A DNA stretch of 64,000 nt, taken from Alphaproteobacteria bacterium (GTDB lineage: Bacteria; Pseudomonadota; Alphaproteobacteria; JBFXJJ01). The first letter of the stretch is position 1; each line of letters begins with the position of its first letter. The position numbers and the translations under genes are program-made. The notes below the pieces were generated by a model that did not search any database, had not been told where the DNA came from, and worked only from the letters and a program-made list of their open reading frames with translations. Shown piece after piece: positions 1 to 64,000 of this stretch. The stretch is from contig JBFXJJ010000001.1 of NCBI GenBank assembly GCA_050175015.1, positions 248,336 through 312,335 of the forward strand, written 5' to 3'.

Positions 1-47
1 ATCATAGTCCAGCCGCCGACAGTAGTAATAGATTTTATGAGACTCAC
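1..47 (-). CDS. murJ: 5' fragment of lipid II flippase MurJ (runs off window edge)
   Basis: Minus-strand GTG at 47 preceded by AGGAG; translates MSLIKSITTVGGWTM, typical of the MurJ/MviN N-terminus. Not in the ORF track. Confidence 0.75.
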   Translation of the reverse strand, partial: MSLIKSITTVGGWTM

Positions 48-186
48 GGGGAAAAACTCCTAAATTAGAGATTTGATGTGAAGTATATGCTAGTTTATAG
101 AAGAAAAATTTGTTTTAATAAATAGCTAATTTCTTATATATAGAAGTTATAGGTCGTAATCTTAATTAAATTTTTAACTGGTTTTT

Positions 187-618
187 ATGAATAATATCCA
201 CGCATCTTGTATAAGTATAGATAATAATGGCGTTTTAATTATAGGCAAATCGGGCAGCGGTAAATCCGATTTAGCACTAAGGCTTATTGATAATGGTGCT
301 GAATTGGTTGCTGATGATAGATGTGAAGTATTTGCAGATAATAATAAATTATTGGCACAAGCTCCAAGCCGCATCAAAGGCTTAATTGAGGTTCGAGGGA
401 TAGGCATTATCAAACTTCCTTTTGTGATTAAAAGTGAAATCAAGCTCGTGGTTGAACTTCAAGAAAAATTATTGATTGATAGAATGCCTGATGCAGATTT
501 ATGTCATATTTGTGGTCTTGATATACCAAAAATTTTGCTATATCCTTTTGAAAATTCAGCAATCATAAAAGTTAAACTGGCTCTTGCAATAGCAGCTAAT
601 AAAATCGAAAAAATATGA
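187..618 (+). CDS. hprK: HPr kinase/phosphorylase (short alphaproteobacterial form)
   Basis: Walker A GKSGSGKS, VADD, GLIEVRGIGI; PTS cluster context. Confidence 0.9.
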   Translation: MNNIHASCISIDNNGVLIIGKSGSGKSDLALRLIDNGAELVADDRCEVFADNNKLLAQAPSRIKGLIEVRGIGIIKLPFVIKSEIKLVVELQEKLLIDRMPDADLCHICGLDIPKILLYPFENSAIIKVKLALAIAANKIEKI

Positions 619-1577
619 AAATAAATAAAGAAAATAAATGGCAGATTATAATTGTCACAGGTATGTCTGGGGCAGGGAAGTCGACCGTACTTAAGTCCTT
701 TGAAGATTTTGGATTTGAAACATTTGATAATATTCCTCTGTCTTTAGTAAGATATTTAATTAGTGAAGAACAGCAAAAAAAAGAAGATGAAAATCAACTT
801 TCACTGCTTAAATCACTGGCTAATCCTGAAAATAAAAATTCAAAAAAATTAAGACCGCTCGCAATTGGTATTGATATAAGAACCAGAGATTTCGGCGTAA
901 AACCGCTTTATCATTTTTTTGAAATGTTAAAAGAAAATCCCAATATTGAAAATCATCTTATTTTTATGGATTGTGAAGATACCGTTTTACAGCGCAGATT
1001 CACTGAAACTCGAAGAAAACACCCTCTTGCTCAAGACCGAAGGTTAGAAGATGGAATTGAGCAAGAAAGAAAAATAATGAGTTCAATTAAGGAAATTGCC
1101 AATACAATTATTGATACCAGCGAAACATCTCCATCTGAAATTAAGAATTATATTGAAAGTAATTTTATTAAAGATAAAGATGCCGCTCTTAAAATTTTTG
1201 TTACTTCATTTTCTTATCGTTATGGCATTCCTCGTAACGCTGACCTCGTTTTTGATGTCAGATTTTTAAAAAATCCGCACTATGTTTCAGAACTAAAAAA
1301 ACTAACAGGGAATGATGAAAAAGTTGGAGAATATATTGCAAATGATGCAATATATGATACTTTCTTTAAAGGGCTTACCAATTTTATTGAGCCCCTATTG
1401 CCACGTTATATTTCTGAGGGTAAAAGTTATTTGACAATAGCTTTTGGCTGTACAGGGGGTCAACATCGCTCGGTTTTTGTGGCAAATGAACTAAAAAAAT
1501 GGCTTGCAAAAAAAGAAATAATAGTAAATTTAAAACATAGAGAACTTGAACATATTTTAATAAAAGAAAGGCTCTAA
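615..1577 (+). CDS. rapZ: RNase adapter RapZ
   Basis: GMSGAGKS, DVRFLKNP, GCTGGQHRSV. Confidence 0.95.
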   Translation: MKINKENKWQIIIVTGMSGAGKSTVLKSFEDFGFETFDNIPLSLVRYLISEEQQKKEDENQLSLLKSLANPENKNSKKLRPLAIGIDIRTRDFGVKPLYHFFEMLKENPNIENHLIFMDCEDTVLQRRFTETRRKHPLAQDRRLEDGIEQERKIMSSIKEIANTIIDTSETSPSEIKNYIESNFIKDKDAALKIFVTSFSYRYGIPRNADLVFDVRFLKNPHYVSELKKLTGNDEKVGEYIANDAIYDTFFKGLTNFIEPLLPRYISEGKSYLTIAFGCTGGQHRSVFVANELKKWLAKKEIIVNLKHRELEHILIKERL

Positions 1578-1581
1578 ATAT

Positions 1582-1980
1582 ATGATAGGTATGGTTTTAG
1601 TAACTCATGGGAAGTTAGCTAATGAGTTTATATCTGCTTTAGAACATGTTGTAGGGAAACAGGAAAATATCGAAAAGATATGTATCGACCCTGATGATGA
1701 TATGGAGCAGAAGCGTTCTGAAATTATGAATTCAGTCTCAAAAGTTAACACTGGAAACGGTGTTGTAATTTTGACTGATATGTTTGGCGGAACACCCTCG
1801 AATCTTGCTATATCAATTATGGATAAAGCCAAAGTTGAAGTAATAGCAGGGGTTAATTTACCGATGCTTATCAAGTTAGCGAGTGTTAGGAGCTCGTCCT
1901 CAATCGAAGATGCTATTTTTGCAGCTCAGGAAGCGGGACGGAAGTATATCAATGTTGCCTCAAGATTGCTTGCGGGCTGA
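1582..1980 (+). CDS. manX: PTS EIIA component, mannose family
   Basis: VTHG phospho-His, TDMFGGTPSN, GVNLPML. Confidence 0.9.
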   Translation: MIGMVLVTHGKLANEFISALEHVVGKQENIEKICIDPDDDMEQKRSEIMNSVSKVNTGNGVVILTDMFGGTPSNLAISIMDKAKVEVIAGVNLPMLIKLASVRSSSSIEDAIFAAQEAGRKYINVASRLLAG

Positions 1981-1995
1981 TTTAACTTAAGATGA

Positions 1996-2328
1996 ATGTT
2001 GGTTATGGAAAATATCTATAATATAAAATCGGAATGTGCTGGGGATTCTATTTTGAACTATGATCACAAAGTGTTGGTAAAAATTGCAAATCAAAAAGGT
2101 CTGCATGCAAGGGCTGCCGCTGCTTTTGTAAAGCTGGCAGAACGTTTTGAAGCAGAAATAACAGTTAGTAAAAATGGTATGGAAGTTTGTGGCAAGTCTA
2201 TTATGGGTCTTATGATGTTAGCAGCCGCTAAGGGTTCGGAAATTGAACTTAAAGCTAAAGGTAAACAGTCTAAAAAAGCGATTGAAGCTTTAACGGAATT
2301 AGTAAATGCAAAATTCAACGAAGATTAA
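1996..2328 (+). CDS. ptsH: Phosphocarrier protein HPr/NPr
   Basis: GLHARAAA (His15 motif), KSIMGLMML (Ser46 motif). Confidence 0.92.
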   Translation: MLVMENIYNIKSECAGDSILNYDHKVLVKIANQKGLHARAAAAFVKLAERFEAEITVSKNGMEVCGKSIMGLMMLAAAKGSEIELKAKGKQSKKAIEALTELVNAKFNED

Positions 2329-4123
2329 TGACCCTGAATTTATTCCTGACATTACTTCTAGAAATATGTCAGAGACTGTTGTTGAAACTGTTATGCAGGA
2401 AATAAATTACAGTGGGCTTGGAGTTTCACCTGGTATTGCAATCGGTGTGGCATACGTCCACAACCCTTCAGTTATCACTGTGCCTAAATATCGTATTGAA
2501 GTTGGACAAATCGAAGAAGAACAGAAAAGAGTTGTTCAAGCCTCTCAAAAAACAGAAAGACAATTACTTTATCTAAAGCATAAGGTACAAAAATTACCAG
2601 ATTCTTCAGGCGAAGAAATTGAATTTCTGCTCGATGCTTATGGGCAGATGCTGAAAAATTCAAGATTAATAAGAGGCGTTTTAGATCGTATCCGCAAAGA
2701 CCAGATTAATGCTGAAGCTGCGGTGCAGACTGAGATAGCAATGCTTGCAGAAGCATTTGCATCAATGGAAGATTCTTATTTGTCATCACGTTTAGAAGAT
2801 GTAAGAAGTGTTGGGCTTAGGTTAATAAGAAATCTTACCAAAGAAGTTTTTCAGCCTTTTGCGAAGCTTCCTAAAAATTCAGTTATTATTTCGCACGAGT
2901 TAACACCTGCTGATACCGCAATGCTTGATCCTAATTTTATTTCAGGATTTGCAACGGTTAAAGGCGGAGCTCAGAGCCATACAGGATTGCTCGCCCGTTC
3001 GCTGGCTTTGCCTGCTGTTATCGGTGTCGATAACCTTATGAGCAAGGTAAGAACTGGAGACCCTGTTATTATTGATGGTACTTTCGGCTTGGTTATTGTT
3101 TGTCCAAGCAGGGAAGTTATTGACCGCTATTCAATGTATCGCCAAGATTTCTTGAGATGGAGAGATTCCTTAAGCCAATTGAAAGATCTTCCTTCTGTTA
3201 CTACAGATAACTTTCATATCAGTTTAAAAGGAAACATAGATTTACCATCAGAAATTGAGGTTTTGCTTCAATCTGGTGCTGAAGGAATTGGCTTACTACG
3301 TACGGAATATATGTTTATGAATAAGGGCGAAATTCCAGACGAAAAAGAGCAATTTGAAACCCTGCGCAATGTTATTCACCGTTTAAACGGTCAGCCTGTC
3401 ACGATAAGGACATTAGATGTTGGTGGTGATAAACCAAACGAACTCGTTGCAACAGGAACAGGAAGTAACCCTGCTCTCGGGCTTAGAGGGATAAGATGCT
3501 CTCTTAAATGGCAAGACCTTTTAGAAATACAGCTCTCGGCAATTTTAAGAGCGTCAGTTTATGGACCTGTTAACATTATGCTGCCGATGGTAAGTGATGT
3601 TTCTGAGGTCATAAAAGTCAGAGAGATAATGGCTAAGCTTGTAGAAAAATTAAGGCAGAATGGTGTTGATCTTCCTAATCCTCTACCGCCGCTCGGCATT
3701 ATGATTGAAACACCTAGTGCTGCTTTAATGGCAGAATCATATTTGGGCAAGGTTGATTTCTTCTCGATTGGAACTAACGATTTAACCCAATATACATTGG
3801 CAGTTGATCGTACTAATCAAAATGTGGCCCATCTTTACAATACAATTCACCCGTCGGTCTTAAGGTTAATCAAAATTACAGCCGATGCTGCTGCTAAAGG
3901 GAAAATACCAGTTTCTATGTGTGGTGAAATGGCAGCAAACGCTCATCATATTAAACTATTATTGGGACTTGGCATTTATGAACTATCAATGCCAGCAACT
4001 AATATTCCAACAGTGAAAGAAAGAGTCCGTTCAATTAATATGAATGATGCTCGTAATTTTGCTAATTATATTTTGAGTCTTTCTAATGCGGATGAAATTC
4101 GCAATATAATTTACAATTCATAA
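2306..4123 (+). CDS. ptsI: PEP-protein phosphotransferase, enzyme I (no GAF domain); true start may be ATG 2366
   Basis: GGAQSHTGLLARS, GLLRTEY, NPALGLRGIR, SIGTNDLTQY, CGEMA. Confidence 0.92.
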   Translation: MQNSTKINDPEFIPDITSRNMSETVVETVMQEINYSGLGVSPGIAIGVAYVHNPSVITVPKYRIEVGQIEEEQKRVVQASQKTERQLLYLKHKVQKLPDSSGEEIEFLLDAYGQMLKNSRLIRGVLDRIRKDQINAEAAVQTEIAMLAEAFASMEDSYLSSRLEDVRSVGLRLIRNLTKEVFQPFAKLPKNSVIISHELTPADTAMLDPNFISGFATVKGGAQSHTGLLARSLALPAVIGVDNLMSKVRTGDPVIIDGTFGLVIVCPSREVIDRYSMYRQDFLRWRDSLSQLKDLPSVTTDNFHISLKGNIDLPSEIEVLLQSGAEGIGLLRTEYMFMNKGEIPDEKEQFETLRNVIHRLNGQPVTIRTLDVGGDKPNELVATGTGSNPALGLRGIRCSLKWQDLLEIQLSAILRASVYGPVNIMLPMVSDVSEVIKVREIMAKLVEKLRQNGVDLPNPLPPLGIMIETPSAALMAESYLGKVDFFSIGTNDLTQYTLAVDRTNQNVAHLYNTIHPSVLRLIKITADAAAKGKIPVSMCGEMAANAHHIKLLLGLGIYELSMPATNIPTVKERVRSINMNDARNFANYILSLSNADEIRNIIYNS

Positions 4124-4148
4124 GAACTTTTAAGGAGATTTTTTAAAT

Positions 4149-5441
4149 ATGAGCTTTAACGATTATAAAGTAAAAGATATTAATTTGGCTGATTGGGGAC
4201 ATAAAGAAATTAAAATAGCTGAAATAGAAATGCCAGGTCTCATGGCTATTCGTGAAGAATATAAAGGTAAAAATCCTTTAAAAGGAGCTAGAATTGCTGG
4301 CTGTCTTCATATGACTATTCAAACAGCGGTTTTGATTGAAACTTTGGTTGACTTAGGTGCAGAAATCCGTTGGAGTTCTTGCAATATTTTTTCAACTCAA
4401 GATCACGCAGCAGCAGCGATTGCTGACAATAAAACCCCAGTTTTTGCTTGGAAAGGTGAAACTGAAGAAGAATTTTGGTGGTGTATTGAACAGACCATTT
4501 TTGGCCCAGAAGGTTGGCGCCCTAATATGATTCTTGATGACGGCGGCGATTTAACTTTAGTAATGCATCAGAAGTACCCTGAACTTTTGAAAGAAGTTAG
4601 AGGGCTTTCTGAAGAAACAACTACAGGTGTTCATCGTCTTTATGAAATGGCTAAAAAGAATACTTTAAAAGTTCCAGCTTTCAACGTTAATGACTCTGTT
4701 ACCAAATCAAAATTTGATAATCTTTATGGTTGTCGTGAAAGCTTAGTTGACGGTATTAAACGTGGTACGGACGTTATGGTTGCTGGTAAAGTAGCGGTTG
4801 TTTGTGGTTATGGTGATGTTGGTAAAGGTTCTGCTGCTTCTTTGCGTAACCAAGGCGCAAGAGTTTTAGTTACGGAAATCGACCCAATATGTGCTTTGCA
4901 GGCTGCTATGGAAGGCTATCAAGTAGTAACAATGGAACAAGCTGCTCCAATTGGTGATATTTTTGTAACCGCAACGGGCAATTTAAAAGTTATTACTCAC
5001 GACCATATGAAACAAATGAAAGATAGAGCAATCGTTTGCAATATTGGACATTTCGATAGCGAAATAGATGTAGCATCTCTTAGAAAATATAAATGGTTCA
5101 ATGTTAAACCTCAAGTAGATGAAATTGAATTTACAGATGGCAAACGTCTTATTCTTCTTGCTGAAGGTCGTTTAGTAAATCTTGGTTGTGCTACAGGACA
5201 CCCAAGTTTTGTTATGAGCAATTCTTTCACTAATCAGGTTTTAGCGCAGATTGAACTTTGGAATAACTATAAAGATTATGAAAATAAAGTTTATGTTCTT
5301 CCAAAACATCTTGATGAAAAAGTTGCATCACTGCATTTGAAAAAAATTGGCGTTGAACTTACTAAATTAACTAAAGAACAGGCTGATTATATTGGTGTTT
5401 CTGTAGAAGGACCATATAAACCTGAATATTATCGTTATTAA
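4149..5441 (+). CDS. ahcY: S-adenosylhomocysteine hydrolase
   Basis: [24 protein letters not shown]-terminal [10 protein letters not shown]. Confidence 0.98.
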
Positions 5442-5460
5442 TTTTTAAGGAATTTTCTAT

Positions 5461-6234
5461 ATGTCGCCGATACTTATAGGCTCTTGTGCAAGTTTAGCCG
5501 CAGGTATGGCAACGGGTGTCGGTGCGGCGTTTGTCTTTTTTATCAAAAAGATGAATGAAAAATTAGAAGATTTACTTTTGGGTACAGCGGCAGGCGTTAT
5601 GCTTGCCGCTTCCTTTTTTTCTTTAATTCTGCCGTCGATTGAATCTGGCACAGAAATTTATCATAACAAAATTATAGCAATAGCTGTCACAACTGTGACG
5701 TTTTTAATTGGAGCGGCGGTTGTCTGGCTTATTAATGAATATGTTCCGCACGAGCATTTTATTATGGGACACGAAGGCGGTGATGCTGGTCAGTTAAAAA
5801 AAATATGGTTATTTATTATTGCGATAACGATACATAATTTTCCAGAGGGTATGGCAGTTGGAGTTGCTTTTGGCGGGAATAATATCGCAGATGGAATTCC
5901 GATTGCGGTTGGTATCGGTTTGCAAAATATTCCCGAGGGTTTAGCTGTTTCGCTTGCCCTTATTGGTCAAGGATATAAAAGAACCAAGTCATTTATAATT
6001 GGTCTTATTACTGGTTTGGTAGAACCAATCGGTGGAATTATAGGAATATCTGCGGTTTCAGTATTTTTAAAACTGCTTCCTGGTGGTTTAGCTTTTGCGG
6101 CTGGTGCTATGATTTTTATCATAAGCCACGAAATAGTTCCCGAAACTCATCGCAGAGGTCATCATAATGCGGCAACACTGGGGCTGTTACTTGGTTTTTC
6201 AGTAATGATGGTTTTAGATGTTCTTCTAGGCTGA
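5461..6234 (+). CDS. ZIP family (GufA/ZupT-like) metal transporter
   Basis: HNFPEGMAVG and QNIPEG motifs, multiple TM segments. Confidence 0.92.
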   Translation: MSPILIGSCASLAAGMATGVGAAFVFFIKKMNEKLEDLLLGTAAGVMLAASFFSLILPSIESGTEIYHNKIIAIAVTTVTFLIGAAVVWLINEYVPHEHFIMGHEGGDAGQLKKIWLFIIAITIHNFPEGMAVGVAFGGNNIADGIPIAVGIGLQNIPEGLAVSLALIGQGYKRTKSFIIGLITGLVEPIGGIIGISAVSVFLKLLPGGLAFAAGAMIFIISHEIVPETHRRGHHNAATLGLLLGFSVMMVLDVLLG

Positions 6235-6379
6235 AGCTACGGGGGGGCTTTGACCGCCGTATAAATATACTATCAATAATATGCAGTACTCTTAGATAAC
6301 AATCTTGAACCTCTTATAAAAGAAGAGTTTTAGCAATTGTTATTTGTCAGCAAAACAGCGTTAAATATATAATTACTTT

Positions 6380-6952
6380 CTAGCGGCTTTGATTTTGCAT
6401 TGCTTGATTTAAAGCCGCGCTTTTGCTTTCGGCTGCCAAGCTTTGTTTTTTCATATCAATAATATTTGACGCAAGGCTGCGAAATTCAGGATCTCCAACA
6501 TAGCCTGCAATTTGACCGGTTCCCATTAAGGTTGCACGGTATCCTTTTCTTTCATCAGGATTAAGCTCTCTGTAAATAGTGCCTTCATAAGCATGGGAAA
6601 AACCATAAATTTTACGCATATCCTCGACATCTTCTTTTGTAAGTCTGTCGTTGGGATAATCTTTGGCTTCAGGTGCTTTTAAATTTTCAAACTCTTTTTC
6701 GTGCTTTGCAAAAAATGCAATACGATCAAAAACCTTACCTGCATTTAAATAACTTAGATTGGGAAAACTTTTTTCAGCAAGAGTAACAAACGCAGTTCTA
6801 ACCGTATCTTCAGAATTTTTAACTTCACTGGGATTAGCTGCTTTTTGAGTCAAATTAGAATGATTTTCTAATGCTGCGGCTAAATTTTTCTGCAGTTTTT
6901 TTTCATAAAAATGGTCTTTAATCGATTGAATAAAATCCTTTTTTTCTTGCAT
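6380..6952 (-). CDS. Orphan soluble protein with C-terminal ...QSR tail (candidate secreted substrate)
   Basis: 190 aa ORF with AGGA RBS and upstream TATAAT; no recognisable domain; ends KSAALNQAMQNQSR. Confidence 0.75.
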   Translation of the reverse strand: MQEKKDFIQSIKDHFYEKKLQKNLAAALENHSNLTQKAANPSEVKNSEDTVRTAFVTLAEKSFPNLSYLNAGKVFDRIAFFAKHEKEFENLKAPEAKDYPNDRLTKEDVEDMRKIYGFSHAYEGTIYRELNPDERKGYRATLMGTGQIAGYVGDPEFRSLASNIIDMKKQSLAAESKSAALNQAMQNQSR

Positions 6953-7007
6953 TTGCTTTGTCCTAATTGTTTAAAGAGGTGTAATTATAATACAATTTTT
7001 CAAAAAT

Positions 7008-8759
7008 TTAAACAGAATAATCGTCTTCTATGATTTGAGCCTCAAAGTCTCTGGACGTTCTTTCTTCATTTTCACTGGCAATTTTTTCATAAATATCACG
7101 GCTGTTGAACATTGCCTTAGCAATTCTACGGCAGAGTTTAAAAATTTGGCTGAAATTTTCAATCATCTCCATTTCTCTAGTATAAGTTTGAAGGCGATTG
7201 GGTTCAGATGCTACTAGCCTTAAAGCTTGATGGCGAGATACTCTTAAAGTAAGCCGGCTCATTCCTTTTTTCATTTCATAGACTTCTTTGGCAACGCTCA
7301 TATTGCGGTCTCTGACTGCGAGAATGATTTTTTCGAGTGCAATCATAATTTGTTGCTGATATTTCTCTAACATCTCTCTAGTTTCTCGGCTTACGACAAC
7401 TTTCTCAGCAATGCGCCTTTTTCCTATAGTAACCAGACCTGTTTCGATAAGATCTCCCATATTTTCAAAGTGATTGGTGATTTGGATAAGTTCCATAATT
7501 TCATCAGTTTGATATTCATCATAATCAGACTTTTTAACGAGCTTGCTTAAAAAATCGATAATAAAGCCGTGGCGCATATCAACACGTTCGTCCATTTTTA
7601 CAATCGAATCCAATTCATCTTTGTTGCCTGAAATAACAGATTTCATAATTTTATCATACATTTCTAAAACCGAACGACCTAGCTCTCCTATTTCCATACG
7701 GCATCTAGAAAGAGCCATTTCAGGAATATCAAGTAATTCATCACTGATAAAAAGAGGCTTAATTTTTTCTTGTTTTTCTTCAGGTACTTCAGGAATTAAT
7801 TTTTCAAAGAATTTAGTAATTTGAGGAATAAACCAGATAAAAAGCATCGTGTTTAAAACATTAAACATAGTATGAGCATTGGCGATTTGTCTTGGCATAA
7901 CCGATAAATCTTGGCTCAGATTAGGATCTGCCTTTGGGGAAATAGCTATAACTAGTTTGGCAATTTCAGGAATAAACCAAACCCAAATTAAAACTCCAAC
8001 AACATTAAACGTGACGTGAAACAATGCTGTTCTAAGAGATTCCCTGTTTTTACCGATAATATTAAAAAGAGCAGTTATACAGGTGCCAATGTTAGCCCCA
8101 AAACAAATAGCGATTGCAATCGGAAGGGATAAAAAGCCTTGTCCGGCAAGAACTAATACCAAGCCCATCGTAGCAACGGAATACTGAATGATACTGGTAA
8201 AAACAGCGCCAATTAAAATAGCATAAAAACTATTATTAATATTTTTTATAAATGAAATAAAAGCGTTATTATCACCTGACGTAATAATGGTTTGTTTCAT
8301 TAGGTATACACCGTAGAAAATTAAACCAAAACCCAATAAGATATTCCCATATTCTTTTAGTTTTTCTTTCCGACCAAAAAAACTAATCACAAATCCAATA
8401 GTAACTATCGGCAGAGCAATTTTGATAACGTCGAAAGCCAAAATTTGAGTAGCTATTGTGCTGCCGATATTAGCCCCCATAATGATACCTATGCATTGCA
8501 TCATAGATATGAGACCAGCAGAGACAAAGCTTACTACAATAGCGATTGTAACAGATGAGGAGTTAACTAGACTTGTAATCAAAATACCAGTAAAAATACC
8601 CGAAAGGCGGTTTTTTGAAAGTAGAGCTAGAAGATCTTTCATACGGCTGCCAGTAACAATTTTTAAAGATTTTGTTAAAATATCCATTCCTAGGAGAAAT
8701 AGAGCTAAACCTCCTAAAAGTCCGCTCCACAAAAAGAAATAATCGGTATTGATGTTCAT
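7008..8759 (-). CDS. Na+/Pi cotransporter family protein with C-terminal PhoU-like region
   Basis: GGLALFLLGM, two GANIG(S/T) repeats, IANAHTMFN. Confidence 0.92.
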   Translation of the reverse strand: MNINTDYFFLWSGLLGGLALFLLGMDILTKSLKIVTGSRMKDLLALLSKNRLSGIFTGILITSLVNSSSVTIAIVVSFVSAGLISMMQCIGIIMGANIGSTIATQILAFDVIKIALPIVTIGFVISFFGRKEKLKEYGNILLGFGLIFYGVYLMKQTIITSGDNNAFISFIKNINNSFYAILIGAVFTSIIQYSVATMGLVLVLAGQGFLSLPIAIAICFGANIGTCITALFNIIGKNRESLRTALFHVTFNVVGVLIWVWFIPEIAKLVIAISPKADPNLSQDLSVMPRQIANAHTMFNVLNTMLFIWFIPQITKFFEKLIPEVPEEKQEKIKPLFISDELLDIPEMALSRCRMEIGELGRSVLEMYDKIMKSVISGNKDELDSIVKMDERVDMRHGFIIDFLSKLVKKSDYDEYQTDEIMELIQITNHFENMGDLIETGLVTIGKRRIAEKVVVSRETREMLEKYQQQIMIALEKIILAVRDRNMSVAKEVYEMKKGMSRLTLRVSRHQALRLVASEPNRLQTYTREMEMIENFSQIFKLCRRIAKAMFNSRDIYEKIASENEERTSRDFEAQIIEDDYSV

Positions 8760-8857
8760 GATAATCCTATTTTTGGTAAGATGGTTTGGGGTAAGAAAAA
8801 CCTATTTATTATATATGATTTCTAAAATTATTAAATAAATTTTATAATAAAAAGGGG

Positions 8858-9403
8858 CTATTCTTTAAAAAATTCTTTTAAGAGGTTATAGGCATTAACA
8901 ACTAGTTTGAAACGTTCTTCCGCATCTTTATCCCCGCCGGTAATATCTGGGTGATATTTTTTAGCAAGAACTTTGTATCTTTTATGAAGGTCTTTTAGGT
9001 CAAAAGGAGGTATAAGCTCCATTATTTGCATAGCGTTTTCTTGCTCAGAATTAACATACCTAGCTTCTTGATTCTCAGAATTTTTATCTTGATAGAAAAA
9101 ACCAAAGGAATCGTTTGTTTTATAATTAGCTGCTCTTGTTCCAAAACGCCAAGTTTGGTTTTGCCATAAGGCATCACTTCTAATATGATGTTCAATTTCT
9201 TCTGGTGTCATATCAGAATAATAGTCCCAAGACTCGTTGTATTCTCTAACGTGTTTTAAGCAAAACCAATAATATTCTTTTAAAGATTTATCTTTAGGAG
9301 CTTTAAATTCAGCGGGTTCTTCACAGTCAGGATAGTCACACTTTTTGCAAGTTTTGTCTGTCTGTGGGGCATAGTATTTGGACTTTCTTTTTTTCTTATT
9401 CAT
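8858..9403 (-). CDS. DnaJ-domain protein (alphaproteobacterial type, N-terminal Cys motif)
   Basis: CDYPDC, YWFCLKHVREYN, C-terminal J domain with HPD. Confidence 0.9.
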   Translation of the reverse strand: MNKKKRKSKYYAPQTDKTCKKCDYPDCEEPAEFKAPKDKSLKEYYWFCLKHVREYNESWDYYSDMTPEEIEHHIRSDALWQNQTWRFGTRAANYKTNDSFGFFYQDKNSENQEARYVNSEQENAMQIMELIPPFDLKDLHKRYKVLAKKYHPDITGGDKDAEERFKLVVNAYNLLKEFFKE

Positions 9404-9430
9404 TATAAATTCTTAAAATACATCAAGTTC

Positions 9431-10699
9431 CTAGTAATTATTAATCTGTTTTGGAGTTATCTTAACAATTGATATTTGATTTCTATTTCGTTGCTCAATC
9501 ATAAATTCAAAACCATAAAACAGATATTTTTGTCCTTGCTCTGGAATCCTTTCGGTTTCATGCATTAAAAATCCAGCAATAGTTGCGGCTTCTTCGTCTG
9601 GCAAATTCCAATCGAATCTGCGATTAAGATCTCTGATGGTAACACTACCATCGACAAAGAATGAACCTTCTCCAGCAGGGCGGATACCTGCAACATCAAT
9701 AGGACATTCATCAGTTTCATCATTAATGTCGCCAACAATTTCTTCTAGAATATCTTCTAAAGTTACAATGCCTAAAATAGCACCATACTCATCAACCACA
9801 ATCGCAAAATGTTCTCTTTTAGCTCTAAAATCCTGCAATTGCTGTTTTAAATTTGTGGTTTCCAAAATAAACCAAGGTTTGGCAACTAATTTGGAGATAT
9901 TAAGGCTTTCAATATCGCCTTTGTGGTCTTTAACCGCACGCATCAAGCCTTTAGCTCTTAAGATGCCTATAATGTTGTCGGGTCTATCACGCCAGACAGG
10001 AATTCTGGAATAAGGCGCATCTAAGACAATATCAATAATTTCCTTAACAGGTTTGGCAACATCTATTGTAAACATATTGCGGCGGTGAGTCATAATTTCA
10101 TTAACATGGACATCGACTAAATCTAAAACACTGCGAAGCATAGCTCGTTCTTGTTTAATATCTTTGCTTTTCTGCATATTGATAACACCACGCAGTTCGG
10201 CAAGACCAAAACCTGTTTTTTGATTATGAATATCCTTAACTCTTAATATTTTTAAGAGACCATGAATAACAAATTGAAGCACAAAGACAATAGGAGACAT
10301 CATCTTAACAATTAAGTACATCAAATGGGCAATTTTAAGAGCGGTTTTGTTAGGATTTTTAATGGCGTATGTTTTAGGAATAACTTCTGAAAAAATTAGA
10401 ACTAAAACCGTCATAACAATTGTAGCGTAAACGACCCCTTTGTTTCCAAACAAGTCAATGAGTAAACCTGTAGAAATAGACGTTGCTAAAATATTAACTA
10501 AGTTATTTCCAAGAAGAATAGAACTTATTAAATTTTCATAGTTGTTTTTGAGCTTGTTAACAATAGATGCTCTCTTATCATTTTCACGTTCTTTTTCGTG
10601 CATAATTGCAGGAGATGCCGCAGTTAATGCCGTCTCTGATCCTGAGAAAAAAGCTGACATCCCAAGAAGGATAATAATTGCAATAATTGAAATCCACAT
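9431..10699 (-). CDS. HlyC/CorC (CNNM-CBS-CorC) Mg/Co transporter family
   Basis: FFSGSETA, SEVIPK, VVDEYG, CorC C-terminus. Confidence 0.93.
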   Translation of the reverse strand: MWISIIAIIILLGMSAFFSGSETALTAASPAIMHEKERENDKRASIVNKLKNNYENLISSILLGNNLVNILATSISTGLLIDLFGNKGVVYATIVMTVLVLIFSEVIPKTYAIKNPNKTALKIAHLMYLIVKMMSPIVFVLQFVIHGLLKILRVKDIHNQKTGFGLAELRGVINMQKSKDIKQERAMLRSVLDLVDVHVNEIMTHRRNMFTIDVAKPVKEIIDIVLDAPYSRIPVWRDRPDNIIGILRAKGLMRAVKDHKGDIESLNISKLVAKPWFILETTNLKQQLQDFRAKREHFAIVVDEYGAILGIVTLEDILEEIVGDINDETDECPIDVAGIRPAGEGSFFVDGSVTIRDLNRRFDWNLPDEEAATIAGFLMHETERIPEQGQKYLFYGFEFMIEQRNRNQISIVKITPKQINNY

Positions 10700-10706
10700 A
10701 TAGTCC

Positions 10707-11837
10707 CTATATAAAATGATTTATGATACTACTAATATCGTCAATAGACGCCTCGGCATAGGTAAAAGCGTTTCCTATGTTTTTTAATAATACCAGATTA
10801 ATTTTGCCGTCTTTATTTTTCTTATCTCTTTCCATAAAGTCAATAATTTGAGAAGCTGTTACTTTTTCAAAGTATGGAATATCTGATATTTTAGTAAATA
10901 ATTCCAGCTCATCAAAATGTTGTTTTATTTCATCAAACGTTCCCTTAGGAGCAAACCCCAGTTTTTCTGAAAGCATAGTTGCCATAAGCATACCAATACC
11001 GACGGCTTCTCCGTGAAGAAGTTTTTTATCATTAAAATCAACAATTCCTTCAAGAGCGTGTCCAAAGCTGTGCCCAAAATTTAAAAGAGCTCTAATGTTA
11101 TTTTCTTTTTCATCTTTTGCAACAATTTTAGCTTTAATTTTACAACTTTCTAAAACAGCATATTGGAGTTTTTCTTTGTTTAAACGAGTGATTTGTTTGC
11201 CGTTTTCTTTCAAGTATTTCCAAAAAGCTTTATTTTGAATTAAACCATATTTTGCCATTTCGGCATAACCTGATTTAATCTGCCTCTTATCAAGGGTTTT
11301 AAGCGATGCTAAATCGGCAATAACCATTTTAGGTTGATAGAATGAACCAATCAAATTCTTGCCAAACTCAGCATTAATAGCAGTTTTGCCGCCAACAGAG
11401 CTGTCAACTTGTGATAATAATGTGGTTGGGATTTGAACAAAATCAATACCTCTTAGGATAATCGACGCCGTAAAACCAGCTAAATCACCGATTACTCCTC
11501 CGCCGAGTGCTAGTATAATAGACGATCTATTGATTCTTCCGCCTAAAAGGGTTTCGCAAATTTTTTCCAGCCAGAAAAAGCTTTTAATTTTTTCTCCAGA
11601 AGGAAGAATAAAACTTGCATATTCAATCCCTGATTTTTCTAATGATTTTTCTAAAACATCAAGATAAATAGGAGCGACTCTTTCATCAGAAATAATGAAA
11701 GTTTTTCTTTTACCGATAATAGGTTTAAGTAAGTCTCCGGTTTTTTTTAGAAGGTTGTGCCCGATTTTGATGTCATAGGAGTCTTTTTTTAAGTTTACTC
11801 TTGTTTCAACTATGTTTTTATCCAACGTCTTATCCAT
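10707..11837 (-). CDS. aroB: 3-dehydroquinate synthase
   Basis: GGGVIGD, VDSSVGGKT, LNFGHSFGHALE, HGEAV. Confidence 0.97.
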   Translation of the reverse strand: MDKTLDKNIVETRVNLKKDSYDIKIGHNLLKKTGDLLKPIIGKRKTFIISDERVAPIYLDVLEKSLEKSGIEYASFILPSGEKIKSFFWLEKICETLLGGRINRSSIILALGGGVIGDLAGFTASIILRGIDFVQIPTTLLSQVDSSVGGKTAINAEFGKNLIGSFYQPKMVIADLASLKTLDKRQIKSGYAEMAKYGLIQNKAFWKYLKENGKQITRLNKEKLQYAVLESCKIKAKIVAKDEKENNIRALLNFGHSFGHALEGIVDFNDKKLLHGEAVGIGMLMATMLSEKLGFAPKGTFDEIKQHFDELELFTKISDIPYFEKVTASQIIDFMERDKKNKDGKINLVLLKNIGNAFTYAEASIDDISSIINHFI

Positions 11838-12375
11838 TCTTTAAATATTTTTCTATTGCCTCAACAGTTCTTTTGAGAGTTTTACTAACATTTTCGTCCT
11901 TGGTTTCAACTGTTATATCAGCTTCAGCATAGATATGATATCTATCATCAATAAATTTTTGAAGTTTTTCTTTCAAATTTTCTCCTAAAAGAAGAGGACG
12001 CCTTTTTTTTCCTTTGGTTCTTTTTTCTAAAACATCTAAATCAGCTTTAAGCCATATAGTAATAGCTTTTTCCTTAGCCTTAGCTCTAATATCCTCGGGA
12101 AGGTAGGCTCCTCCCCCAGAGGCAATGACACAAGGTGCTCTGTCAAGCAGGCGGGTCATAACTTTTTTTTCGCCGTTTCTAAATTCAGCTTCGCCATAAA
12201 AATGAAAAATATCAGAAATTGAGCAGCCAGCAGAAGTTTCAACTTCATTGTCGCCGTCAACAAAGGGCAAATTAAAATATTTTGCCAGTCTTTTCCCAAC
12301 ACTTGTTTTGCCGCAGCCCATAAGACCAACCAGCAGAATAATTTTAGGTACTTCGAAATCAGCTTTTTCTATCAT
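11830..12375 (-). CDS. aroK: Shikimate kinase
   Basis: GLMGCGKTSVG, GEAEFR, SGGG, RPLL. Confidence 0.96.
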   Translation of the reverse strand: MIEKADFEVPKIILLVGLMGCGKTSVGKRLAKYFNLPFVDGDNEVETSAGCSISDIFHFYGEAEFRNGEKKVMTRLLDRAPCVIASGGGAYLPEDIRAKAKEKAITIWLKADLDVLEKRTKGKKRRPLLLGENLKEKLQKFIDDRYHIYAEADITVETKDENVSKTLKRTVEAIEKYLKNG

Positions 12376-12502
12376 TGGCTTCTAATTAAATTGTTTTTTT
12401 TGCAAACAGAATATACATTGTATTTATAAAATATGGTATCTTTATATAATATTTTCATAAATGTTTAACATTAGATAAATTTTTTAAGGAGCAATAAACC
12501 TT

Positions 12503-12643
12503 ATGAAAAGAAATTCATCAAATCTCATTTGGCTGCCAATTGTTGCAATTTTAGGGGTATTTTTAGTGGTTTCAGTTTTTGTAGCAAATGCTAAGCCCCC
12601 TGTTAAAAATGTTGAAGTTGTAATTCCTAATGACAAGCTCTAA
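12503..12643 (+). CDS. 46 aa single-pass small membrane protein (below ORF-track cut-off)
   Basis: AAGGAG RBS at 12486; MKRNSSNLIWLPIVAILGVFLVVSVFVANAKPPVKNVEVVIPNDKL; overlaps the start of the next gene. Confidence 0.8.
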   Translation: MKRNSSNLIWLPIVAILGVFLVVSVFVANAKPPVKNVEVVIPNDKL

Positions 12644-14240
12644 AATTAAACAAATTTTTTTCAAATTAATTTTTTTGGCAGCATTTAAAAGCTTTTCTGC
12701 GGTTGCAGCGCCAATTTCCTTAATTCCTGATGATTCGGCAATTGTAGAACTGCCAGCCATTCAAATTGGAACAGTTGTTAAAGACGTAAACTCCAATTCG
12801 AATGGAATTACGGTTATTGGTTTAGATGATATTAACATTAACAATACGGGCTTTTCTTATGATGACCAAGAAGGCTATGCCTTTGATGTTTGGCAAGGTG
12901 CTGACAATAAAACTTTGAGCAATGTTCTTGACCATTTAGATACTGGTTTTAAGTTTAATGTTTTTTATGACATTGTAAAAAAACTTTTAACGGTATCTGC
13001 TAAGCCTCCTCTTAATGCGGACAACTTTTTATATTACAGGTTAAAAACTTTAGTAAAGCTAGGAATGACTAGTGAATCTTTAAAGTTAATAAAAATGGCG
13101 GGATTAAAGAATTTTGATAATATCATCAAACCCAAAATCGATGGCTTATATCTTTTATTACTATTAATAGAAGATACTAAAATCTGTGATAATTTTAAGT
13201 CGCTTGGTGATAATTTGGATAACATTACTAAGCAAAAAATAGAAGCCGTTTGTTACTTAAATCAAAATCAAAACGATAAAGCTTTGCTCAAGGTAAATCT
13301 CTTAAGAGACAGCGGCTATAGTGATAATGATTTTTATAATTTAATTGAATATATAACAGGCGCATCATTATCCAAACCAGATATGGCAACGATAGTTGTA
13401 TCTCCACTTAATATTATTGCGGCTTTAAATAATAAGGAACTAGCTAATCTCTTGCCTGAAGAGACGGATAATATATGGTATTATAAAGTTTTGGCTTTAA
13501 ACAATAGAACACCGGCGTCGAAAAGAATCAAAGCTGCAGAAAAAGCATTAAGCCTTGGTATTATCAAAAATGATATTGTTGAAAAAGCTTATTTTGATGC
13601 CGAATTTAAGCCCAAAGAATTAGAAAAGGCTTTAAGTATTGCCGCTAAAATTTCTCCCCATATGGGAAGAGCTATTTTGTACCAAAGTATTATAAACCGC
13701 AAGAGCAGTGCAGAACAAATTGAAATTATAGCTAAAGCATTCAGCCTAGAGAAATCTCGGGAATCTTTGGTGATTAATGCTTCAGTTTATAACCCGATTA
13801 TTAACGAATTAGTTTTCTCCAAAAATATTTCGTGGTTTTATAACTATGCTGCTTGTTCTATGGTTTATTCTAATTCCTTAAATAGAATCAATGAAGTCCT
13901 AGACACGGTTGCAATTATTAAGACTAAAAAAACAGCTCTTGCAATGGTCTTAAGTCGCTTTTTTAATATATCTTATAATCAAAGTGCCGATTATGAACAA
14001 ATTGAACCATTTACTTGTGTAGCTTTAAATGGCGAGGTTTTAAGTGGTATGGAGCATAAAAATAGCGGAGAAACGTTGTTGATTTTGGCATCAGTTTTAA
14101 AGACAACTGAGCCAGCAAAAATTTGTCCCCACACGTTGGAAAAAATACTAAACCTTTTAAAACGCAAGGGATTTAAAAAAGAGGCAGAAAACATAGCGTA
14201 TCAAGCTCTTATCGAAAGCTATAATATCTTAAACTATTAA
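12630..14240 (+). CDS. Exported helical hypothetical protein upstream of xerD
   Basis: Signal peptide (..SFSAVAA), DVWQG motif, similar to the protein found before xerD in alphaproteobacteria. Confidence 0.75.
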   Translation: MTSSKIKQIFFKLIFLAAFKSFSAVAAPISLIPDDSAIVELPAIQIGTVVKDVNSNSNGITVIGLDDININNTGFSYDDQEGYAFDVWQGADNKTLSNVLDHLDTGFKFNVFYDIVKKLLTVSAKPPLNADNFLYYRLKTLVKLGMTSESLKLIKMAGLKNFDNIIKPKIDGLYLLLLLIEDTKICDNFKSLGDNLDNITKQKIEAVCYLNQNQNDKALLKVNLLRDSGYSDNDFYNLIEYITGASLSKPDMATIVVSPLNIIAALNNKELANLLPEETDNIWYYKVLALNNRTPASKRIKAAEKALSLGIIKNDIVEKAYFDAEFKPKELEKALSIAAKISPHMGRAILYQSIINRKSSAEQIEIIAKAFSLEKSRESLVINASVYNPIINELVFSKNISWFYNYAACSMVYSNSLNRINEVLDTVAIIKTKKTALAMVLSRFFNISYNQSADYEQIEPFTCVALNGEVLSGMEHKNSGETLLILASVLKTTEPAKICPHTLEKILNLLKRKGFKKEAENIAYQALIESYNILNY

Positions 14241-14255
14241 ATTTAAGGTTTTTTT

Positions 14256-15161
14256 ATGGATAATGCTGTTCTTATCGAATCCTTTTTGGAAATGATTATT
14301 GCTGAAGGCGGAGCATCTGCTAATACCGTTGCTGCATATAAAAATGATCTAATTTCTTTGAGTTTGTGTCTTGAAGAAAAAGGCAGTGATTTAAAAAATG
14401 CCAAGGAAAAGGATTTAAGGGATTTTTTAGCACAGTTATCTAAAAATGGGTTTGCTAAGAAAAGCCAAAGCCGAAAAATTTCAGCTCTAAAAATGTTCTA
14501 TCGTTTTTTGTTTACTGAAGAAATTATCAAAATCAATCCGAGTGAAAATTTAGATAGTCCAAAGACAGGGAAATCATTGCCTAAATACTTGTCAGAAGAT
14601 GAAATAAAACTTTTAATTAAAGCCGCGGGAATGATAAAGGGCAAAAGAGGTCTTAAAATAAAAGCCTTAATAGAGTTGTTATATTCAACAGGTTTGCGAG
14701 TATCCGAGTTGGTGGGATTGCCAATTTCGGCGGTAGCTCGAAATCCAGAATTTATTATTGTAAGAGGTAAGGGCAGTAAGGAGCGGCTGGTTCCTTTAAG
14801 TACTTATGCCAAAGATGCAGTTAATGCTTGGCTTCAAACTAGATCGGAGCAAAAAGGGAAGAAAATTATATCAAAATGGCTTTTTCCATCGGACTCTAAG
14901 TTAGGACATCTAACAAGAGATGGTTTTTTTAAAATAATGAAAGAGCTGGCGTTAAATGCTGGAATTAATCCTGAAAGAGTTTCTCCTCACGTAATCAGAC
15001 ATTCTTTTGCCAGCCATTTAGTAGCCCACGATGCCGATTTAAGAACCGTGCAGAAGATGCTTGGGCATTCTGATATTGCAACTACAGAAATTTATACCCA
15101 CCTACTTGATGAAAAATTGACCTCTATAGTTAGCAATTTTCACCCATTAAGCCGAAAATAG
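14256..15161 (+). CDS. xerD: Tyrosine recombinase XerD
   Basis: LYSTGLRVSEL, GKGSKER, HVIRHSFASH, LGHSDIATTEIY; aroK-divergent context. Confidence 0.93.
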   Translation: MDNAVLIESFLEMIIAEGGASANTVAAYKNDLISLSLCLEEKGSDLKNAKEKDLRDFLAQLSKNGFAKKSQSRKISALKMFYRFLFTEEIIKINPSENLDSPKTGKSLPKYLSEDEIKLLIKAAGMIKGKRGLKIKALIELLYSTGLRVSELVGLPISAVARNPEFIIVRGKGSKERLVPLSTYAKDAVNAWLQTRSEQKGKKIISKWLFPSDSKLGHLTRDGFFKIMKELALNAGINPERVSPHVIRHSFASHLVAHDADLRTVQKMLGHSDIATTEIYTHLLDEKLTSIVSNFHPLSRK

Positions 15162-15216
15162 TTTTTAAATTAATTTACCTAAGCCAAGATATGGCTCTAA
15201 TCGTATTAAATTTGAT

Positions 15217-15247
15217 ATCTATTTGCTTTTAGTCAAAGCAAATAGAT
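15217..15247. terminator. Hairpin between convergent xerD and integrase
   Basis: Perfect 13-bp stem ATCTATTTGCTTT/AAAGCAAATAGAT, 5-nt loop. Confidence 0.6.
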
Positions 15248-15402
15248 TTGTCTTTATATAAAATAGCTAACTACATAGCTAAAACAATTTAAAACAGGGA
15301 AATAAAATGTTCTATCTAGCTTGTTTTGTTAGCTATTTTTTCAAAATTCATCATCAAGATACTTTGACCTTGTTGCAAATTTAATTAGAAAATATTTTAA
15401 AA

Positions 15403-16677
15403 CTATTTTGCCTTTCTTAATTCATAAATATTATTCATAGGATCTCTTTCACCACTAAGAGCTTTTTCAATCCGTAGAGAAATCTTATCAGCAGCACTTA
15501 TCAGGCTTGAATCGACATTATGACTATAACGATTCGTTACTCCGCCTAAATTGTGTCCTAAAAGACCGGCAATGGTAAGCTCAATAAAGCCCATATCTGC
15601 TCCTAAGCTTGCAAAGCTGTGTCTTAAAGTGTGAATTGAAATTTCAGGTTTTAAAAATGCCTTTCCTGTTTTTGGGTCTTTCTGTCGGCAGATCCGTTTA
15701 AAAATTTTTGAAATTCCCTTAAAATTGCAATCACTTACATGAGAAGGAAAAACCCAAACAGGGTGAGATTTTTTCTTAAGTTCTTGAAGCAAATGCAATG
15801 CGCCTTGACCAAAACATCTGGTTTGTTTCCCTGTTTTGGTATCAGGAAATCTGAAACACTTGTTTTTCAAGTCCACATATTCCCATTTTAAGGTTAGAAT
15901 TTCATTTTTACGGCAACCAGTTAGCAGTAGTAATTTTATGGCATTAATAGCAATTTTATTAATTCCTTGCTTTTCTGCTAATAATAAAGCACGGCTTAAG
16001 GCTTCAATATCACCAAAGTTTAAAAAGAAGTCTTTTTTATTATCGGAATACTTCTTTACACCCCGAGAAGGGTTATGTTCAATGATATCTCGTCTTCTAG
16101 CAAATTCTAAAATACTGCCAAACATACCAACGGTTCGACTGGCAACAGTTTTGCCGCCCCTGACCTTAATAAAGCTGCGTAGTTTTTTGCCGCGCCTCTT
16201 AAATGCTGTTTTGCCTTGAGCAATATCAACCATCATTTTTTCGATAACAGCTGTTGTTAGGCTATTTACAGGCATATTTCCAATGAGGGGCTTAATATGG
16301 CGTTCGATTCTGCTAATGTCCATTTTAATGGTTGAGATTTTTTTGTTCTCACAACCTTCTCTAATATATAAGTCGCAAAGCTCACTTACTTTTAAATATT
16401 TCTTTTTGTCAGCTTTCTCAACAGCAGGATCTCGACCCATAATCACTTCTGCCAGACGTTTTTTAGCAATTTTTCTGGCCTCAGTCGCATTTAACTTGTC
16501 GGTATGACCTAAAGTTAATTTTCTTATAATTCCTTCAGCATTGCGATACATCACAATCCAAGATTTCGTATGTTTCCTAACCCTTAATCCAAAACCTTTA
16601 ACTCTATCGTCCCAATACGTTTTTTCTTTTTCGTGATAAGGCACCTGCTTAACGAACCCTTTTGTTAATTTTGTCAT
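15403..16677 (-). mobile_element. Phage/island-type tyrosine integrase with N-terminal arm-binding domain; solitary
   Basis: YWDDRVKGFGLRV arm domain; catalytic TGCRKNE, TKTG, HTLRH, LLGH, NRY all present; AGGAG RBS. Confidence 0.9.
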
Positions 16678-16710
16678 GGCGGCAACTCCTTAAAATTGCT
16701 CCAATTTATT

Positions 16711-16867
16711 TTGGGTAGCGTGTTGGGTAACACCTCATAAAACAATTATATCAGTTTTTTTAGAATGAATCAAATCTTAACTAAAAAGTAAGATTCAGTA
16801 TTTATAATACATTAGGAGTTTTATGCGTGATATAAACAGGGTAATTTTGGGGTAACAAATGGGTAGC
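16711..16867. repeat. Five GGGTA(A/G)(C/T) direct repeats in two clusters flanking an inverted repeat; putative integrase arm and core sites
   Basis: Repeats at ~16713, 16725, 16839, 16850, 16861 (11-12 bp spacing); AATCTTA-N9-TAAGATT at 16773-16795. Confidence 0.55.
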
Positions 16868-17211
16868 AAATTTCATAAAAATTTAATCAATTTGTAAAAA
16901 TAATAAACCACATCTCTTCTTAAAAAATGACGTTTTCTAATGAATTTGAATAAAATTTTATTTAAATTTAAATCTATTTTAATTAGATTTAAAAATAAAA
17001 AAGGTTATGCTCGATGTTGTTTTGTCATTGAATATAAACTATTTTTTTAGGTGTTAAAACTAGCTGGGGTTAGCATAAAAAGAACAAAGAAGGAATATTG
17101 TTTAATTAATTTTTGTCCACTGTAGTCTAAAAAGCAATTGTTTGACATTAAAATCATAGTTTTTAAAAAATGTTATTTTATTTTATGGTTATCTCATTAT
17201 AATCCGTAGGA

Positions 17212-18330
17212 ATGAATGAAATAAGTAGATATATCAATAAACAACTTTTTGTAGGACTGCTCTTAGTAACAACAACACTTTTAGCAATCGTTTGGCTTAC
17301 GCAATCCTTGAGATTTATAGACTTCATCCTGAGTAAAGGACTTTCAATAACCATTTTTTTAAAACTTACTCTTTTGCTTATTCCTAATTTTTTGGTTATT
17401 ATTCTGCCGATAGCTTTGTTTGGAGTAACACTTTTTACATACAATCGTATGATGATGGATAGAGAGATAGTTGTAATGTATGCGGCAGGTATAAGCCGCT
17501 TAGATTTAGCTAAGCCTGCTATTTTATTTGGCTTTGCGGCTATGCTGGCGTCACTTTTTCTTTCTATAGGTTATGTTCCCAAATCAGTTAAGCAATTTAG
17601 GGAACTTCAATGGAGCATTCGTCACGATGTTTCCCATATTATTTTCCAAGAAGGCGAGTTTATCAACATTGCAAGCGGTGTTACAATTTATATTAAAGAA
17701 AAACTGGCTGATGGTTCTTTAGCTGGAATAATGGTAAATGATGAGCGCAACCCTGATGTTAGAGTAACAATGACAGCAGAAAGAGCAATGATAATTCTTG
17801 GCGAAGGCAACCCTAAAATCAGTATGGTTAATGGCAGCCGCCAAGAAGTTAAAGTAAGTAATGGACAGTTTTCTATAATGTATTTTGATAGTTACAATAT
17901 GGATTTAGGATTTTTTGATGAAAACCAAGAAATAAGATATATTGATGCTAAAGAACGTCCTTTATGGGAACTCCTGACTTTCAAGGGAGAAGAGAATATT
18001 CCAGAGAGAGATATTAAAAAATTTATTGTTGAAGGACATAAAAGAATTATTTCCCCCATTTATAATTTGACCTTTTTAATAATAGCTGTTGCTGGTCTTC
18101 TGTGCAGTAAATTTGATAGAAAAGGGCAGACTCGGGAAGTTTTGATAACATCTGGGGCAATGATTTTTGTTTTGAGCTTGTCTCTTGCTCTAGAAAATAT
18201 GGCAACAAAACATTTGTTTGTCATTGCCTTTATGTATATTAATGCTTTAGTCCCGATTGCTCTGGGGCTATATTTCTTATCTCAAAATACTGCAAGAATA
18301 CCAAAAAGAGAAATGCCAGACCAAATATGA
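17212..18330 (+). CDS. lptF: LPS export ABC transporter permease LptF
   Basis: VWLTQSLRFID, DREIVVMYAAGIS, E-G-H-K-R before the last TM block. Confidence 0.9.
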   Translation: MNEISRYINKQLFVGLLLVTTTLLAIVWLTQSLRFIDFILSKGLSITIFLKLTLLLIPNFLVIILPIALFGVTLFTYNRMMMDREIVVMYAAGISRLDLAKPAILFGFAAMLASLFLSIGYVPKSVKQFRELQWSIRHDVSHIIFQEGEFINIASGVTIYIKEKLADGSLAGIMVNDERNPDVRVTMTAERAMIILGEGNPKISMVNGSRQEVKVSNGQFSIMYFDSYNMDLGFFDENQEIRYIDAKERPLWELLTFKGEENIPERDIKKFIVEGHKRIISPIYNLTFLIIAVAGLLCSKFDRKGQTREVLITSGAMIFVLSLSLALENMATKHLFVIAFMYINALVPIALGLYFLSQNTARIPKREMPDQI

Positions 18331-20522
18331 TAAAGCAGAAAAGAAACACCGCAAATATTTTTAAAAATACGCTTAAGGGGAGTATTTCTCTGTTTGCACT
18401 TTCTTGTTTTATGGTGTCATTTTCAACTAAAGCTGAGGCCAAAATAGATGATGAAATTAATAAACGGCAGAACGAGTTTAATCAGTCGATAGATTTTATG
18501 GCCGATGAGTTGGTACACGATAGAGTAAACAGCCTTATTTCGGCAAAAGGACACGTAGAAATAAACAGCGGTAAAAGTGTTTTAAAAGCAGATAATATTA
18601 CATTTTATCAACGTGATAATCTGGTAAAGGCGTCTGGAAATATCATTCTTTTGGAAGAAACAGGCAATGTTATTTTCGCTGACTATTTAGAGCTTAAGGG
18701 CGATCTTAAAGATGGTTTTATTGATAACATTAAAATTATTATGAGCGATCATTCTCGTCTAGCAGCCAAGAAAATAGCCCGCAGCGATAAAAAAAATGTT
18801 TTGGAATACGGCGTTTTTACTCCGTGTGATATTTGCGCTGAAAATCCTGAAAAGCCCCCAGTTTGGCAGATAAAAGCTATTAGAGTGATTTATGATGAAG
18901 ATAATCAAAAGGTTTCTTATCGTAATGCGTGGCTTGAATTAGGAAGCGTTCCTGTTTTTTATACTCCTTATTTTTCGCACCCAAGTCCAGAAGTTAAAAG
19001 AAGAAGCGGGTTTTTAGCCCCTAAAATAGGAAATCGTAAAAACATTGGAGAGTCTTTTCAAATTCCTTATTTTTATGATATTTCACCGCAGGAAGATTTA
19101 ACATTTACACCGATGTTTACTACTAAGGAAAATATTGTTTTAAAAGCCAATCATCGCAAAATGTATGATGAGGCAGAAAGCGATATCAGCGGGAGTTTAA
19201 CGCAAGATTCCAATAATGATATAAAAGGCAATATCGACCTTTATGCTCGTAAAGAACTAAACGATTATTATGTTGTGGAAGCAAACGTCGCTAGGGCATC
19301 TGACGATACCTATTTAAAGCGCTATGGATTTAAGGGTGAAGACAAACTTTGGCTTGAGAGCAGTTTGAATTTAGAAGGTTTTGACGGCAGAAGTTATGTC
19401 AATTCCAAGGCTTTTACATTCCAAGATATGCGCAGCAATATTATTAATAATAATACCCCTGTGGTTTTAGAGCCGTTAAATTTTAATTTGATAAATGACC
19501 CTGAAAAATATGGGTCTTATACTTCTTTGACAGGAAGTTCAATGATTCTTGATCGGCAGAAAGGTGTTAAATCAAGAAGAGTGAGCCTTATTGCAGGGTG
19601 GCATTTGCCTTATACAAGCCCTTACGGCGATATTTATCAGTTGTCCGCATCATTGCGAGGTGATGGTTACCACGTTGAAAATGTTGCTATCAGTGATACT
19701 GAAGAATACAGCGGTTTTGTTTCAAGAGTTTTCCCTGAACTTGCTATGGAATGGCGTTATCCATTTGTTAAAAGAGAAGAAGCTTCACATCAAGTTTTAG
19801 AGCCTATTGTCGTTGGTGTTATTTCTCCTAATAATGTTAACAATATTAAAATACCTAATGAAGACAGCCGAGATATTGAACTTGATGATACTAATATTTT
19901 AGAATCAAATCATTTTATTGGTTATGACCGCGTTGAAAGCGGGGCTAGAGTTAATTACGGCCTGCGGTGGAGTGCTTATGGTGAAACAACAGGACAGGCA
20001 TCAGGATTTTTAGGTCAAAGTTATCGTTTTACTAAGGATAATTACTTCCCTGAAGAATCAGGCATTAACAAGCATTTTAGTGATTACGTCGGTAAATTTA
20101 AGGCAAGTCCTAATGACTTTTTTGATATGAGTTATAGTTTCCGATTAGATCAAAATACATTTGATGCAAGGCGTCACGAATTTGCTATGAGTGCAGGAAC
20201 GCCGGCATTTAAAGTAAGCCCCGATTATACTTATATTAATTCTTCAGAATTTTCTGATTTAAAAGATCGTAAAGAAATAGGTTTAAAACTTAATTCAGAG
20301 CTATCAAGATATTGGAATGCCGAAGCTTATCATCGTTATGATTTGACTAAAGACGGCGGTACTTTAGAATATGGTGTCAGCTTGATATATGACGACGAAT
20401 GTTTTACTGTTGATACGAGTGTTGAACGTGATTATACCTCAGACCAAGACTATGAAGGCGGTTTTAGTATCGGTATAACTTTTTATTTTAAACCTTTTGG
20501 TAAAGTGCAGACAGGACAATAA
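18327..20522 (+). CDS. lptD: LPS assembly protein LptD
   Basis: OstA-like N-terminus, FTPC..C, PVFYTPY, RRSGFL, YDDECF. Confidence 0.95.
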   Translation: MIKQKRNTANIFKNTLKGSISLFALSCFMVSFSTKAEAKIDDEINKRQNEFNQSIDFMADELVHDRVNSLISAKGHVEINSGKSVLKADNITFYQRDNLVKASGNIILLEETGNVIFADYLELKGDLKDGFIDNIKIIMSDHSRLAAKKIARSDKKNVLEYGVFTPCDICAENPEKPPVWQIKAIRVIYDEDNQKVSYRNAWLELGSVPVFYTPYFSHPSPEVKRRSGFLAPKIGNRKNIGESFQIPYFYDISPQEDLTFTPMFTTKENIVLKANHRKMYDEAESDISGSLTQDSNNDIKGNIDLYARKELNDYYVVEANVARASDDTYLKRYGFKGEDKLWLESSLNLEGFDGRSYVNSKAFTFQDMRSNIINNNTPVVLEPLNFNLINDPEKYGSYTSLTGSSMILDRQKGVKSRRVSLIAGWHLPYTSPYGDIYQLSASLRGDGYHVENVAISDTEEYSGFVSRVFPELAMEWRYPFVKREEASHQVLEPIVVGVISPNNVNNIKIPNEDSRDIELDDTNILESNHFIGYDRVESGARVNYGLRWSAYGETTGQASGFLGQSYRFTKDNYFPEESGINKHFSDYVGKFKASPNDFFDMSYSFRLDQNTFDARRHEFAMSAGTPAFKVSPDYTYINSSEFSDLKDRKEIGLKLNSELSRYWNAEAYHRYDLTKDGGTLEYGVSLIYDDECFTVDTSVERDYTSDQDYEGGFSIGITFYFKPFGKVQTGQ

Positions 20523-20526
20523 CCTT

Positions 20527-21768
20527 ATGTTTTTTTATAGAATAAAAAATTTATTATTCGTAGTTGCAATTATAGGCTTTGCGACGTTTAAAGCCGCAGC
20601 TTCAGATTTTTCTATTGCAGCTTTAGTTAATGATCAGATAATTTCTGCGCTTGATTTAGATTCAAGAATCAAAATGGTTTTTGGAACTTCCAATATCCCA
20701 TATAATCAGGAAACCATAAATCATTTTAAGCCGCAAATCTTAAACCAAATGATAGATGACCTTCTTAAAATACAAGCCGCGAAAGATCTTGGCATCAACA
20801 TCACCGATGATGATATTGAAAATGCAATTGCTACCGTCGAACGAAACAATCGTATGCCCAAAGGTCAGTTAAAGAAAATGGTTGAATCCTTTGGCATCAG
20901 TCAAGAAACATTAAGAATGCAAATGAAATCAGAAATATCTTGGCTTAAGATTGCAGGAAAGCTTTTTATGCCTAACACCAATGTCAGTGATGAAGAAGTA
21001 AAAGACTTTATTGATAAGAAAAAAGCGCATATCGGCAAGCCTGAAATGATGGTTTCTGAGATTTTTCTTCCTATAGACGATGTTGATAAAGAAGAAGAGG
21101 TTTTAACCAATGCCCGCAGAATAATAGGATATGTAGCATCTGGGGTTGATTTTGGAGCGATGGCAAAACAATTTTCTCAAAGCCCAACGGCGGGCAGTGG
21201 TGGTGATTTGGGCTGGATTTATGAAGGACAGCTCGAAAAAGAGTTAGATGAAGTGATTAATAAAATGGAACCACCAAGTATTTCTTCTCCGATTAAAACC
21301 CGCTATGGTTATTATATTCTTTTGTTAAAAGACAAAAGACTTGCTTCAATACCTGATCCTTCAAAAGCGGTCTATAATTTAAGTCAGATTTATATTCCAG
21401 ATAGTACTTTAGATGTTATTAAACAGGATATAATGCGTAAGGCAAATAATGCTGAAAATTGTTCTGCTTTTAATGAAGTTGCTAAAAATTTTGGAACTCT
21501 TGGCTCAGGGCCTTTAGGTATGATTCCTTTGGCTAATATGCCTCCTGAAATTTTAAAAGCTACCAAAGATTTACCAGAGAATAAGGCTGGCGGCCTTACT
21601 CCCGTTAAAGATGGCAATTTAATTTTTATGGTTTGTTCAAAGACTATTCCTGGAGGACTTCCTGACGAAAAAACCGTTAGAAATCAGTTGGAACTTGAAA
21701 AAATCGATAAAATGGCACGTAGAAAACTCAGAGAACTCAGACGTTTAGCTATTATTGAAATTAGGTAA
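20527..21768 (+). CDS. surA: SurA-like periplasmic chaperone/PPIase
   Basis: Signal peptide from ATG 20527, AALVNDQIIS, parvulin FGAMAKQFS..GGDLGW; lies between lptD and rsmA. Confidence 0.88.
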   Translation: MFFYRIKNLLFVVAIIGFATFKAAASDFSIAALVNDQIISALDLDSRIKMVFGTSNIPYNQETINHFKPQILNQMIDDLLKIQAAKDLGINITDDDIENAIATVERNNRMPKGQLKKMVESFGISQETLRMQMKSEISWLKIAGKLFMPNTNVSDEEVKDFIDKKKAHIGKPEMMVSEIFLPIDDVDKEEEVLTNARRIIGYVASGVDFGAMAKQFSQSPTAGSGGDLGWIYEGQLEKELDEVINKMEPPSISSPIKTRYGYYILLLKDKRLASIPDPSKAVYNLSQIYIPDSTLDVIKQDIMRKANNAENCSAFNEVAKNFGTLGSGPLGMIPLANMPPEILKATKDLPENKAGGLTPVKDGNLIFMVCSKTIPGGLPDEKTVRNQLELEKIDKMARRKLRELRRLAIIEIR

Positions 21769-21771
21769 CAG

Positions 21772-22620
21772 ATGATTTTTGAAGAAATCACCAACATTCC
21801 ATCTGTTAGCGATATCTGTAAAAAGTATGAACTTTTTGCGAAGAAGTCATTAGGTCAAAATTTTTTATTTGATATGAACATTACGAGGCGGATAGTACGC
21901 CTAGCATATGAAAACGGTAAAATTGATTTTGAGAAAGATACCATTTTTGAAATCGGCTGCGGTCCAGGTGGTCTTACTAGAGCCATTTTAGAAGCTGGAG
22001 CCAAAAAGCTGATTATCATCGAACAAGATGAACGTTTTGTTGAAATTATAAGTGATACCTTAAAAGACTTTAAAGATAGATTTGAAGTTATCAGTGGTGA
22101 TGCACTAAAAACGGATATTAGCTTATTAGGCACGTCTCCACGTCATATCATTGCTAATCTTCCATATAATATTTCGACGGCTCTGCTTATCAAATGGCTG
22201 GAGAATATAACAAGTTTTAGCAGTATGACTTTGATGTATCAGAAAGAAGTTGGCGATCGAATATGTGCCAGCGTTGATGAAAATGCTTATGGCAGATTGG
22301 CGGTTATGGCTAATTGGTTGTGCAATACTAAGGTCTTGTTTGATATTAATCCAAGGGCTTTTACGCCGCCGCCAAAGGTTACATCTAGTGTTGTTTTCTT
22401 AAAACCAAAAGCTGATGCTTTTCAAGTATCATTTAAAGCAATGGAAAAGGTTGTTGCCGCAGCGTTTAATCAAAGAAGAAAAATGCTTCGCTCGAGTTTA
22501 AAAACTCTGGGGCAAACAGAGGAACTATTAGCCCAAGCCGCAATTGACGGCACCAAACGTGCAGAACAACTAGATATTTCAGATTTTTGCAGGCTGGCTA
22601 AGGTTTTTGAAAATAAGTAA
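21772..22620 (+). CDS. rsmA: 16S rRNA dimethyladenosine transferase
   Basis: KSLGQNFL, EIGCGPGGLT, ANLPYNI, FNQRRKMLR. Confidence 0.97.
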   Translation: MIFEEITNIPSVSDICKKYELFAKKSLGQNFLFDMNITRRIVRLAYENGKIDFEKDTIFEIGCGPGGLTRAILEAGAKKLIIIEQDERFVEIISDTLKDFKDRFEVISGDALKTDISLLGTSPRHIIANLPYNISTALLIKWLENITSFSSMTLMYQKEVGDRICASVDENAYGRLAVMANWLCNTKVLFDINPRAFTPPPKVTSSVVFLKPKADAFQVSFKAMEKVVAAAFNQRRKMLRSSLKTLGQTEELLAQAAIDGTKRAEQLDISDFCRLAKVFENK

Positions 22621-22646
22621 AACCGTTATTTAGATAAAATTTTTTA

Positions 22647-22670
22647 CTTTTGCTTTTATCAAAAGCAAAG
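22647..22670. terminator. Hairpin between convergent rsmA and radical SAM gene
   Basis: TTTGCTTTT-ATC-AAAAGCAAA. Confidence 0.5.
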
Positions 22671-22732
22671 CCGTACGACAGATATTTACCGTCAGGAAAA
22701 AATAAAAGCAGCAACAAAAAATATTGATGTTA

Positions 22733-24181
22733 TCAACTTAAAAATAGAGCCGTTTTTTTATTAACGTTATCTTTCTTTTTAATTAAATCGATTAATTCTT
22801 GATAACGATTTTTTATCAATGTTATCTGTGTTTTTGTGAAAGGTTTTTTTCGTTTAAACTTAACACCGTGAAATCCGTGAGAGCCAGAAGTTAAGTAATT
22901 TTTATCTATTATTATATCAAACTTATCAGGATTATTAAAAACATCACAGCCGTATGTTAAATCAAAATACTGAACATTAAGGCAGTCAATATAACTTTCG
23001 AGCTGCTCAATTTTTTGTGCTGTATCCATTATTTCTTCAAATGAAGCGTTAGGAAAATCTGCAATAATATTTGATGAGATAATGATATTATAAAAAGCTG
23101 CGGCTTTTAAATTCTGTTTAATGGTTTCATAGTCAGCTTTTTTGTTCATCAGTTTTAAAACACGGTTATTTAAACTTTCAGTTCCAAAATTTATTTCATA
23201 AACCCCAGCTTTGGATAAGGTTTGAAAAAAATGATTATCAAGATTTTTATCGTGAAGCATATATCCGGAGGTTTTTAATTTATAATTTTCGCTTATAGCC
23301 AGATTGCAAAGTTTTAGGTACCAATTAGGAGGGATAGCATCAGATATTAATATGAAACCGCTGGGATTTATATTTTCATTATGACTTTTTATTTCAGCAA
23401 AGACATCTTCAGGTTTTCTAAGCAGAATATTTTGAGAAAGCCGCTTATAATCACAAAAACTGCATTTGCCCCAGTGGCAGCCATTTCCTATAAGAATAGG
23501 AATAAAACGAGGTTCAAAATAATCTTTAATATCACTGAAATCGGTAGTTTCAAGACTGTTAAAGGCGTCTTTTGTTAAAGGTTTAGCTTTTATAATTTCG
23601 ATGTTTGGGGCATCATTTTTGATATGTTCTAAAAGATAAGGCAGGGTTTCTTCACCGTTGCCGCACATAATAGAGTCAAATATCTGGCTTTTACGCAGCA
23701 TTTCAATTTGAAGAGGGGTTAAAAGTGTTATTTGACTGCCGCCTATAATAAGCTTTATCTCAGGGTGCAGGTGTCTAATAATCCTTGCCATTTCTATTGC
23801 TCGTGGCAGTTGATGGGCAAAAGCTACAGAAAAGCCTATAACGTCATATCGAAAGGCATTAATAAAATTAAGGCTTGATAGATATAGGTTATAAGCTAAA
23901 TCATCTAAAGTATAATCTTTAAGGCATTCCTTTAGGTTTTTGAAAAGCGGAAAAACTTCAGAAAAATCATATTTTTTTTGATTATCTGATTTATGATTTA
24001 ATAGTTTTTCAGTCGTAATGAATGCCAAGTTTAAATCAACGGCTGCGGCATCAAATCCTTGTTTTTGCAAAATACTTTTAAGGTAATTAATCCCAAGAGG
24101 AGGAGTTGTTTGAAAACAAATATTATCGGAATAAGGCGGAAATATTAATAATATTGAAGGCTTTGAAGTTTGGGACATCAT
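22733..24181 (-). CDS. B12-binding-domain radical SAM protein
   Basis: PPLGINYL, IIGGSQ, GNGE cobalamin-binding region; GCHWGKCSFC Fe-S motif; GTES...LMNK. Confidence 0.88.
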   Translation of the reverse strand: MMSQTSKPSILLIFPPYSDNICFQTTPPLGINYLKSILQKQGFDAAAVDLNLAFITTEKLLNHKSDNQKKYDFSEVFPLFKNLKECLKDYTLDDLAYNLYLSSLNFINAFRYDVIGFSVAFAHQLPRAIEMARIIRHLHPEIKLIIGGSQITLLTPLQIEMLRKSQIFDSIMCGNGEETLPYLLEHIKNDAPNIEIIKAKPLTKDAFNSLETTDFSDIKDYFEPRFIPILIGNGCHWGKCSFCDYKRLSQNILLRKPEDVFAEIKSHNENINPSGFILISDAIPPNWYLKLCNLAISENYKLKTSGYMLHDKNLDNHFFQTLSKAGVYEINFGTESLNNRVLKLMNKKADYETIKQNLKAAAFYNIIISSNIIADFPNASFEEIMDTAQKIEQLESYIDCLNVQYFDLTYGCDVFNNPDKFDIIIDKNYLTSGSHGFHGVKFKRKKPFTKTQITLIKNRYQELIDLIKKKDNVNKKTALFLS

Positions 24182-24218
24182 TATTCCGCCATTGCAATGG
24201 TTGTTAAGAAAAAATTAA

Positions 24219-24770
24219 CTATAAAGATATGGTGATTAAACCTAGCTTTAAGATGCAAAGAGCTAGAATACCATAAAGCAGAACGCCCAGAGGATACTTA
24301 AATGCTATCCTAAAATCTGTGCGTGATGGGATTGCATTTTCAATGATAATCGTCTGCATTAAGACGTATAATATATAGTTTTTAAAATTAGGTTCCATCA
24401 AAAGATTGAGGTTTTGATTAAGCCAGAAACCGAATGGAAGCAATAATAAAGGAGCCATAGCAGAAGGGACAGCATTGTAATATTTTATGTTTTCAAAGCT
24501 CACGCTTCCCATTGTATAAAATCCAGGTCCAGCTTTTTTAGGAAGAATTTCAAAATCAATCGGTCTGGCATTGGTGATCGTTCCAATTACAAAGTGGCAT
24601 AGCTCGTGCAAGAAGGTTCCAAAAATATTCACCAAAGCTAAAAGCCACATATTTTTATAAGTTGCATATTTTATTCTGATTAAAAAAATGACAAGAGCGA
24701 TTAGAATGAAGCGATCATTAAAAAGAAACTCTAAAAAATCGGGATTGTTAACAATACGGTTAATATTCAT
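24219..24770 (-). CDS. Membrane protein with HExxH motif (M50/site-2 protease-like)
   Basis: GTFLHELCH inside a hydrophobic segment, SAMAPL, PSRTD. Confidence 0.7.
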   Translation of the reverse strand: MNINRIVNNPDFLEFLFNDRFILIALVIFLIRIKYATYKNMWLLALVNIFGTFLHELCHFVIGTITNARPIDFEILPKKAGPGFYTMGSVSFENIKYYNAVPSAMAPLLLLPFGFWLNQNLNLLMEPNFKNYILYVLMQTIIIENAIPSRTDFRIAFKYPLGVLLYGILALCILKLGLITISL

Positions 24771-24772
24771 TT

Positions 24773-25390
24773 TTATTCACTCTTAGAATTTAATTTTTTC
24801 ATACCAGCGGCATACATTGTAAAAAGCAGTTCAGATATAATTGCGGGATTATCTTTGCATACCGTATTAAGAAGGTTTTTAGAGGCAAGAGCTATAATAC
24901 CCATCAGAGAAGAAGCATAAACCTCAGAAAGTTTAGTTCTTGCATTGTCATCTATTGCAGGAAAAACATCTGCAAAAATATCAGAAACAGGGGCAAATAA
25001 CATATTGATTTGAGCAGAATAATCTTCGGGAAGTTCAAGGCAATAGTTTGTAATATCAACAAAGACTAGGCTGGCAAGGTTAGGGTTTGTTTGAATAAAC
25101 CTAAGTAGTTCTTGGGAAAAGGTGCGAAGTTTCAATTCTGGTTCGTCAATTTCCATTAAGCTGTTAGTGACGTTGGAAATAAGGTCTGATAAAGCCCCGA
25201 TAGCAATGTTCATAACAATATCGTCAAGAGAGTTAAAAAGGTTATAGAGTGTACCAACAGAATAACCATTTTCCTGAGCAAGTTTTCTAGCCGTTAAAGC
25301 TTTAGCTCCATTATTAATAATAAATTCTCTAGCGCAACAAAGTGTTTTGTCTTTTATTTCAAAACGCTCTAAATCACTTTTAACGGGCAT
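24773..25390 (-). CDS. TetR/AcrR family regulator
   Basis: ALTARKLAQENGYSVGTLYNLF helix-turn-helix. Confidence 0.92.
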   Translation of the reverse strand: MPVKSDLERFEIKDKTLCCAREFIINNGAKALTARKLAQENGYSVGTLYNLFNSLDDIVMNIAIGALSDLISNVTNSLMEIDEPELKLRTFSQELLRFIQTNPNLASLVFVDITNYCLELPEDYSAQINMLFAPVSDIFADVFPAIDDNARTKLSEVYASSLMGIIALASKNLLNTVCKDNPAIISELLFTMYAAGMKKLNSKSE

Positions 25391-25405
25391 AATAAAACCT
25401 TAAGA

Positions 25406-25485
25406 AGAACATTGTTCAAAGTTGTATAGTATATTGTTATAAAATAATTTTTTAATATACAAGATAAAACTTTAAACAATGTTCA
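25406..25485. promoter_or_regulatory. Two palindromic operators upstream of the TetR gene
   Basis: AGAACATTGTTCA (25406-25418) and TAAACAATGTTCA (25473-25485); consensus TGAACAnTGTTCA. Confidence 0.6.
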
Positions 25486-25490
25486 TTTTT

Positions 25491-27060
25491 TTAAGAGTTT
25501 CTAATTTTATTGATAAAATCGGCTACTTGATTTTTTAACATTACTGATTTTTGAGCAAGTTCTTTAGAGGCAGCTAGAACTTGGTTAGCTGCGGAGCCTG
25601 CTTCACCTGCAGCCTGAGTTACACCAGAAATGTTGTTGGAGACGTTTTTTATACCTTCTGAAGCTTGGGCGGCATTTCTAGATATTTCGCCTGTTGCAGC
25701 TCCTTGTTCTTCGACTGCAGATGCTATAGTAGCGGAAATTTCATCAATCTTAGAAATGACTTCTCCAATTCTAGCAATAGCAGTTACGGCTTGATTAGTT
25801 TTGCCTTGAACATCTGATATTTGTTCAGCAATATCCTCTGTAGCCTTAGCTGTTTGGTTAGCAAGATTTTTAACTTCGCTTGCAACTACAGCAAAACCTT
25901 TGCCGGCATCGCCAGCTCTTGCAGCTTCGATTGTAGCATTAAGAGCAAGCAAGTTAGTTTGGTTGGCAATATCTGTGATAAGAGAAATAATCTCGCTAAT
26001 TTGCTGTGCAGATTCTGATAAACTGCCGATAACGTCATTAGTAATATTTACTTCGTTCACAGCTTGACGGGCAATATCTGATTCTGCAGAAACCTGTCTT
26101 GCAATTTCATTAATGGAGGCCGTTAATTCTTCAGCCGCCGCTGCCACAGTTTGAACATTGGTTGATGCTTCCTCTGATGCTTCGGCAACGTTTGCAGCTT
26201 GTTGAGCGGTTTCATCTGAAATTGCAGACATACTTTCTGCCGTCGCGTTAAGCTCGGTTGAGGCTGCCGATACAGCGTCTACGACGTTCATAATAGAAGC
26301 TTCAAAATCTTTAATAATTACTTCCAATTGTTTTAGTTTGGCGACTTGTTTTTCTTGTTCTTTACGTTGTTCTTGTTCTAAAACTTGGGTTTTAAGAGCG
26401 TTATCTTTAAAAACCTGCATAGCTTCTGCCATGTCGCCGATTTCATCGGTGCGCTTTTTTTCAGGAATTGCAACATCTAAGTCACCATTGGAAAGGATAT
26501 TCATCGCCTTAGTCATATTTTTTATGGGTAAAGAAATCCCTGATGCCATTAGATATCCAACAAAAGCAACAATTACAGCAAAAACAAAAGCGATAATAAA
26601 AATAACTTGGCTCATTTGGGAGACATCGGCTAAAGCTTCGTCTCTATCAATTGTAGACACCGTAATCCAATTAACATCTAAAAACTTGACCTTTTCTGCT
26701 TCAAAGAGAACTTTGTGTCCATAAAAATCTGGACAGTATCCCAATTCAGTGCCGCTTTCAAAGGCCTTGTTCATACAAGGGTAGGAAAAGTCTAGTCCTA
26801 TCTTAATATCAGGTTTTCCAGAGGTTATAGTTTCAATGCCGGTACGGAGCGAGGTAATATCTTTATTACGCCCGACAACAAAAGAATTACCAGTTTTTCC
26901 CATGCCGTCCCTTGGAATTACAATACTTTCGATTGCTTCTTGAGGAATTTTAAAAGCTACAAGGCCGATAGTTTGCAATATAGCCTACCAGAATCAAGGG
27001 CAGTAAACCAATAGCTAAAAAAGCTATAATTAATTTGGATTTTATCTTTAATTTAGACAT
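25491..27060 (-). pseudogene. Methyl-accepting chemotaxis protein, frameshifted and internally deleted
   Basis: AGGAGG plus ATG 27060 encodes TM1 ([31 protein letters not shown]) then stops at 26950; the remainder (end of Cache domain, TM2, [24 protein letters not shown]) is in another frame, 26978-25491. Confidence 0.8.
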
Positions 27061-27183
27061 TATTCCTCCTATTTTATGTACACAATGTTACAAATGTAAC
27101 TATATTGTAACTCCGCTTTTAAGGCAACTTAAAACAGAAAATGTAACATAACCGTAATGTTATTGTCTTAAAAAAGGGGAGGC

Positions 27184-28944
27184 TTAATTTTGTTCTAAAT
27201 TAAAATAGCCAGCATCAAAACTTGTAGAACCGTCTTTTTTTATTAGATTTATTTCTGCATGCCATATTTTTCCAGGCTGTTCTTTATAATAGCTGATAGT
27301 TTTATCTTTAATAACAAAGCTAACCTCAAAAAGATTATCAACAATATTTTTTATACTGATTATTGTAGTTTCATAATCTTTAAAGTCATGTTGCAAAAGA
27401 AGCATTTCTTTATATAAAGGCTGCTGCAACTGCTGAAAAAGATATTTTGCGATAAAAAGCTGTTCTAGGCTTTGTTCAGGATTGGGATAGAGCTGTTCTG
27501 ACGAGCTTTTATAATCGTGAACCAAAAATCTATGGGGCATTATTTGAGCAAATTTATCGTTAGCTGAATTAGGGACAATAACAGTTCTAAAACTTGCTTG
27601 CCATACCCGTTCCTCTGTAAGATTGTTGTTATCAAAATCTCTTGTGAGAAAAGTTGCACGCCATTCTTTACCGCCAACGGTATCGATTTTATTTCCTAGA
27701 TCTTCAACTGCGAGAATTTCAAAGTCTCTTGTCATTTTGCTTTTGGAGAAAACGTCAAATAAGAAAACAGCTTTAACATAAAAATCAATAAAGGTTTTTT
27801 CTGAGCTTAGTTCTTTGATTTTTCCATTTAATCCCCAATCATTACGCATCTGTTCTGCATTATCGGTGATGCTGTGACGCATTTTAAGATAATCAATAAT
27901 CATTTGCGGAGTGTCTTCCATAACACCTTTGCTTGGCGCATCTATATAGAGGATTTCATTATCAGAATTTTGAGCATAGAGCTCTTGTTTGGTTACCATA
28001 AACCCTGATGGATTATTGAAACCTTCAAAAAAATAAGAAACGCCAGAAAGTGGTTCGTTTACGCCATCAAACAAAGCATCACTTTTCCTAAAATCTATAG
28101 TTAAAACAGCTTGCCAATTTCTAATCAAAGGTTCTTCTTTATCTGGGAAATAATCGAAACTTTTAAAGTATACCCGCCACTTATCAGAAGAAATTTTTTC
28201 GGCGTCATCTATTAAAATGCTGCGTTCTAAGTTTTGAATATTAAATCGTGCTAAATCTTGCGCCAGCCCTTCAGAGATGTTCTGGTAATTTTCTAAAGAA
28301 GATATCTGGCGTAAAGGCCCTCGTTCTCCCCAGTAAATTGCAGTGTCTTCAATAGAGCCAAAGGTGCTGAATCTTAAACTGATATATCTTGAAACAAGTT
28401 CTTTGATATTAGCCATTTTAGAAGGCAGTTTTCGCAAAGGTTTCTCTTCTTGCGCATAGTAATTGACAATAAAACTGGCTTTTTGAGATAAATTTTTCAG
28501 GGTTTTAATATCATCTGATATAGAAGAGGCGTAAATAACAGCTTTCCATTTACGAGAAATAATTTCTTCGTAATTTTCGGCGACATCTTTAGTAATGAAT
28601 TCCGTTTCCCAAACGCCTGGTTGTTTTTTATCAAAGGTTATAAATTCAACATCTCGTTCGATTCTTTTATTCATAACAATATCTTGTTCTTTAAGAGCAT
28701 TATCGGCAAATTCGGCACATACCGAATCGGAAGAGTAGTAACATACCCCGTGTTTTCCTCCCCATCTAGCCGCCATTTTGTCAGGGTCTTTAACTATAGT
28801 GTTTCGTAAGGTAACGTATTCTTTAATTAAAAGGTCATCTTTATCTAGGGCTTTGCTAGAGCTCATAAAAGAAGGTCTAATTACGGCAAATAAGGCCGCG
28901 AGCATAAGAAAGATTGCAGTCAAAACGTGAGATAACTTGTTCAT
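27184..28944 (-). CDS. Membrane-anchored protein with 3 full and 1 partial tandem VirB8-like domains
   Basis: Three repeats Y-x-x-[LM]-R...WG..G.....SS...R...W...F...D...W.A; NNPSGFMV (VirB8 NPxGF) in repeat 2; N-terminal TM. Confidence 0.7.
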   Translation of the reverse strand: MNKLSHVLTAIFLMLAALFAVIRPSFMSSSKALDKDDLLIKEYVTLRNTIVKDPDKMAARWGGKHGVCYYSSDSVCAEFADNALKEQDIVMNKRIERDVEFITFDKKQPGVWETEFITKDVAENYEEIISRKWKAVIYASSISDDIKTLKNLSQKASFIVNYYAQEEKPLRKLPSKMANIKELVSRYISLRFSTFGSIEDTAIYWGERGPLRQISSLENYQNISEGLAQDLARFNIQNLERSILIDDAEKISSDKWRVYFKSFDYFPDKEEPLIRNWQAVLTIDFRKSDALFDGVNEPLSGVSYFFEGFNNPSGFMVTKQELYAQNSDNEILYIDAPSKGVMEDTPQMIIDYLKMRHSITDNAEQMRNDWGLNGKIKELSSEKTFIDFYVKAVFLFDVFSKSKMTRDFEILAVEDLGNKIDTVGGKEWRATFLTRDFDNNNLTEERVWQASFRTVIVPNSANDKFAQIMPHRFLVHDYKSSSEQLYPNPEQSLEQLFIAKYLFQQLQQPLYKEMLLLQHDFKDYETTIISIKNIVDNLFEVSFVIKDKTISYYKEQPGKIWHAEINLIKKDGSTSFDAGYFNLEQN

Positions 28945-29067
28945 CTAAAAAAACCCTTAAAATTTTATATAATTTTTATCAACTCTTCTTGATATTTATT
29001 TTTAAAGTATTAGGCTTTATCTTTTAATATAAATCTAACCTTAACTGTTTTTTTTAGGAAATAAAAT

Positions 29068-32000
29068 ATGACTATGAACTGGGTTGAAAATTTTTCAAAG
29101 ACCTTAGTTGAAAAACTTGGGCAAAAAAAAGGCGAAAGTTTTGTAAAAAGATATGCTAATTCATTTAAATCCAATTATCACGACCGTTTTGATGCCGAAA
29201 GTGCATACAAAGATGTTTTAAACATAGAAGAAGTTGCAAAAACTGGAAAACCTTCAACCTATCTTTATGAACCAGAGAAAAAAGACGGAAACAAGGTCTG
29301 TTTTAAACTTTATTATCCAAGAGAATCCGCGGTTCTTTCTGATGTTATTCCTATGCTTGAGCATATGAGTTTTAAGATTTTAACAGAAATTCCTTATCAA
29401 TGCTCATTTCAAGATGCTAAAGAAACTGATGATATTAAATCAGTATGGGTACATAACTTTACAATGGTTCGTATGGATAAAAGTAAGGTTGATGTCGAAA
29501 AAATAAGAGACGATTTTCAAGAAGCCTTTAAAAAGGTTATGGACGGTGATGTTGACGATGATGGTTTTAACTGCCTTATTTTAGTTGCAGGGCTTAATTG
29601 GCGTGAGGTTTCAATTGTTAGAGCTTATGCTCGTTATTTAAGACAAGCAGGTATTACACTTTCTCAGGACTACATTAACTCTGCTTTGGCAGCAAACCCT
29701 GAGATTACTAAAATGCTGGTTGATTACTTTGAATCTAAATTTAATCCTGCAGCAAGTGTCAGAAAAACATCAGCTGCCAAAATAGCTGAAATTGATGCTA
29801 AGATTAAAGCTGCTCTTGATAATGTAACAAGTGCAGAGGAAGACCGTATTATAAGATATATTGTAAATCTTTTAGAATGCACTCTTCGTACTAATTTTTA
29901 TCAATCAAAAGCAAAAAATTACATTTCTTTTAAACTAAACAGCAAGGAAATTTATGATTTGCCTCTGCCACGTCCAATGGTGGAAATCTTTGTTTACTCT
30001 CCTCGTATGGAAGGCATTCATTTAAGAGGCGGCAAAGTTGCTAGGGGTGGTATTCGCTGGTCAGACCGCCACGAAGATTACAGAACTGAAATATTAGGTT
30101 TGGTTAAAGCCCAAATGGTTAAAAATGTGGTTATCGTTCCAACAGGTTCTAAGGGCGGATTCGTCTGCAAAAAAATGCCTTACAATGGAACCAGAGAAGA
30201 AATCTTGGCTGAGGGCATCGAATGTTATAAAACATTAATGCGTGGTATTTTAGACCTCACAGATAACATAGATTTAAAGAATGATAAAATTGTTCCTCCT
30301 GAAGATGTTGTTCGTTATGATGAAGACGATCCTTATCTTGTTGTGGCCGCGGATAAAGGAACAGCAAGCTTTTCCGATATTGCAAATGGTGTTTCTCAAG
30401 AATATGGTTTCTGGCTTGGCGATGCTTTTGCTTCTGGCGGTTCAGTCGGTTTCAGTCATAAAGATATGGCGATTACTGCAAAGGGCGCTTGGGAATGCGT
30501 TAAGCGTCATTTCCGCGAAATTGGCGTTAATATTCAAACGACTGATTTTCAAGTGGCGGGTGTCGGTGATATGTCTGGCGACGTATTCGGCAATGGTATG
30601 CTCTTGTCAGAACATATTAAATTAGTAGCAGCGTTTGACCATCGTAATATTTTTATTGATCCTAATCCAGATCCTAAGAAATCATTTAAAGAAAGAGAAC
30701 GTATGTTCGCTTTACCTCGCTCAAGTTGGGAAGATTATAACCAAGAGCTAATTTCTGAGGGCGGCGGTATTTTTAGCCGTAAAGCTAAAAGCATTACGCT
30801 TTCAAAAGAAATTAAAAATCTTTTGAATATTAAAGAAAGCAGCCTCACGCCTAATAATTTAATTAAAGCCATTTTAAGATCTAATATCGATTTGTTATGG
30901 TTTGGAGGTATTGGTACTTATGTTAAATCTTCGGCGCAAAGAGATTCTGATGTCGGCGATAGAAGCAATGATGCCTGCCGCATTAATGCTAACGAAATCA
31001 AAGCAAAGGTTGTGGGTGAAGGTGCCAATCTTGGTATGACACAAAAAGCTCGTATTGAATACTGCTTAAATGGCGGCCGTTGCAATACTGATGCTATTGA
31101 TAATTCTGCTGGTGTTAATTGTTCTGATATCGAAGTGAACTTCAAAATTTTATTAAATGATATTATTTCATCGGGTAAGATGGATATTAAGGGACGTAAT
31201 AAACTGCTGGTAGAGCTTACAAGTGATGTTTCTAAGTTAAGTATGAGAGCTAATCAGCTTCAGGGGCAGGCTTTAAGCCTAATGCTTGCTCAAGGCACTT
31301 CGATTATGAGTGAGCAAAAAGACTTATTTAAGTTTTTAGAAGAAGATGGGCTTCTTAATAGAGATGTTGAGTTTTTACCATCTAATGACGAAATGGACGA
31401 TAGATTTTCAAAAGGTCAAGGGCTTACTAGACCTGAGCTTTCTATTTTAATGCCATATTCTAAAATTTGGCTTTATAAACAAATTATAGAAAGCGATCTG
31501 CCAGATGATCCAATGCTTACAGAGCGGGCTTTGTTTAATTATTTTCCTAAACAAATTCGTGAAAAATATGGTGAATTTATTAAGAGACATCGTTTACGTC
31601 GTGAAATAATTGCTAAACAGATTACCAATACTTTAATTAATCGTGTTGGTGGAACATTTGTTACCTCTCTTATGGAAAAAACGGGAATGCCTCCTTCAAT
31701 GATTGCTAGGGCGTTTCTCGTAGCTGTTATTTCATTTTCGATTAATGATATCTGGGATAGTATTGAAGCTTTAGACAACAAAGTTGATGCCAAAGTTCAG
31801 ACAATGATGCTGATCGAAATTAACCGTATTTTAGAAAGAATTACGCAGTGGATTTTAAGAAGAGGTCCAGCAAAAATTGATTTAACATTAGTTACCAAAG
31901 AATTCAAAAACAATGTTGATGATGTTGCCGCCTCTATTGATGCAGCGCTTGCAGCCGTAAATGACAGCTATATTAAGGATTTTGCTAAAATTTATATGGA

Positions 32001-32484
32001 TCAAGGTGTTCCTGAAATATTGTCGCGTCGTGTTGCTAGCATACCGTTACTTTCTTCTGGGCTTGATATTGGTCAACTATCCAGAAAATATGGTGTTCCA
32101 ATAGAAATAGTCTGCAGTATTTATTTTGCTATCGGTAAAGATTTTGATTTAAGATGGATGAGAGATTCTCTCAGAAAAGATGTCTTTATTGACAGCCACT
32201 GGAAGCATCTTGCCGTTTTTGGCATTGAAGAATCGCTGTTTGCTCAGCAGCGTTCAATTGTTGCTCGTATTTTGGAATATCTTGGCAAAGATATTGTTAA
32301 ACTTGCGAAGAAGGATCCTTCTTTTGAAGGTGCAATTAATTCATGGAAAACGGAGCATGAGTATATCGTAAAACGTATATCCAAAGTAATTCGTGATATT
32401 AAAGCATCAAATAAAGTTGATTTAGCAATGATGATGGTTATGACACGCAATCTAAGAGCTTTGTCGGAACCACGATTATTGTAA
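29068..32484 (+). CDS. Large NAD-specific glutamate dehydrogenase, N-terminally shortened
   Basis: VARGGIRWSDR, GLVKAQMVKN, VVAADKGTA, GDMSGDVFGNG, EGANLG, LTRPEL. Confidence 0.93.
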   Translation: MTMNWVENFSKTLVEKLGQKKGESFVKRYANSFKSNYHDRFDAESAYKDVLNIEEVAKTGKPSTYLYEPEKKDGNKVCFKLYYPRESAVLSDVIPMLEHMSFKILTEIPYQCSFQDAKETDDIKSVWVHNFTMVRMDKSKVDVEKIRDDFQEAFKKVMDGDVDDDGFNCLILVAGLNWREVSIVRAYARYLRQAGITLSQDYINSALAANPEITKMLVDYFESKFNPAASVRKTSAAKIAEIDAKIKAALDNVTSAEEDRIIRYIVNLLECTLRTNFYQSKAKNYISFKLNSKEIYDLPLPRPMVEIFVYSPRMEGIHLRGGKVARGGIRWSDRHEDYRTEILGLVKAQMVKNVVIVPTGSKGGFVCKKMPYNGTREEILAEGIECYKTLMRGILDLTDNIDLKNDKIVPPEDVVRYDEDDPYLVVAADKGTASFSDIANGVSQEYGFWLGDAFASGGSVGFSHKDMAITAKGAWECVKRHFREIGVNIQTTDFQVAGVGDMSGDVFGNGMLLSEHIKLVAAFDHRNIFIDPNPDPKKSFKERERMFALPRSSWEDYNQELISEGGGIFSRKAKSITLSKEIKNLLNIKESSLTPNNLIKAILRSNIDLLWFGGIGTYVKSSAQRDSDVGDRSNDACRINANEIKAKVVGEGANLGMTQKARIEYCLNGGRCNTDAIDNSAGVNCSDIEVNFKILLNDIISSGKMDIKGRNKLLVELTSDVSKLSMRANQLQGQALSLMLAQGTSIMSEQKDLFKFLEEDGLLNRDVEFLPSNDEMDDRFSKGQGLTRPELSILMPYSKIWLYKQIIESDLPDDPMLTERALFNYFPKQIREKYGEFIKRHRLRREIIAKQITNTLINRVGGTFVTSLMEKTGMPPSMIARAFLVAVISFSINDIWDSIEALDNKVDAKVQTMMLIEINRILERITQWILRRGPAKIDLTLVTKEFKNNVDDVAASIDAALAAVNDSYIKDFAKIYMDQGVPEILSRRVASIPLLSSGLDIGQLSRKYGVPIEIVCSIYFAIGKDFDLRWMRDSLRKDVFIDSHWKHLAVFGIEESLFAQQRSIVARILEYLGKDIVKLAKKDPSFEGAINSWKTEHEYIVKRISKVIRDIKASNKVDLAMMMVMTRNLRALSEPRLL

Positions 32485-32507
32485 ATCTATTTTATTCAAC
32501 AAAAATT

Positions 32508-32552
32508 AAACAAGTGAAAAACTCTTTTATGATAGTTTTTCACTTGTTTTTC
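32508..32552 (+). terminator. Intrinsic terminator after glutamate dehydrogenase
   Basis: 16-bp stem AAACAAGTGAAAAACT/AGTTTTTCACTTGTTT followed by T run. Confidence 0.75.
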
Positions 32553-32715
32553 TTGTAATACAACAAAAATATAATAACGAGATTGATACATATTTAGAAA
32601 AATAAATAAAAAATAACAAACTTATAAATAATATCAAGATAGTTTATAATAATACGCTTGTTTTTTTTCTTGTTATCTTTTAAAGTCTAGAAGGTTTGCA
32701 AGAGTTTGCAGACTA

Positions 32716-32910
32716 GGGCGTCGAAACCCTTTGATGTGTGCAGCTTGGCACAGGCTGATTTATTTATGTGTCGCCTCGGTCCTAGGGTCGGGGTGATAAC
32801 AGTGTATGTACAAGTTCCCTCCCCCAAGAGATAGGACTAAAGACTGTTATGCCTTTTTACATCAAGGTTTTCGAACACCCCGACCGCCAAGCTAAGCTAT
32901 TTTGGCGGTC
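32716..32910 (+). ncRNA. Structured RNA locus resembling phage C4-type antisense RNA with upstream target
   Basis: Closing stem GGTCGGGGTG/CACCCCGACC, inner stem ATAACAGT/ACTGTTAT, segment 32859-32874 complementary to 32721-32737; GC-rich island in AT-rich DNA. Confidence 0.6.
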
Positions 32911-33027
32911 ACATCGGTATGCAGTAATTTTATTGATACATAACTGAAACGATTAAGAAATATTCTTGATACAGAAATATGCTTTAATAAGATTATTGTT
33001 GTTAGTACTTTTTATAGGGGACAGGCT

Positions 33028-34731
33028 ATGTTTGCTGTAGTAACAAGGTTAAAATTTTCTCAAAAAATTATTATTTCATCTATGTTATCGCTATTAGTAT
33101 TAGGCGGAACTTTGACAGTGCAGTCATCACGCGGCATTAAACAGGAAATGCTTCAAATGGCTCAAGAAGACCAAAATACTTCTCTTAATGTATTAAAAGC
33201 AATTTTTGCTAATATGGGCAGTGAGATCAAAATATCCGATAATAAGTTGATGGTAGGAGAACATATTGTTAATAATGATTATCTTATAGTTGATAGAGTG
33301 AAAAACATCTCTGGTGGTGTTGCAACAATCTTTATGAAAACTATAAAAAACGGTTCAATTGAATTTGAGCGCGTGTCAACTAATATTGTAAATGACAGCG
33401 GAAATAGAGCTGTTGGAACTCTTTTAGCTAAGGGTGCTGTTTATGATAGTATGATGAATGGCAAAACATTTTTTGGTGAGGCTGATATCTTAGGTAAAAG
33501 CTATTTTACAGCTTATGAGCCGATAAAAGACAGCCGAGGTGAAATTGTTGGCATTTATTTTGTTGGTTTATTACAAAGCGATTTCTTAGGTATTATTAAC
33601 AAAACAATAAATGATTTGGTTCTTATTTCATTAGTAACAGTTATTGTTATCACTTTGCTTTTGACTATTTTCTTCAAGAAACAACTTAAAGTTATGTTAG
33701 ATTTAAATAATGTAATGGGCGATATTTCAAACGGGGACTTTAACATAAAAGTTCCAGGACAAAGCCGTTATGACGAAATCGGCGATATGGCAAGAGCTGT
33801 TGAAGTGTTTAAAGAAAATGGTATTAAGACCAAAGAGCTCGAAGAAGCTCAGAAACAAGCTGAGATTAGAGCTGCCAAGGAAAAGAAAGAAATGATGCAT
33901 AAAATGGCAGATGACTTTGAAAAAGCAGTTATGGGTATTGTTGACGCTGTATCTGCTGCCGCTACCGAAATGAATTCGACGGCTGAGAATATGTCAGCTA
34001 TTTCCGAAGAAACAGCTCAGCAGGCAACCGCAGTTGCCGCAGCTTCCGAACAAGCTGCTGCGAACGTTCAAACTGTTGCCGCCGCTGCTGAAGAACTTTC
34101 CAACTCTATTGCTGAAATTTCAAGGCAGGTGACAGAAGAATCAGCTATAGCTAGACAGGCTGTAGAAGAGGTTCACACAACAAATGCTGTGGTTGGCGGA
34201 CTTGTTCAATCCGCTCAAAGAATTAGTGAAGTTGTTGAACTCATCACTGATATTGCCAATCAAACGAATTTACTTGCTCTTAATGCAACGATTGAAGCTG
34301 CTCGTGCTGGTGATGCTGGCAAGGGATTTGCTGTTGTTGCTAGTGAAGTTAAGAATCTTGCTAATCAAACAGCAAGGGCAACGGAAGATATTTCTAATCA
34401 AATTTCTGATGTTCAGGGTAAAACTAATCAGGCGGTATCAGCTATTACTAACATCGGGTCTGTTATCGATAAGATTGATGAAATATCAGCTGCAATCGCT
34501 TCTGCTGTTGAACAACAAGGCGCAGCAACATCTGAGATTTCACGTAATGTTGAACAAGCATCACAGGGAACAGCTGAAGTATCTAATAATATTGTTGGCG
34601 TAACACAGGCTGCAGGTGAGGCTGGTTCAGCGGCTAACCAAGTTTTGACAGCATCTAAAGAACTTGCTCAAAAGTCAGTTCTTTTAAGAGATGAAGTTAA
34701 AAACTTTATTGTAAAAATTAGAGCATCATAG
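33028..34731 (+). CDS. Methyl-accepting chemotaxis protein with Cache sensor domain
   Basis: TM1, VATIF..RVSTN..GNRAVGT..YFTAYEP Cache domain, TM2, HAMP, MCP hairpin motif. Confidence 0.95.
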
Positions 34732-34762
34732 TTTTTATAAAGATATTTCTGTTTTTAGTTAA

Positions 34763-34816
34763 TAGGCTTGAATTAGATGACTTTTAGGTTTTCTAATTCA
34801 AGCCTAACTATTTTTT
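34763..34816 (+). terminator. Intrinsic terminator after MCP
   Basis: 15-bp stem TAGGCTTGAATTAGA/TCTAATTCAAGCCTA. Confidence 0.7.
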
Positions 34817-35251
34817 ATGAAATTTTTGCCAATCTTTTGACATAAATTTGCATTTGGCAAAATTGATTTAACTAAAATTCCTGAGAAGTACTCAAATTAA
34901 GAATTGTTGATAATATTATTGAAGCATATTTTCAATATTTTTATTGAAACTACTTTATTTTCAATAACTAATAATACTTTTTATTTTATACTTAAAAAGA
35001 TTTTCTAACAAAAGAACTTTGAGGTATTAAAATCACTTTGTATCGTTTTAACAAAATTTTTAAGAAAAACAATCGCTTGTTATAAAATAACAGTAAATGT
35101 GAAGTGTTGTCGAAAAACCACAGTATTATTAAAAAAGCATTTTATTACTCTTGAAATGGACAAAAAGAAAATTTTTTCTTTAAACAAAAAAGCACTTATG
35201 ATAGAAGGTAGGTATATTTTAAACATTTGCACAACTTAAGGGGTATGAGTA

Positions 35252-36982
35252 ATGGCAGAAGATGTAAAAGATAAAGTTTCAGGATTTTTAAAGAAGGATT
35301 TAAAAATTTTTGTTTGTGGTGATACTACCAAAAGACCAGATGATGTTTTTAGACAGTCATCAATAATGCTTTTAAATAAAAAGGCCGATGGCCGCACTAT
35401 TTATGCTGAACCAGCAAAAGATCAAAGAGGTGTTGTCGATATTAGTTTTGACAAACCTGTTGCTGGCGGCGAAATTGAGAAATCTACAACGAGATCAAGC
35501 AGAGATTTCACAGAATTATCAAATGTCTTAAAAGAACTAGGCAATGTTACTTGGGTTATGGATAAAGATGCCATTTTAAGAACATTTGCTCTTGATACCG
35601 ATCCTAACAAGACAAAACTTAAGGCCTTTGAAAAACATTTAGCGGCGTTTTCTAAAGAAGAAAACAATGAATTGACCAGCCAGCTTAGCTATAGAGATAA
35701 GCAAATGCTTTATAAAGAAGTTATGGAAAAAGAAAACAATCCATTTTCTTTAGCAATTCCATCAACTACCATTGATGGCAATGTTGGCGTTATTAACCCA
35801 GCAGATGCAGATATGCCAATTCATGATATGTTTTTCCCATATTTGGCAGAAAAGGGTATTGGCTTGGAAGAGTATAACCAATTTATTAATACTCATGAAG
35901 CAGGACATGCTAACGATAGACGTAATCACAGAACGCAATTCAGTGATAAGGCAGAAACTAATTGGATGCGCCACAGAACAGAATGCGTAGCTGATACATT
36001 CTCAACTCTTATGCTTGCAAGAAAAACAGGAAATACTAATGTTGGTGAGCTTGCTGCGGATGTTCGTAACGAATTAACAGTTCAAGGTTTAGCATATATA
36101 CAAAAATATCTTGATAAACAAAGACAAGAACAGCTTGGTGATGGCGTTGCCTTTAGAATTTCAAGCTTATCTAAATCTCTTTCAGAATATGCTGATGATA
36201 ATTTTGAAGACAGACCATACGTTGGTAGTGCTGCTTTGAAGAAATTTATGGAAGAAGAAAAAGCTAAAAAAGAAGGTAGGCCTGTTGCCAGAAAACAAGA
36301 GCCAAGTTTTGTTGAATCTATTATTAATGATTTTGATGGCAAATTGACGGCTTCTGCTTTTTCTAGAACACCTGAAGATGTTTTAGGCTCAATCATCGCA
36401 TACACAACAACGCCAACGGTTGATGCAACAATAAAAGTTGCAAAAGAAAAACTTAAAGATGGCAGCTTGCAGGCAATGTCAACTAAAGAAGTTTATTCTT
36501 TGGCAGAAAAAATGGTTGATGAAAATACTTTCAGCAAAGAAAAAGTTGCGAAAATGATTTCCAGCTTTATGAAGGGCGAAACAATGCCTGAGTTTGAAGC
36601 TATTTTCAAACGCAGAGCTGAATCAGGTTTAACTGTTACAGATAACAAAAAAGTTAAAGCTGAAGAAATGACAGGGAAACAAACAGCAGATTATGACAGA
36701 GGTTTCAGAGCAAAAATTGCATCTGATTCTAAAGTAGATGTTATAAATGCAGTTGAAACTGAGAAGGATAGATTAAGAGCTATCGATCCATTTAAAGCTA
36801 GTTATGTTACAGCTCATAGCAAAATTGAACATCTTAATGATAAATACATTGATGGCAATGGGAGCAAATCTAGAGATGCGGTTAAAGCTAAAATCTTAGC
36901 AAACAAAGATAAAACCAAAAAAGCCAAAGGCAAAAAACAGCCTTCTGTTGCTAACTTGGTTAATAAAAGCAAAACTAGATAA
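35252..36982 (+). CDS. Orphan protein with zinc-metalloprotease-like HExxH motif and basic C-terminal tail
   Basis: NTHEAGH followed by HRTECVADTFS (gluzincin-type E..AD); no signal peptide; ends KKQPSVANLVNKSKTR. Confidence 0.75.
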   Translation: MAEDVKDKVSGFLKKDLKIFVCGDTTKRPDDVFRQSSIMLLNKKADGRTIYAEPAKDQRGVVDISFDKPVAGGEIEKSTTRSSRDFTELSNVLKELGNVTWVMDKDAILRTFALDTDPNKTKLKAFEKHLAAFSKEENNELTSQLSYRDKQMLYKEVMEKENNPFSLAIPSTTIDGNVGVINPADADMPIHDMFFPYLAEKGIGLEEYNQFINTHEAGHANDRRNHRTQFSDKAETNWMRHRTECVADTFSTLMLARKTGNTNVGELAADVRNELTVQGLAYIQKYLDKQRQEQLGDGVAFRISSLSKSLSEYADDNFEDRPYVGSAALKKFMEEEKAKKEGRPVARKQEPSFVESIINDFDGKLTASAFSRTPEDVLGSIIAYTTTPTVDATIKVAKEKLKDGSLQAMSTKEVYSLAEKMVDENTFSKEKVAKMISSFMKGETMPEFEAIFKRRAESGLTVTDNKKVKAEEMTGKQTADYDRGFRAKIASDSKVDVINAVETEKDRLRAIDPFKASYVTAHSKIEHLNDKYIDGNGSKSRDAVKAKILANKDKTKKAKGKKQPSVANLVNKSKTR

Positions 36983-37012
36983 TAGCTTTAATTAAAAAAA
37001 CAATGCTTTTAG

Positions 37013-37047
37013 ACACCGCAATTTATTAAATTAGATTGCGGTGTTTT
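37013..37047 (+). terminator. Intrinsic terminator
   Basis: ACACCGCAAT/ATTGCGGTGT stem plus T run. Confidence 0.7.
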
Positions 37048-37076
37048 AACTAAAAATAGGGAAAAAAGAGGAACAA

Positions 37077-38915
37077 ATGACTGAAAATAGAGTAGATATT
37101 TTAAGAAAAGAGCTAAAAAATCAAAAGATTGATGGTTTTATTATTCCTCACGGTGATGAGTTTCGTTCAGAAAATCTGCCAGAAAGTTCCAAACGATTAG
37201 AATGGCTCACAGGATTTTCCGGTTCTGCGGGGACGGCAATTGTTTTAGAAGATAAAGCGGTCTTATTTGTTGATGGCAGATATACTCTACAGGCTCCTAA
37301 AGAAGTTGACACTAAAATTTTTGAAATTGTCAATGTGTCGGATAAATCGCCAGCCGAATGGATTGCTGAAAATCTTGGAAAAGATAAAGTTGTTGGCTAT
37401 GATTCGTGGCTTCATACTACCAATGAAGTAGAGCGTTTTGAAAAAGCGTGTAAAAATGCAGGAGGCAGTCTTAACTCTGTTGCTAATGCCGTTGATGCCG
37501 TATGGAATGACCGCCCAGCAGCTCCTAAAGGAAAAATTTTTGAGCATCCTTTAGAATTTTCTGGGGTTCAAAGCGAGTATAAAAGACGCAAAATAGCATC
37601 TGATATGAAAAAAGATAAAGTCAAAGCCGCCTTTATAAGCGATCCTTCATCTGTTGCTTGGCTTTTAAATATTAGAGGCAGTGATGTTGATTTTTCACCG
37701 CTTCCATTGTCTTTTGCTGTGCTTCATTCTGATGCCAGTGTTGATTTATTAATTGATAAAGACAAAGTCGATGAAAAAACCGCAGAGTATCTAGGGGATA
37801 AAGTTAGAATTGTTCCAATGGATAAGATCGATACTTTAATGAAAGACCTGGCTAAAGGTGATGAAGATCAACGAATTCAAATAGATAGTGGTTCTGCACC
37901 TTCAAAAGTATTAGAGATACTGAGGCAAAATCAGGCTAGAATTAAAGATGATGCGGATCCTTGTCAACTTCCTAAAGCGTGTAAAAATAATGTTGAAATT
38001 GAAGGTTCTCGTAAAGCGCATATTAAAGACGGGGTTGCGGTTACCAAGTTTTTAGCTTGGTTTGAAGAGGCTGCCACTAAAGAGAATTTAACAGAAGTTG
38101 ATGCGGCGCAAAAACTAGAAAGCTTTAGAGCTCTTGATAAGGATTATCGAGGCGCAAGCTTTGAAACAATCCCAGCAACAGGGGCAAACGGAGCAGTTGT
38201 GCATTATCACGCTTCAAAAGAGCATAGCAGCACAATTAAAAACGGAGATGTCTTTTTGCTTGATTCAGGAGGGCAGTACCCTTTCGGTACAACTGATATT
38301 ACTAGAACCGTAATTGTTGGAAGCAAGGCAAGTGATGAAGAAAAATCTAGATATACTGCGGTTTTAAAAGGTCATATAGCCTTAGCTGCGGCTCGTTTTC
38401 CTGAAGGCACAACGGGCAATCAGTTAGATGTTTTGGCTCGAAAAGCGTTGTGGGACGAAGGGCTTGATTATGCGCATGGCACAGGTCATGGCGTTGGAAG
38501 TTATTTAGAAGTTCACGAAGGTCCGCAAAGCATTTCTCCTCGTGCTGGCAATAAAACACAGCTTAAAACAGGAATGATTATTTCTAATGAACCTGGTTAT
38601 TATGAAGAAGGCAATTTTGGCATAAGATTAGAAAATCTAATTTGTGTTAAAGAGCCAAAAGATGCAGAAAAAACATCTTTAAAGAAATCATATGAATTTG
38701 AAACCCTAACTTTGGTTCCTTTTGATAGGAATTTGATTAAAGCTAATGATTTAAGCGACCAAGAACTCAAATGGCTTAATGATTACCATAACGAAGTTCA
38801 GAAGACATTAGTTCCTTTAGTTGATGAAAAAACAGCGGCTTGGTTAAAAAAAGCAACCAAACCGATTGTTAAAAAAAACGTTAAGGCAGCGTTGACTAAC
38901 AGTCAAAGTCGTTAA
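37077..38915 (+). CDS. Xaa-Pro aminopeptidase (M24B) with extra C-terminal tail
   Basis: LTGFSGSAG, VDGRY, DSGGQY, GTTDITRT, HGTGHGVG, HEGP, SNEPG, GIRLEN. Confidence 0.95.
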   Translation: MTENRVDILRKELKNQKIDGFIIPHGDEFRSENLPESSKRLEWLTGFSGSAGTAIVLEDKAVLFVDGRYTLQAPKEVDTKIFEIVNVSDKSPAEWIAENLGKDKVVGYDSWLHTTNEVERFEKACKNAGGSLNSVANAVDAVWNDRPAAPKGKIFEHPLEFSGVQSEYKRRKIASDMKKDKVKAAFISDPSSVAWLLNIRGSDVDFSPLPLSFAVLHSDASVDLLIDKDKVDEKTAEYLGDKVRIVPMDKIDTLMKDLAKGDEDQRIQIDSGSAPSKVLEILRQNQARIKDDADPCQLPKACKNNVEIEGSRKAHIKDGVAVTKFLAWFEEAATKENLTEVDAAQKLESFRALDKDYRGASFETIPATGANGAVVHYHASKEHSSTIKNGDVFLLDSGGQYPFGTTDITRTVIVGSKASDEEKSRYTAVLKGHIALAAARFPEGTTGNQLDVLARKALWDEGLDYAHGTGHGVGSYLEVHEGPQSISPRAGNKTQLKTGMIISNEPGYYEEGNFGIRLENLICVKEPKDAEKTSLKKSYEFETLTLVPFDRNLIKANDLSDQELKWLNDYHNEVQKTLVPLVDEKTAAWLKKATKPIVKKNVKAALTNSQSR

Positions 38916-38944
38916 AACTTACAATGAAAAAGTTTTGAGGAATT

Positions 38945-38976
38945 ATTAAAGGGACTTTTTTAAAAGTCCCTTTAAT
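38945..38976. terminator. Bidirectional hairpin between convergent genes
   Basis: ATTAAAGGGACTTTT/AAAAGTCCCTTTAAT. Confidence 0.75.
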
Positions 38977-39099
38977 TTATAAAGACGTTTGCAGTGACTT
39001 TGAAGATAACTAACTAAATTTTTTGACTGTAGTTTGTTGGTTGGGATGAAACCTATATAAAACATACTGTTAAGAAAAAAATCATTTTAAAATGATACG

Positions 39100-40719
39100 T
39101 TAATTTTTCTTTTTTCTTTTATTGCGAGGCAGCAAGATATTTAATATTTCATAGTCCATATCAAAAGCATCGTTTTTCTTAGCATAATCAAACGCGGTTT
39201 CTTCAAAGATGTTTTTGGCATAGATATTGGCTCCGCATTTGACTAAAGTTTTAACAACATCACGGCTTTTGCTGCTTTTGGCGGCAAGCATTAATACGGT
39301 AGAGCCAAGCAAATCATCTTTCGTTTCTAATTTAGCTCCAGCTTTTACCAACACTCTTATGATGTCAGGATTTTGGTTAAATTGAGCAGCCCACATTAAA
39401 GGCGTGATTCCAATCTTTAAATTAACATCAGCGCCTTCATCGATTATTGTTTTTATAACAGCGGGATTGCTATTGTACCTAGCAGCTAAGATTAGTGGAG
39501 AATTTTCACTTTTTGCTAAAGCATTTGCCCCAGCTTTTACTAAAGCTTTGGCAACCTCGTGTTTTGTGTTATAGCGGCAAGCAAGCATTAACGCATTTTC
39601 ATTTTGTTTGTTAGTATCGTCAATATCTGCTCCGAGTTTAAGTAAATCACTAATAAATAGGTGGTTGGGATTATATCTAGCGGCCATCATCAAAGCGGTA
39701 TAGCCATCATTATTTTTGGTATTAATATCACAGCCTGCGTTAGCCAATACTTTTAGAATTTGATTTTTACGGTTATTTTTTGCTGTCAGCATTAAAGCTG
39801 TGCTGCCATCATTATTTTTATCATTTACGTTAAGACCGGCTTTAATAAAACAGTTAACAACTTCATGGTTACGGTTAAAACTTGCAGCCAACATTAACAG
39901 ATTGTCATTATTGCTGGTTCTATCAGCGATAGAGGCATCTTTTGCAATAAGAAAATCAATAACCTCAGGATCTTCATTATAAATCGCAGCTAACATCAAA
40001 GGAGATTCACCTTTGGCATTTTTAACTGTAACATCTGCCCCATTATCTAATAATGCGCTAACAGCTAAGGCATTTTTATTAGATTTAATTGCCCACATTA
40101 AAGGTGTCATTCCATCTTTATCAGCCGTGTTTATATTAGCTCTGGCTCTTATAAGACTAGCTAGAACATTATAATTTTTGTTTAGTGCTGTAGCTAAAAT
40201 TAAAGGTGTAACGCCATTTTCGCCTTGATGATTGACATCAGCACCAGCGTTAATAAGAGTTTCGATAATGTCTACTTTAGGAGACGTGCCTGCAAGATAC
40301 GTTAAAGGGGTTTTGCCGTTTTTAGTTACTACGTTGACATCGGCTCCAGCATCAATTAAAGCCGTAATAATAGCATTATCTAATTTTAGATTGGTTGCGC
40401 CAATCAAAGCCGTCGTCCCATCTTTAGCACTAATATTAACATCAGCTTCTGCTTCTATTAATGCTCTGATTAATTTTTCGGCATCAGATTTAGTATAAAA
40501 GAAAATAGCGTACATTAAGGCTGTACGTCCAAGACCGTCTACTGCATTAATTTTTGTTGTCGATTTATGGATTAATTTATTGATTTTTCTAAATTTTTTA
40601 TTATCAGCAATTGCACGCATCAAGGGAGTAACGTCAGATCTATCCTTTGGTTTATAACTAGCAAAGAAAAGGATAGTGATGATTAATAATAATGCAATTA
40701 TGCCAAAAAGTAATATCAA
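39100..40719 (-). CDS. Membrane-anchored ankyrin repeat protein
   Basis: N-terminal hydrophobic anchor; about 14 G.T(P/A)LM.AA...LI.AGADVN repeats; ends RNKRKKKN. Confidence 0.92.
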   Translation of the reverse strand: MILLFGIIALLLIITILFFASYKPKDRSDVTPLMRAIADNKKFRKINKLIHKSTTKINAVDGLGRTALMYAIFFYTKSDAEKLIRALIEAEADVNISAKDGTTALIGATNLKLDNAIITALIDAGADVNVVTKNGKTPLTYLAGTSPKVDIIETLINAGADVNHQGENGVTPLILATALNKNYNVLASLIRARANINTADKDGMTPLMWAIKSNKNALAVSALLDNGADVTVKNAKGESPLMLAAIYNEDPEVIDFLIAKDASIADRTSNNDNLLMLAASFNRNHEVVNCFIKAGLNVNDKNNDGSTALMLTAKNNRKNQILKVLANAGCDINTKNNDGYTALMMAARYNPNHLFISDLLKLGADIDDTNKQNENALMLACRYNTKHEVAKALVKAGANALAKSENSPLILAARYNSNPAVIKTIIDEGADVNLKIGITPLMWAAQFNQNPDIIRVLVKAGAKLETKDDLLGSTVLMLAAKSSKSRDVVKTLVKCGANIYAKNIFEETAFDYAKKNDAFDMDYEILNILLPRNKRKKKN

Positions 40720-40745
40720 AATAGTTTCCCTTTTGTAATGCTAAT

Positions 40746-42659
40746 TTATTTTTGTTTTTCAAATTCAGGGACAAGACTATGTAAAGTATCAAGTGCTTTC
40801 AAAGTCTCACCATTAATACAGAATTTTTCGACTTTTTCAAGTTCTTTAGCAAGCATTTTTAAATCAACAATTCTAGGTTCTGCCAAGAGAATATCTTTGC
40901 ACGGTGTTTTTAATAAAGATTCTGAGTTATAAAACAACTCTTCGTACATTTTTTCTCCTGGTCTTAATCCAGTATATCTTATTTCGACGTCAATGTCAGG
41001 ACGAAGTCCTGCAAGCTTTATCATTTGTTTTGCTAGGTCTGAAATTTTTACAGCTTCTCCCATCTCTAATACGAATATTTTGCCGTTATATTCTGGCTCA
41101 TTTTCTTGTTTTTGGCGGTGCCTTGCCCCTAAAACCGAAGCTTGAAGAACCAGTTCAACGGCCTCCTTTATAGTCATAAAATAGCGTGTTATATCGGGGT
41201 GGGTAACGGTGAGCGGCATACCATTTTCAAGCTGTCTTTGAAAAAGCGGAATAACCGAACCCGTTGAGCCTAAAACATTGCCAAACCTAACGGTCACGTA
41301 TCTTGTAGCATTAAAATCATCAGATAAGGAATTTTTAATATCAAGCGCTTGGCAGTAACATTCAGCAAGACGTTTGGTTGCTCCCATAACATTGGTAGGA
41401 TTAACCGCCTTATCGGTTGATATCATAACCATAACTTTTATGCCGAACTTATCGCAGGCATCAGCAACGATTTTTGTTCCTAGGGTATTGGTTAAAATAC
41501 CAGTCAGAGGATTGATTTCTGTCATAGGAACGTGTTTAAGCGCGGCTGCATGAAATACCAACTCTGGTGTTCTCTCCGCAAATATGAGTTCGATATGTTT
41601 TTTATTACGAACATCAGCGATAACAGGATTTTTCTTTATATGAGAAAATTTTTCGCTCATCTCCATATCAATATTGTAAAGATTAAACTCTGAATTTTCC
41701 AATAAAGTCATTTCTGATGGCTCAAAACCAGCAATTTGCCTTGTAAGCTCGCTGCCAATAGAACCGCCTGCACCAGTTATCAGAACTCGGCGGTTATGAA
41801 TCAGGCTTCTCATACTCTCTTTATCTAGCACTTTTTGTGGTCGTTGCAGCAAGTCTTCAATTGCCACAGGCTTAATATCAATTTTTTCATTAATGCCCGA
41901 GCGCAAATTATCAGCTTTAGGAATACGGGCAAGAGTCATACCGTTAGCAGAAGCAAGTTCAAATAGTTCGTTAATTTTTTTACCGTCTAAATCTTCTCTG
42001 GTTAGAATTAATTTTTGAGGAGCAAGATTTTTCTTAGCTAATTTAGCAATAACATCTTTGATATCTTCTTCAGTTCCAAGAACTTCAATCCCTCTAACCT
42101 GCTGTCCTACACGCTGTTTTTTAGCGATTATGCCAAGAGCTCGGTAATTTTCAACGGCTCCGCTCTGCATTGCTCTAATAAACCAGTCGGTTTCACTGCC
42201 TAAACCATATAGTAAAACAGGGATTTTGTTTTCAATATTTTTTTCATACAACAGCTCATAGCGCTTATCTTTTAAAATGCGGTAAAAGAAGCGGGGAGAG
42301 CCAAGCAAAGCACATAAGACAAACCAATTTATAATGATTGCAGAACGAGGATAAGAATCGACACGGTTAACCAAAAACAACAGAATAACAAAAGAAATCT
42401 GCAAAATTGTAACCGCTTTAATGATAGTTAAGAGGTCATTAAGCGAAGCAAAACGCCAAATTCCCCAATACATACGCATAAAGTGAAAAATAATACCCGC
42501 TAATATGGCATATCCTAAACTTAAATAGAGAACATAATTTTCATTAAAATGATTAAAAAAATTGTTTCCAACACGAAGGTAAAGTGCGATAGGCAAAGAA
42601 ATGAATGCCATAAAAAGATCGTGCAGAAATATTATTTTTCCTCTAGTCATTGTGGTCAT
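40746..42659 (-). CDS. Polysaccharide biosynthesis nucleotide-sugar dehydratase (CapD/WbpM/PglF family)
   Basis: N-terminal TMs, GAGGSIGSEL, STDKAVNP, RFGNVLGS, GLRPGEK. Confidence 0.95.
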   Translation of the reverse strand: MTTMTRGKIIFLHDLFMAFISLPIALYLRVGNNFFNHFNENYVLYLSLGYAILAGIIFHFMRMYWGIWRFASLNDLLTIIKAVTILQISFVILLFLVNRVDSYPRSAIIINWFVLCALLGSPRFFYRILKDKRYELLYEKNIENKIPVLLYGLGSETDWFIRAMQSGAVENYRALGIIAKKQRVGQQVRGIEVLGTEEDIKDVIAKLAKKNLAPQKLILTREDLDGKKINELFELASANGMTLARIPKADNLRSGINEKIDIKPVAIEDLLQRPQKVLDKESMRSLIHNRRVLITGAGGSIGSELTRQIAGFEPSEMTLLENSEFNLYNIDMEMSEKFSHIKKNPVIADVRNKKHIELIFAERTPELVFHAAALKHVPMTEINPLTGILTNTLGTKIVADACDKFGIKVMVMISTDKAVNPTNVMGATKRLAECYCQALDIKNSLSDDFNATRYVTVRFGNVLGSTGSVIPLFQRQLENGMPLTVTHPDITRYFMTIKEAVELVLQASVLGARHRQKQENEPEYNGKIFVLEMGEAVKISDLAKQMIKLAGLRPDIDVEIRYTGLRPGEKMYEELFYNSESLLKTPCKDILLAEPRIVDLKMLAKELEKVEKFCINGETLKALDTLHSLVPEFEKQK

Positions 42660-43776
42660 CTTTATTGTTTTTATTTTTATCTAAAATAATATTAATATTG
42701 TTTTTTGCTTCGGTAAACTCGCTTTTGATACCACTTATAACATCATTTTTAATCTCTTTGTAAGTCTTTTCTGGTTGACCTGCTTTGATACTTTTATAAA
42801 TCATAAAGCTCACATATATTAGAGACATATAAATAACTTTGTAATTAAAACAAGAGGTTATAGCGAAAAAAACCAATACAGCATTAATTCTTAAGATTGT
42901 TAAAGAAATTTCTGAATGAGAAAAGCCTTTTTGATGCAGTTTTTGATAAAAATGATCTTTGTGTGCTTCCCAAGGCTTTTTTCTTTGGAGAATCCGCAAA
43001 ACTAAGGTTGATGTTGCGTCGATTAGGTAATATAGAGGCAGAATAACAGCCGCTGTCCAATTACCTTCATAAGCGGTTTTTAATAGCAGCCAGCCCAGAA
43101 TAAAGCCCAGCGATATACTTCCAACATCTCCCATAAATATTTTTGCGGGGTGCCAGTTAAAAAATAGAAAAGCAAGGGCGGCAAAAGCAATAAATAAACC
43201 GTAAGCACCTAAGTAAAGTGGAAGAAAATTAATTATAAAAAGCCCAAATAAACCTGCGCCGATGCTAATAGTTTCAATGGCTGTGATGCCATCAATTCCA
43301 TCCATAAAATTATATAAATTAATAAACCATACGAGTAAAAAGACTAAGGCAACTCTTTCGGCAATAAGAGGGATAAAATCAGGGGTTAATTTGGCTTCTA
43401 ACGGTATAATTGCAACCGCCGCTGTTGCCGCTGCAAAATGAAAGAATAATCTTATTGCAAATGATAAACCTTTTAGGTCGTCAATAAAAGATACTGCGGC
43501 CAGCATAAGGAAACAGCCTAAAATCACCCAGATTTCATACTTATGAGGAGGTACTTTCCAAACAGTGTCTATATCAAAAAGATTAAGAATAATAAAACTT
43601 GCTATTATGGTAAAAACAATCGCAATGCCTCCGCCTCTAGGCGTTGGCGTCGTATGGCTGGAACGATTATTAGGAACGTCCAAAACGGTAAGCTTTTTTA
43701 TAACTAGTAAAACCCCTATTCCGCATACAATAAATGAGATTATTCCCATTAATAACAGCATATTGATGTTTATCAT
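42643..43776 (-). CDS. MraY/WecA-family phosphoglycosyl transferase (WbpL-like)
   Basis: RSSHTTPTPRGGG, NLYNFMDGIDG, FMGDVGS. Confidence 0.93.
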   Translation of the reverse strand: MININMLLLMGIISFIVCGIGVLLVIKKLTVLDVPNNRSSHTTPTPRGGGIAIVFTIIASFIILNLFDIDTVWKVPPHKYEIWVILGCFLMLAAVSFIDDLKGLSFAIRLFFHFAAATAAVAIIPLEAKLTPDFIPLIAERVALVFLLVWFINLYNFMDGIDGITAIETISIGAGLFGLFIINFLPLYLGAYGLFIAFAALAFLFFNWHPAKIFMGDVGSISLGFILGWLLLKTAYEGNWTAAVILPLYYLIDATSTLVLRILQRKKPWEAHKDHFYQKLHQKGFSHSEISLTILRINAVLVFFAITSCFNYKVIYMSLIYVSFMIYKSIKAGQPEKTYKEIKNDVISGIKSEFTEAKNNINIILDKNKNNKDDHND

Positions 43777-43795
43777 TGTTAAGAATCCTTACGAT

Positions 43796-44914
43796 CTAAA
43801 AATTACAGAGTCTTTTATAAACCTTTGCCGTTTTTTCGGCTATTATTTTTTCATCATAAATGTTTTCTGCCATTTGCCTTGCTGCTTTTCCCATTTTTTG
43901 CCTTAAAGGTGCATCTTGGCTTAATTTTTTAAGAGCATCAGCTAAATCTGAAGGAGATTTTAAGGGGACAAGTAAACCGTTAATATTGTTTTTAACAAGT
44001 TCACGGCAGCCCACAGCATCACTAGCAATCATAGGTTTGGCGCAAGCGCTTGCTTCCAGCAGACTTTTAGGCAGCCCTTCCCGCCAAGACGGTAGAATCG
44101 CAATATGATTTTCTTTCCAGACATTTAAAATATCATTTCTTTTGCCCTGCCATTCAATCAAGCCATCGCTATCCCATTTTTTTAAAAGCTCTTCGGGAAT
44201 GGCAGAAGGATTTTCGTTATCTGTATCGCCAACAAAAACAATCTTTATTTTAACATTGTCATTTTTTAAGATTTTTGCAGCCTCAACCGTTTCAATAACG
44301 CCTTTTTCCTTCAGCATACGAGCAACTAATGCCGCTTTTATTATCTCTCCACTTGGTTCTTCTTGAGAAGTATAATAGGAGCAATCAATTCCTGATCCCT
44401 CTATTTTGGTGAGGTCTTTAATTCCCAGTTTTTGAAAAACCGCAAAATCATCATCATTCTGCACAATAAGAGCCGTATTTTTTCTAGTTAAAATAAATTT
44501 AAGCAGCGGTTTTAAAAACAGTCTAACGGTTTTTCTTATTAAATCGTTGCCTGTAAAAATAGTTCCAAGACCAGTAAAGGCATTTACACGGCTTTTAACG
44601 CCTGTAATAAGCGCAGCCATAGAACCATAAAGAATCGGTTTAAGAGCGACGTGGTGTACGATGTCAGGTTTTTCACGGGCATAAATCTTAATAACATCAA
44701 TTAAGGTTTTAAGTTCTTTAAAAGGATTAATACCGCCACGATTTATACCTAAAGAAACAAAGTTAAAACCTTCTTTTTCAATTTTACTTCGGCACGAACT
44801 TTCTCGGGCAACAACATAGACATCAAAGCCAATATCTCTAGCTTTGCGGGCTACGGGCAGGCGGTGGGAACAAAAAGCCCAGTCTTCTGTAACAAAAAAA
44901 ATAATTTTAGGCAT
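43796..44914 (-). CDS. GT4 glycosyltransferase
   Basis: [35 protein letters not shown]; ATG 44914 preferred. Confidence 0.93.
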
Positions 44915-46919
44915 TTTTATCAAGCCACATATTAAACATTAAAATTGACCAAAGCTGGTGATGAAAATTCCGTTTCCCTGCTAAATGTTCTTGCCATAGC
45001 GTATTAACCTTTTGAGCATTAAAAAAGCCTTGTTTTTCAAGTTTGTTAATACTGAAGTTGTCTTCGGCTAAACCCTTAAGTTCGTTGCGAAGCCAATCCG
45101 CAATAGGAACTCCAAAACCCATTTTGGGTCTTTCAATCAAATCTTTTGGTATGTGGCGATACAGCATTTTTTTCAAAATTTCCTTGCCGCTGCCATTTTT
45201 AACTTTCATATCAAGAGGCAGAGACCAAGCAAATTCAAAAACGTTATGTTCAATAATAGGAACTCTAGTTTCTAAGCTGTTTGCCATAGCTGCTCTGTCA
45301 ACCTTTACCAAAATATCATCAGTCATATAAAACATAGCATCGGTCAGCATCATACGCTCGATAAAGCGGTCTTTTCCTTTTAAGAAATCGAGTGTTTTAG
45401 GAAGATGGTTGGCAATGGTATGCGGTTCATCTTCCATATTTAAAATATCTAAAGGGTTGTGCCACGATGAAACTAATTTTAGATATAATTCACCATAAAA
45501 ATCATTGCTGTTAATATCACGTATTAAACTGGCAAGCTTGTGAGCTTTATCTCCGACTTGAAGCTGTCTTAATCTTTTGGGCAAAACATTGTTCGCAATT
45601 TCAGCCGTTTTATCAAAAGCAGTAACAGGAATAGAAGTTATAATATTAGATGCGGTATTTCTTAAAGATTTAGGAAAAGCTCCGATAACAGATGCCAGTT
45701 TTTTAGCCCGCATATAGCGGTTATAGCCTCCAAAAAGCTCATCACCACCATCACCCGATAAGCAAACTGTCACGTACTGCCTTGCCATTTTCGAAACAAG
45801 ATAGGTTGGAATTTGGGAGCTGTCAGAAAAAGGTTCATCATAAATTTCTGGCAGTTTGGCAACGACATCAAGAGCGTCTTTTTGCGTTACATAAAGTTCG
45901 GTGTGTTCGGTTCCTAGATGCTCTGCAACTTTTTTAGCATAAACAGCTTCATTAAAATTATCTTCTTTGAAGCCAATAGAAAAAGTTTTGATTTTTTTTG
46001 ACGATTGTTTTTGCATCAAAGCTGCGATTGATGAGGAATCGATACCCCCCGATAAGAACGCCCCCAAAGGAACATCAGAAATCATACAACCAGCAACCGC
46101 GTTGCTTAAAATGCTTTCTAATTCATCAACGGCTTCTTCTTCGCTGCCTAAGAAAGGATTCTGATTAGCATTTTTAACCGCAGAAACCGCAGACCAGTAT
46201 GCTTTAGGCGAAAAGGTATTTCCTTCGCTAGAAGGGGAAAAATTAAAAGGTTTACCGTTTTTAATAAGCTCAAAAGGAATTTCTAAAAAACTGCCAGCTT
46301 CTAATTTAAAGATGTTGTCATAGATGCTGTATGGTGCTGGAATAAAATAATGCCTAAGGAAGAGCGGTAAAACAGATTGATTAATTTTATTGTCAAAATA
46401 ATCAATCGCTTTAATAGCCTTAATTTCAGAGGCAAAGGCAAGGGTGTTTCCAACAAAACCATAATATAATGGCTTTTGACCAAACCGGTCTCTTGCTAAA
46501 AAGAGCTTTTTCTCTTTTTTATCCCATAAAGCTAAAGCAAACATTCCCGATGCTTTTTTCAAAGCATTTTCTAAACCTTTTTTTTCTGCATACTCTAAAA
46601 GAACTTCCGTATCAGAGCTGCCTTTAAAAACAAAGCCTTCGCTCTCGAGTTCCGAGCGCATATCTTGATAGTTATAAATTTCACCGTTGAAAACAATAAT
46701 ATGTCTTGAAGAAGCCGAGATCATAGGCTGATGCCCTAATGGCGATAAGTCTATAATCGAAAGTCTGCGCTGTCCGAATGCCAAACCAAACTCTTCATCA
46801 ACCCAAACGCCGCTGTCATCAGGACCTCTATGGGTTAAGGTATCTGTAGTTATTCTTATTGTTTCATTAATAGGTTTATTGCAGGCTTTAAAATTAATGA
46901 ACCCTGTAATACCGCACAT
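44907..46919 (-). CDS. asnB: Asparagine synthase-type amidotransferase (glycan locus)
   Basis: MCGI N-terminus, [27 protein letters not shown]. Confidence 0.93.
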
Positions 46920-46930
46920 ATAAAAATCCT

Positions 46931-48169
46931 TTATAAATAGGGTGAAACTCTTACTTCGTAATATCTCGAAGCGTTTTTTATAATGCCGCTGACAAATTTC
47001 TTTATTATAGGGCAGTCGAGTTCATAACGTTGACCTAATCTTATAATACTGTTAGCAATGTCATCTATTTCACCGATTTGACCATGTTCCAAATCAATTA
47101 ATAAGGGCGGTTTATAATCGTTAGGGACATCATTAATGATTTTCATTATGTCATCATAGGTTGCTTTGCTTCCGTCTTTTTTAGCAACCACTAAAGCTTC
47201 CCAAATGATTTTCTCCATTAACTCGAACCATCTTTTATCTTTTATAGCTGTTTTAAAAGCCTCTTTGGCCGCTCCTGAAATTAAAGATATAGCAGCAAAA
47301 GATATATTTTTAAGCCATAGCAAGTCGGTTTCACTATCCATTATTTTGAGGTCAATTCCCGCAAGCTTGAATCTATCAATAAGTTTTTCCAGTTTTTCTC
47401 GTTCAATCGTTTTGCTGTTTGCTACAGTAAGCGTTAGTTTTTTATCTAAATGGATAGTTCGATTAACATCTTCACGGTATGCCCAAACAGGTTCAACAAA
47501 TCCTATTGAAACAGAGGCTCCGTAGTCTTTTTGCAGATTTTTTAAAAAGTCAAAACCAGAAGTAATAACAATTATGGGAGTATTTTGAACTCTTTTGGGG
47601 TAAATAGCCGTCATAGCTATATCGATATGTGTGCTTCTAGCGGTAACTAAAATAAATTCAGGTTTTTGTTTAATCAAATAGGCGGTATCTGGCCTAAAAG
47701 AAAAATCATCATAAATTTTAGAGTTAATAGTGATGCCTTCTAAAGCAATTCTTTTAATGGAATTAGGAGATGAAAAACAAACCACATTTTGCTCTGAGCG
47801 CAGGAAAAGACCAGCAAACAAACTGCCAAGAGTTCCTGTCCCGACGATTGCTAAAGGACTGCCTAAAGCTTGTTTTTGTTCTTGGTTCAAGGAATAAAAT
47901 TTAGAGCGGGGAATAATTTCTTGAGGTTTTTTTTCAGTATAATTATCTTTCTCAGAAGAATTTTTTCCAAAAATATTTTTTATAAAAGAACCTGGCTGGT
48001 GTTGGTCTTTGGCAGCAAGTTCCTCATCAGATTCCTTATTTTGTTTAGAATCTTCATTAATATTTTTTATGTTATCAGAATCTTCTGCGACTTCTTCGGT
48101 TAAGACTAAAGCATCATCGTCATCATCATTTTCATTCACAATAACATCTTTTTTACTATTGTCGTTCAA
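46931..48169 (-). CDS. Divergent ketopantoate reductase (PanE/ApbA) family protein with ~100 aa acidic N-terminal extension
   Basis: [13 protein letters not shown] Rossmann motif; LWLK; [11 protein letters not shown]. Confidence 0.7.
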
Positions 48170-48797
48170 AGTCTGCCCCAGTAATTAATTCTACAATTTC
48201 GGTCATATCTTTAATAACAAGTTTCACAGGTTTTTTATATTTTGCAAGCCCTTGTTCTAAACCTATAAACAAGCAGCCGAATTTTTCTGCCGCTTCCCTG
48301 TCATTATCCCCATCTCCGACCATAGCTATATTATAGTTATTTACATTTTCTTGAAGAGCAATTTTTTGTAAATTTTCAATTTTTTGATTATGACCGCCGT
48401 AAATTCCCTTGAATAAGTTGTTCCAGCCACGTTTTAAGACCGTTTTGCCAAGACTTTCTTCGGGAGTTGCAGAATTAATGTACAAAGCAAGCCCTTCTTT
48501 TTTAAGAGCTGTCAGAGCTTCAAAAGTACCCGCTATTTCTTGACATTTAGCAATATGGGTTTCAACGGCAGACGTATAAGCTTGGCTTAACTCATCGGCT
48601 TTTTCTGGTTTACCAATATCACTCGCAAAAAGTTTGAATATGCCAAAGCGATCTCCACGATTAGGGTTTTTAAATATAGCGTGCATTTTTGTTTCGCCAT
48701 CTTCAAATTGAGAGGCGATATCAAAAAATGCCTGCTTTTTATAAACTTCTGACCATACTAAGGTATCATCAAAATCAAAAACAACGCAGGAGATCAT
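48156..48797 (-). CDS. HAD-superfamily hydrolase
   Basis: FDFDDTL, INSATP, MVGDGDND. Confidence 0.88.
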   Translation of the reverse strand: MISCVVFDFDDTLVWSEVYKKQAFFDIASQFEDGETKMHAIFKNPNRGDRFGIFKLFASDIGKPEKADELSQAYTSAVETHIAKCQEIAGTFEALTALKKEGLALYINSATPEESLGKTVLKRGWNNLFKGIYGGHNQKIENLQKIALQENVNNYNIAMVGDGDNDREAAEKFGCLFIGLEQGLAKYKKPVKLVIKDMTEIVELITGADFERQ

Positions 48798-49407
48798 TCG
48801 TCGTTGCTTCTTTCATAAAATTTAGATGATCTTGCTGTAAAAGTTTTTCTTCTAAAGCACTCATTTCATCAAGTAAACTAGCAAGTCCAATCATACGAGC
48901 GGCAGCGGTAAGGTTATCGGCAACCATATCAGGCTGACATTTTGCTTCTTCTTCTATTCCTTTGCCTGTTCTTACTAGAATAGTTAAGGCTTTCATATTT
49001 TTTCCCATTTCAACATCAGAAGCTTTATCCCCGATAACAATACATTTATCCATCTTGAAATTGAAGACTTTAGCTGCTTCCTTGGCTAGTCCAATATTGG
49101 GTTTGCGGCAGCTGCAGTTATCATCTGGACCGTGCGGGCAGTAATAAACACCATCAAAAGTAACACCTTCGGCTTTGAGTTGTTTTAAAAGTTCGTCATT
49201 TACAGCTTTTACGGTTTCTTCAGTAAAATAGCCTCTAGCTACGCCCGATTGGTTGGTTATCATAATTAAGCCATAGCCTAAGCGTTGAAATTGTCTTAAA
49301 CCTTTAACAGCGTTTGGTAAAAGTTCTACTTCTGAAGGTCTTGATAAATAGTCTTTATCGTGAATTATAGTTCCATCACGATCTAAAATAATATATTTCT
49401 TTGCCAT
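48775..49407 (-). CDS. gmhB: D-glycero-manno-heptose-1,7-bisphosphate phosphatase
   Basis: LDRDGT, TNQSG, CPH....CSCRKP, GDKASD. Confidence 0.9.
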   Translation of the reverse strand: MAKKYIILDRDGTIIHDKDYLSRPSEVELLPNAVKGLRQFQRLGYGLIMITNQSGVARGYFTEETVKAVNDELLKQLKAEGVTFDGVYYCPHGPDDNCSCRKPNIGLAKEAAKVFNFKMDKCIVIGDKASDVEMGKNMKALTILVRTGKGIEEEAKCQPDMVADNLTAAARMIGLASLLDEMSALEEKLLQQDHLNFMKEATTNDLLRCF

Positions 49408-49437
49408 GTTTCATCTTCCTTATAAAATTGACTGGTC

Positions 49438-50766
49438 TCATAAATTCTTTACGAATCTAGCCATAAAAAAGCCATCAACTCCGCCGAGATAGAAGGGAAG
49501 AGTTCTAATATAGCCTTCTTTTGTAATTAAATGTTCTTCTCCAAATTTATTAATAGTTTCAAATTCACCAGATTTAATAGGTTTTAAAGATATTTCTGGG
49601 TGATTTTTTAAAACTTCTTCAACACAGTTTTCGCCTTCTTCTTTTTCTAAAGAACAAACCGAATAGATAACTGTTCCGCCTTTCTTAACCATAGCAAAAG
49701 CGGTTTCTAATAAGCGTTTTTGCTGTTCATTAATTTTGGTAATGTCTTTTGCTGTTTTTAGAATCGTAATGTCTGGATTTTTTTTGATGGTTCCCGTAGA
49801 AGAGCATGGCGCATCAAGCAGAACAGCATCAAACAACCCAATTTGTTTTTGGGTGGCTTCAAACCATTTTTGCGCATCATCATTAATAATCCCACAAGAT
49901 AAATTTAAGCGCTTTAGATTATCCTGCAAACGACCAACTCTGCTTTTAGAACGATCAATCGCCGTAACAATTGCTCCGGCAGTAATTAATTGTGCAGTTT
50001 TTCCACCAGGTGCCGCACATAAATCAGCGATTCTTAAACCATTGATGTTTCCAAGCAGTCTAACTGGCAGTGAGGCTGCCGCATCTTGAATCCACCAGTC
50101 GCCACTGTCAAAACCTTCTAATTCTGTTATTATTCCGCTGCTTTTTAAGCGAACAGTATGGTTTAAGATAACTTCGCCGCCTAATTTTTCTGCCCAATAT
50201 TCGTCTTTATTTTTAACGGTGATGTCAAGATTGGGTTCTTCAAGATTTGCTTGAGCAATTTTTCGGCATATGTCTTTACCGTAAAAATTCTGCCAGCTTT
50301 GCCACAGCCATTCTGGAGTATTTAGCCTTGCTTCATCTTGTTTTTGAACAATGGCTTGTCCTTCTTTAGAAATTTTCCTAAGAACAGCGTTGATCAAACC
50401 CTTATATCTTGCAAAACCTAAAGCTTCGGCAAGTCTAACCGAGGTATCAACACTAGCGTGAGCAGGGGTATTCAAAAAAATTATTTGGGCAACACCAATG
50501 CGCAAAATTTCTTCAACGCCGATTGCTTGTTTAGGAATAGCATTTTTTACGTAATTGCCTATAATATCATCGATTTGTCCTAAGCGGCGCAAAACGGTGG
50601 TTGCGAGCATACGAACGAAGGCTCGGTCTCTCGTGTCCAACTTGCTGTTGCCAAGCTCTAAGTCCAGCGCTTCGTCAAGAGGGCGGTTTTTCCTGACAAC
50701 AGAAGTTATTATTTTAAAAACTACATTACGTGACGTTGTTGTACTATTCATATCTTTTAAAGCCAT
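49438..50766 (-). CDS. rsmB: RsmB/Sun RNA m5C methyltransferase with NusB-like domain
   Basis: WWIQDAAA, CAAPGGKT, DAPCSSTG, YSVCSL. Confidence 0.9.
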   Translation of the reverse strand: MALKDMNSTTTSRNVVFKIITSVVRKNRPLDEALDLELGNSKLDTRDRAFVRMLATTVLRRLGQIDDIIGNYVKNAIPKQAIGVEEILRIGVAQIIFLNTPAHASVDTSVRLAEALGFARYKGLINAVLRKISKEGQAIVQKQDEARLNTPEWLWQSWQNFYGKDICRKIAQANLEEPNLDITVKNKDEYWAEKLGGEVILNHTVRLKSSGIITELEGFDSGDWWIQDAAASLPVRLLGNINGLRIADLCAAPGGKTAQLITAGAIVTAIDRSKSRVGRLQDNLKRLNLSCGIINDDAQKWFEATQKQIGLFDAVLLDAPCSSTGTIKKNPDITILKTAKDITKINEQQKRLLETAFAMVKKGGTVIYSVCSLEKEEGENCVEEVLKNHPEISLKPIKSGEFETINKFGEEHLITKEGYIRTLPFYLGGVDGFFMARFVKNL

Positions 50767-50854
50767 AATTTTTTGTTATTAAGACCATAAAAGCATAAAA
50801 GGTGTTAACAAATAGTGATTATTTTTAAAAAAATTTACAATTTTTAATTTTTTT

Positions 50855-50887
50855 GTTCTTGCGCTGTTCTGTTTGTGTTCGTATAAT
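50855..50887 (+). promoter_or_regulatory. Triple LexA box (GTTC-N7-GTTC-N7-GTTC) overlapping a sigma70 promoter
   Basis: GTTC at 50855, 50866, 50877; -35 TTGCGC at 50859 and -10 TATAAT at 50882, 17-nt spacer. Confidence 0.8.
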
Positions 50888-50930
50888 GTATTTTGTATGG
50901 TTTAATTAATTGTTTTTAAAGGGATATAAT

Positions 50931-64000: not shown

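Follow-up and report, generated by a model that had tools for sequence, protein, structure and literature searches.

A probable C4/sRNA-Xcc1-type antisense RNA with its own a1/b1 leader upstream of an alphaproteobacterial chemoreceptor gene

C4-type RNAs are textbook phage immunity factors, and they have chromosomal relatives in Gammaproteobacteria. The c4 and c4-a1b1 RNAs were reportedly described by Weinberg in 2010. The group 1 small RNAs (sRNAs) of Acinetobacter baumannii comprise many chromosomal C4-type folds that have variable a′/b′ segments and are cut from longer transcripts at GGW, which is reported as the RNase P site motif of C4-type RNAs; the authors proposed host co-option of these C4-like sRNAs (PMC5320573). 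In Salmonella Gifsy-1, short terminated IsrK transcripts exert a trans effect on the read-through isoform from their own locus (PMC4825925). sRNA-Xcc1 is found upstream of symE in a Xanthomonas integron cassette (bioRxiv 10.1101/2025.06.18.660453), and in Xylella it is present in multiple copies, with Rfam annotations of C4, isrK, and Xcc1 interleaved (PMC12189769). The Brt RNAs of Bartonella henselae occur in nine copies of 194 to 203 nt whose conservation is greatest at the 3′ end. Their transcription is strong and terminates immediately ahead of the downstream gene, and they were proposed to act both as a cis switch and as trans sRNAs (PMC5387305). Their downstream genes encode XRE regulators, and BLAST searches by the authors of the same study found no relatives outside Bartonella (PMC5387305). 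A literature search found no paper joining C4 antisense RNAs with Alphaproteobacteria and none on c4-a1b1 or c4-2 RNAs.

The window, by which we mean the whole 64,000-nucleotide stretch of an alphaproteobacterial genome that was analysed, had been given a sequence-only reading. That reading placed a C4/CI-like RNA, on a transcript carrying its own target, within a GC-rich island ahead of a chemoreceptor (MCP) gene, with no antirepressor. The architecture of the locus and a chain of relatives support this description. We consider it probable that positions 32693 to 32910 of the + strand encode an antisense RNA of ~215 nt, an alphaproteobacterial member of the C4/sRNA-Xcc1 kind fused to its own a1/b1 leader, that is, a self-addressed leader with two folds (Table 1). 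The island has a G+C content of 40 to 51% against 15 to 26% in the flanking spacer, as that reading had claimed. The end of the closing stem is 142 nt from the MCP start codon. Promoter-like sites number four in the region, compared with 2.7 expected from shuffles. A repeat search detected no further copies of the element inside the 64-kb window, and ARAGORN detected no tRNA or tmRNA in positions 32400 to 33100.

The neighbors of the RNA are the genes for NAD-glutamate dehydrogenase and the MCP, and the locus lies among housekeeping genes. We scanned 14 open reading frames (ORFs) at 21.7 to 43.8 kb of the window. Nine belong to chromosomal Pfam families, five have no Pfam match, and none matches a phage family. 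The icd/ant antirepressor genes are likewise absent from the locus in this 14-ORF scan. The absence of an antirepressor and the position of the MCP gene next to the RNA are thus as first described.

Table 1. Features of the RNA and its downstream region, in positions of the window
Feature	Positions	Strand	Details
Leader hairpin 1	32693..32714	+	9 bp, loop GAGU; RNAfold of 32690-32925
Leader hairpin 2	32715..32730	+	4 bp; loop holds a1 (UCGAAAC, 32721-32727), complementary to a′
b1	32730..32738	+	UUUGAUGUG; complementary to b′ in the P6 loop
Leader hairpin 3 and U-rich run	32741..32767	+	7 bp (32741-32757), then U-rich run; terminator-like; terminator scan
Segment 1	32769..32782	+	C-rich; alternative hairpin with 32786-32798 (closing stem 5′ strand); MFE structure
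Closing stem, 5′ strand	32786..32795	+	GGUCGGGGUG; 10 bp, perfect, with 32876-32885; starts GGU
Long hairpin (P4, internal loop, P5)	32796..32850	+	Invariant columns in alignment A2; P4/P5 double changes
P4	32796-32803 with 32843-32850	+	8 bp; double changes in 8/8 pairs, 96.7% paired
Conserved internal loop	32804-32812; 32839-32842	+	GUAUGUACA; AAAG; invariant columns in alignment A2
P5	32813-32817 with 32834-32838	+	Double changes in 4/4 pairs
P6 hairpin	32852..32867	+	4 bp; loop is b′ (ACAUCAA, 32859-32865)
Linker a′	32868..32875	+	UUUUCGAA; between P6 and closing stem 3′ strand
Closing stem, 3′ strand	32876..32885	+	CACCCCGACC; followed by GCCA at 32886-32889
3′ hairpin	32882..32910	+	9-12 bp (32882-32890 with 32902-32910); 4 nt in common with closing stem
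Promoter-like site (putative)	32966..32993	+	TTGATA-16 nt-TAAGAT; between RNA and MCP start
Downstream gene, MCP	33028..34731	+	Cache_3-Cache_2, HAMP, and MCPsignal domains

The element belongs to a family. The organism's own genome has five copies. Matches were found in 27 of 151 alphaproteobacterial genomes in a class-level sample (26 of 150 without the unpublished genome G040) and in 20 of 151 genomes sampled across the phylum, 13 of which are from other classes of Pseudomonadota. Three of 24 contig pattern matches (L024, L029, and L031) were removed, the rest of the motif being missing by eye, and two reverse-strand model matches at 21 to 22 bits were left out of all counts. The alignment used for covariation contains 85 forward-strand family loci.

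The core helices covary, which is one of the checks that the sequence-only reading had proposed. Changes on both sides were seen at all 26 modelled pairs. In an alignment that is fitted to the model and whose 85 loci are mutually related, 94.3% of cells were paired, compared with 70.0% in shuffles and 37 to 44% in slid controls, and the covariation score was 0.680, compared with 0.233 and 0.06 to 0.09, respectively. The 10-bp closing stem, which is perfect in the window copy as first described, changes on both sides in 10/10 pairs, with 98.9% of its cells paired. The 8-bp inner stem (P4) was also located correctly by that reading. P6 is looser: ~80% of its cells pair, and double changes occur at 4/4 modelled pairs. 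The internal loop of the long hairpin has invariant bases on both sides, GUAUGU.CA facing AAAG, in alignment A2. Folding of the single sequence is only mildly unusual (z = −2.81 for the + strand and −4.41 for the − strand). We concluded, on comparative sequence evidence that we regard as decisive, that the structured RNA is real and conserved. Judged by its G-U and U-G pairs and by the orientation of the downstream genes, from which we assigned the strand, the RNA is encoded on the + strand.

The edges of the core carry recurrent motifs. GGT begins the closing stem in 49/85 family loci, and the stem is followed by RCCA in 42/85 and by RCC in 62/85. In the window copy, GGU at 32786 and GCCA at 32886 to 32889, the latter of the tRNA-like RCC(A) type, are predicted RNase P-type maturation motifs.

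Position relative to genes is also conserved. In 83 of the 85 loci, an ORF in the same orientation follows within 300 nt, at a median distance of 48 nt, and 79 have a Shine-Dalgarno-like motif. The downstream genes of the family encode outer-membrane proteins, lipoproteins, restriction-modification enzymes, chemoreceptors, and defense functions, with no metabolic theme. An element that is multicopy, G+C rich, and intergenic, with long inverted complementarity, could in principle be a repeat without RNA function, either MITE- or REP-like, or a chance palindrome. The sequence-only reading had itself named a MITE as a possible competing identity. However, the copies in the organism's own genome are only ~70 to 78% identical, over parts of their length, and differ in a compensatory manner. 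In 83/85 loci, the element is oriented like the gene that follows it, G-U pairs make the structure strand specific, and the family spans classes of a phylum. We regard a repeat of this kind as extremely improbable.

The leader contains complements of the two single-stranded segments of the core. The target TCGAAACCCTTTGATGT (32721 to 32737) and the antisense ACATCAAGGTTTTCGA (32859 to 32874) are present where the sequence-only reading had placed them, and they are complementary save for a one-base length difference. The small hairpin and T-rich run that it described after the target were also picked by a terminator scan. Leader hairpin 1 is the positional counterpart of the first hairpin in the P1 c4-a1b1 leader. 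A hairpin also occupies this position in the other own-genome copies and in genome G002, where its loop, CAAAAU, is the Rfam c4-a1b1 consensus loop. We considered and rejected a sigma-54 promoter in the conserved upstream motif GGTTTGCA...TTTGCA: its spacing misfits the consensus, and the motif is leader hairpin 1. Across the family, the center of a1 falls in a hairpin loop in 66/85 loci, with stems that vary between loci as judged by eye.

Complementarity between leader and core is specific to each locus. Six-mer complements of the P6 part occur in the locus's own leader in 74/84 loci, and those of the linker in 78/84. The duplex energy of a′/b′ with the leader (84 loci) was −21.2 kcal/mol for self pairs and −13.9 kcal/mol for non-self pairs, and the self pair was within the top 5% of duplex energies in 62/84 loci. 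An exact 7-mer complement was found for 77/84 self pairs and for 15.9% of non-self pairs. Each family copy carries a private a/b code. These data bear on a very improbable alternative, namely, that the leader is recognized by a protein, such as a global RNA-binding protein or an antitermination factor, and that the a/b pairing is only structural. Accessory and surface functions are often under dedicated antitermination, the genes downstream of the family have such functions, and the sequence conservation of the internal loop is not explained by pairing. Nevertheless, no conserved protein gene accompanies the element among the family loci, and the a/b code varies from locus to locus yet stays complementary, a property that is not needed for a purely structural role.

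Known RNA models do not detect the window copy at their thresholds. The sequence-only reading had suggested the Rfam C4 and c4-a1b1 models, and neither gave a match: C4 (RF01695; gathering threshold, 45 bits) had none at an E value of ≤10 in the whole genome of the organism, and c4-a1b1 (RF03163; threshold, 46.7 bits) had none at an E value of ≤10 in positions 32500 to 33100. The c4-a1b1 model also had no match at an E value of ≤1 in nine loci of relatives, and the isrK model had none at an E value of ≤10 in positions 32500 to 33100. No Rfam family reached its gathering threshold in the window. The only recurrent subthreshold match was sRNA-Xcc1 (RF02221), with 23.6 bits here (E value, 0.11; cutoff, 53) and 28.4 to 38.6 bits in 9 of 28 loci of relatives; its model matches one of the five own-genome copies.

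The architecture of C4 is nonetheless present: a closing helix encloses the hairpins, the last of which displays b′ in its loop, and a′ occupies the linker ahead of the 3′ closing strand. That of c4-a1b1 is present as well: two hairpins precede the core, the second has a1 in its loop, and b1 comes next. With our covariance model R1, a prophage-like locus of another alphaproteobacterium, L049, scored 64.7 bits. There, a2 is found at +24 and b2 at +34, directly next to the ATG of a gene for an Ant protein (AntA in Pfam; phrog_5817; E value, 1.6e-45), and the next ORF is tape-measure-like. L049 is, as predicted from sequence, a full C4-Ant module whose a2/b2 segments lie on the ribosome site of ant, and it is a true phage member of the family. 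It is the only one of 83 family loci linked to ant. Model R1 gave 2.3 bits and no significant alignment with P1 c4, so the link to P1 consists of the architecture, short shared motifs, and L049 as an intermediate.

Downstream targets of the L049 type are not general in the family. Our a2/b2 test included the ribosome-site region just after the core. Downstream of the window copy, the best duplex was −10.4 kcal/mol, with no shared 7-mer. Family ribosome sites gave −10.78 kcal/mol for self pairs and −10.71 kcal/mol for non-self pairs, i.e., no general a2/b2 signal, and a 7-mer complement fell in the ribosome-site region in 13/84 loci, compared with 8.3 expected. Convincing a2/b2 sites were found only in L049; the window copy and most relatives are without a downstream target.

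We compared predicted folds of the core with and without its leader; these predictions are thermodynamic only. The closing stem was present in all 85 minimum free energy (MFE) folds of the core alone and in 5/85 when a 125-nt leader was added, with a′ paired with the leader in 79/85. For the window copy, the predicted energies were −81.3 kcal/mol for fold I and −76.9 kcal/mol for fold II. A prefix ending at 32895 is predicted to take the C4 fold, and the full-length RNA switches to fold I. Pairing of segment 1 with the closing stem was judged from per-locus duplexes, the columns of alignment A3 being out of register there. Opposite stem position 9, segment 1 has U in 29/37 loci with A at position 9, and A or G in 15/26 loci with U there. 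This covariation concerns one position only, and the association is imperfect. At the other end, the competing 9-bp hairpin noted in the sequence-only reading is present in its reported place and overlaps the closing stem by 4 nt. An overlap between the 3′ hairpin and the closing strand is seen in 62/85 family loci, and 52/85 have both this overlap and a T-rich tail (4 or more T within the 8 nt that follow). Our modelling suggests that the RNA can adopt two mutually exclusive folds through its leader, the C-rich segment 1, and the overlapping 3′ hairpin.

Competing helices in the classic 1:2, 2:3, and 3:4 arrangement are also what a ligand-sensing riboswitch, for a second messenger, for example, would display. 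Its pocket would be the internal loop, whose bases are invariant; the closing stem would serve as antiterminator and segment 1 as anti-antiterminator. Some second-messenger riboswitches occur in several copies per genome before surface, chemotaxis, and defense genes, as this element does. The Brt RNAs, which are ~200 nt long with a terminator before the gene, were proposed to be riboswitch-like (PMC5387305). We nevertheless find a riboswitch quite improbable. Locus-specific complementary a/b segments are a hallmark of antisense addressing and not of an aptamer, the closest family in Rfam is an sRNA, no metabolic theme unites the downstream genes, and the family includes, in L049, a bona fide C4-Ant immunity module.

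The window copy differs from most of its relatives at the 3′ end. The tail of its 3′ hairpin is ACAUCGGU, without a U-run (ACATCGGT, with 2 T in 8 nt). Because no U-run follows the 9-bp hairpin, any control by termination is only putative for this copy. The missing U-run, the 142 nt to the MCP gene, the promoter-like site in between, and the lack of a2/b2 at the MCP ribosome site are all compatible with a stand-alone, trans-acting C4-like sRNA gene that has no link to the MCP. Such an RNA would be a domesticated immunity RNA or decoy against phage or mobile-element transcripts, or a regulator of unlinked host mRNAs. A private a/b code in every copy would suit this role, and a trans mode of action is described or proposed for C4 and the C4-like RNAs of A. 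baumannii (PMC5320573). However, 83/85 family members lie directly before a co-oriented ORF at the median distance given above, which is unexpected for free-standing sRNA genes. A search for further targets, as the sequence-only reading had advised, revealed no excess in the organism's own genome: there were 19 candidate sites with up to 3 mismatches, compared with 24 for a reversed control pattern, in an ungapped search that misses the gapped upstream target itself. At the sequence level, BLAST found no similar DNA in phage or plasmid collections, and the core pattern had no match in viral contigs. We judge a free-standing trans-acting sRNA to be rather unlikely.

We therefore return to the self-addressed leader with two folds. 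In the scheme that we propose, fold II would be the C4 fold, with the closing stem formed and a′/b′ exposed. In fold I, a1/b1 would pair with a′/b′, and segment 1 would pair with the 5′ strand of the closing stem. Fold I would thus free the 3′ strand of the closing stem, allowing the 3′ hairpin to form. In most relatives, this hairpin would be an intrinsic terminator ~48 nt before the co-oriented gene. For the family as a self-addressed leader, we infer that the balance between the folds would set 3′-end formation and read-through. The same balance would also set the release of a processed RNA of ~100 nt, probably by RNase P at GGU. Transcription, processing, the trigger of the switch, its output, and any control over the MCP gene are all part of this proposal. 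The window copy has neither a2/b2 on the MCP message nor a U-run, so it may now act mainly as an sRNA gene. The 2 T in 8 nt, the distance to the MCP, and the intervening promoter-like site point to weak cis control of the MCP at most.

A more general idea, which we put forward tentatively and consider possible rather than probable, is that self-addressed C4-type leaders make up a widespread and uncatalogued class of switches, built of RNA alone, in the Alphaproteobacteria and elsewhere in the Pseudomonadota. The private address of a copy would match no leader but its own, and the core would act back on nascent transcripts of its own locus. The processed core would compete with the intramolecular pairing of a1b1 with a′b′ and so shift the transcript between the terminated and the read-through fold. 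The outcome would be locus-specific feedback, possibly bistable and resembling phase variation. The genes controlled would be those for surface proteins, restriction-modification systems, and chemoreceptors, with a design inherited from phage immunity systems.

The P1-style design of leader targets and an antisense core thus appears in about one-sixth of the sampled alphaproteobacterial families, with the classical downstream target absent. It offers a testable case of a phage regulatory RNA that may have been reused as a host gene leader. The family goes undetected by Rfam 15, and we supply an alignment and a model of it. Our analysis also suggests a role for the long-puzzling a1/b1 sites, which may mask the antisense RNA within its own transcript.

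The closest comparison is with phage P1, for which positions were taken from the P1 annotation and the Rfam alignments (C4, RF01695, and c4-a1b1, RF03163; clan CL00128). The two RNAs share the order and placement of their modules. In P1, as in the window RNA, the loop of a 4-bp hairpin contains a1, and b1 comes directly 3′ of that hairpin. Likewise, in both RNAs b′ is in the loop of the last C4 hairpin, and a′ (CUGUCAA in P1) is in the linker before the closing strand. The isrK model aligns with the P1 a1/b1 leader (35.1 bits), and in that alignment a hairpin and U-run follow a1/b1, as does leader hairpin 3 here. The P1 edges, UAU/GGU at the 5′ end (the slash marking the edge) and RCC at the 3′ end, recur in the window RNA. 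In longer form, P1 C4 and the family share UAU/GGU.GGGG and CC-RCC; the 5′ edge reads GCCCGAAUUAU/GGUGGGG in P1 and CCCCGAUUAU/GGUCGGGG in family members. The closing stem is 10 bp in the window RNA, compared with 17 in P1/P7 C4, and the first inner hairpin of C4 is expanded into a long hairpin with a conserved internal loop. The 3′ hairpin overlapping the closing stem is a further feature of the window RNA that differs from P1/P7 C4. In addition, the window RNA, unlike P1/P7 C4, has no a2/b2, no icd/ant, and no phage genes, and its host is an alphaproteobacterium.

Of the Rfam families, only sRNA-Xcc1 gives an end-to-end alignment with the core, below threshold. The alignment spans the closing stem, the internal-loop hairpin (AUACAAUA facing GAA), the second hairpin, the U-rich linker, and the aCC tail. 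Some family members have the Xcc1-type loop AUACAA, whereas the internal loop of the window RNA is GUAUGU.CA. sRNA-Xcc1 is an integron-cassette sRNA, whereas the window RNA lies among housekeeping genes, where no integron context was seen, and has an a1/b1 leader, which the cited portions of the sRNA-Xcc1 literature do not describe. The group 1 sRNAs of A. baumannii are from Gammaproteobacteria and are recognized by the Rfam C4 model, neither of which holds for the window RNA, and the cited part of that report mentions no self-complementary leader or fixed position before genes (PMC5320573). The Brt RNAs, likened here by description only, resemble the window family in being alphaproteobacterial, multicopy, and located before genes. 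IsrK (RF01394), which lies in a prophage, is a counterpart of the leader only, and its dual short and read-through RNAs resemble the scheme proposed here.

We examined a structured RNA, at 32693-32910 (+), that the sequence-only reading had described as C4-like. The target, small hairpin, stems, antisense segment and overlapping 9-bp hairpin that it listed were all present when 32400-33300 was read. G+C content was 40-51% in the RNA island and 15-26% in the surrounding spacer. Of fourteen ORFs from 21.7 to 43.8 kb compared with Pfam, none matched a phage family and five had no match at all; the other nine gave chromosomal families, among them KsgA, radical SAM, a second MCP, M24 peptidase, an ankyrin protein and polysaccharide synthesis. 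This agrees with the claims that the RNA precedes an MCP gene without an antirepressor and that phage genes are absent around it. The + strand of the element folded at -75.8 kcal/mol (z = -2.81 versus shuffles), and the - strand gave z = -4.41. Since the single-sequence fold is just slightly more stable than shuffles, the case for the window RNA must rest on its relatives.

Features of the window RNA and its flanks, and of the phage P1 C4 region
Feature	Position	Strand	Basis or remark
Second MCP gene	25491-26978	-	partner in 810-nt inverted repeat
NAD-glutamate dehydrogenase gene	29068-32484		flanks RNA island on one side
Target TCGAAACCCTTTGATGT	32721-32737		read in sequence
7-bp hairpin, then T-rich tail	32741-32757		read in sequence
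Perfect 10-bp closing stem	32786-32795 with 32876-32885		read in sequence
8-bp inner stem	32796-32803 with 32843-32850		read in sequence
Antisense segment ACATCAAGGTTTTCGA	32859-32874		read in sequence
9-bp hairpin; four bases common to 10-bp stem	32882-32890 with 32902-32910		read in sequence
MCP gene	33028-34731	+	Cache_3-Cache_2, HAMP and MCPsignal domains; flanks RNA island on other side
P1 a1	48255-48261		P1 record annotation
P1 b1	48269-48276		P1 record annotation
P1 C4 RNA, 77 nt	48343-48419		P1 record annotation
P1 a2	48423-48429		P1 record annotation
P1 b2	48452-48459		P1 record annotation
P1 icd start	48470		P1 record annotation

Other features were seen nearby. A hairpin followed by a T-run at 32509-32552 (+), directly 3' of the glutamate dehydrogenase gene, is probably the terminator of that gene; it also caused a spurious weak match to a plastid psbA 3'UTR model (25.2 bits). 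An 810-nt inverted repeat with 72% complementarity (25500-26309 and 33913-34722) is due to the signalling domains of two MCP genes in opposite orientation. A 43-nt direct-repeat family at 39370-40216 is explained by the gene for a 539-amino-acid ankyrin-repeat protein (39100-40719, -), a kind uncommon in bacteria.

BLAST with the window element identified further diverged copies in its own genome, in a five-copy genome and in a third genome. The copies have a strongly conserved core in common, and the differences between them are compensatory. A fixed core word had no match in viral contigs and 24 in the species-level genome collection; three of the 24 were rejected as chance, and the 21 that represent the motif were all in MAGs labelled Alphaproteobacteria, Candidatus Enterousia, Rickettsiales or Rhodospirillales/Rhodospirillaceae. 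A covariance model built from 22 distinct cores (R1) detected five copies in the window's own genome. R1 matches occurred in 27 of 151 genomes of a class-wide sample with one genome per family (1-10 copies each; 26 of 150 without G040, a genome flagged as unpublished). A phylum-wide sample gave matches in 20 of its 151 genomes, and 13 of these 20 belong to other classes. The weakest own-genome copy (L039, G000:C45:2284-2430, -; 35.1 bits) has a long hairpin with a large insertion and lies upstream of a gene for an Mrr_cat_2/ResIII-type restriction enzyme. At another locus, in a non-alphaproteobacterial genome, a type II hammerhead ribozyme (L111:2896-2960, -; Rfam RF02276, 66.4 bits versus a cut-off of 37) lies ~1.3 kb from a family member.

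Covariation, which the sequence-only reading had named as a check, was assessed in an alignment of 85 forward-strand R1 matches (87 minus two reverse-strand artefacts; the G040 locus was left out). In this alignment, which was fitted to the model and whose loci are related to one another, all 26 modelled pairs had changes on both sides, 94.3% of cells were paired compared to 70.0% in shuffles, and the covariation score was 0.680, versus 0.233 for shuffles and 0.06-0.09 for slid partners. The ninth pair of the closing stem, for instance, is U:A in 25 loci and A:U in 44. On the opposite strand, the many G-U and U-G pairs would turn into mismatches, which fixes the strand of the RNA. We conclude that, at the level of the alignment, the core structure of the family is backed by covariation.

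The leader carries two target segments, a1 and b1, and the core carries the complementary antisense segments a' and b'. The duplex formed by the b'+a' segment was -21.2 kcal/mol with its own leader versus -13.9 kcal/mol with other leaders, and for 62 of 84 distinct loci the own leader was among the best 5%. Exact 7-mer complements to b'/a' occurred in 77 of the 84 own leaders versus 15.9% of non-self pairs, and exact 9-mer complements in 37 of 84 versus 1.2%. In 66 of 85 loci, a hairpin loop holds the a1 segment; judged by eye from folds, the stem varies among loci yet is paired. The complementarities argue that each locus has its own private a/b code. A search for further targets of the window RNA, also proposed earlier, showed no excess of sites with its a/b code in its own genome.

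In 62 of 85 loci, the 5' end of a hairpin reaches 3-4 nt into the 3' closing strand, and in 52 an overlapping 3' hairpin is followed by at least four T in the next 8 nt. Another possible partner of the 5' closing strand is a C-rich segment just upstream of the core. Opposite stem position 9, this segment has U in 29 of the 37 loci with A at that position; it has A or G in 15 of the 26 loci with U there, and U in 7. Minimum free energy (MFE) prediction for the 85 loci gave the closing stem in every case for the core alone, the closing stem in 44 and upstream pairing in 36 for the core plus 30 nt upstream, and the closing stem in 5 and upstream pairing in 73 for the core plus a 125-nt leader, where a' was paired with the leader in 79. 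For the window RNA, the fold in which the leader is paired and the 3' hairpin forms was -81.3 kcal/mol versus -76.9 kcal/mol for the C4 fold; a transcript to 32895 is predicted to favour the latter, and the full-length RNA to flip to the former. From these predictions and the conserved complementarity, it appears that the leader masks the antisense RNA and opens its closing stem, which would free the terminator strand.

Every RNA module is kept in the window copy, and we are confident that it is a C4/sRNA-Xcc1-type RNA with its own a1/b1 leader. Two-state behaviour is likely under the folding model. The sequence after its 3' hairpin is ACATCGGT (2 T in 8), and the MCP start is 142 nt away with a weak promoter-like site (32966-32993) between; for these reasons we rate cis control of the MCP gene as possible. 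The main rival explanation is that the window RNA is a stand-alone sRNA. Precedents for a dual role as sRNA and leader appear in the accounts of IsrK (PMC4825925), of sRNA-Xcc1 upstream of symE (bioRxiv 10.1101/2025.06.18.660453) and, by described features, of the Bartonella Brt RNAs (PMC5387305).

By heuristic ORF calls, 83 of the 85 cores are followed in the same orientation by an ORF whose start is no more than 300 nt away (median, 48 nt); the distance is within 60 nt in 72, and 79 have an SD-like motif. The 83 products are diverse: outer-membrane beta-barrels (4), OmpA-like proteins (3), HsdM (2), acyltransferase_3 (2), DNA methylases of several kinds, an Mrr/ResIII enzyme, an autotransporter, Ant, an iron-hydrogenase-like protein and the MCP downstream of the window RNA. 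Many appear by eye to have signal peptides or lipoprotein signals. One genome (G002) had nine R1 matches; each of the eight copies examined (L003, L005, L006, L008, L010, L087, L095 and L097) is followed by one of a set of small paralogous proteins (55-95 aa) with a common motif around PIDATTKMLNAGI.AGA, for which no Pfam family stood out. In five of these copies (L003-L010), the first leader hairpin loop is CAAAAU, the consensus loop of Rfam c4-a1b1. A second recurrent family of small proteins (~76-95 aa, alpha-helical looking) is found downstream of the RNA in genomes G116 and G136 (L046, L073, L084, L102, L050, L075 and L092).

One locus, L049 (64.7 bits with R1; module at 1501-1700, +, with downstream sequence to 3112, in G143:C9), precedes an AntA/Ant antirepressor gene (Pfam; phrog_5817, E = 1.6e-45). 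Its a1 and b1 words recur downstream at +24 and +34, the second adjoining the ATG. L049 has the complete P1 design, within a prophage-like region of an alphaproteobacterium, with upstream a1/b1, a C4-like core and a2/b2 targets on the Ant ribosome site, and this links the family with C4. Ant is followed by a tape-measure-like ORF, so L049 is probably a prophage immunity region. Its a2/b2 are an exception within the family: ribosome-site duplexes did not differ between self (-10.78 kcal/mol) and non-self (-10.71 kcal/mol), self was among the best 5% for 7 of 73 loci, and a downstream 7-mer target word was present in just 13 of 84 loci versus 8.3 expected. The window copy has no downstream target word, and its best downstream duplex is -10.4 kcal/mol.

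Rfam 15 gave no match in the window at gathering thresholds. The proposed checks against the Rfam C4 and c4-a1b1 models gave no support, with no match at E <= 10 in the whole own genome and in 32500-33100, respectively; isrK likewise had none in 32500-33100. The sole relevant match at relaxed thresholds was sRNA-Xcc1, which aligned with the window RNA end to end (32787-32892) and scored 23.6 bits, far below the cut-off of 53 (E = 0.11). It was also the sole recurrent weak Rfam match among the relatives' loci: the first 9 gave nothing at E <= 1, 4 of a set of 20 scored 31.7-38.6 bits, and 5 of a set of 8 scored 28.4-35.0 bits. In some family members the internal loop is of the Xcc1 type (AUACAA) in place of GUAUGU.CA. 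The recurrent matches and shared loops point to a sister family of sRNA-Xcc1 beyond the reach of the Rfam model.

The window RNA and the P1 C4 system have the same plan, in keeping with the earlier claim of a C4-like architecture with its own upstream target. In P1, according to Rfam alignments and sequence, a1 is in the loop of a 4-bp hairpin with b1 next, the last C4 hairpin has b' in its loop, and a' is the linker preceding the 3' closing strand. In the window RNA, UCGAAAC is in the loop of hairpin 32715-32730 with UUUGAUGUG directly 3', ACAUCAA is in the loop of the small hairpin P6, and the linker is UUUUCGAA. The 5' edge lies between GCCCGAAUUAU and GGUGGGG in P1 and between CCCCGAUUAU and GGUCGGGG in family members; the closing stem begins GGT in 49 of 85 loci, TAT precedes it in 35, and at its other end RCC comes next in 62 and RCCA in 42. 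GGW is described for C4 as an RNase P site (PMC5320573). R1 did not score P1 C4 (2.3 bits), and the putative link between the family and P1 C4 rests on architecture and motifs, without significant alignment. The isrK model aligned to the P1 a1/b1 leader (48230-48311, L106; 35.1 bits versus a cut-off of 50), taking in a terminator-like hairpin before C4, which suggests that IsrK-type RNAs are the counterpart of the leader module in C4 systems. Proteobacteria are known to have C4-like RNAs outside phages (Weinberg 2010 table, PMC2864571), including A. baumannii (PMC5320573) and Xylella (PMC12189769); the same 2010 table gives c4-a1b1 only for Gammaproteobacteria and phages. The literature searched contained no account of a C4 antisense RNA in Alphaproteobacteria, and Rfam 15 at its thresholds did not detect the family in the window or the relatives' loci scanned.
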